Source: Klebsormidium nitens (Eukaryota > Plantae > Klebsormidiophyceae). From it: a stretch of DNA of 64,000 nt. The stretch spans positions 1 through 64,000 of the forward strand of contig DF237411.1 in the NCBI GenBank assembly GCA_000708835.1, read 5' to 3'. The translations under genes and the position numbers were made by a program. Below the pieces are notes generated by a model that was given only the letters and a program-made list of their open reading frames with translations, made no database searches and had not been told where the DNA came from. Shown one piece after another: positions 1 to 64,000 of the stretch; position 1 is the stretch's first letter; the number at the start of each line of letters is the position of its first letter.

Positions 1-1847
1 TTATTGGGCAAAAATCTGCCCAACCGGCGTGTTGGTACGCTAATATGCTCAAGCACTGCACGTTCGGATCACCTTATGTCACGGGCTTTCGGTGGTGCAG
101 AGCTCCCGAGTCCGATGCACTGGAGGACGTCGGAGGGAACCTCGGAAAATGTTTCCTCAGGGGAGCCTGCGTGTAGATCCGCATGGGTGCCTAGAGGTCC
201 CGAGGCGTCCTAGGTAAACGTACTTCTACGTCAAACGCAGCGACGCGGCCTTTGAAGGAGAAGGAAGCGGAGGAGGGGCGGAGGATTCTAGGACGTACCA
301 AGCTGCTGAAAGCCGCACTAAAAGCTCCCCTCCTGTGGGACACAAGGAGGACACCTTACTTGTAACGAAGGGGACACGTAAGCGCAGCTTTCAAAGCTAC
401 CGTATTTTTTACACTGTACTTGAGCTGCTGCTACAAGGTAGCTCAATAGCTAGCTGGGCCCCTGCAGGTGACGGCATTGTTGCGAGAGGGTTTAGAATGC
501 AGTCTCTGATGAGCCTCGTTTGGCAAGAGGAGAGGTAGCATCAGGTTTACAAAGTGTAGTGGTTTGCAACTGAGGGTCAGGTGAGGCCGACACTGCACTT
601 CTATTTTGAGATGGTCACAAAATGCAGCACGTGAGCTAGCTGTACGTGTTGTGTAAGTTGACCTGTGGGAGGCGTAACTTTAAGGAATTTGGTGCACAGC
701 CAAGTATATCGCAACGTCTTGGGAGACTAACAGCTTCTTAGGCCCCCAAAAGATAACCGACAAGACTCTTGGGACTGTGAAAGGGCCCATATCAGCTGAC
801 ACAAAGGAGGGGTTTGTTCAAAATAAAACCAGGCTCTTCAGTCCGCCATTCCCTTTAGGACGTCCTTGACTAGCAGTGAGAGCTCGGTGAGAAGGCCTCC
901 TTTTTTATTCTTTGTCTCCTCAGATGGAGGTAGCTGAGCATTCAAAGCCAATGGTAGACTACTGGTCTAGAGGCCCTGAAAGGACCGCCGAAGGAGGCTT
1001 CCTTGAGCTTGTTAAGATCAGCCTCCCAGAATGTTGAGCATGAACCACGTAAAATAACTTCATAGGCATTCTTGGATACTTTTCGAAGTAGTGAACTTAG
1101 CTGGAACGTCAGCTCAGCTGCGAACGGAAAGAAGTTTCTCAAATAGCAGAGATCGCTTACTCCTGTATCTGAGTTCTCAATTTACCTGGAGTATGGCGCA
1201 CAATCCTCACTTTAAAGGGTACTGAGAGCCAGAGATGCAGAGACAGGACAACAGCATGCTTCAGGTAAGGGGACTATTTTGGGAGACGTGATTTCATCCC
1301 TACATGAGCCATTGGGAATATTTTGTTGCTGGATTCTCTTTAATTGGAGATCTGCTCATCAAAATACACATTGACCTGCAGGGGAAAGTTACATATGCTG
1401 CTAATGCAGCAATAGATCAGTACGCGACAACAGCGTCTCTAGCAACCACGAGGGGACAGATGTTTCTTGAGGGGCGTACCATCAAGGACCGACACAAGTG
1501 CTGTGAGCACAGCTTGGCGGATGTAGCAAGCGTTCTCATGACTTCGTCTCTTTTCATGGTAAGCTTGAGCGCTTTTGAGAATTCATTTGCTCTAACGGGC
1601 TGGACCGCACAAGCGGTGTTGCTCTTTCGTGCGCTGACACGCGTTCGCATGCATCATTAAGGATCATGTGCCGGCCAGCTCTGAAGTAGGGCTGAAGTGG
1701 ATTCCCCCAACGATAGAATGATCCACAGGAATTTGCCTCCATGCATCAGTAGTGCTGGATTGTGATTTATCTAAAACTTACTATAGGTCCAAGGCCAGCC
1801 CGAAAGTACTGCCTAACCAGATGATTGAGTGGGTCATTTGAGTGGGG

Positions 1848-1886
1848 TTTTTTTTTTTTTTTTTTTTTTCTTTTCTTTTTTTCTTC
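1848..1886 (-). repeat. Poly(T) tract (22 T, then T-rich tail); poly(A)-like on the minus strand
   Basis: Uninterrupted T run at 1848-1869, followed by cttttctttttttctt. Read directly from the sequence; whether it is a retroposed poly(A) tail is not established. Confidence 0.8.
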
Positions 1887-2987
1887 CACATTCCCTAGTG
1901 ATCAGAATATGATCTACGGAACCTCAACACTCTCAAAATAATCACACTGACATCACAAGGCCAGTCTCTTTGTGATGAACATAGGAATGAGTAGTTGGAG
2001 TGAGCTTCTTCCTTCCTCTGCAGGTCATAATGACGGCTTGCATCCTCGTTGCCATCAGCAGCCTTGCCTGTGGCAATGTGGGTAGCAGCGTGGCTCCAAT
2101 TGAGCTTGGCGGCCGCCGACTGAAACTCGGAGCTGCCGAAACGTGCAACTTGAGGATCGCCGTAAGTCCCTTGACTCTGGAAACTACTCAAAGGCTTATC
2201 CAGCTCAACCCCTTGAGATTGCTGGCAAGAGATCCGCTCCATGTTGACTGAAACTCGGAGCTGCCCAAAACATGCGACTGAAGGTCGCTGTAGTCCCTGG
2301 TAAGTACTTAAAAGCGGATCCACTTCAATTTCTCGAGAACACAAGGGACTGCTTCCATGCAGAGTGATACTTGGAGCCGCTGAACCATGCAGACTTGAGA
2401 ACGCCTTAGTTACCCGAACCCTCGAAAATATCAACGCATAATCTTTTCGATTTCAATACTCTAAGGAGACAGCGGCCTGATTCCATGCTAGACTTCACTT
2501 GGCAATGCTCATCCACTTTCACGAGCAGTCCTTGTTGATCATGTGGCATGTGACGTATCTATTCTGATTCCGACATCATCATTAAATAAGCCGTCGCCAT
2601 CAATGCAAGGTGGCGGTTGCTATTGAATCGAAGTACTCAGCCTCTCACTTTCCTTACTTGAGTTGTACTCAGTGCACAGAAGAAGCCTAAAAGAGCTCAA
2701 GAAAAGCGGGTGTCGAACAAACCCGTGCTTTTATGTTCACAGAGGTCGCTCTGTGTTTTTGGTCCTTCAATTTCCATCTTTTTCGAACCTATTGATTTGA
2801 CCTTCGATACCTAGGTTTTACTTTTTCGAGAGCTGTTAAGCCGGTTGCTTCTGTCGGAAGATGTAAAACTCAAGGGATGTTTTAGAAGATCCAATATACA
2901 TGTTCACGTTTTTTTGAGGGCCTTCGGGTGTTTCAATGCATAAAATAGGGCAACGAACATCCTTAAAGCAGCTTTCTTTTTCTTCCC

Positions 2988-3998
2988 GTGCAGCCTGCGG
3001 CTCACGTGCCTTCATTTCCGGTGGTGACCGAAACCCTGCATCCTTCACTCGGTTGGACCTTCCACCGCTCCGAGTCCTGTCCCAACCAAACTCTCAGTCA
3101 ACAGGCGCAGTCAAAGCCAGGGCCCGGAGCTCTCCTCCGGGCGCTTTGGTGGAGCCCTCGGAGTTTTCTCCAGGGCCTCTCGCTTTTCAAGGCCCTCGTT
3201 CTGCTCGCAAATGAAGCGCGGATCGCACTTACACCGGTGCGCAACGCCAAGTTCGTCGTCAGCATGACGACCTCCCCGAAACGCGTGGCAGAGATCGGGC
3301 CTGTCATCGCTTCCCTCAAGCGGAACAGTCTTCAACCAGACTTGATTATCGTCAACCTGCCGCGCCTTTTCCTGCGGACCGGCTCGACATTCGGTGCGCT
3401 CCCGGCGTTCCTCACGTCCGATCCGGCAGTGCTCGTAAACTGGTGCGACGACTTTGGCCCCGCGACTAAGATCCTTGGGGCGCTTTCCTTGGTTCACGAT
3501 CCGGACACGATAATCATCTCTGTAGACGATGACATCTGGTACCCCCCCCACCATCTCAAGAAGCTGTTTCTCAGGTCGGTAGAGAACCCCGGGCGGGTGA
3601 TAACGGGCAAGAGCGCGATGCCAGGGTTTATCGTAGAGGGGTTTTCGGGGGTGTTGTACCGGCGCGGGTTTTTCGGCGACCCGGGCGAGGTCGGAAGTTG
3701 GATCAGGGCGTCGCCCAAGAGTTGCTACCTCGCCGACGACTTCGTGATCTCGAATTACCTCCTGAACCGACACGTGGCGATAGACACGTGCAACACGCGG
3801 CTCGAGGGCCGGTTCTTGAGACGGATAGGGCTGGGCCTCGTGCCGCTAGAACATGGGCTGAGATCGGACGCTTTGCATCGTGGGGCGGATCAGACGTCCC
3901 GAGGGAATCAAGACAACTACGCGAAGTGTAGAGTACATATGGAGAGCGATGGTTCGTTATACCAGAGCTTCCCTGACACAAGCACGGCCTATTACTGA
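2988..3998 (+). CDS. GT-A fold glycosyltransferase (GT2-like); true 5' end uncertain
   Basis: Motif order FVVSMTTSPKR...SLQPDLIIVNLP...DDFGPATKILGAL...IIISVDDDIWYP (DxD metal-binding motif)...EGFSGVLYRRGFF...ADDFVISNYL. The ORF-track start is GTG and lies just before a pyrimidine-rich acceptor (ctttttcttcccgtgcag), so an upstream exon is likely. The catalytic core is uninterrupted. Confidence 0.7.
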   Translation: MQPAAHVPSFPVVTETLHPSLGWTFHRSESCPNQTLSQQAQSKPGPGALLRALWWSPRSFLQGLSLFKALVLLANEARIALTPVRNAKFVVSMTTSPKRVAEIGPVIASLKRNSLQPDLIIVNLPRLFLRTGSTFGALPAFLTSDPAVLVNWCDDFGPATKILGALSLVHDPDTIIISVDDDIWYPPHHLKKLFLRSVENPGRVITGKSAMPGFIVEGFSGVLYRRGFFGDPGEVGSWIRASPKSCYLADDFVISNYLLNRHVAIDTCNTRLEGRFLRRIGLGLVPLEHGLRSDALHRGADQTSRGNQDNYAKCRVHMESDGSLYQSFPDTSTAYY

Positions 3999-5787
3999 TG
4001 GGTTCAATGCTTGTCTGATGCTGCTAGAACGAACCACGTCACAATCAAAGCCCCCATCTCATGGGCTAATAAGAAGGCGAGCTGAAAGCCCGGCTTTTAA
4101 GTTCTTTGAAATAAACGGCGCTCGCGTAGGCTTAGCAAGCGGCAAGCTAGTGACTGGACAAAGTGGTTTGAATTAGTGGTGTTTGTGTAGATTCGACGTA
4201 TCACCGAATTTGCGACTTTGCGGTGAGAAATCGTGCACACTCTCTTGATAGTCAAATATGAGCAGCGACTCGAGGAACCAAATCAAGTGTAACTAGCCGC
4301 GCGCCAATCTCTAGAAAAGACGTGAACGAGTCCGGCCGGAGCTGCAGGCATGCCTCTGCCTGATCATTGCGCAAGCTCACATATAAATAGAGTCATTGCG
4401 TGACGCATGCTTTCGTCGGAAGTGGATTTGCAGCTAGCTACTCCACTGTGCATGGCTACAAGGGGATCTTACACTGCATCATGGCTTGTACGTTCAATGC
4501 GTTCGACGCATCCGGACGGAATGAAGCTGATAATACCAAGCGGCCGCGCGGGGCCTTTCACATCTCCGCTACAGTAAACAATTAAGACAAATGACGGTCT
4601 ACTATATATCATCTTCTGGCCGGGCTCGTCCAACGGATTATCATGTAATACGCTCGCGATCCACCACATGCATCATCGCAAAGGTCTGATCATGTATAAA
4701 GTATCTTCTGCTCATGGCAAGCCTGCTGCACGTGCCAGAAGCTTGCGTGAAATGATAATCACAAGAATTTTCTCAAAGGATCCGGGTCCTCTCGTACGTA
4801 TGAAATTTCAGAGAATCATTTTATCTCAGCCGAGGATAATAATGTAAGCTCCGACATACACGAAACATATGCATTCATCTACAACCCCCGAAGGGCCTGC
4901 CCCGCACCCACAGGGTTTACGTAGACGTGATCATTGAGAGTAAGTGTGGCGTTCAATATCAACGTATTTAGAAGCAATCATTTGCTGGGCAAGGTCTCAC
5001 ATGTAACGTGATTGTGACTCGGCCGTCATTCGACGATGTTTATTCACCACTGAGTATACTCATTCCTCATGCGTGGCCTATCAGTGTTGCAATCCGGTCC
5101 ATCCGACCCATCAACTAATCATTGTTACCGTACGTGGTTGCACTAACAAAATACTAGTCAAGTTAGAGACGGAAGGCAATGCAAGCCCGAAGGAAGCCCA
5201 TCTTGACCTTAACGATGCCTACCATACTTCAGCAGTATCTGTACAACTGTCCACTGACCTTTTAGATCCGCGTTGCAGCACTGCTGACTTCCTATTGACC
5301 TTGAATGCAACACCCCAGCCTTGCTTGCTTTGTTCGCATACTTTACAAGCCCCGTCGATTTGCGGATTGTGCTTCGAAAGATCTGAATAAACTACAACCG
5401 GACTACTGCGTCTTGGCACTACCTTACATTTGACACTGACCGCTCTATTCTAGGGTCAACCTCCAACAACCTCCAACATTTCAAAAATTTTGAATCAGAA
5501 GGTACTTAAATCGTGAAGACCCTAGAGTGAGTGCATTCACTGGAAAATCCATGCGAAGTAGCATTGCCCTTAATACAGTAACTTCCGACCTACTCTTCTA
5601 GACGTTATGCGATACTTGCCATATCTTAGTGGATTAAATGACAGACTACTGTCCCATACACCAAGACAAAGACTCGCGGGCTTCAAAGCTTCTGCGCGCG
5701 CGCTTTGCTGAGTCTGGTAAAACCTGGTAGCTCAAATCAGAGACGCGACCACCGTCTCTACCGGTCAAATTCGTGCGCTCGCGCACC

Positions 5788-8700
5788 CTACTGGTAGAAC
5801 TTGTAGGTGCTCGCGTCCACAATAATGTTACGCAGCGACCCGATGAAGGCGACAATCATTACGCCCACGAAAGTGACGATAATAAACTGCGCGAGGGAAA
5901 GACAGGCTCAGTCTGCCGCCGCTTGAGTATCCTTGAATCAACTCGCAAAATCCTAAGCTGAGAAGGCATAAGTCGATCGAAGGACCGAAACATGGAAGCA
6001 GAAAAACGACGAACACATCCTTGAGAGCGTAAAACGGACTACATGGAAAAGAGACGTCAGCTAACAACGAGAGAGACGGAGTCGAAGATAAGCAAGCTAG
6101 GGAAGGAGCGGGAAACTGGAGCTTTTCGTAATTGCTGCCGGCTCGCACGGTGGCCGGACGAACGATGAGTGCCACTCAACCCGCCCATCGAGCAACCTGC
6201 AAAGCGTGCTTCTCAGCAGCCAAACACAGACATTCGTTCTGGGCACTCCTGACGGCAGAACGAGGGACGAGAGCGGAAGGACGGCAGGATAGCAGCGGAA
6301 ACGGAGAGTGCGCGCGCGCTTACCCAGTTCCAGGCCCAGCTGAAGGAGCCCATCTTTGGTTTGATCAGGACGATCCAAATGATGGCGGGCATCTGAATGA
6401 AAAAGAAAGAGCGGGTCTCAAGGTTGGGAAGAACGGAAAATCATTTACTGATTTTCACCTGTGGGTTTGACGCCGTGTGCAAAATCTCGAGCCGTTTTGA
6501 TCGATTACGGTATTTAGTCGAGTCGACGGTTGGCATTATGGAACGACAATCAGCACAGGGATCGGGAATTCTTACTCAGTCAGCATCAAGGCCCAGATGC
6601 CACGCACGGGCCTTAGAGCCGGTTGCTACTTTTGAATGCTTCAACGAAAGGCTAGAACGGCCGGTTCGGGTCATAGGGTACGTCACGGGATCAAGAGATG
6701 AGCAAAATGTTCGCTCGACAAATCAGGCCAGCGTCAATCTGGCTTGTTGGCAGTACACAAGCCAGGTTTCCAGTGCTAACCCGACGGAAACGAACCAAAC
6801 GCACCTCCGTTGACTGGCTCCCCAAAACCCAGGTTTGACCACAGCCTAAGAGTGCAGCTGAAACGCTCGGCGGTTAAAGTAGAAAGTGACGTCACAGTGG
6901 ATACGACGTCAGTCGCTTAGGAGCATCACCGTCACAAGGTGACGTCACAGTTGAGATGCTTACGAAGAAGGTCATGGGCGCATTCCCGAGCGCTCCCAGC
7001 AGTCCCATCAGGTCGCCAAAGAAGGGGAAGGTAATCGCCAAGAAAGTGGTGCCGACTGCAATGAAAAGAGGGCAATACTTTCATATTTGGAAAACGGTTG
7101 CGTTTGCGTAGAGTAAACATTCAGGGGTCACGGCTTCCTCGAGCACCAGCGACTCGACCATACTCTAAACCACGAGAAACGGGGCCCCTGCTCGTCGGTC
7201 ATATTTCAACGGCGTTCCGGCGGACTTGTACAGAAGTAAGCCCGACTGACGAGCTTCATCTTTTGGGCGATTGGGCGTTCCCCTCGACGCTTCTTCTAGC
7301 TCGCGAAAGTGAGCCAGTCATGATGGACTTGCAATCTGAATTGGATCGACAACGCGGAACCACTGTCCCTTAACACAATTGCTGATGTCAGAAGTTGGAA
7401 AGCTTGACCTCATGTAAACTCCCACCAGTCAAAGACGACACTTCTAGTGGAGAAGCACCTGACGGCTCGAGACGCATCGAAGCGCCATCGACGGCTCTAA
7501 AGCCGTGAAATTTGCAGCGTTAGGTATTTAATCTCTCATCAAAGCTAAGGCGATTCCCAAGCCCTAGTACCATAACTCTAGACTCAAAGATACCCTTTCA
7601 GGAATCTGTTCTTGGAAAATCTGAATCGACTTACGGACGTAGAAGGTCCGGTAAGTGATGCGCATGACGCCGGTGTTGTTGATCCCCTTGCGCAGCATCA
7701 CGGTCTCGATCATGTCAAAGACGGGGTGGGTATAGAGCTGTAAAACCACAAAACAAAACCTGGGTTACTTCAAATGGTTCAACATTCTCTTACTTATTGG
7801 CGAAAAATGCGTAGATACTTTGTTTCAGCCTTCCGCAGCATCACGCTTTCGTTCACGATCAAGAAGGGGTCTGTGAAGAGCTGCAACCCGCAGAATCACT
7901 GATTATGATAAAATGATTTCACACTTTTTACTTAGTACGGAGGATTGCACACGGCAATGAGTAAAGCAATGTACAATAGAAAGCGGAAAGTGCCCAAGCA
8001 AAGTGAGGAACGCGCGCACTTGCTCCCCATGTTGGTCAAGGCATCCAGAAGCATCGATTATGTGCTGATGAAACTTCGACTCAGCACAGACGCCTCACTT
8101 TATGAGTGCAAGACCCCCTTTTAATCGGATCTTGTCAGGATCTGGTCAGCTTTTAGGCGGTGCCATTCCATCCTGGGTACAAATGCGCTTCGACCTGAGA
8201 ACTTTAATCTGCAAAAACGAGGGCCAACCAATTGTTCAAAACGTCCAAACCCACCTGATACGATGCGAACACGTGGACGACCACCATAAGATTCGCCATA
8301 GCGACCACCCAGATCGGCTTCCCGACCGACTTGAGAATGTTGTCCTGGACTAGGTTTCCGAAGGCCCAGTACCCGGTGATTGCGACCGGGAAGTAGCACG
8401 CTGCGACGACGGCATACGCGAAGTAGACGCCCCGCATCATGGGGATCTTGGAAGGGGGAGCGCCCTCCTTGGTAGACGGCATGCTCGACTGCGGAAGAGA
8501 GAACGGCGTGCTTGATTCGACATCGGGAAACGATCGTTTTACCGAAGTCGTTGCACACCAAAGAAGGAAGGGAATCTGCGCTGATCACCGGATGGAGAAA
8601 GAGGATTGACTTTTGTCGGCGTAGAACAGGTTGGCTTGAAGAAGTATCGGGAACCTCCTCTTAGGTTTGAACAGGATGAAAGTGAGTATCGGGCATGGTT

Positions 8701-11700
8701 GTCTTGCAAAGGATCATGATAAGAGAAGTTGGGTTGTCATTCCGAAGTCAGGCCGTTGCTGAGCTAAGCAAGGTGATCACGGTGGCTCAACACAATGCGA
8801 AGGGGTCAACAAAAATGTTTAATAGAACCGCAAAAGAATTTCACAAGCGGGTCCGACAAAAGCGACCCGGCTGACGAAGCGAATATAACTGTTAGAGGAC
8901 AGAAACGAGTTTCGATACCGAAACCGAAAGCAGGAACGTCCATAGTAGGCCTTAGAAAAGGGGGAAACAAATGACGACTTGGGCTGATGCAAGAGCTGAA
9001 ATGAACTCCGGCTTAACAAGTTTCGGCAAACAAGCTCGCTAACCTGGATTTCCAGAACCACGTTGTGCCCCCCGTAGGCGAAGCAAACGGTGCCCAGAGC
9101 GTTGAAGACGTTGAAAACGACGTCAGCAGTGGTGTGGCCCTTGAGGTTGTACTCAACCCCGGGCTGCTTTCCGACGTTGAGTGACGTGGCAAACGCAATC
9201 GTGGAATAGCTGCGAACAGAAGGGAGGGCTCTTGGTCATGATGGGTCTTAAAGATGTTCAATTCATGAAGTAAGCGCTCTTGAACCCAAACCACTCGGGC
9301 AACGCTGATCTCAAGCAACAGCCTCGGGTTCAGAAGCTCTTCGCGAACCGACCGGGTTTTGAGAAGGGTTTGAGGAACCGGTGCGAGAAAGATTAAAGGG
9401 TGGGTCTTAGCAGTTGAAGTGCAAACAGGTCAAAGGAGCGGGGTTGCTAACGGGTCAAAGAAGATGGTCTAAGAACCAGGTATGGAAACCAGATCTCGAG
9501 AGGCCAGACGGGAGTCTGCGGCCTCACCTGAGGGACATGACCGCGCCCATGAACGAGATCGCTGACAGTGCGTTGAAGTTGGGAAGCTGCGAAGGGACCA
9601 AACGACACGTGTCAGTTTCTCGGGTCCACCTCTCGTGCGAAGCTTTCCTGGCAATCACGCCGATCGCTCTGCTTCTCTGCTTAGTTGTCAATTCCAAGTC
9701 TTTCCCAGATGTGCTCGATAATCAAGACACGTCCACAGGCGAACACTAGATCCGAACTCAAAAGAGGGGGTAAGAGACAGAGGTTTGCAGAACGGGGGTA
9801 CGAGTTCGGGATCGAGAATCAGGGTTGAAGTGCTGGATTTGGGAAACATGGTTAATAATTGGGGTTTGCGTCTTACCTGTGCGGCGAGCAGGTGCGGCGC
9901 CGAGAAAATGAGGATCCACCAAGTCTCCCTCAATTCGGGTTTGCAAACCTGTACCCCGCCCTTGATCTGGTGGCTGGTGCAAACCAGTTCGTAGAAGCGC
10001 TGCAGGGACTGGCCACCGGTAACCGAGTAGGTGACGCCTAACCCGACCATGACACACAGCTGCCAGGGCACCGTGAGCCACAGGCCGAGCTTGGGACCTG
10101 TGTCAAGAGGAGGTTGAGAGGATCAGAAGATGGTCGAAAGTTTTTCCGTCCGCCGATTTCTTGTTCGAATGGGGCACTCAAAGGTGGACACATGGACTAA
10201 TGTACGTGCAAGTGGCCAGACCTCGGATCTGGCAAAAAATGCAAACCGCTATCCAAGAAACGCTCGCAGGGGAGCTCCAAAAACACATGTCGAATCAGCG
10301 ATTCTGGCGGCTTATGAGAGCGTCTAGGGCGGGACGCTTTCGTGAGTAGTAATCCGAGGAGGACTCCTGACTTGACAGTAGTCGGGCAGAAGAAGCATCT
10401 AATGGGTATGCACGACTGAAGGTCAAAGCAATGGACAGTTAGCAACAAGAAACGACAGCGCAGGAACCAGCACCAGAAATATAACAGAAGAGGGAAAATT
10501 TGAGACGGTCGATTTGAGTACGTGCAGCAAAGCGCAGTTGCGTCAGAGAAGACCTGGACCTCAAAGTGCTCAATCTGAAGTCTGAACCGACTTGCTTGAG
10601 AAAGAGGAGATGATAATCGTGCCACTGAAGGAATATCAGCTTCAGATCACTGTTAGAGCGGCTCGAGACCATTTTGGGACGAAGAGACTCCAGCCCGTGT
10701 AAATAGGATCAAGTGGCATGCCAAAGGGAGTCGAACCGGAATGGTAGAAACAGTGAACTTCAGATCGAACCAGGAGACGCTAGAGCTGCCCAGCATATCA
10801 AAGGTGCAGGGCGGGGTTGAGAATCCGGAAAAGCATTCTCCACAAAGCAAGCAGCGTATGACGGCGGGAGAGAAACTTGGCAACACACTAGAAAGCAAGC
10901 CCAGGGGTTCAAATCTGTGCTAGGAGCGGTTCGGGAAAAGCCTTTGCTCAGCCTGGGACAAATAGGAACTCACCGAACGCATATTGGCCCAGCTCGTGGT
11001 AGCGGTTGAAGCGGCGCCCGGGCACGAACTCGTGCAAGTAGACGAGCTGCCACAGCGTGTAGAGCGTCACTATAAAGGACAGCGTTAGCACGATGGTGCC
11101 GCCGGGCCTGAAGAGGGTTAAGGAAAGGGTTTTAAAAAAGAGGTTAAGGGAAGGGTTAGCAGGAAAACACACTGAGACGTGTCTTTAAGAAAGCGTGCAG
11201 AGGGTTTCCATCAAGGATAGAGTCAGCACCATGGTTCTGGCGGGTCGAATTAGGGTTAAGGAATAGAATAGAAAAAATAAAAAAAGAATAGAACAAGTTG
11301 CTAAGACGAGTTTATTACTGCTTTCGACAGAATGTTGGCACTTGATACTGATCGAGCTCATGACATTTACCCTAAAAATGTAGCTTGAAGTGACCCTTGA
11401 GAGCTTTCCCTGTCCGTTCCGTTTTACAACACTGTGTGATCCAGCTTCTTACACCAGGTCTGAATGAGTAGGCGCACTGAAATGAGTCAGATTGCACCTG
11501 ATCTCTTCACCGCTGACCGACAGAAAACAGTTTATCTTACAAACCTGAAAACTCAAGAAAGACACCGGTGATTGACTGCAAGATATAACACAACTGAAAG
11601 CTTACCACTCAAGGTACTTGAAAGCGTAGGGCAGCCCCAGAACTCCTGCCCCGACCATGGCAGTGACATTGTGGAATGCGGAGTAGTACCACTTGGCGGT

Positions 11701-14169
11701 GCGGTTGCTGGTGATTGGCAGACGGTCGTCCAGCTCCTCGTGCAGAATCGAGTCCAGATTCTTGTCGTGCACCTGAAAAGTAGGGTTGGGGACTGGGTTA
11801 GCGATTGATCTAGCTTGACGAGAAGTGGGTCACAACTTCTATTGGAGCGGGATAGTACATAGGCAGACGGTCGTCCAGCTCCTTGTGCAGAATGACGTCC
11901 AGGATTCTTGTTGTGCACCTGAACTTGGGTCATGGATCGGGTTGATATTTGATTCTCTTGCACGGAAGTGGGTTATAGCTTCTCCAAAGCAGAAATGGAT
12001 ATTGCCAGTAGGCAGCTGGACGTCCAGCTCCTCGTTCAGAATGGCGTCCAGGTTCTTGTCATGCACCTGAAGACAGGGTTTAGAATGGGGTTAGGACAGG
12101 CGTTGAGTTCGCGAGAAGAGGGTCCACAGCTTCCTTGGAGCAAGAGTCGAAAGTAGGCAGCGAGTGACCAGCTCCTCAAACAGAAGGTGTCAAGGTTTCA
12201 GTCGTGCGCCTGAAACCGGGTTTGCGAGCTGGGTCACGAGTCCTTTCAGTCGCTTAAGGAGTTGGACCTTTGATTCAGATTTCGTCCCAGGTACAGGGGA
12301 GTTTGAGATCTTAAATCCAGGAGGTTTTGGTTTTCAATACAGTGCCATAGCTTTTCCAAGATTGATACGCGTATGCTATCCTGGAAGGAACCCAGATGTG
12401 AAGACACTTTACCAGATTATCAAGAAACAATAATGTACAAAAGCCGGGTCATTTCGGGAGAGTTTCCAGATTCAAATACCAAGGGTTCAGTCCAGATTCC
12501 AGTCAGGCTTGCATAACTTTACCGACTCTTTTGGCAAACTGCGAGGTTTGAGCAGGGCAGCTTGCAACGGCTCAGAATACAGTCCTTCCCACTTGGCAAG
12601 GGGTGATATCAATCAAATCAAGTGCGTGGAAACACCGCCTAAACCAGGTATAAACACCCTCTACAGACCATCTGCAATCAGGTTCCTCTCAGGCAAGAAC
12701 TGGCAGCCAGGAGAGAAAGTTGAATCCACTGTCAGGAGATTGTAAGCTCAAGAGTGAAGCATGAAGACTAAGATTGAAAGAAAAAGGCCGAGTATTAAAG
12801 ACTAGGCCAGGAGTCAGGTCTTTCTATCACTTTGTGAGGAACTTCAGAGGTGTTTTTATTTAGCAAGAAGGGGCATTGACAACAGTTACTGTCTTCACAC
12901 TTAGATGCAAGACAGCATATTAATCAATCCAACACAGTCTATCAGTGTCCCAGTCTTCATCAAGGTGGGCAAAGGGAGTATGCACCGAGAACAAGCAGCC
13001 TTCTTCTAACCAAAGACCCTGCCAAAAAAAGAACATGGGAGTACAGGACAGGAGTTACACGGAATGTTATTCCATATCAGCTCCCAATGAACTGTTCTCC
13101 AGAATAACACAGGAAAAATATGGGGTTCTGTGAAATTGCACAAAAGTTACATTCTCGGACTTGCTTCTTATGTTCCTGGATAAAGGAAGGAGTGAGCTAA
13201 GGCCTGATCTGTAGGGGAAGAATAATGAGTGAAGAACCAAATGTGCCAATGACCTTGCAGAGTCTGAATTCCTCTCTGGTAAACATCAGTGATATCCCTC
13301 TCTGCTGAACATCTGTGATCATGAAGATGGTTCAGTTGGTGAAGTGAACAGATTGGCACCCAACTGTTCTGCGTTCAAAGTCTGTCTTGCAACGGACAAT
13401 ATATACAAGCACTGTATGCTGGGCGCAGAAAGAAGAGTTACTAGCAGGGGCAGTATGTCTGAGATGCAGGGCCCCTAAAGGGCACCCTGCAGGTTTGAGG
13501 GGCTTGAGAGAAGGGGTGAATGTAGTAGGAACTACGTGAGAACCAAAAAAGAAAGATTCTCGTTCTTACATCTGGCATGCAGGCTGAGATTGTTTGAAAC
13601 AGACTGGACATTCTGCCCCTCCAGTATTGTGTGCACGCAAAGTGTCCATCTGAGTTGCTGAAAACAAATACTCTACATCCATGCACTCCAGAGACTCGCT
13701 TCCCACAGAGGCTCACAGTGTTTGGAAGGGTACATTTTGAAGAAAGTTTGTTTCTGTCACTTCTTAGTAATATTACCGGTGACCCAACCAACAAAGTTTC
13801 CGCATACTCAGCAAATCCCCCCACAGCAATACAAGGAGAACAGCGCTGAAGGAATCGTTGAACATGAGGGATTCAACCAGGGCAATGAGCACACGTTCAA
13901 AGTGATCAACCAAAACTTGGATGTCCAAGAGGGGGCAGCTCCAGTCTGATTAACCAAAACGTGAGGCAATCAGCGCAGCTCACCCGTGCAGAGGCGCGCC
14001 CCTTTCCGGCGCCCATCTCGCTCATCTCAGCCTCCTTGGCCGCCCCCGCTGGCGCAAAGTCGGACTCCTTTGCGGGCTCCATCATGACGTCCTTTGGCAG
14101 CGAGCGGGTGATTGAAGGCTGGGATATGCTGCTTAGTTTGGTGGTTCCACCAACAGTCGCCAACGCCAA
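5788..14169 (-). CDS. LHT: Lysine/histidine transporter-like amino acid permease (AAAP family), 10 coding exons
   Basis: Phase-consistent exons: 14169-13984, 11772-11606 ([34 protein letters not shown]), 11107-10974, 10097-9877, 9586-9528 ([12 protein letters not shown]), 9209-9044 ([13 protein letters not shown]), 8488-8255, 7737-7635 (PVFDMIET), 7055-6964 ([15 protein letters not shown]), 6392-6324, 5886-5788 (ASTYKFYQ*). All have GT-AG borders. The first exon is assigned by phase only. Confidence 0.92.
11715..12260 (-). repeat. Tandem array of about 146-bp units, each being the intron 3' end, acceptor AG and first ~55 nt of LHT exon 2 (4 copies)
   Basis: Exon-like starts at 11772 (functional), 11918, 12066 and 12209; spacings 146, 148, 143. 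Translations: [19 protein letters not shown] / frameshifted copy / [19 protein letters not shown] / AHD*NLDT. The intronic parts also align (gaagtgggtcacaacttct, gaagtgggttatagcttct, gaagagggtccacagcttc). Confidence 0.9.
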
Positions 14170-15231
14170 TGGCAGCAGAGAAGCGTACTTCCTGGATCAA
14201 GGAGCGCTGCACGAGAGAGTGCTTCCGCAAATGTGGAGCCTTCAAGCTTCACAATGAATTTGAAGCGTCTGCAACCATTGGCATACGCTAGGCCTACCTG
14301 ATAGGTAGCTCGTAATGTGGGGTAGGTAGTACTAGTACGTTGGAGCCGGCCAGGCTTCTTTCTCGCGTGCTCCAGCCTCGTATCTCGCCCATTGAATGCG
14401 ACCTAGCGGACTCGTGCGGCGAAACGGGCAGAGGCATAATGATCGCACACAGCTCAGCAAATGCAGCTGAGCGCCCCTGGATGCAACAGCGGCCAATAAC
14501 GAGTCGCCAGATGGCAACCAGTCATCTGTTTGACTGGACTCGTGAGACGGATGACCTGACATTTGAGCAATCTTGGTATCTCGTCGGAGAAGCGTTCTGT
14601 ACCTTCCTGCTGCAGAGCTTTCGACGAGGAATGAATAATAGACTCTTCGTCGAAAGCTTGGTCGATTGATCCTGACGTCATTTTCACCGTTGCACGCGGC
14701 CCCATATATTTGGGTGGATGACAAGTCACCAAAGCAACACGTGGCAGCTTGCCATACATGCGAGCCTGCGGGATCATCTTCTGACGCACACCTGAGGCTG
14801 TGGTCTTGTACCCGGTACAATATTGCGTATTAGAATTTAGGATGGATTAGCTCCCGCCCGGGGCAGTCCCCCTGGCTCGTGAGTCCCTTATAATCTCTGG
14901 TGCTCAAGTGCCTGGTAAGGTCTGGAGCGGGCTCCCTGGGAGTCCATGAACTTGGGTACATACTACAGAGTATAAGGCAACAGGAGGCGAGAACGGTCGG
15001 GAACGGTCAAGTTCTGTGCTGAGTCGGAGGCTTGAAAGTGTGCTGACCAAGCCTCTGTAACCTTGTTTCAGAACTTGAAGTCTTCTGCAGGGGCGCCGAA
15101 TGTCGTTTCTACTGAGAATCAGAATACTTTGGTGAAGGAGGCGTGTCATAGGACGCACAGAAAGGGTTGACGACAAGACGTTGGAGCTTTGACAGTAGAC
15201 CTTTAGTCCCCAAGTTCATGCTTTTGCGACA

Positions 15232-18200
15232 ATGGCTGCTGATGCGCACGTCGCTCCGGCTCGCTTCACCACACGGGCAATGCCTGAGCTATTTCAGGGG
15301 CAAGACAGCCGGCCTCTGACGTTCTCATGGCTTTCTGCCGAGAACTTCGTCAAGGAGACGCTTCAAGCTGGTGCGCTTGCTCACCTAAGCACGCCCCCTT
15401 TGCACCGTTCCGGAGGTTTAAGGAGCGCGAGGTTTGAGGTGGACAAAGTTTCGGGAAGGAGGGGGTTGAGGTTCCTGCTTGGAAGCCCTCCAATGGGGTC
15501 TGGAAACTTAGCATTCCAGGTCTGTGCAACTTCCTACCACCCGGCTAAGCCCCTCTCTGTTTCCTCGCGTACGTTTAAACTGAAAACCTATAAATGTTGG
15601 TCCCTTTTCATTGTGAAACATTTACATCAAATCTAACGTTTGTTGTACGGTCTGTGCTTTAGATCTGGTCCCCTGAAGGTTTGCACAAATGGTGCAAGTG
15701 TTGCCAGCATCTTGTCTCTTGCGCACATGAGGAGCTTATGCTCAAGGAAGCAAGGCGGCTAGCCGACATTCAACATCCTGTGTGATGTAGTGCCACTATC
15801 TTGTCTGTTGAATAATGTAAAATACACAATGCCATTCTGCTTTGGGTTAGACTGCAAACCATAGGTGCTGACGACTGTGGAGCCTTGGTAGAATGCATAT
15901 GTTCTGTTGCATTGCAGCACCATTTTAAGCGCTGGTCTGGTCAGTTGCATTTTTGCGAGTCTCACGCTTCTCCTCCTCTCTCCCTGCAGACTGAAGTTTG
16001 TACAGCAGAACCACTGGCCACAGAACCTGGCACTGAGTGTCCCTTCAAACCAGTTCCTGACAACAGTCCTGTGCGCCGCTCTTTAGCTAACCGCGCGGCA
16101 AAGCAAACACCAGAGAAACGGTGGAGCAGGCACTCAGAGCGGCACTTTGTGAACAAAAATGGCCACCGGATATACACGCAGCAGTGGACACCGGACGGGA
16201 CACCAATGAAGTGAGTGCCACAGCTTAATGGAAAGACAGGCGCTAGCTTCCTTGCTGTCTGGTTAAGAAGTGGGGATCAACTGCCGTTGTGTATTTCTTG
16301 TTTAAAGGACAGTCTTTGTTTCTGGCATAGCGCCGTTTGCTCGTTCATTATCTTACGCAGGTCCAGTATCTGTATAGCACTGCTGCACCAGCTGAGTTCT
16401 GCAGCAGTTAAACCTCTGCTTGGATGATGGCTTGTCTTCTCCTGGATTTTGTAAGGTCTGAGCTTTTGTCTGGTAGGCTCTGAGAAGCTTCACAAAGCTA
16501 GAAGATTCTTTGAGATGGACCTGTGAACCTCAAGCCATGGTGGACTCTCCATTTTTTGGGAAACTGGTGAGCCAAGTTGAGACAAATTCTGAGCTGCGTT
16601 GGTACTGCTGGCTACAGGGCCGCTGTCGTTGTCTTCCATGGTCTGAACGAGCACAGTGGCAGATACAAGCACCTAGCACGACAGCTGACGAAGCAAGGTT
16701 ACGGGGTCTTTGGCATGGATTGGTATGGTGAGACTCTGTTCCAAACTTTTTGGACCAGCATTTAAGTGCATTCAGGCAACTTAGCGGTGCTTTTTCTGCA
16801 CAGAATTCACATTGACGCCGAGTCTGTGCATCCCGCCAGGCTGAAATGCGATTGAGCTTAGAGACATACGAACTGTGCTTTTCTTCCCCCAACTTTATTT
16901 GCAGACTTTGCCGGCATGGATAGTAAAGGCCACGGTTTGAAAATCAGGCCAAACCTTTTTCAAACTACCAGGCTCGCTAGACAAGGCAAGCCAAAACCAG
17001 TGGCAATAGAGTTTCTCGGATCGGTTCTCGGATCGGAATATTCTAAAAAGACCTTTCCTTGAGAAGAAACAGACAGGGGCTGATAGAACTTCTGGACTAA
17101 AAATGCTTGTTCCCCTGCCTGCTTGTGCAAGCGGTGGAGCGAAGCTCGAAAAAGGCAAATGATTCTTGTTGCATCCTCGCTCATACTCTCCCCACGCTTG
17201 TAGGTCATGGACGAAGCGACGGGCTACATGGTTTCGTTGACCGCCTCGATAACACAGTCCAGGACGCCGTAAGTTGTCTCCCCATGACTTTACTCTTTCG
17301 GTCCACTTCCTGTCATATGCTTCGGTTCCAATTCGTTTTTGAGTGCTCATGCTAAAACTTTGTTACCCCGAAACTCCGTGTCGGGTCTGTCCTTCATCGT
17401 GATATGTGGTTTTCTTTGGCTTTTCATGTCGTTTAACGATTGGACTTGACGGGAATTCATGGTTGAGACCTACCGACTCTGCGAAGCTCCAGTGACGTTC
17501 TTCGGATCTAATCATGGCTGTTTCCTGGAATGCGAAGCAAGGGAGCAACTGCGGCAATTCTATACTGGAGTCGAGGACTTCCTCTCACAACATGACAGAT
17601 TGAGAGTTTATCCGGGCACATAAACGACAAATTGGACAGGGAGACGACAGTTAGGAATCTTGAGAGATGCAAGATTCTGATATCCCTCGGGCTTGCAGGG
17701 AGCCTATCTGAAGATGGTGAAGCGGCTGAATCCAGGGGTGCCGTGCTTCGTGTACGGGCACTCCACTGGTGCAGCTATTGCGCTCAAGGTAACGGTTCAT
17801 CTCTCCAACTCGTTTCTAGTTTCCAACTTTGAGCTGTTCGCCTCGACTTGGGTCTGGATGCGCTGCGCCTGACTTTGACGAAAGCATTCTGAAGTCAACC
17901 GAGTTTTTGGAAGAGTGCGAACTGAAGTGCCCTTACTCTCTGGCGTTTGGACATGATACCGGACTGAAAACCGAAGTGCCCTTTTCTTAAAATTTGAAGT
18001 AGCTTTACGTCCTTGGCACCTACCCAGGGAGACTTTCCGCGGTTCAATAATAGTTTATCAGTAGTCGTATCGAAAGAAACAACATCGTGCATTTGCAATC
18101 AAAAAGACTGCGCAAGAAAAGAGGCTGCACTTTCAGGCCACCTGCTTCGTCGATATCAAGCGAACCAGTGCCGACTCCTCGATACTGCATTCCTGCAGGC

Positions 18201-19696
18201 TACGCAAACTTCCCCCCGGAGCGAGCTCGCCGGTCTCGTTCTCACCGCCCCCGCTATCGCAATCCAGCCACCTCATCCAGTCCTTGCTGTAAGTACTGCC
18301 ACTGATCTTCGAATCCAGGAGGCGGTCGCAAACGGGGTCGAGGATTTGTTTCGTACGAACGTGCATTGCAACGCTAAGGAGCATGCAGATCACCAACTTC
18401 AGGATTCTGGCACCCGGCGGATCAAGTAGGATTTATCACGCAGGGGGCAATTGCCAACGGGTCCCCTTTGCGGAGCACTTTGTTGGGACCGTTCATATTG
18501 AGCTTCCGAGGTTGGGTTTCGAGCCAACCGGGATTTCAGTTCAGATGTTGTTAATCCATTTGCCTCCAAGCTGCGAGAGTTTCACAAGGAAGCCAGAACC
18601 GGAAGGAGCATAAGTAGCGGCGAAGAAACAAGGGACACGCTCTTTTCCACTGTCCCTCTTCCTGATCGCAATCACGGAAACCACTTTCTTTCCTTTTTCT
18701 TTCTCGTCTGCCTTCTTGCCCGTCTGTCCAATGGCATTATTCAGTCGTTTCTCTGTCACAGCACAATTGTTCGCCACTTCTCCAATCCCTTCTCTCGCGA
18801 AAGGAAGTAGCCTCCTCACAGTCTGTCTCTTGCCCGCAGACTCTGCTGCCGTTCTTCTCCGAGGTCGTCCCCACGCTCCAGGTTGAGGCCGCCAACCGGT
18901 CGGACATCAAAAACTCCCGGGATCCAGCCTCTCTTCTCGACAAGTACAGCGATCCCCTGGTTTACACAGGCAGTATACGCGTGCGCACCGGCAGTGAAGT
19001 CCTCAGGTATGGGACGTCCTGGCTGGTCGGTTGTCGCTAGGAAAGAGTTTCGGTCTTGATTTGTTGTTTCAATCGGTTCGAATTTCTCAATGTGTCTTTC
19101 CTTGTTGTGTTGCGAGAGTTGTCTGTGGTTCCTGAATCAACTCAAGCCGATAGGAGTGTAAAGCGTTGAGAGATCGATAAGTCGGACGCTCAGGCTTGCC
19201 CTTTTCCCATGTTTACGTGGTGCTGATGACGAGCAGATTAAGGACTAGCCTACTCAAGCATCGGGACTTCGTCGCACGTTTGGGCAGTTTGGTTGACATG
19301 CTCCTTTTCAGATACTTTGCTCAGCTTTTTTCCTCCCTCACACCATTTTCGTTCCGCAGGATTGCTTCGGACGTCCGGCAGAACCTGCACCGCGTCCGGC
19401 ACCCCTTCTTCGTATGCCACGGGACGGGCGACCGGGTGACGCTCCCCGAGGGTTCCCACGAGCTGTTCCGGCGGGCCCCGGTCGCCCAGAAGAAGCTCAA
19501 GCTGTACCCCGGGTGCTTGCACGACCTGCTGCTGGAGCCCGAGAAAGACGAGCTCGTGCGAGACGTTGTAAGCTGGATGGACGGGCGGTTAAATGAGGGG
19601 GAAAATGGCGAGGAGGAGTTGAGTGTGAGTGGAAGACGAGAGGAGAAGAGTGTGAGGGGTGGAAGCGTTGGGCTGGAAATGGTGGAGCGCTGCTGA
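15232..19696 (+). CDS. MAGL: Monoacylglycerol lipase / lysophospholipase-like alpha/beta hydrolase, 8 exons
   Basis: Exons 15232-15519, 15990-16210, 16618-16727 (VFHGLNEHSGRY), 17204-17268 (GHGRSDG), 17699-17788 (nucleophile motif GHSTG), 18199-18288, 18840-19006 (DPLVYTGSIRVRTG), 19360-19696 (HGTGDRVT and YPGCLHDLL). The Ser-Asp-His triad is present. Confidence 0.9.
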
Positions 19697-21604
19697 TTGG
19701 GTTGCCGCGGAGTCGATTGTGAGGGGATACGCAAGCAAGCACTTGTTACCTAGGAGGTGGATGTCCAATTTTGTCCGCTCTGGAAAGGTACAAGGTATGC
19801 TGCTTGCTCCAGAGCGGGCTGAATTGATTTTTGACGCACAGTGGCTACCAGAAGCCATATAGTCCTTGGGGTGAGGAAAGCCCAGGATCTGCTGCTAGGC
19901 TCGTAGGCTTGTAGCTAGGAGCCCACAAGGCAATTGAGGTCCCCGAACAAATATAGCAGCGTAATTGGCGAGGGGTTTACATTAGATTGTAACAATGATA
20001 AGACCGAGTAGGAGGTTGACGAGAATTGGAATCGAGCCGCCTGTGCTACATAAAGGGCGCGGCTGGTGTGTAACAGTACGGTACTTGCCCTCTGATAAGT
20101 GTCAGGAGATTGCGATGAATTAGCGACTGTCATGTGTAAGGACAACAGAGCAATTTTAACCAGTCTGTCCATGTAATGTAGCCTCGAACATGCGATTTTT
20201 GCAGTCTAGCTGACCGCGTGGCTGTCTAGAGTATACTTCAAAACGTTCCAATTAATCAGCCGCTGAGCAGAAAAACCCGGCAGTGACAGTACTAGACTGT
20301 GTTTTATGTGTGTGACATCGAGACTATATATGCATCAAAATCTGGTTTATGATAGTACGTGGATATCCTGGGGTTTAAAGTCAAGTGTGTACCTGAATCC
20401 TAGCTCACCTTATACGCGGTATCATGCATGCAGATCTGCATGCAATGTGTCATGCATGTTAACCGGTCTATAGCTGCATCAACGCATAGCTCGATATGCC
20501 AATATCAATTCACGTGTATACTCGATGCCAAAATTCATGCACGTACTGTACACGATCTGGCACTGTGCGTAATAGCCAGCCGCCGCGCTAAATTGAATTC
20601 CATGCAGTGTATGCTGTGCAGTGTACATTGTCACTATGAATAAGTAGTTGCCAATTATATAATATTGAATAACAAGCATGCCATGGTTCTAAACCCAAAG
20701 ATCTTGCTCAAGATAGATTCTGCATCATGCAAGGCGAATTGAGACCCCATGTGTTAATTAAGTGCATAGAGCTGCGCTCCCCGGCCATGTGGATTGGCGT
20801 GGGCGGCTGCTTCAAAGCCGGCCACTGCCATGTATGATCTTTATATTGGATCGCCATGCACGTCAAGGCTGATTGATGCCTGCGCATATCGAAAGCAGCC
20901 CCCAAACCATTACTGCAAAAGGATTGATTCAATTCAGTCTCAATGACAATCCTTAATAAGTTGACAATCATTCGTGCTGTGCAAACCTGTCTGGCGGCGA
21001 CACCCAGCAGTTGTCGACTAGAGGAAATGGGATCTGTATCTCGTATGCCTAAGGAGTGGTGCGGACATGCTATGATCCAGACATATACAGAAAGTGCACA
21101 TCATGGAACTGTGACCTATGTGACCCATGTCATGTGAGGCCCTAAGCGTCGCAGCCTACATGACCCTTGTACGTGGGCGGCCCCAACAACTTGTACTTTT
21201 CAAAAATCGTGCAATTGTCTGAGGCTGGCACATCAGATGCAACTGGTTGCAAAATGGAGCAGAACACCCGGCTGTCAAGATCGCTAGACCCAGGCTTGCA
21301 ATCATCAAAAGCGGAAGGCATGTATGCAAAGACATTTTACAAGCTTTGAAACAATATTGAATCTGATTCCGGCGAGCATTGCTGATTGTCCTGTGTAACT
21401 ATGTGACCACCTTGACCTGCCTTTCAATACCTGCGACTTGTGAACGTTGTTAGGTGAATAAATCTTGTGATCCTAAGCGGAACCATGTTCTTGTGTATGA
21501 TATCATGGTCAGTAAAACGAAGAGCTAATACTCTGCTTCTCAAACACGTTGTCCATGTCCTGGTTGGGCTGGTAAGTAACAATACAACATACTCCCTGCC
21601 AATG

Positions 21605-22480
21605 TTAAGATAAACTCGAAAACTGAATCGTGAAGCTATACTCCCGAGACATCGCTTCACTCAACTTCTCCTTTCGTGCGTCCACTCCTTTCGCAAAGAA
21701 GTATTTCACCCGCAGCAACACGTCATTGATCTTGACTTTGCTGTCACGTCCTTTCTTCACTGGCTTCCCTGCTCGGCTGTCGGACCAATCCATATCAAGA
21801 TAGAAGTTGTGTTGTACAAAGTTGAACTTGGGCGGATCCAACAGCTGATGCGAGACATCATTGATCGCTATCCTCTTCATCACCACCACAAACTCCGGCT
21901 TTGCTTTGTGCATCAACCTCAACTTGCAGAAAAGCTCCTCCCCATCCGTGCGTTCAACCAACGCTTGAAGTGCGTTGCACAGACGGGCCTCAGCCTCAGG
22001 CTTGCACACACCCGTACAGTCGCCCCGGTAGCGCTTCCCTCCACTTGAATCAGCGACCATTCTGTCAAGGCGCACTGTTTTTCCGTCAGCAGACTGGAAG
22101 AGGATGCCTTCATCCCCCAGGCTCACATCAACCAGCACAACGTAGTCATCAAGCTCAGGGTTTTGAGCGCCCAATCCCAGGGGGTTGAACTCTGCAACTC
22201 TGCGCCCTTCTTCTTTCCCCCTCTCTTCGACAAGCTCGTCCGCGCGTTGCAAGCGGAAAAACAGGTGCTTGTAAGACTTGTACTGCGCGGAAAAGATCTT
22301 CTTTGCTGGGGACACCAGGATCGAAGGGCAGGCACGCTCGCACCACCCCTGCCAAAGTTGTCCGTGCCTAGTTACAACCCACCGCTGCAGTGTCTTGGAA
22401 ACGCACTCCAAGCTGCACATATCTCGCAGCGGCAAAAGATCCAGGATCTTGTTGAACACTGGCTCGTGGAGAGTCTCCAT
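21605..22480 (-). CDS. F-box protein, single coding exon
   Basis: N-terminal F-box pattern LHEPVFNKILDLLPLRDMCSLECVSKTLQRW...LWQGWC in an open frame of about 290 codons. The ORF-track start (22543) is a GTG; the first ATG is at 22480, preceded by a possible acceptor ctctcag. Confidence 0.72.
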   Translation of the reverse strand: METLHEPVFNKILDLLPLRDMCSLECVSKTLQRWVVTRHGQLWQGWCERACPSILVSPAKKIFSAQYKSYKHLFFRLQRADELVEERGKEEGRRVAEFNPLGLGAQNPELDDYVVLVDVSLGDEGILFQSADGKTVRLDRMVADSSGGKRYRGDCTGVCKPEAEARLCNALQALVERTDGEELFCKLRLMHKAKPEFVVVMKRIAINDVSHQLLDPPKFNFVQHNFYLDMDWSDSRAGKPVKKGRDSKVKINDVLLRVKYFFAKGVDARKEKLSEAMSREYSFTIQFSSLS

Positions 22481-22921
22481 CCTGAGAGCGTTTGCTTGCG
22501 CTGCGCCGATTGGCACTAAAGCAGCGCTCCTCTCACAATCCACTTATGGCAAATGCTGCCAAAACCCTGCCAAAATTAGGTAACCTCGCATATCCTCGTC
22601 TCCCCAGCGATTTGGATCCTGGAATGCGAGAGCCTCAGGTCCAGCCTGAGGAGATGATCAACGTACGAGTTGAACCAGGATCTGCAGTTTTGCCGCCATT
22701 TCTCGCGGCTGCTAGAGCTTGACTCCTCGTTGGCCCATTGGCACGCAATCTTAAATGTTTCCGGGGGCTGGTTCGAGCGGTCTTGGTTACCCCCCGCCTA
22801 GTTCAGTTGCACACGAGGATGGATGCAGGTCCGACATCGGGAATCGACTTGCGATACCAGAATATCTGGCCATGTTCTTCACAACCTTTACCGGCGTCGA
22901 AGGGGCCCCCATAGTTTGGGC

Positions 22922-23321
22922 TAGACCATAAGCCCATCGTGGCGCAACCTAATTGATTGCGCCAATTGGGGTTGCGCCGGATTTTGCCAATATTTCGCCC
23001 AGAGCCCCTATTTCGCCAACTCGGCGCAATTCTCAAAAAAATCCGCTTATATGCGCATAAGTTAACACTTTCAAGACAAAAGTTGGTCAAAATCAGACCG
23101 AGAGCAGTCGACATCGCGGTTTTGAATCAAAGAATTGACTTCGTAGATTTTGCATATTGCTTTGCAAAGATTTGTATAAGGAGAAAGAAGCTTTTACCAT
23201 AAGCGGCAAGCTGAAGGCCCTTGTATTTCGCCAATTTCGCCGGAATGCGCCAATCGGTGCATTTTAAATCAGGGTTAGTGCATAGCGGGTTTGCATTTCG
23301 CCACGATCTCTGTATAGTCTA
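22922..23321. mobile_element. MITE-like non-autonomous DNA element (400 bp) with imperfect 26-bp terminal inverted repeats, bounded by TA
   Basis: Left end TAGACCATAAGCCCATCGTGGCGCAA versus reverse complement of right end TAGACTATACAGAGATCGTGGCGAAA (19/26 identical, no gaps). Internal repeats ATTTCGCC (x4) and TTGCGCC. No convincing ORF. Confidence 0.55.
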
Positions 23322-23911
23322 TACGCGCGACCGCCGCCCCCAGAAGGTTGGCACGCCGTGTCCGATCACTCCTAAATATCATGAAAGCGCCACAGCCCAT
23401 CATGTGTTCGACTTGATCGCAATTCAAGGGACGAGGAAAAGTCGACCGTCACATGCTTTTGAGCCATGTGTGAAGGTGCCGTGCGTCATCATTTTCTCCA
23501 TACTCACACAGCGAGATCTGTCCTGTTGTATGCACATAGCGTTTAAGTTTGTTTGGAGTGTATACTAAAAGGGCGCGTGGCGTGGCATCCCAGGCTCGGG
23601 GTTTCAAAGGAGTTTAACGCAGGCTGAGTTGACATGGGAAATCACTTGCAGCAAGCCAACAAAGTCTGCATGATGGGAACTTTCATAGGACTAATCGAAA
23701 CCATGCGTAGTCAAACAGCCCATGCGATCCGAGTACTGACGGAGTCCCAAGCAACACAACGAGATAGACAAGACTCGTCAGGGCTGTCGAAATGGCCCCC
23801 GTCCATGTAAAGAAATTGCTCGCAATGTTACGAGAATCAAATTGGTAAAGAGGCCACCACCACATGCCGCATCCGACTGACCGGCAACGTGCCGACGATA
23901 TTGCGGTCTTA

Positions 23912-26900
23912 TCAAGCATCAACTACCTCGATGCATGGGATGACCGCAGCGAGGTTTTCAGGATGGCAGGAAGACTCCTTGGCTGCAACAAAAGAAACTT
24001 AGTTTCAGAAGGAGACATATTTTCACTTGCGCTGCGCATTTGGAACACCAGGCAAAGGAAGCTCTTGGCTTTCCAGACTCAGGCTTGGGTTGAGAATTCT
24101 TACGGCAACCGGCAAAACATTGAGGAGTAAGACTTGCTCGAGTGGAGTCTCGATCGGCCCGGGCTTTCATTGCAAATTGCAGACACGACGGCGGACACGG
24201 ATTTCCGTAAAACAAGTCGCGATGACCTAAGGAAAACTTCGGTCTTCTTGCAAAAGTCGGTGCTATACCACATAAGAATTTCAAAGAAGGGATCGGTTCC
24301 CTCTCAGGAGTAAGAGCGTGCGCCCCATGATCCTTCTCTTCATACTTTGTCGGCGATTGAAAGAGGTTTTGAGACATCAAGGGCAGACAATCTCACAACC
24401 TTCTGCGCCTTTCCGATCAATTATAGCTCCAAATCCAAACCTCTCAGCAGTTTTTCAAAAAGGTGGCGACAACCAGAAAGTGTTTTCGAAAGGGCAAACG
24501 AGTCAGAAAGATGGCAACAATCAGAGCATTCTTTCAAGATTCAAACGGAACTTACCACCGGTGCCAAACCCGTAGATACGCGGACTGCCTCCGATCGTCT
24601 CTGGTGACGCTGCACCAGAGGGGGCTTCTCGAGCGGTAGGGACCGGAGCTCCGCGTACGAAGGCAGAGGTATGGAGTCCACCAGGTCTTCTGCAAAGGCG
24701 CAAAGAAACGGTGTCAATAATCGCTTGTTGGGCAAAAGCGTCTGCGCAGGCGACCTCGTTTACTGAAAACTGACTATAAAAGTCGCTGCAAACGAGTACG
24801 GAACATGGACTTCGTGACAATCTGGGAGTTTGCGGTCAGAAGTAACCTTCTGAATCGGCAGGAGCTGCGGCTCAAAATGCAGTGGCGCCACTGAAAATCG
24901 CAAGAGCATTTGATTTCGTCTTGTTGAATCCTAGCCTTCTGCATTTTCGTTCTCAATTTGATCCACGTTCCTGTTTTTCAGCGCCGTCGCTTGACTCGGA
25001 CGACGTCGGTCCAGCGTCTCCCACGCAATGCAAAGCGACAGCTAAAAGCGGTCAATGGTCCGGCAATGCAAAGCGACGGCTAAAAGAGGTCAACGGTCCG
25101 CAAGGGCACAGTCGCCGGTTCTCACCGTCGAACGATGGCAAGCTTATTTCGAAAAACTCTGGCTTGCTTGCCGAAGCTTCCGGCGACTTCCGGCCCGGTT
25201 CCGCTGAGCGGCTCTCATAACGGAACGGTGATGCCACCGGCGGAGGAGAAGGCGCCACGTGGCTCGCGCCGGGAGGCAGGACTTCCAGGAGCTTTTGCAC
25301 ATGCAGCTGTTCGAAGGGAGGAAACGGTTCGTTTGAAGGGACATTTGGAGCAATACACGCCGGAATCCGCTCGGTGGCTTCGAGCGGAACCTATGTTAAT
25401 ACTTGTGAGGCCTCGACAGCTGAACGTAAAGAGCTAAAGAGTGTGCGAGATGAATATTTGCAGAAACCGTGCAAAGAAAGGGGAGACAGACTCCAAGACC
25501 GTGCGATCTTTCGCTCGATCATCGTGTGCCTCCCTTCCTCCCCGAAGCAACATAGACTTGCTTTGAACTCTTTCGCTTTTGCTTTGAGCCCAGTCCCGTT
25601 GCATTTCGTGCATTTCGAATGAAGCAAGACCGTCCCTTCATCAGTCAAGAGCCACCCAGTAACAGAGATCAGCAGCTTCCTTACCTGCAGCCCCGTAAGA
25701 ATAGTCGAGGCATGGGCCTTAAACTCAGCGAAGTCGGACTTCAAGCTCCGGTTCTCAGCGAGGCATGTCTGCAAGCCCTGTAAAAAGAAAGCAGATTCAA
25801 CATTCATCTTAAGGTGATGGCGAAGAGGTATCTGAGTAAATTGAGCAAGAAGGACGAAGTAATGTAGTCGCAGGCAATCATAGATTTAGTGGAATAAGGC
25901 TTAAGCCGTGCGGCAACGCTGCAAAACCATAACGGCACCCTTTTCTCAAGGATCCTAGCTGAAGTGCGCGCAGAGTTAAAGGCAGACAGTAGTACCGAAG
26001 CAGTTGTTGCTTTTCGTATCGTGCGACATACATCAGACTCGAACCAATCTGATGAGACCTCCGGATTGCATCCACATAGATCTCGTAGCTCGCCCTCCAT
26101 CTCTCGCAATCCATTCTCCTCTGGGAGCTCCTCTGCAAAGCCGGAAGGACGGAACACAGAACGGAAAGGCTGACAGACAAGCTTACCTGAGAGAGCCGTT
26201 CCAAGTGCGCCATCGTATCCACCGGCGAGACGCCTGCCAACGCACTCGGCCTCCCTGCTTCAAACGGCGTCCGCTCCACCACAGCCGGCCGCCTCCCCGG
26301 GACAGTCCCCCCGGGCGCTTTCCCAGGCTCAGCACCAGCCTCTTTAGGCTCCGGTTTCTCCCCCGGTTCATTCCCCCGGTCTCTCCCCGGGTCACTGCCA
26401 TGAGCGGCGTTTCCAGCCGGGACTGATTGCCGGTCTCCATTTCCTGCATCCATAGGCGCACCCACCGACCGGTGCGCCGCTGCGCCGCTCGGTTCTGTCG
26501 GCCCCCCTGCAACATATTGCCTGAGAAGTACTTCCACGCCTGCGGCAGTACCCCCCGGTGCAGCAACTTCGCTTCGAGTTTCACCTTGTGATTGATGCTC
26601 TGGACGTTCACTATGTTCGACTGCGCTGTCGGACTGTGGCACTGCAGCTCTCGAGTGATCTAAACCGTCCGTCGCGGCGCCGGACCGATCATCTGCTGGC
26701 GTGCTTCCCCTTCTCGGTGCAAAGCCGCTCTGCTCACTTAAACTACCCCGCTCCGCTGCAGAAACTTCTTCACCAGCAACAGGGGACCCCACGTCATGTC
26801 TCTGCCCCCCCTCTTGTTCCCCCCCTCGACTCTCTGCACGCTCTTCCATTCCGGTGCCCTCCTTCCCCTCCCTATCCTTAACAGACCCCCCACGCCCCAT

Positions 26901-28790
26901 TCCCGAGGAACCGGGACCCTCCGCTTCGCTAAGCTCCTCAACTGGGCCCACAGCACCGCTGCCCCGCAACCCGCCCACTGCATGGCTGTCTATCTTTGCC
27001 TCCAAGTCCCGGAAGCCCCTTTCTAACTCCCCCAACAGCCCCTCGTCAACACCCCTGCCGACTCTTCCGTCGTTCCCCCCTCTGCTCCTCTCGTCGGACC
27101 CTCCTCTGCCGCTTCCGTCGGAACCCCCTCTGCCCCGTTCTTCGGACCCTCCCCTCCGAGCCTCCCCCTGAGAAGCCTCTGTTTCTGACATGAATTGCGT
27201 ACTGCCGCCATCCCCCCGCTTCTTTCTTTTCGCCAGGCTCTGAATCAACCGCTGCCTCGCCTCAAACCTCGACACCTCCTCGTCAAAATCAACAACCCCC
27301 GTCACACCTACTGCCGGTCCCGACTCGTCCTTTGCCGTTTCTTGCTGCGACGCCTGCGCAAGTTCTTTCTCTTCCCCCCTTTCCTTAGTTTCTGACCAAT
27401 CCCCTTGACCCTCGTCGTCTGCCACCTGGCGCTCCCTCATTGGCTGCCGGAGAGGACTGCGGGAATGTTCCAGGTGTTCGAGAAAGTTAGGCGTGCCACC
27501 CGGGCGCCACGGCCGCGGCTTCTCCTGGTGTCTCTGGCCCCCCTGCGAGCTCTCCTCGCTGATGAGCCTCGGCTGAGCGATGTAGCTGTGGAAACGGCCC
27601 CTCTCATCATAGCCTGCGACGTGGAATGATTAGGTACGTCACGTACATCCAAAGCAAGATGTGGACTTGATCAATGGAACCAGGGTACTGCATTTTGCAG
27701 CCAGAGGTGCTGCAAAGGCCATGTTTGAGTCTGAAGCGCTAGCTGTTTTGTCGAGTGCCACATCCTTGCAAAGAGAAGAGCATAAACTGCTGTACAGTGT
27801 CAATGAAACGCAAGCTAATGGGGACTTCTCAAGATGGACATAGTGCTCTGTGCTCCAGTGGTGTGCAGGTCCATGGGAGGTCTGTTTCACCACTTCTGTT
27901 ACCAAGCTTCTGGTAAACTGGGGTGTTTTCATTGTGCAACGGTCTGTCCGAATCCTCTCCTACCGATCATTATGCAACCTGGGGATCAAAGACGGGCATC
28001 AAGTAGGAGCTTCTGGCCTCACCAAATTGGGGCACCCAATTCTCAACATCTGAGCGGGGCACGCGCACCGCGTTCTTGGAAACCACCGCTTGCTTTCGCT
28101 CCTCTATTTCTGCCTCAGTCAGCTTGTACTGGGACAGATCATGGATAGTTTCCTGCCAAAGTACAAAATTCAGCAAGATGGAAAAAGGAACCATCAGAAA
28201 ACATGACGTTTACCATGACCTTGAAAGTGATGTCAAAGAAGATGGAAAGAGGTCAATCTGCATGGAATCAGCCCCACTGGAGTGCTAAAAGTGGACAGGA
28301 TTGCGTCTGAACATCAAGGAATTACCACATGTTCAGCCTTCGATGAATGACTCTTGCTCAGTGCTGTGCTTCCATTCCCTAAGAATCAAAAATCCAGACC
28401 TCATGAAGCACCCTCCGATAGCCGCGTAGCCTATACAGGAGTGCAGAAAGATGTGATTCGGCTCCAAGGTAGACAAGCGTCACTTGGGACTTCAGCAATC
28501 TAAAAACATTGGTGGTAGAGTCTGTGCAGTGTGAAGATAAAGAATCTTCCCGTTGCAGTTTTGACAGGGCAACAAAAAGTTTGGTGTACTCAAACCCACA
28601 TGTTTCAACACCCACACTTCATTATCAAACAAAGAATGCACAAAAGAATCCTCACATCCCAGTCTGGCCGCGGCCTCCTCTTTCTCTCTTTACCCCCACT
28701 GTGCTCAGCGTTCCGGCCCTTGCGCAGGCTAGGTGGCCCCAAGTCCCGGTAGGTGAGGAACCACTGCGTGCCTGCCTTGGACCTCTTCAT
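23912..28790 (-). CDS. SPICE1/CCDC52-like (spindle- and centriole-associated) protein; 3' exons uncertain
   Basis: Exon 28790-28656 (ends RPRPDWD|gtgagg) spliced to 28152-28023 gives PDWDETIHDLSQYKLTEAEIEERKQAVVSKN, which resembles the SPICE N-terminal motif as I recall it ([30 protein letters not shown]). This is followed by a 1427-bp low-complexity exon (27613-26187) and coiled-coil-like exons near 26.1-25.7 kb. Further exons at about 25.39-25.13, 24.76-24.56, 24.34-24.23 and 23.98-23.91 kb are tentative. Confidence 0.5.
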
Positions 28791-30374
28791 TGCTGCAGAG
28801 TTACCTGACTAGTCTTGCTGTAAACAATCTTGAGCCTCCATCAAATAGCATCTGCTCTTCAAAGCCTGCGTCAGACTAATCTAGTCAAAACTCCCCATCA
28901 GCAGCCTGCTCAAAATACGCCTTGACTGGAAACAGCAACCGTTTGCAAGGGTGCTTCATTCAGCAGCATCTGCTTTCTCTCAAGGATGCACAAAAGCCAA
29001 CAGATTCTTTGCGGTAAAAGCCCTTTGCTTTGCCTGGCAGCAAGCTTGCCTTCCCTTCTGTCAACTTGAAGTATTTAAGACTGGAAAGCGGAGCAGGCAA
29101 TTGCAATCCGAAGTCCACATCCCTAATCTGGCTGAAATGATGCTGCTGACACCAGCAATTCTTCTCCCAGATTCTCAGGAAAGCGCGCCTTCATCTAATG
29201 CCCCATTGCTTCTGAGCAGCGTGTGCCTCCTTGCCTTGCCTTCCGTGTTTTCACCGCTGTTCTTCTGTGCTCCACCCTCCCTGTCTTGGACTCTTGGTGG
29301 AAACTTCACCTCTAGAACGACTGCCTTGAAGGCAAAGGTACCTACCTGCCCTAATCTGCACATAATAGTATGACCACTGCCTTTAGACTGCTAGGTATAG
29401 GACAACACGATTCAAATGGGAATGCTCGATTTGGATCCATGCGCGATCATCGGATGGTCACAAACGCTTGTATTCATATTTCGAAACCGGTTGAAGCTGA
29501 CGGTTGAAAAGTTGTCGCCTTGCGATGTCAAAGGTCCGTCGGATAAATATCTTGGACGGCTCAGATCCCCGCACCTTTGTGTCTACAGGTCTTGGTTTCG
29601 AAGCTCATTGAATGCTGAGCCGTGAAGCCGTTCAACGGTGGCGAGCTGCTGCTGTTTCTGTTTAACCTGAATACGTTGATCGCAAGCCAGGCTTTTCACT
29701 CTGCCACTTGGTATTTTGGGTATCACTCGCGCTGATAGCATATAATAGCTGTTGAAAAGCTGCCGCCACTTTGTATGCAGTGGGGCGGCCGCACAATTAA
29801 TGCGCCCTCGAACATATTTGCGTAGGTGCCGAACAGCTTGGCCAGCCGCAATTTGCATGCCAGCGAGCTTGCAGCGGCAGACGCTTTGATATGCGCGTGA
29901 AACGCATGGTGCATGGAGATGTGACGTGTGCATGCGAAGGATCAGATACAAAAGATATGACAATTGCAACAGTGCAACCGATGCAATTTCAGACCGCCTG
30001 AATCATGATCGCAGTTAATGGTCCGTGACAAAGAAAGGATGAAGTCTAAGCGCTGGCATGTTTTTCAGTTGAGCCCGGGTTTTAAACGTGGTTTGAAATT
30101 GATTGGTCCTTTTGCGATGCAATGCAAGCGCGACGCGTACTTGACATGCATTAGCAAATTGACATAAGAACCAACGTAAAAGAGACCACTTCCGTTCTCC
30201 ATCATGGCATGCTACAGGTAACCATGTTTCGTACCATGCCACTTGCACGTGGCAGCTAATGCAAGTGGCCGCCCTCGAGGAATGAAAACAAAAGAGGGGG
30301 CTGCAAGGCAAATCCGATTTCCGAGAGCTTTGATCACGAGTGCCATCGATCGGGTATACATAATAAACACGTTA

Positions 30375-33300
30375 TCAGCAGATAAACAAGCGCTGTTCAA
30401 GTCTCCGCCTCTTGAGCGCCCCCAAGTAGTTGACGTCTCCTAGTAGGACGCCAAGATCCCCTGTCACCAGAGAAAGGGTAATTTCATTTGCCTTAGTCGG
30501 ACCCCAACACATCACGGATTCACAATTCTCACACTGCCGGACTCGTTTTGACACTCGTCACTATGGAGCGTTGTTGCTTAGGTTTTACCAACTTGTGAGC
30601 ATCGGAAGATTATATAGCGGCGCTCACCGAACTTAAAAGAATCACCCAGGAGACATCAGAGAGTCTCGTTAAATCACGTGTCTCGTCCGCTTGACCGAAT
30701 TTTAGTATACAGAGGGCACGTGTGATACATGGTCGCCCTCCATAAATCAGAAACAGAACCCGACAATCAACCGGACGAATGACAGCCCACTAGCCTGAGA
30801 TTGGTTCAGATTGTCCCATATAAGCGGAGCTCACCTTCGAATATTGTATGGACCAGCTGCAACCCCTCCACAACCAGCTCCGCGCCCAGAATGCCGTCCG
30901 GCCGGGTGTCCAGCGCGCACAATACCCCAGGCGCGCGCGCTCGCGCCACAGAAGCCTCTCTGGGCGCCAGCCAGAGCAGGTTGCGTAGGTTCATGGTTTC
31001 GTCGTAGCGGACCTTCGAACCTGCACAGGTCGAAGAACCACAGCCAGCTGGTCGCCGTTCGAACGACTTCCTTTTGCTGGTGTTCCGATCGTTTACCGTA
31101 GCGGACATGCTGTAAGTCTTACGTTGTTTCGAACGCTTGGTGAAGATCTTAAAGCGATTGCAGCATTCTGGTTTCTGCTTTGAAGTTGACCAGCAGAGAC
31201 TAGCGCTCCCATCAGCAATCTTGAATCTTGAGTTTCTCCGTTCGTGTCAAGAGCATTACCTGACCGCACAATCCGTTGATGCATCAAGTACGGCTTTGAG
31301 ATGGGAACGTTGCTGTTGCGTGAGGCCGAAGCGTCGGGATTGTCAAATATCCACGCGAAAGAAAAAGCAAAATACCGATGAGATTTTCGTTTCAGCTTCG
31401 GGCGAGTCTGCTTAGTCGCAAGCTCCACTATGGCGATATTTGTGCAAAAAAGACTCGGCATCGGAATCAACTATGAATGGATTACGGCCTCTCATTTAAA
31501 GAATTACCTCGCTGGCAGTAGCCCAGGTTGACCGGGAACGCCTCCGGGTCTTCTGCCGGGTATTCGCGAGCGTGGAAACTGCACGAAGTGACGTCACAGA
31601 TCAGCTGCAGGGGGACGAAGGGACATCGCATGCTTGAGAATGATCAAATCCAAAAGAAGCATTAAGCTCCATTGACAAGCTGCACTCCGAAAGAGTTGTG
31701 CAACAACCAAGATCAAGCTAGGGATATTTCTAGCACAGGACTCTTAGTCAGACAGGTGCTCGCATCCAGTAAGTGGTCAGGAGATCTACAACAGTGGAAT
31801 GGCTTGAAAGACCCCATTTCGAACATGAGACGAGAATCCAAAAATGGTCGAACGACGGGCAAATGGTGACTCAGCTTCAAAAGCGCAAACTTTCGCGAAG
31901 AGCGAACACGAGGATATAAACGTAATGAACAGCTCACAGGATGCCAAACCGACGGCTCTCGCGCGCGTACAGAAAGTGTCCGTGGAAAAGGTCGAAGCGG
32001 CTGAGGTTGACGGGGAAGCCAGCGACCGGGGCCGTAGCCGCAATTGCCTCGAATAGAAGCGCGAAGTAACGGCTCACAACCTGAAAGCGTACCGAAATCA
32101 AGTCTCAGGATCTGGGCAAGGTACCAACACGCTGGCGAAAACTGAGATCCCTTGGAAGATGTAGCATGGTGCCTTCTTTTGCGAGATGGGTTTCCGGCCT
32201 CACTGCGTTTGATTGTTCCGGCACTGTCCTTCCCCAACTTTTCCGAAATTTGTCAGTATGCGGCTGTATGCCGAACCCGTGCGTCATGCTAAGAGGAAGT
32301 TGCTTCAAGGATTGTTAGATCCACAGAATCATCCGCCAACGAAACGGCAGGCAATGAACCGTGAATCCTTCAAGCCTTTGTGAAAACGCTCTACACATTC
32401 TCATCCAACTCTTTTTTCCTCGAAAGGAAAGGGTTGGGCTGAACGTAGAGTACCAGCAGATCTGAGTCTGATGCAGACAAAGGAGCGGCTTGGCCGTTTA
32501 ATGCCTTGCCATTTGTCGGATTTTCAATGGACTGAAAGGCTGAGTCGGATCTTTGAGCCGGAGCAATACAGCACCTGACCGCCGAGCGTTATTCAACGAC
32601 GTTCGCTTGTGAACTTTCAATGAAATGACTGTCAAAAAACGGGTACTTTAGAAGACCGAAACGACGTCCCGCCTGCTCACTTGCTTTGAGAAGCGCTGCC
32701 CAGTTGGTGCGCGCGCCAGCTGGCAGCAGGCCTCGGTCGACCCTTCGCAGTCGGGAAACTGGCAGAGGCAACGAAAGACGAATGTCTTTAGACACTACTT
32801 CAAACTTTCTTCCGAAGAATAAAAGAGTAGATGTCGATGGAAGCTGTCCAAGATGCCGCTAAGTTTTTCACAAGATGCACTGCTCTTTTCTCAGATGCTT
32901 GCGCAAGGGATCGAGAGCATCAACTCTAAAGCCGCCCAGAGTGGGTTTTCTGGGGAAAGTGTTGGTCACGACTAAGGACTATTGATGCCTAAAAAGCGCA
33001 AGCCCCAAGAAAACCTGCATCCAACAAACAAGACGCAATCCTGCATCCAGATCCGAAGTTGCTTAGACCGTCAGGCCTTTGCTGTTCCTGATGACAAACC
33101 AACGAGCTGCTATGAAGAGTGACACATTGAGGACTGTGAGTTAAGTCACGATTGTACTCATCTGCCTCAGTATCCTGACAGAAACAGAATTCTCACCTCG
33201 AAATGGCTTGGGCTGAGGGCTCTTCGCAGGGCGCTGCCATTCCCCCGCTGCGTATCGACCGCCCTAACCAGAGCCATAACCTCCGCCGGTGGCTGGGCAA

Positions 33301-34487
33301 CCAGCGCCCCAAACCTGCCCTCTAACCCGCTTTCTTGTCCCGCTTGACGACCTGACCGACTTTGCTTTACAACGCCAGAGTTTCTCTTTCGATTTTCCCC
33401 TCTCCCTTGGGTATCAAGCAAGTCAGTGACTAGCTTCCGTACTGAAGACCTACTGATCAACACTGGCGTAGATGAAGCTCCTTCATCTCCATCCAAACGT
33501 GAACTTTCCTGATCGACTTCGAAGGAGCCAGGATCTTGACTTCCTGACGAAACTTCCACTGGGAGCTTCCCAACGAGGGGCCGTATACATGAACGCAATG
33601 CGTCAGCCCGGGGGGGTGCCACATCCTGTGCGTCAATCCCCCCACTCAGAACCGCTAGCAGATCCCTTGCACAAGCAGTCTGTAGGTCCCGGTCCCCCTG
33701 GAACCCAACAAGATGGAGGGGGTCAAATATGACGGCTAGTCAAAGACGAATGTGATTGGTCGAGCTCGCCGTGACACTAGTCAACTTGATGCCTTGGATG
33801 TTCACACTGCCACAGGTTCCATGCCCAAGTATAGGAACATTGAGAACCAAAGCCCAAACCAAAGGAAAGAGCTGTCTCCGTTGTTGCTGTACAACGGGGG
33901 TAAATTGTAGCTCAGGCAAGACAATCGGCAGTGCATGCGCTCACTAGCACGCTGCAAAAGGACAGGTCTGGTTTGATAGGTCATTGATAGGTCATCGATA
34001 GATCATCAGCACTTCTGCGACAGGTTTGATGAACAGGTCTAAGTAGACTCACCGTGTAACTTCTCACGACTGCCATCAACCCCCTTGTGCTGATGCCACC
34101 AGTGGTAGCCCTCGCTCCAATGCTGGAGAGCAGCAATCCATAGAGGATAGTCGCTTTGAAAGATGGCTTTAAGCCACTGTGCCAACGCAAAGTCTTGACA
34201 CCTGGCATGCTGACAGCTGTCAGGCCAGCTGCAGCTGAAATTTGACTCCTTTCGCAAAGCGATGATCGAATTGTGCCACAAGTACTTGCTTGCCTGCTGA
34301 ATTTGCAAGATAGTCGAACCAAATGTGGGCTGGTCACAGGAGACTGAGGATGTGCCCTGCCAGATTGTAACCTTCTAAGGTACTCCTTGTATTGCGAGTC
34401 TGAACTGGAAGGTGCACCAGGTTTTTGGAACTGCACCCAAGCATTTGGCTGACCGTGACAGGGCGCACCGAAGCAGTTCGATGGCAT
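30375..34487 (-). CDS. Conserved uncharacterised plant-type protein, 7 exons, with an N-terminal extension resembling an organellar transit peptide
   Basis: Phase-consistent exons 34487-34053, 33679-33197, 32758-32681 (FPDCEG), 32080-31938 (NLSRFDLFHGHFL), 31578-31508 (FHAREYP...FPVNLGYCQ), 31020-30835 (YDETMNLRNLLWLAP...APGVLCALD), 30460-30375 (DVNYL...LFIC*). I recognise these motifs from uncharacterised plant proteins but cannot name the family. Confidence 0.75.
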
Positions 34488-34874
34488 TGTGCAGCGGCCT
34501 CATTAGGAACAACTTCTTATTGTTGCGGCTGGCTTTGCATCTGTTGAAAAGGTGGCTTCATCACCTTTGCTCAGGGGTGCCTTAAGCTCCGTAACAGCAC
34601 TGGTCAGCTCGTGCCAATCTGCAGTCAGCTTGCTGGTCTTGACCCAGGCCCTGGAGCCCTGAGGGGCTGTGGCAGGGCAAGCTGGTGCAGGCGAACAATC
34701 GCCATATACTAGGTATATAGCACTGTATTAGCAGCCCCTGCCAGCAAATTTGAATATTCTGAAATTTTGCTTTTCTGCCAAGAAGTTTTTACCTTTGCCA
34801 GTGACGGCGACCAGAGCACCGGCGCCAGTCCACGTCCGCTCGAAAGTTCAATTTTAAAAATGGTCACGACTCAC

Positions 34875-34889
34875 GACTCACAGTGAGTC
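34875..34889. promoter_or_regulatory. Perfect palindrome GACTCAC-A-GTGAGTC (TGAGTCA, AP-1/GCN4-like) in a divergent promoter
   Basis: Context gtcacgactcacgactcacagtgagtcac at 34863-34891, between the head-to-head genes starting at 34487 (-) and 35185 (+). Function is inferred only. Confidence 0.3.
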
Positions 34890-35184
34890 ACAGAGCAGCG
34901 AAACCGGCAGATTATACCCGCCGGCAGTGGGCTGTCAAAAAAAGTCGAGAAAAAGACAAAAAGTTCTGAAAAATCAAAGCTGTCCAGAGCATGTCGTGTT
35001 CGAAGTTGCTGCGGAAGCAGTGGACGACGTCTGACAGGGGCCAGTGGCAGCGGTAGCCAGCAGCAGAGTAGTTGCATAGAAGTCGAGGAGCCACAGATCC
35101 ATCACAGGGCATTAGCAGGCCTGTAGGGACGCGTATTCTTTGCTGCACCGCCATCTCCCTGGTGTGTGCGGGATTGCTTCGAAC

Positions 35185-35823
35185 ATGGATCAGGGCAGCA
35201 AACAGAAAACCAAGCGCCCTGGAGGAACGGAGCTAGCTTCAAATGGTTCAAAAGATACGTCAGGAGCTGCAAAGAATTTACAAGCTGGGGGTAGCAGGCT
35301 GCAAGTACAGAAGAGCACCGCTAAGAAGAAAGCTGAGCGGCCTTCAGCGAGCGCAGGAGAACGCTCTGGATTGGGTGTTGGTCATGAGGGTGCTCAGAGT
35401 AGCAGGCGAGAGAACAATGAAGGGCAGGAAAGAGTGGATTTGAAGGCTGGAGCGGAGGGAGCAGCGAGGGAGCCTGAGGGTGCGGAAGAAGAGCCGGTGG
35501 CAAAGTCAGGGAAGCGGAAGGCTGGTGATGAGATTGACTCTATCTTTGGAACCGCAAAGAAGAAGGGCGCGGCCGCTGGGGACGAAAAGGGAGTTAGTAT
35601 ACCAGGTAGTAAAGTGAAGACCAGCAGTAAATCGAAGAGTAAACTAGGAGGGGGCAAAGAAAAGCAAAAACTAGGTCAGAAGCCAAAGGCTGTGAAAGTG
35701 CCGGGTGCAAGGAAAAGGACGAATGACGGGCTGACTGTCTACTCGGAAGAGGAGCTAGGCTTTGCTAAAAAGGACGCTGGTGGCACTCCTCTGTGCCCGT
35801 TCGATTGTCAATGCTGCTTCTGA
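35185..35823 (+). CDS. DUF1764 family protein, single exon
   Basis: Lys/Gly-rich low-complexity body ending in the family C-terminus ARKRTNDGLTVYSEEELGFAKKDAGGTPLCPFDCQCCF*. ATG at 35185. Confidence 0.87.
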   Translation: MDQGSKQKTKRPGGTELASNGSKDTSGAAKNLQAGGSRLQVQKSTAKKKAERPSASAGERSGLGVGHEGAQSSRRENNEGQERVDLKAGAEGAAREPEGAEEEPVAKSGKRKAGDEIDSIFGTAKKKGAAAGDEKGVSIPGSKVKTSSKSKSKLGGGKEKQKLGQKPKAVKVPGARKRTNDGLTVYSEEELGFAKKDAGGTPLCPFDCQCCF

Positions 35824-36416
35824 ACGCGCCTGTTACCTGCGGAGTCCCATGTCCTGCAACAATTTCTGGCCGACAAGCAAATGGGGGGCAGCGGAACCAC
35901 TTTCAAAGAAGAAACACTACCCTCTGGATCATATGGCTTTATGCCGTGATCGGAACGATATTGAGCTGTGCATACGGTAGTATAGATTGGATCTTGTATT
36001 TGCAGTCGAGATCTGATGCCTTGTTAGTTGCATGTCGACGTGGCCGGGACGGGCTGTTCTGTACACCCGAACTGGTCCTAGGGTACGCATACCGGCTACA
36101 CTATACCACATACCGAAGTTCATTGCAAGCTTGCAGTTTGCATGCCCGGCCATGCAGACATGTGAAACGGCTATGCATCCAATGCATGATGATGATACGA
36201 CGGCAACTTTGCACGTTTATGTGTACCGATGCATCATTTTATGGGCAAGCTGTCTACGTCCAAACGGTTGGCGACTTGAAACATATGAGTACACACATCC
36301 GTGCCACCCAGACTGCCCTTGTGCATCTGCAGAGAAGCAATGGATACAGAGCTTTCTGCAAGGTGGAGTGCGCGACGATCTACCACAATAAGCTACGATC
36401 GATCAAAACTTATTTG

Positions 36417-37885
36417 TCAGATAGCTAATTCTGTCTCGATAGAACGCTCCAGCAAGACCGATGCCTTGTCTAACAGCCCACTCTCTGTCCGAGATGCCAT
36501 GACCCGCTGCAAAGTGGTATTCAAATCTGCTTCCCGCAGTGCGGCGATTGCCTCCGGGCCTTCACAGATTTTGACAAGCGAATCGAGCACCTGTTCGAGG
36601 GTCACATCATCCACCGACTCGTTGCGAACTATCCTTGCAAGCGAAGCAACTCCCCCCAGCTCCACGACCTTGCGCCTCCGCTTCTCCGTAGTGGCGATCA
36701 TGGCGACTCGAGACGCACCGCTCCGCTGAAGGAAGGGGTCCTGCGAAACAACTTCGAAACTTATGGCAGAGACATAGTAGCGGAGCAGGTAAGTGGTGGT
36801 TAAGGAGTGGTTTCAGGAGGGATATGAATACGTGCAAGGTCGAGGTAGATGTTTCTTGCATGATCTACATGGGCAGTAATGGCACCCAAATCTCTGACAG
36901 ATAACTTTCAAAATTCAGAAACTCCGACGAAGCCAGTTCGGGCTTCTGCTGACAAGTTCGCATAAACCCAGATGCTGTGGTTAGAATGAATAAGCAGGAC
37001 TTTTGGTCCAGAAGTCCGGTTGACTCTGGGACTCTTGGCAACCATCTGACCCAGTCCAATCACAACGAGTAACAAAGAAAAGACCAGAATCTGGAAGCGA
37101 AGTACGATTGTCGATCCCATTAGCAAGGTGAACCTAAGCTACTCCTCACACAGGGTGACGCCAAAGCAGCTTGCTGCAAGTAGCCTCACCTTGCTCCGAG
37201 TCAGCGCCACCGCATGGGTTACCATACTCTCGCCCATGAGCGGGTAGATGTTCCACCCAATGTACCCCAGCACCATTATTGCCAAAACTCGCACCACTTT
37301 ACTCCCCTTTCTCTCTTCTTCACTCCCGCTAAATTGTGGCTGAGACGCCTCCCCACCGGGCCCCCCCGCCTCATGCACAGAGGTTGTTGCTCTTGCACCC
37401 CCAGATGAGAACTCTGGACTAGCGGCTGACGAGGCTAATGTCGCAGGCGCCGCTTGCGAGCGAGCTCTGGAAAGGTTCTCGGCTAACTTTGAGGAGATCG
37501 ATTGGTTAACAACCTGGTTTGGCGGTTTCCCACTTGGAAGACCCGAAGCAAGCGCGGCTTTTTGGGGTTTGGGAGTTTTGGAGGTAGTCCTAGCAGAGGT
37601 TTTGACAGAGCGGAAAAGAAAGACGGAGGAAGAGATGCTTGGAAAAGGTATGGGAGCGGGATGGGGCTGGCTGATGCTAGCTGATGCATTCTGCCCTGCG
37701 GAAGGCAGCCCCAAAACTGGCTTGGTCGCAATCTGATCCCCAAGACATGTGCTATGCTTTGTCAAAGCCACCTCCACTGTTGTAAATCTTTGGGTTAGTA
37801 TTGCGAATGCTTCACGCACGATGCTAGGAGCCGTTGCTTGCCGTGTAAAAGGTAGAAGCTTTGCTAACACGCTAGGAAGGGCCAT
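36417..37885 (-). CDS. ARM-repeat-like membrane protein, probably mitochondria-targeted, 2 exons
   Basis: Exon 37885-37190 (Ser/Ala/Arg-rich N-terminus, hydrophobic VLAIMVLGYIGWNIYPLMGE) spliced in phase 0 to 36740-36417 (DPFLQRSGASRVAM...RRRKVVELGGVASL...). Resembles a conserved plant ARM-superfamily protein (recalled, not searched). Confidence 0.75.
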
Positions 37886-37978
37886 CTCTGCTCTTGTATT
37901 CCTGCTATTCCTCGGATTCTAAGAGAAGCTCAATCGATCGATCGCTGTTGCGTAAATGGCGGTATATGAAAGCCTGCT

Positions 37979-38991
37979 TCAGTCTGACTCCTCATCCACT
38001 TCAATTGGCTCCACTCCTTGCTCTGCCTTATGCTCCTCCACAGCCTTTTCAAAGGCGGCCTTCACGTGGTTGCACAGGACCGCAAGATCGCTCAGTGCGC
38101 TTTTGAAGACTGTTCTGGCAGATTCGCCTGAAACAGTGGAGCTGGCGTTAGCGTCCATATCAGTAACATCACGGCTGAGCTCAGGATACAAGACCCACTT
38201 CCTTTCAAACATTTTGAACCGCTTGGATAGAGCCCAGAAAAGAGATGACACCTCAGGGGAAGCAGATGACGACCTGCGAAATGGCAGTAGCACCACCTTT
38301 TTGAGAATCGGAGACCTGACAATATTTGAAAACCGTATATCCATAGAGAATCAGGCTACAGATCAAGCGCACAAGCTGCAAAAACTTTTGACAAGCGTGA
38401 TGAAAGCAAAGCACTGACCAGTAGTCTGCACACGGACGTTCACCCTTTGCTCTGAAGGATGGGGGACGCTGTAGCCACAAAATGCCACACGAGGGCTGCA
38501 AATAAAAGGACAGGCAGTTAGCATGTGTCACACGAAAAGTGGCACCACCCATAAGAACAAGCAGGACTTTAAATACAGGCAAAAAGTAAGTATGGGTGTC
38601 AGCAACTTAACGATGATAAAGGTCTCACGAAGCACAAAACCTTCTTTGAAAAAGAGAAAGGCTTCAGAACCGGCAGAAGCTCGCTGCGTTTGCATATGTT
38701 TCGATTCAAATCAATGACTAACATGCTTTGATAATAAGCTCCACAGCATGGTCACCAAGCCTGCTAGCAATGAGGCAAAGTGGCGATTCGAAGCACAGAG
38801 GACGAAAGGGCGATGCCGGCAGCTTGTCCAGAAAGAGAGTCGACAAGTCACTTCGGAGGCGCTCACTCCTTGTTCAGGATGTACCGCAGAGCATTGCCAA
38901 GTGTGTGATCCTCGTCCTTGAGCGAGAAGGTGATGGCAGTGTTGTCCGCTTCGCTTCCAACCTCGGTCAGGCCGGCGCCGGCGGCAGCCAT
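37979..38991 (-). CDS. RPAC2: RNA polymerase I/III shared subunit RPAC2 (AC19/POLR1D, Rpb11 family), 3 exons, 116 aa
   Basis: Exons 38991-38867 (TFSLKDEDHTLGNALRYILNKD), 38495-38419 (PRVAFCGYSVPHPSEQRVNVRVQTTG), 38127-37979 (ESARTVFKSALSDLAVLCNHVKAAFEKAV). The EDHTLGN and CGYSxPHP motifs are diagnostic. Confidence 0.92.
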
Positions 38992-40008
38992 GACGGTTTT
39001 TCCCTCAGCGGGCAACTTGCCAAATGCGCTGTGGTACCTGATGCCAATATTCCTAAAGCCTAAAGGTCAAAACGAGGCCATGCCAGCTCCAGCGCCAAGT
39101 TCGCGTAGTTACTGTTTTACTAGTGTACCGAAGGTAGAAAATTGGAAGAGAAGCCTGCTTCAAACTGGCAGTCAGAACCAATCCCAGTCTTGCAAGTTGC
39201 AGCTGGAGGTCCACGTGATACACGTGGGGCCTGGGCTGGTCGGGACAGTACACACGGACCCTGCCCCCGGGCCCACTGGGACACTAGCACAGTGACCGGT
39301 TGAAATCGATCGGGACGCCGTCCCTGGGCCAGATCGATCTTCGTCTATGGCGTCGCTTCCACAATTAAGCGTTTATAGAATGCATGATGCCCTGCGCGAC
39401 AAGCACCCAGCATGACGCACTTCGTAGTGCAGTAGAGGCAGACTTGAGAGAGGTTTGTGAAGGAGGCCGCCCTATTCTTCTCCTGTCCCGCTCAGGCGGT
39501 GCATGTGGCAATAGTAAGTCCTTACACTAGTGAATGACATGGGTTGGAGCAAGATTAACGCCACGATCCTGGTGTTAGATCATCATAGTTCCTGGGTGCT
39601 GCAAACACCTCCAGGCGAAGAGGGCTAATCGAATGATGTACGTTCAGATTGAGAGTCAACTAATGTTGAGAACGATTCGAAGCAGCATACGTCAATCGAG
39701 CTGGCAACAATCAGTCCCTAAATTAGCAGGTTAGCAAACAAGGAAGCATCTTTTCCATGACGAGATCACGAAACACGTTCCAAATATGCTGATCAAGCAT
39801 CCCCAGGACTGTTGGGTCCCGTACACATGTCACGTCGCAAAGTGTCGATGTTTCAATCAGGAAACCATGCGATGATTTCCGGTCTGCCTCCGGATTTCAC
39901 TGTGCAGCAAAACTTGAAAGGCGAAGAAGTGGTGGGGACGAGGACAACGGACTTCGCACGCTTGATTTACGTGCGTTCACGGAATTTCCAACCCGCTGGG
40001 CACTGCGC

Positions 40009-41439
40009 CTAAAGAACCGGTAGATTGCTCAGACTTGCATGGAGAGGGCCCCAGCTTTTCAATGTCGCCTGGAGAGATTGCAAACAACTTTTTTCTAGGC
40101 GCCTTAAAGTGTGCAATCGGCCATCGGTGCAATTGAGAATTACCAAGGGCCGTACCATCGACAACCGCTGCGTATCTGCATCCCAAAGCACCCCCACCGC
40201 CTCCCAAAAAGGCACCAGAACCTCTTCAACTTTGTGCGCAAAGTCTGGTATTGGTTCTGGGCCCGTTATTTGCTTGAGCCTGACGACGTGGGCCTTGGCA
40301 CCGAAGCGGCAAAGGGGTGCACAATCATTTGGTGTTAACATTGTGCAACGGACCGGCACAAAAAATGAGCAGACCGCTGATGCAGATTCGATGCACTTTG
40401 AGTACGCACATTTGTGGGGTTGAATGGGCACCAGACTTGACCGCACCAAGTCGATACTGATCCATGCATCAACGGTCCTCATAAGTAACTCGATCCTGTT
40501 GCAATATATTCAAAGCAGCAATTTCGTGCTGGTTCTGCACCACTGATCACCTCGTCGTTGCAAACTGAGTTGTTTCTCTCCTTCAAAAAGCACCGCTGCC
40601 CACGAGACAATGTTAAAAGCTTCCGACCAAAGCAGGCTGATAAACACACCAAAATTTGCACGCAGGTTTTGTAAACCCTTTCGAGATGAATCTGGTAACT
40701 GGATTGTGGAGGAGTCACCAAACCACCAGAATAATCTCTGCAAGATCCATTTTTATGCCGACCTTGATCTGCGTGGGCTGCTCAAACCAGCCTCATCGAT
40801 GGTGAGTTTGGGCTGAGCAAAAAAAGGTACACAGAAGTCGGTGACACACATCATCACAGCTGCCCCGAGTCTTTTTTTCAAGGTAAGATGTTGAAAGCCG
40901 CGGAGCACACTGTATGATTTCTGCTTGTCTGCTTTTGGGGCCAAACTCGCGATTACAACCATTCTGCATGATACTGAACGGTGAAAGTTAGCTTCGAAGG
41001 CCTTCCCGCTCAAATGTGGACAAAAAGCTTGCTGTGAAGCTTCGCCAAACCAGCTGACGATGTCAAAGCTGCCCAAATTAGTGATTCAACAAATTTCAAA
41101 ATATTCAAGAATAAGTGGCACGAGGAATGGCAACTTCGAAACCAGTCGACTTGGAACACCTATTCTTTCATTGGAGTGGCCCATATGCATCTCGCAGGCA
41201 CGAGATTCTCGTCCTCGAAATGCGATAAAAAGGGAGAGTCCGATGTAGTAGCTGCCATTGCAAGGCAGAACTGTACTTCGCGCTTGCAAGGTGACATAAG
41301 AGCTGTATCGAAGCCACTGATACGATAGAAGAGTCTTCGGCTCTGTCGAAGCCACAGAGCCTGAAGCCTTTCTCACATTGAACCCAAGCGCCCAGCTCAC
41401 ATTGAGACAGTCTTTTGAATGTGGGTAGCGGGCACTCAT
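40009..41439 (-). pseudogene. Decayed intronless reading frame of about 475 codons with three in-frame stops; family unidentified
   Basis: ORF-track pieces 41439-41086, 41076-40753, 40743-40510 and 40482-40009 are all in the same frame, each separated by a single stop (TGA, TAA, TGA). Confidence 0.35.
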
Positions 41440-41835
41440 CCACCCGCTTCAATGACTGAATCTCGTGCTCGATGGATGCGAGTACTCCCCGAACCATCGA
41501 CCACAAGTGGTTGATGACACCTACGATCCATGTTGGCGACAAGCACATTGGGACGCTCTGGGTCACTCGAACAGATTGGAAGCTCCTTCCGACCTGAGTC
41601 TATCCCGCACTCATGTTGCCACTTCATAGGAAAGTCAGGGCTGCATTTTGAAGCAGGCTACCAGTGCACCGGAGCAGAGGGTTGCGACGTTCGCAGCCGC
41701 TTGGACGCTAGAAGCTCGCTCCCCACCGTTCAAAGCTCGATCGACGGCGGATCTTAATGGCACCTGACCCACAAAATCCAAGATCCGGACTCGCGGTGTT
41801 TACATACTCGAGCATCCACCCGTCGTGCATGAAAT

Positions 41836-42110
41836 GGGGCTGTAGCTCAATTGGCAGAGCGCTGGAGCAAGTCTTGGGGAAGGATCGCGCTTTGACCCGC
41901 GTGTGTAGATCGGCCGTGAGCCGCGTGTGATGATTGGCCTTTGAGCCATGTGTGATTAGGGGATTATTGGCCTTGAGCCATGTGTGGTTAGGGGGGATTA
42001 TCGGCCTTTGAGCCGCGTTTGGTGATCGGCCTTTGAGCCGCGTAGGTCTAGGTTCAGGCTTTGACCCGCTTGCTTAACCGGAGATGCGGGTTCGAAGCCC
42101 GCCAGCCCCA
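41836..42110 (+). tRNA. tRNA-like gene or pseudogene with a 205-nt insert in the anticodon arm; isotype unclear
   Basis: Acceptor stem GGGGCTG(41836-42)/CAGCCCC(42103-09), 7/7 paired, discriminator A. D arm GCTC-AATTGGCA-GAGC (A-box). T arm GCGGG-TTCGAAG-CCCGC (B-box). Anticodon stem CTGG/CCGG. AGCAAG(41866-71) pairs with CTTGCT(42069-74) beside a 3-nt TAA bulge. Anticodon loop bases are non-canonical (no U33). Confidence 0.7.
41883..42069 (+). repeat. About 7 degenerate tandem units (consensus GATCGGCCTTTGAGCCGCGTGTG), each a small hairpin with a CTTTGA-type loop
   Basis: Cores: gcgctttgacccgc, cggccgtgagccg, tggcctttgagcca, tggccttgagcca, cggcctttgagccg (x2), aggctttgacccgc. Confidence 0.85.
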
Positions 42111-42116
42111 CACAGC

Positions 42117-42121
42117 TTTTT
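42117..42121 (+). terminator. Pol III oligo(T) terminator
   Basis: TTTTT starting 7 nt after the discriminator base of the tRNA-like gene. Confidence 0.55.
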
Positions 42122-43369
42122 GGAACCGTAAGAAAAGATGCATGTGCCCAAGCAAGGTGCTTGTTGAACGGTCGACGCTTGACAAAGAAAATGAAACACA
42201 TGCATGCCCGGGTGAAGCGCCCAGGTCCTGAAGGGGGCAAAGCCGCAGGGGGAAGATCGATTGGCTTCTCCTATCCCTGGCAGTTCATTCATGTCAGGCT
42301 GACTATATCGGTTTGTGTACTTGGTCATGTCCATGGGACGTCTAGAAATTTGGACTAAGCTTGTCAGCTCCACGGTCGCGCAGGCCTGTGAAACATGATC
42401 CAATGCTCCGATGCACCGATCGATTGGCAGCGGGCCTGCACTTCTTCATAACATCCTTCGAAACATGCATGACCACCTCAGCCGCCCATGAAAACCTTTT
42501 TGCGACAGATTGACTTGCCATTTTGACCATTGGCCGTCGATATCCTGCATGTGCCCCGCGTCGGAGTGGCGGACATTATCGTTTCTGGCCAATCGAATCC
42601 AGCATGTGGCACTGATCGTATGAATTGTGATTGCCAGTGGCATGGCAGACATATAATCTGCATTGCGACTGTGCTTCATGTGTTATATCAAAGTACTCAG
42701 CATATAATATCAGTGCGCATGCATGCAATTCCACTGCGGGGCCCTGCATCGTACGAAATTGGTTACCGTAAACAATGATATCCGACATGATCACCCGTGT
42801 TAGTATGTTAATTCTACAACCAATCATTAGGACTCGACGATCAGCAGCCTTCCATTTCAATTCACGCAGGCTAGATTTGAGTGACCTGCTTGCGGCATAC
42901 ATCATGCAGTGCATGGTCGAATACATATGGCCTCGAACTGGGTACGCGAACATGCAGATCCGCAACTCGATCGAATTGGCGCCACCCGCCTCGGATCTAT
43001 GTGCTGGCACATGATGGTCATGCATCATCATGCATGCGCATTGACAAGCAACCGTCCGTTTGCCAAGTCTTCAGTGGGGACTCGAAGCGGCTGAGCTCAA
43101 CTGCATTGAAGCGCGGCCATGATGCGCCTATTACTATGTACATGCTGGGAGTTAACTTGGGTTCATCTCGTCATACTTCCACGGAAATGTTGGTCAACTG
43201 GGAGCGCTCAGCATCCGCCATGAACGCACTAGATGTGGCCGCCACGAGTGGATGTGAAGATTCACCGCTTGCGAAATTGTTCCATTGCGGACAGATCAAC
43301 AAGGTAGCATGCACTGCCTGGTTGGGGGCGGTCTCGACTCTCTTATTGCGGCATCTATACAAGCCAACC

Positions 43370-53523
<10,154 letters not shown>

Positions 53524-54624
53524 GATTGACCTTATCAGACTCCTGGAGGGGCATGCAATATATTAGAGAAATCCTCATACAAGATGTTCAACACTGACTT
53601 TACACAACATAGCATAGGAACAGATTACACCACTTCAAGGAGCGGATCCTCGAAGGGCTTCTGGCTTCGCAGGCCCCAGATGTGCACTAAAAGTCTTTAA
53701 AGGTGACATGTTCAAACAGATTGTGGAAAGGTTGGTGCTGGCATGATAGGAGACCGGCGATGCGGCTAATTTGAACTTTCTAGAATGGTCTGGCGATGGC
53801 AAAAGGAAGGCAGACAGAGATGCTGAGAGCCATTGCCAGAAGCGTACAAAGCTGGTTGGGACAGCCCCGTAAAGCGAGCCGTGATAACAGTTTTGTCAAA
53901 CACAAATTATCGTACCGGAGAGTACCACCAACGTGATAAACGACGCGACATCAAAAAAAGTTTCTGAGATTGTCACTGTCCGCTCATGCAGATCTTCATT
54001 TACTCCATTCGGCCCACAGAAGCACGTAAAAATGTACAAGAAAGATAAGAACGACCAACAGTCTATCCCTTCAATTATCTCGCGGACGCTGAAGTTGAAA
54101 AGTGGGACTGCATGGATTCATGCAACAAGCAGAAAAGTAGCTCGCAGAACCTTATTATGGATCTCTGAAACCCAGGCACCTGACTAAGGAGATCCACCCC
54201 AACCAACTGATGCCAAGGTGCTCGCTAAGGAAACGAGGTCTCACCAGAATAACCTCCCTCTTGCAGTGACAAACTGCAAGAAGTTAGCCCATACAAAGTT
54301 TGTGCTTGGAATGCAAGTTTTCCACAGACAACCTCCTCTTGGTGAGGCGATCGCAGTGGCCAGCTCTGTACTCTGAGCACTAAGCGCCTGTCACTAATGC
54401 GCTCAAAGTGTATACTCCAAATCCACCTGTGGAAAGCATACGAGTAATGGGTCTCTTGTTGTTACATACGACTTTTTGTCAACACTGATGCAGAAGCCCT
54501 GAAAACGAATGCTTTTGATGGAACTTAAAGCAGGTCAGCTCTTTCTGGCAATTCTGCGCTTCTCTTGCCGCTTGTTCCGAGCAGTTCTGGACGCCTCTGG
54601 ACCCATCCCCTGGGAACACCTGGG

Positions 54625-54801
54625 AAACCCTAATTTAGGGTTCCGCTCTAGAGCTCGTCTTTTATAATATTGGGTTTTGACACTCGTTCTCAAGTGCATG
54701 CCTTTCGAACGGCCTCTAAGACCGAGACAGTATTATCTAGTGTTAAGACGCTGATGCGCAAAAGTGGATAAGAACAATTTGAGCTGTCCCCCAAACCCTA
54801 A
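54625..54801. promoter_or_regulatory. Telo-box motifs (AAACCCTAA), including an inverted pair, in the divergent USP/ICMT-like intergenic region
   Basis: AACCCTAA-T-TTAGGGTT perfect inverted repeat at 54626-54642, plus AAACCCTAA at 54793-54801. Telo-boxes are established plant promoter elements. Confidence 0.45.
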
Positions 54802-55075
54802 TTTTGCGCAGCAACTCGAACTGGCTTTCAACCTTCCTGCTTTGTTCTGCGGCCAAGAATCCTTGCGCCCGTTTTGGACAGCTTTTGAGCGAACGTAATA
54901 CTGATAGAATGCAAGCATCCTTCTGAAATCTGTTCAGACGCAGCACAAGAAAGCAATTCAGCTGGACGGGCAGCGTGTGCAGCTGCTTGAGCCAGGTGCA
55001 GCCCATTGTCAGACATTGACCTCCGCATCAAATGTAGTGGTGGTGCAATCCAGGTCGGTGGCAATTGGACGCAGT

Positions 55076-58000
55076 ATGGCGCCCTCAGCCGCTCACTCTG
55101 CTTGCGCAAAGCTGACCAGTAATGCAGCTCCGGGGCTTCAACTGGGCAGCAACAGATGCCAGGAGAGCTCTGTGTTAAGTACCTTCTCTTGTCCCAGGGC
55201 TTCTTTCGCGTCAAGTTGCAGATATCTTCCATCTTATGCTGGCAATTCGTCTCAAATGGGGTCTGCATGCGTGCCGTTGAATGCTGTTACGAGAGTCAGC
55301 GGTCCGCCAGCAAACGCACAGCATTTGCATCGGGACAGTAACTCGCAAGCTTCAAGTGGGCGGCGCCAGCTTTTGATTGCTGGCAAAAGTCCTGTTGGTC
55401 ATAAGCATCGGTGGCGTCAGCAAGGGTGTCCAGAACAACAGGGAAGAGGGAAGTTGGTAATGGTGCGAGCGGCTGCTGATAATGGTCCTCCCGAGGGTGG
55501 CGCCTCCGAGTTGCCGGGGCCGGGAAAAGACGATCAGATTGTGAATGAGGTTGTGGGCCAAGCGAGGGATGCACTGAGGGGAGCCCTAGAATCCGCCACG
55601 AATCAGGCACTGGAGCGAGGTGCCGGGAGCGGGGACAATCCTGAGAGTAGAGAGGAAGCACTAGAAGCGGCGATCGATGCAAATGCAGAGGGGGCGCTGG
55701 GGAGGGGGGCCGCCAGCCGCGAAGTGAGCGGGCGAGAGGAAGGTGACAGGTGGCAGGAAGAGGAGGGCGCCACTTCTTCCAGCCGCGCAAAGGGGGGAGA
55801 AGAGCAACGGCAGGATAGCCAGAGGCGCTTCGAAACAGAAATGCGGCGGGACGTCGAGCAGAACACGGAGGCCCGGGGGTTTGTGGTGGACGAAAAGCTT
55901 CGAGACCCGAACAGAGTGCCGGCATTTGCGCCAGAACAGCTCGGGGGAGGCGCGTATATGACCGTCCAGGAGCGAGGGGGAGAATCTGGCGGATCAGAAA
56001 AGCAGGAGGGGCGGAAGCTGCCGAAAAGCGGGTTTGTGGTGGATGATTTGGGGGACGGCGGGGGGGTGGAAGTGATTGGAGGAGGGGTGTCGGCGGGGCC
56101 AGATATTCTGACGCAGCGGTTGCGACGGAGTAGAAAGCGCCTTTTGATGAAGATGTTTCAGGGGCTTGAAGTGGGAGTGAAGACGGCAGTCACGGATCCA
56201 ATGGTGAGTAGCGGTCCCAATTCCGATTCAAAGGTACCAATTCAGATTCTTTGGTGGTCCTTCTTTGCAGCGACGAGTGCTGATGCAGAAATTACTCACG
56301 TTGTTCAAAATTACGAAGAGGCATTTAATTCAGCAAAACCAGGTATAAGTGCTGTGATAAAAGAGGGCGCCGTGAATTGTGGTGCACAAGGGAATGCCGA
56401 ATTGTCACACCATCCGAGTCGGTGGCATATTGAATGCGCATTTGGAGCCCTTCGAAAAGGTTATCAAATGTTTGACAGAGTGCCTGCTCTAGCGGTGTCT
56501 TTAGGCCTGCTTGCCCTTGCTTTCGGCAGAGTGGAACTTCATTTTGAACAATCAAAGCAACGCACCCACCTGCAATTCGTCCGATTGCTTTGCCTCTTTT
56601 TCCCCAGCTCCTTGCCTCTACCAATCAGCTGGGACATGCATTGCTTGTTCTTTTTGCTTTGAATGTTGGCGCCTTCATGAAGAACCAACTTTTCGCATCA
56701 TCCCCTTAAGCCTTTGTCAAGACCCCAGAGCTAGTGGCGGGAGTGTGACTTCACATGCACTCTTCTGCATGGAAGCGCAAAACTTTCGAGTCAATAACTA
56801 TCAAAGCTGCTGTCACAGAGTCCAAGAAACAGGTCCAATCAGAGGTCGCCAAACCAGAGAAGCCCTCCCGTCTCCTGACCCCTCTGTCCATCTTCCTCTA
56901 TGTATCTCACCAAGTAAGTCGCAAGCTAGGCGCGTGCTTTTCGACGCCCTGACATCCCTATGCTGTTTCTTGGCCTCCCCTCACATATCCTTCTTTTCTT
57001 TCAGGGCGCCATCGCCCTCCTCTGGTTCTTTCTCACCCACCAAATCGAGCGCATCCTCGACTGGACAAACACTGGCGTTTGGTACTCCCGCCTCCTGAAG
57101 CTCGCCGGCGCCGCCTTCACTCTCCTCCCCCCCATTCTCCTCCTCGTTTCCTACCCCCTGGAATGGTTCCTCGTCACCCTCAACAACATCCTCACGGGGG
57201 ACCCCCTAGCCAGTATCGGCTTTGGGCTGCAAGTGGCCCTGATCTACTACCCTATAACCTTCTCCGTTTTGGCCGCGATCGCCGGGCTCGAGGGCACGCG
57301 CCAGCTGGCGGTGTCCCGCGTGACGAACGACATCAGCCGCCCGTTCACACCGCAATTAATGCAGCTCGTGGGCATGGCGTGGTTCCTAATCATGGTGCCC
57401 GGCCTGCTTTTGTATAAGACGGCGATCGGCTGGGTGGGCTTCATGACGGCGTTCTATGTGTCGTTCTTCGTCAAGAGCGCCATCGCGCGATTCGTCGGGT
57501 ACACGGTGCAGCGGACGGAGGGGGATCCCCAGTGGGCGCAGTCGCCGGCGAACCCGCGGGAAATCGACCCTGAGGTGAGGCATCTTCTTTGTTTTTCCAT
57601 CTCGCAAAACCTTTTAAAAGCACTTTTCAGACTTCTTCAAAAGGATTGTAGTCTTCTTTTGACGCAAGTCCTCACCTAAGAGGCGCTTCTAATTTAAAAC
57701 CTTCACAACATTGGATTTATCGAGACATGCTTACCGAACGTGCTCAAGCTTTTTCGGGCTTTTCTTGTAAGCACGTGCTCACCTGAGAGTCTCGTTCCAA
57801 AAGTCATTATCATTTTTCCGAAACTTTTCGGAGGGCTTTCGTGACCCCGAGAGGTCGTTCCAGACGATGTCATTCGCCGTCACATCTTGTAAGCGACATC
57901 TGGGCCCAAAGCCGCTCCAGGTCGTCGAGTCTCCGGATGTGTAGTTGAGGGTTTTGAAAGGCCTAAGCAGCTGGCCCCAAGCATCATAAAACTCATTTCA

Positions 58001-59844
58001 GCTTTTCGCCACCATCAAGTATACTGCACGTTGTCCTTCCAAGACCCGTGCCATCTTCAAAAGGAGTACCCATTGGACACTGGTACTCGTTCTTACACCC
58101 TCTCATATCACATATCTCCACTGAAAGCCCCTCGGAAGCTCCTCAAACTTGCGAGATCCGCAGATTGCCTGCGCACCTCTCAAACCGGAGACCATTCTCA
58201 AGAGTCTGATTCTTATGGCCCACTATACTCGGACGCCCACGCACACCCCGTTCGGACGTCCTTGTTTACATCTCACTCAACCCGCAGCTCGTCATTGAAA
58301 GCCCCTAGGGTCCTCTCCTGTGGCATCCGCAAACTCGGCCCAGGTTTCAAGACTTCTGACGTTTCAAAACGTTCTGCGCTCCACACGTGTTATGCTCGGG
58401 CCCCGGACACCTGCGCTCACCGTCTTCGGACCGTCCTTCCTTCCATCTTACTCAAATCTGCAGATGTACGCTGTAAACCCCCATAATCCATAAATTCGGT
58501 AAAGTCAACCTGCGCAACTTTCAAGCTCGAAACAAATGTGAGATTATCTTTGCAGTGGCGCATCATATTCCGAACGCCGACGCGCGTCGTCTTTGGACTG
58601 TCCTCTTAATCGTCCTACTCAAAATCGCAAATTTACGCTGAAAGCGCCAAGAATCCGCAGACTCTGCTCCTGACCAAGCCTCATGACGTTTTGAAACACG
58701 TCTCTCCCGCTGTAGTGGCGCATCATGCCCCGGACGTCCACGCGCGTCGTCTTTGGGCTGCAGTTTGCAGATTTACGCTCAGCGCCTTCAAATATTGAAA
58801 CCGGCAAACTCTTCCCGCTCACTTCTCATACTTAGCAAATGTGAAAATCTTATCTACGCAGTGGCGTATCATGCCCCGGACGTCCACGCGCGTTGTCTTC
58901 GGACTGTCCGTCGTTCTTCTGCACTTCCTGGTGATGCTCGAGTCGTCGCAGTGGACCAAGCTCTTCTTCGCCAAGATGCCTCTGTGGGCGAAGCTCATTC
59001 ACACCATCGGCGCGCTGTGGCTGCTCACCTTTTGCTACTACGTCAACACGCACTCGTCCGACTTCATCCGGGAGTACTTCGAGCAATACGTCGTTCCCAG
59101 AGTGAGTGATTTGACACTAACAATCAACTAACCGCGGCGATTGATTCCTGTTGTTTTACATTGGGGCCGGACAGAACTCTCCGTCTCGAAGCTTTAAAGA
59201 AGTCCTTTGAATAGGTTTGCATCTTGTCTAGTGAAATATACTACGATCAAGCTCCCCTCTAGGTGTTTGCCGTTTGTCATAGGACTCCCTTCCTATAGGG
59301 AAACCTATACGTGGAATACAGTGGTTGAATCTGAGCTTTAGCAATCTGGTTTTTGACCTTGCATCAACCAAGTGCGATCGAAACTTCAACCTCAAGCAGT
59401 CGTCGTGGTCATTCAAAGCTGCAATCTCGTGCAGGATCGGGAGCACTTGAAACATTTGAGGAGATTGAAGTCTGAACACTGTGAAGAATGGTGATGCTCG
59501 CAGCAACTTCCGGAATAAAAAGGGGTCAGCCCGCTCCAGACCAAACGCCGCATCGTGTCAAGTCACTGACGCGCCACGTGTCCCGTTCGCTGCAGGAAAT
59601 CGTGAACGAGGGCCTCTACCGCTATGTCCGTCATCCCATCTACGCCTCCTACATGCTCCTTTTTGTTGCGTACGCATTCGCGATGCGCGCGCCCATCTCC
59701 GCGGGTTTGCTCGGTGCCGTCTCCCTCTGGTATTACAACATCCGAGTGGAGATTGAGGAGGCGAAATTGGTGGGGCGGTTTGGACAGGACTACGTGGACT
59801 ATATCCGCGAGGTGCCTTACCGGTATTGGCTTGGCGTTTACTGA
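55076..59844 (+). CDS. ICMT/PEMT-family (isoprenylcysteine carboxyl methyltransferase-like) integral membrane methyltransferase with long N-terminal extension, 4 exons
   Basis: Phase-0 exons 55076-56203 (transit-peptide-like, then acidic/Gly-rich), 57005-57574 (multiple hydrophobic helices), 58862-59101, 59596-59844 (EGLYRYVRHPIYASYML...EEAKLVGRFGQDYVDY). The G-x-Y-x-x-V-R-H-P-x-Y and EE...FG..Y motifs are ICMT-family hallmarks. Confidence 0.82.
58216..58909 (+). repeat. Tandem array of acceptor and exon-3 start of the ICMT-like gene (3 clear and 2 degenerate copies)
   Basis: Starts at 58862 (functional WRIMPRTSTRVVFGLS), 58716 (WRIMPRTSTRVVFGLQ), 58556 (WRIIFRTPTRVVFGLSS*), about 58389 and 58216 (eroded, AG lost). 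Spacings 146, 160, about 167, about 173. Confidence 0.88.
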
Positions 59845-60716
59845 GTCACAATACTTTCTATTGAAAGCTGAGCGAGCTGGTACAGAACAGCAAACACTGA
59901 ACGGTTTTGTGGGATCGGAGGATGAGTCACTTCCCGACCTTCCATTTTAAGTCCTGCAATTTGGCACTGCTAGCGCTCTGAGCTATTCCAAAGCCCAAAT
60001 CCGGAACTGTCTCATGGCATGCATGTATTTAAACAAAGGGTTGTCGATACCATTATCCAGAGAATCACGCCATATGCACGCTGCGATTGCGAGCTATATA
60101 CTTCATATGGCCGGTCTGGTCAATCCCGTGCTCTCTCATGCGGTTCGGCCCCGCCCGGTAATGTGAGGCGGATGCATGTAGTACGCGTAGTAGAGCTATC
60201 GACCATGCAACTTAAAATCGTCCGATACTAACGCCTTGAGCATATCGCGGTATGTATGCATACTTAACCGATGCTAACCAAATACGGCGGCACGCTTACA
60301 CACATGTGAGCCGCGCCACTTAGCCAGATCAATAAAGCCGGAGCATCGCGCGCAGGAAACGTACCATGTACTGTCGGTCCTGTGGCCAACATTTCTTCGG
60401 GTTTTAGGGTAAAAAAGAAATTAGCATGCCTCTGGACCTATGCCAGTACCGCATGCGCACTTTTCGAGCTCCTTTGCACATGTGCAGCCACGTACACCAT
60501 CCCGGCCAGCTGCCTGCTATATATGTCTGTAGTGCACCATGTTTAAAGAATGACTGGTCGCGGGAAGGAGGCAATGGTTGCCATCAGAAAGAGGCGGTGC
60601 GCATATGCAACAAGTATCAGAACTCCAGTCTTTTCCTTCGAGACGCCGGGTCTGCGTCTTCATCAAAGTTATGCACTACTAGGACGGGCAAAGCTCATGG
60701 AGGATCAACGGGCCGG

Positions 60717-63267
60717 TCACGCAATGGGCGATGAAGCATTCGCTCCATGCCGTTCTAGGAAGGGAAGGTGATGCAGAGGGGGCGATTTGCCAAGGGAGTT
60801 CCACAGGATGTAGTCGCCCTCGACGACCTGCCAAGAAAGTTGTGCGTAACCGTTTGCTTTGTTTAAAAACCCAAGAACGAAATCAAAGAGCCTGAAGTCA
60901 AGCGGACAAACCACAACGGACTGCGCATTGCATGTGATCAATTCCCAAGTGGTCCAAGCAAGTCGTTCTCTGACTATTTGAATCTACTTGGTTCATCTGC
61001 CAAGATCCAAAAATTCTACCTGCAGTTTTCAAAGGCTGCCAAGACACAGGGATGTGTCAAAGAGGACTCTTGAAAAAGCTGAAGAGGCTCAGATGGGTCT
61101 TGGATGACGGAAACTCAACACAAAACTGCGCCTAATTTGAGGAAGCGGGCCATATCCACCGGTCACTTACAATCCAGCGCCCTAAATTCTCCTGCCCTTC
61201 ATCCGACGTGGATCTTAGTAAAATCGATTTGAAGGGTTCTCCTGACGACTACAGAAACGTCTCCCATGATTGACAGCAAGCTCTCAATTAACAGAATTTC
61301 GAATCCTGCGTTTCTTGTCGGAAAGGGTTTGCGGAATCGTCCCCTCCGGAACCTCGACCGCATTGGAAAGTACGGCCTGCTTTTCGAGAGACGTAGAACG
61401 ACAAAAGCTCGTCAGAGCATTGGCCGCCTTGATTGCAGTGTTGCTTCACCTCGTAAGTCGCTTCGACGGAGGCCTTTGCCGGAGGGTAAATCAGAACCTT
61501 GGAGGTGTCAATCGCGGTTTCAGTCAAGGAGCAGCCCGAAACCCTGCATGGAAGACGAGAGAGCTCGACGAAGTTTTTTGCCGCTTTCTGCGGGGCGTCT
61601 GCATGGAGCATAACAAGACGACCAAACAGTTGGGTTGACCGTATTTGAAAGACATTCACACAAATTGAAAAGTTTTTAGCCAAGACCTTCACCTTGTGGA
61701 TTCAATCCTAAAAAGCACTGAATACTTTTCTGACGAAGTATAAAAGTGTACCACTTAGAGGAGCTGTGTGGCTTCCGGTTGAAACAGATAGGACCAGCGG
61801 TCAACAGGCGGTAAAAGAAACTCAGGACATACGAATGACTGTAGAAGAGTCACTTCGGTGGCCTCACTTGAAAGAGACGCGCGCATGACTGTACTGATCC
61901 CAGGCGAACGGATCGGCCCACGTGGCAGGCCGGCTGGCGGAGCTGGTCGTGGCGTCATCATCCACGTCATCGGCCTGGGAGATACGATTCCAACTTTTTG
62001 GAAAGTGCCTTCATGATCCCTGGAGAAGACGACTGCCTTTTACAAAAGTACCACTTCGTTGCTGACGCCACGTCGGAAGGGCGTGAAACCGTCCGTAGAA
62101 TCAGAGATGACAGCAGAGATTGGGCGCCCCAAACCCCAAAAAAAAGGTTATGTACAGATACTTCAAAAAAGGGGCCATGTAGGTAAGCGTTTGCTCTCAA
62201 GTTTCTCGTGGGCCAGACGGAAAAAGCACAACGCACCAGCTGCTAAATGGGGATTTGATCGCACGTCGTAAGCACTTGACAGTAGTTTTCAACCCGCGGT
62301 GGCGTACTCACAATCTGACCCTTTAGCAGATTCGAACTCTGGTCGACCTTCAATGCACGACTCCTTTTTCTCGCGCTCCACGAAAGTCCTCACCGTGCAA
62401 TCCATTGGCCCGGCCTTTAAAATTTCAGTGCCCGGTTGTTTCGTCCCGGCAGCCTTTTATATACATCGCTGAAAGCGTGGCTTTTCCGGTGTCTCCTCGA
62501 ACTACCTCTCTTCCTTTTCAATCTCTGATCGAGAAAACTCAACGATCCCTAATCCGAAAAGTTGACAAGTAGATCTTACCGTGTAGTCCATCGGCCCCGC
62601 CTCAAGCTTTGTAGTGCCCTGTTTCTCTTTCCCGGCCACTTTAAGCACGATCTCTGAAAGCCTGGCTTTCCCAGTTTTCCCCCCGAACCATTTCCCTGCT
62701 TTCCATTCCCTTATCGAACAGTATAATGGCAATTCTCACCGTATAATCCATCGGCCCGGCCTCTGGCTTCTCAGTGCCCGGTTCTTGATTCCGGGCCGCT
62801 GTAGCACGGTCGCCAAGAGCGTGGCCTCCGCAGTCTTCCCCCCGAACTATTTCCCGTACCTTTCGAAAACCCTTATCAAAAAAGTTCGACGAAGAAATCT
62901 CACCGTGTAATCCATTGGCCCTGCCTCAGGCTTCGCAGTGCCCGGTCCCTTCAACCCGGCCGCAGTAAGCACCGTCGTTGAAAGCGTAGCTTCCCGGGTC
63001 TTCCCCCCAGACCATCTCCCTGCCTTGCAATCCCTTATCGAACAAATTTTATGCGAATCTCTCACCGTGTAATCCATCGGCCCGGCCTCTGGCATTGTAG
63101 TGCCCGGTCCCTTCAACCCGGGCGCTGTAAGCACGGTCGCCGAGAGCGTGGCTTCGCCGGTCTTCCCCCCGAACCATCTCCCGGGCGTAACCACCCGCCA
63201 CACCAGCGATCCGTCTTGAGGCGCGAGCGAACCAACGGAGGGAGTCCCTTCCACCGATACAATCGTC
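60717..63267 (-). CDS. AP5M1: AP-5 complex subunit mu, 3' exons of the mu-homology domain; the gene probably continues beyond the window edge
   Basis: Exons 63267-63066 (VEGTPSVGSL...LVWRV...GEATLSATV), 61974-61868 (DPFAWDQYSHARVSFK), 61543-61450 (VSGCSLTETAIDTSKVLIYPPAKASVE), 60827-60717 (GDYILWNSLGKSP*) follow the AP5M C-terminal motif order. Confidence 0.85.
62394..63200 (-). repeat. Five tandem copies of the 3' half of an AP5M exon, each ending in a GT donor
   Basis: Exon-like ends at 63066, 62904, 62740, 62580 and 62394 (spacings 162, 164, 160, 186). All end ...gg(a/g)ccratggaytryacg|gt(g/a)ag (GPMDYT). Confidence 0.9.
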
Positions 63268-63720
63268 CTGCGAGTAGAAACAGACCAATTTGTTAGTGGT
63301 TAAGTATTTGTAATGACTGGATCTGCTTAGACCAAAATCACGCGCCACGCCAGCGAGCCGTCCTGGGGCGCGAGCGAACCAACGGAGGGAGTCCCTTCCA
63401 CCGATACAATCGTCCTGCGAGTAAAAAACAGACCAATTTGTTAATGGTTAAGTATTAGTAATGACTGATCTGCTTAGACCAAAATCACGCGTCACACCAG
63501 CGAGTCGTCCTGCGGCGCGAGCGAACCATCCGACGGAGTCCCTTCCACCGACGCGATTGTTCTGTAATTAAGGATTGAGGTTAACAGGTAAACCCAGCAT
63601 ATAGGGGTTCTCCAACAGTGAAAACTGGACTTGGTTAGGGCAAACCACCCGCCACACTTGTAAGCCATCCTGGGGCGCGAGCGAGCCCACCGACGGAGCC
63701 CCTTCCAACGACGCGATTCA
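63190..63720 (-). repeat. Four tandem copies of the acceptor and 5' half of the same AP5M exon
   Basis: Exon-like starts at 63267, 63414, 63561 and about 63720 (spacings 147, 147, about 159). Shared core tcggtggaagggactcc...ggttcgctcgcgcc; the intronic parts of copies 2 and 3 are nearly identical. Confidence 0.9.
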
Positions 63721-64000
63721 CCCTCCATAGGGGCAAACACAAAGATTGCAAAGTGGATTCATCTAGAGCGGATTGAAAAACGTGCAGCCTTGCCCAGGCT
63801 CATTAAGAAGGTTCAGCTGGTGAGAGCATCAGACCTTAAATTGCGTCGCTGATAAAGCTCTATGGAAAGGAGCCCCGATGGGTTTGTGGGGACACGGATT
63901 GGTTTGCAAAGCACCCCGCAAGCCCGATGTTGTGCGATGGGTTTTGGTTTCCTTTGTTGGGCTAGGCCGAATTGACTTAGTAGGCCGAATTGACTTAGTA

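Follow-up and report, generated by a model that had tools for sequence, protein, structure and literature searches.

A split tRNA body enclosing a degenerate minisatellite in Klebsormidium nitens: a candidate Pol III-type gene for a non-decoding tRNA-framed RNA

Two tRNA halves at 41836-42110 of a 64,000-nucleotide stretch of Klebsormidium nitens DNA (hereafter the window) enclose approximately 200 nt, as is evident from direct reading of the sequence. The insert is a degenerate minisatellite, and it sits at the end of a long helix that replaces the anticodon arm. We give about even chances to the view that the locus is a stand-alone Pol III-type gene for a non-decoding, tRNA-framed RNA with an unconstrained, slippage-expanded arm. 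The observations on which this assessment draws are the anatomy, signals, fold and repeat structure of the locus and its partial conservation in one relative; transcription and end processing of the element, and any function it may have, we infer from them.

Results

Structure and recognition of the tRNA body

The window has the character of nuclear eukaryotic DNA, with a G+C content of about 51% and spliced genes; its compositional outlier is the segment 26001-28000 (G+C 0.59, GC skew -0.23). The element lies on the plus strand and consists of the following parts:

41836-41842, plus strand: acceptor stem, 5' strand (tRNA positions 1-7), Watson-Crick paired with 42103-42109 at 7/7 positions, pair probability 0.88-1.0
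41843-41854, plus strand: A-box-like element TAGCTCAATTGG, which fits the pattern TRGCNNA-N(1-3)-GG and overlaps U8 to G19 of the D arm
41845-41860, plus strand: D arm with a 4-bp stem (41845-48/41857-60) and an 8-nt loop, stem pair probability 0.76
41862-41871, plus strand: extended 'anticodon' helix, 5' strand (CTGG followed by AGCAAG), paired with 42078-81 and 42069-74, probability 0.63-0.67
41872-42068, plus strand: insert, a degenerate minisatellite of seven 24-35-nt units with the core CGGCCTTTGAGCCGCG (TRF periods 24 and 32; repeat families D1 and D2)
42069-42081, plus strand: extended helix, 3' strand (CTTGCT, 3-nt bulge TAA, CCGG), from reading and fold
42082-42085, plus strand: variable loop AGAT, short (class I), by direct reading, with G45, A44 opposite G26 and U48 opposite A15
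42086-42102, plus strand: T arm with a 5-bp stem (42086-90/42098-102), the loop TTCGAAG and the B box GGTTCGAAGCC at 42089-42099
42103-42110, plus strand: acceptor stem, 3' strand, with C70 at 42105, and discriminator A73 (A42110)
42117-42121, plus strand: T5 run, Pol III terminator-like, beginning 7 nt past the discriminator

The acceptor, D and T stems are Watson-Crick paired in 16/16 positions, and the approximately 12 invariant nucleotides and all core tertiary nucleotides are intact. U8 and A9 are both present, the D loop AATTGGCA supplies A14, G18, G19 and A21, G26 is present with A44 of the variable loop opposite it, and the T loop supplies T54, T55, C56, R57 and A58 next to the pair G53-C61. 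In the acceptor stem, the pair at 3:70 is G3:C70. When the 275-nt RNA was folded without constraints, the cloverleaf stems and the 10-bp helix that carries the insert all formed, with probabilities of 0.63-1.0.

With default settings ARAGORN reported no tRNA and no tmRNA in the window. When introns were allowed, it made a single call in the 64 kb, at this locus, and 30 shuffled windows treated in the same way gave 1 call in total; therefore, the split tRNA body is real and well beyond chance, and we regard it as confirmed at 41836-42110. Searching for a known family with Rfam gave no match at gathering score in the whole window or in the contig L018 of a distant relative described below, and neither a group I intron nor a snoRNA was found. 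Extending that search to E values up to 10 added two chance-level matches only (a lncRNA and a permuted tmRNA). Default ARAGORN and Rfam are blind to the locus because the insert is too long. Among 414 in-silico joins of the two halves, ARAGORN recognised a tRNA body in 235, and the anticodon that it assigned shifted with the join chosen (Leu, Ser, Asp, Val, Lys and others).

The 26-nt 5' half is letter-identical to true bacterial tRNA 5' halves, namely those of 17 ordinary tRNA genes found in a scan of JGI metagenomes. Thirteen of these encode tRNA-Ala, with the acceptor 3' strand ...CAGCTCCA, and three encode tRNA-Trp, with ...CAGCCCC. All 13 tRNA-Ala genes carry T (U70) at the position equivalent to 42105, where the element has C, and the alanine identity pair G3:U70 is thus absent from the element. 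The matches to this 26-mer in the JGI metagenomes were ordinary bacterial tRNAs only, with no orthologue of the element, and a 22-mer across the junction had 0 matches in the same collection. Neither tRNA half has a second copy within the 64-kb window.

Pol III signals

The sequence features of a Pol III type 2 gene are present, that is, an A box, a B box and a nearby downstream oligo(T). The B box GGTTCGAAGCC is the sole perfect B-box match on the plus strand of the window; a minus-strand match at 10727 was dismissed as chance, with no tRNA-like context there. A T5 run lies within 12 nt downstream of only 1.3% of random window positions. The lack of any TTTT inside the element is not significant, as 40% of equal-length windows are also free of TTTT. 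The original prediction of an intact tRNA scaffold with A box, B box and oligo(T) terminator was thus borne out by the 16 stem pairs, the ARAGORN intron call and the T5 run 7 nt past the discriminator. Its estimate of about 240 nt between the boxes was close to the measured distance of about 235 bp, which is unusually long; in human tRNA genes of the ordinary kind the two boxes are 30-67 bp apart (PMC11811891).

The extended helix and the question of splicing

The border helix of the insert is formed by CTGG/CCGG and AGCAAG/CTTGCT, which together give 10 bp with TAA bulged on the 3' strand. Such borders recall a eukaryotic pre-tRNA, and an intron-bearing tRNA-type gene is accordingly one reading of the locus, although in our judgement an unlikely one: the tRNA splicing endonuclease would cut after 41872 and after 42075, and the real product would be the released repeat RNA of 203 nt, whether linear or circular, with a 72-nt odd tRNA beside it. 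In fly and human pre-tRNAs a 3-nt bulge lies at the 3' cut, and the proximal pair at nt 32 is followed by 6 nt to the end of exon 1 (10.1101/497545). The element fits this geometry with G41867-C42073 as the proximal pair, 42074-42076 as the bulge and 41872 as the end of exon 1, so that the two cuts named above are those which the pre-tRNA geometry predicts. The bulge, the proximal pair and the 6-nt rule thus uphold the pre-tRNA-like borders that had been proposed for the insert, and the proposed cut sites (after 41871 and 42076) are each shifted by one base. In the MFE fold an unpaired 3-nt CTT follows directly on the predicted 5' cut, and about 34% of the tRNA genes of Klebsormidium nitens have introns (PMC13578239), which also agrees with such a reading.

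Several features speak against it. The anticodon-intron helix of the element has 6-7 strong pairs, and tight helices of this kind impaired splicing in a reporter study (10.1101/497545). The longest algal tRNA introns quoted are about 64 nt, far below the 203 nt found here, and streptophyte algae are said to retain canonical introns only (PMC13578239). In standard numbering, positions 27-31 are CTGGA and positions 39-43 are ACCGG, which leaves an A-A mismatch at 31x39. Excision at the canonical 37/38 position would give the loop GCAAGTA, with C33, U37 and the anticodon AAG (Leu); the body, with its variable loop of 4 nt, is class I. The contigs of three RNA sequencing runs, none of which cover the locus, contained neither a splice joint nor a spliced product. 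Ligation in tRNA splicing in plants follows the yeast-type route, from which stable intron circles are not known, and ligation into circles is not known in the plant lineage. Finally, the repeats bear no sign of constraint, as described below.

A decoding tRNA with an intron was ruled out by C33, U37, the A31xA39 mismatch and the Leu anticodon on a class I body, in line with the earlier expectation that a spliced product would be odd or non-decoding. Judged from its nucleotide sequence, the element cannot decode, and G3:C70 rules out alanine identity; with G3:C70 in place and the anticodon loop missing, the RNA would therefore be neither charged with alanine nor able to decode.

The insert is a degenerate minisatellite

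Head-to-tail units make up the whole insert, each consisting of the core CGGCCTTTGAGCCGCG and a spacer related to TGTGATGAT. The unit anchors GA[GC]CC lie at 41894, 41918, 41943, 41975, 42010, 42035 and 42063, with a spacing of 24-35 nt, and the insert has the properties of a minisatellite, namely head-to-tail units of 10-100 nt that are diverged and variable in length. The cores of units 5 and 6 are identical, units 3 and 4 form a sister pair (32-nt period, 87% matches), and units 1 and 7 bear GACCCGC and blend into the arm. The repeat cores differ by about 14% from their consensus, whereas the tRNA frame is without any defect, and divergence is alike in core and spacer. Elsewhere in the window the core word did not occur, except for one chance match with 1 mismatch at 6609.

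The original prediction had seen about seven repeated hairpins here and had suggested the insert itself as payload, a hairpin array acting like a protein sponge. The number of units stands, and the hairpin display is not supported. Stems within single units are 4-5 bp long, with -4 to -6 kcal/mol, and are no better than those of shuffled sequences; only 2/7 unit hairpins form in the ensemble of the whole RNA (P 0.27 and 0.69), in which the array folds back on itself. The z-score of the whole 275-nt molecule is only -1.84, and 9/200 shuffles fold as well.

The paired change from CGGC..GCCG to TGGC..GCCA is confined to the sister units 3 and 4 and is therefore a single event. These two units have lost every CpG, including a third one, outside the stem, which became TpG. 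As the CpG loss extends outside the stem, CpG decay explains the paired change better than compensatory selection does, and the caveat already attached to the prediction, that CpG deamination could produce such pairs, proved apt. A hairpin array supported by covariation was accordingly rejected on the shuffle-like stems, the single paired change and the CpG loss beyond the stem. We saw no evidence that the repeats are under selection, whether in the comparison of core and spacer divergence, in hairpin stability or in the CpG pattern. When the array was collapsed in silico to one unit, the result was a 106-nt cloverleaf with one long arm, the arm again being shuffle-like (z -0.8). On this model, the one-unit form is a plausible ancestral state of the array.

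Genomic surroundings

The nearest transcript belongs to a spliced gene on the opposite strand, the last exon of which ends at about 43240:

43240-51866, minus strand: ubiquitin-specific protease gene, from RNA contigs and from the Pfam domains UCH and DUSP in a relative

The last two introns of the protease gene are at 43578-43993 and 44159-44612. RNA contigs of low depth also cross the intron 43578-43993, which indicates that some RNA of the protease gene is unspliced. The element is intergenic, about 1.1 kb beyond the 3' end of the protease gene and convergent with it, and in the contigs of the three RNA runs no host transcript encloses it. Just downstream of the element, in 42138-42556, an RY-like word, ACATGCATG / TGCATGTGCCC, occurs in four copies (42139, 42198, 42463 and 42546).

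These surroundings bear on whether the locus could stem from a mobile element of tRNA origin, such as a SINE or MITE, or from transposon insertion into a tRNA gene, an origin that we hold to be highly improbable. SINEs typically have tRNA-like Pol III heads, the borders of the insert form a 6-bp inverted repeat (AGCAAG/CTTGCT), and a near-identical 5' half occurs elsewhere in a related strain (run X11, below), all of which would suit such an origin. In conflict with it, the tRNA 3' half closes the element, unlike the architecture of a SINE, and the insert consists entirely of local tandem units with no foreign sequence. A search around the element found no flanking direct or inverted repeats, no target-site duplication, no longer terminal repeat and no coding flank. 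The flanking ORFs contain no Pfam domains, and the spurious ORF 42074-42403 gave no match as a query. Within 64 kb, neither half nor the repeat core has a second copy. A SINE, MITE or LTR context was ruled out on the lack of flanking repeats and of Pfam domains in the flanking ORFs, and a tRNA-derived SINE on the split tRNA with its 3' half at the end, the single copy in 64 kb and the lack of target-site duplications, which had been named in advance as the mark of a SINE.

Transcripts and relatives

No RNA run was found to contain the element. Two RNA runs of the same strain gave contigs 100% alike to the window. The contigs of the three runs leave 39200-43239 uncovered, and with it the element; contigs show presence and not absence, and their lack is least telling for a structured, non-polyadenylated RNA.

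A relative of the alga in a soil metagenome from another study yielded a 151-nt contig that aligns to 41784-41933 with 6 differences and no gap (96%). This relative already has the first two units along with the 5' half and the flank 5' of it, and from the gapless 96% match it follows that the first units predate that split. Over the upstream non-coding flank, 41533-41683, a contig of the same metagenome is about 90% identical, with 12 differences and a 3-nt deletion. By these counts (6 versus 12 differences, which are small numbers), 41784-41933 appears somewhat better kept than the flank.

In the related-strain run X11, which has the same species label and is 88-95% alike to the window, a 3106-nt RNA contig (depth 322) carries a near-identical tRNA 5' half (33 nt, 41830-41862, 2 differences) followed by unlike, non-tRNA sequence. 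As far as can be read from its sequence, this contig is a paralogue of the same build, with a tRNA half and an insert inside a long RNA. It would thus provide evidence, independent of the element, that the group possesses and transcribes tRNA halves of this kind around foreign RNA.

The 50.9-kb contig L018 of a distant relative is collinear with the protease gene only (window 43373-51866) and not past the gene end. It contains no tRNA-like element, and as collinearity is lost beyond the protease gene this has no bearing on conservation. Beside the exons in L018 there are short second matches to protease exon ends (4966-5016, 5540-5632 and 10329-10372), which we describe as exon-end echoes.

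Discussion

Considering the above results, we propose the following model for the locus. The tRNA frame would serve as an internal promoter through its A and B boxes, would present the shape needed for end trimming by RNase P and RNase Z at 41836 and after 42110, and would give the RNA a stable core. In place of the anticodon arm, the 10-bp helix with its 3-nt bulge would support a long arm that points away from the frame. Tandem duplication may have lengthened the tip of that arm from about one unit to seven, and the tip may now be decaying freely; on these grounds the repeats would be tolerated filler and not a selected display of hairpins. Judged by its architecture, the element is probably a diverged, non-alanine member of an undescribed, lineage-specific group of tRNA-framed RNAs.

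The main alternative to a living gene is a dead relic, in which the anticodon arm of a tRNA or tRNA-framed gene was overrun by a minisatellite and the locus is now silent and drifting, the frame being intact for want of time. We consider this a possible explanation, though a less probable one than the gene just described. The frame is free of defects in its 16 stem pairs, in about 12 invariant nucleotides and across the 10-bp helix, compared with about 14% divergence between sister units; the RNA folds spontaneously; the terminator is retained in the right place; and the soil relative keeps 96% identity over the 5' part of the element against about 90% in the flank. This flawless frame beside units diverged by about 14%, together with terminator, fold and partial conservation, argues for a living gene. 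Pointing towards a relic, the locus is without an RNA contig in three runs, the insert is a typical degenerate minisatellite of neutral appearance, with length-variable units and CpG loss in two of them, and neither the unit hairpins nor the whole fold is better than shuffles. Moreover, the element is present in one copy in the window, it has no alanine pair, and G3:C70 might have arisen as an alanine-type frame decayed. The distance of about 235 bp between the boxes is a further point against a living gene. The intactness of the frame is itself weakly significant, as at 2-5% divergence it would occur by chance with a probability of roughly 0.1-0.4.

A more elaborate design can be imagined, in which the frame recruits Pol III and the end-processing and splicing enzymes of tRNAs and releases a 203-nt linear or circular RNA, the seven GGCCUUUGAGCC docking sites of which titrate an RNA-binding protein, with slippage tuning the number of units. 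We judge it very improbable.

Several known systems have features in common with the element. In intron-containing nuclear pre-tRNA genes, including the sources of animal tricRNAs, an insertion in the anticodon arm likewise splits a full tRNA body, the A and B boxes are internal and an oligo(T) ends the gene; the 3' border carries a 3-nt bulge, and nt 32 takes part in a proximal pair. They differ in that known introns are tens of nucleotides long and the insert of the element is 203 nt, and in that the element has a helix of 6-7 strong pairs and no canonical anticodon loop (C33, U37, A31xA39). The engineered 'tRNA scaffold' for recombinant RNA, in which a cargo RNA takes the place of the anticodon stem-loop, has an identical topology, with the cargo placed on the anticodon stem and the tRNA body providing for processing and stability. 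The scaffold is of laboratory origin, whereas the element is natural, carries a cargo that shows no constraint and is a mere candidate for expression.

Transfer RNA-derived SINEs and the BC1/ID RNAs, which are Pol III RNAs derived from tRNA-Ala, resemble the element in a tRNA-Ala-like 5' sequence, in A and B boxes and in being non-decoding. In these RNAs, however, the tRNA-like part forms one continuous stretch at the 5' end and no longer folds into a cloverleaf, whereas the element has halves 200 nt apart, a perfect cloverleaf and no marks of retroposition. The tmRNAs, including permuted forms, share with the element acceptor and T arms that close around a large middle part. In contrast to them, the element has a full D arm, no G3:U70, no tag reading frame and a eukaryotic nuclear context. 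A tmRNA was therefore rejected; the permuted tmRNA model scored 10.6 bits (E = 7), below its gathering score of 47, and ARAGORN found no tmRNA. PlantRNA mentions only a mixed group of "tRNA-like" sequences with no known function (10.1101/2021.12.21.473619), and we found no paper on tRNA bodies with inserts of 100-1000 nt in streptophyte algae.

If the locus is silent, it would be a tidy case of a minisatellite invading a tRNA-type gene, and also a caution that CpG decay by itself can produce paired C-G to T-A changes in repeats. If it is transcribed, it would add a non-alanine, repeat-bearing member to a seemingly undescribed group of tRNA-framed RNAs in a streptophyte alga. It would then follow that a natural tRNA body can be promoter, processing handle and stabiliser for an unrelated RNA, as in the laboratory "tRNA scaffold", that its arm tolerates free growth through tandem duplication, and that in this lineage TFIIIC can reach from A box to B box across about 235 bp.
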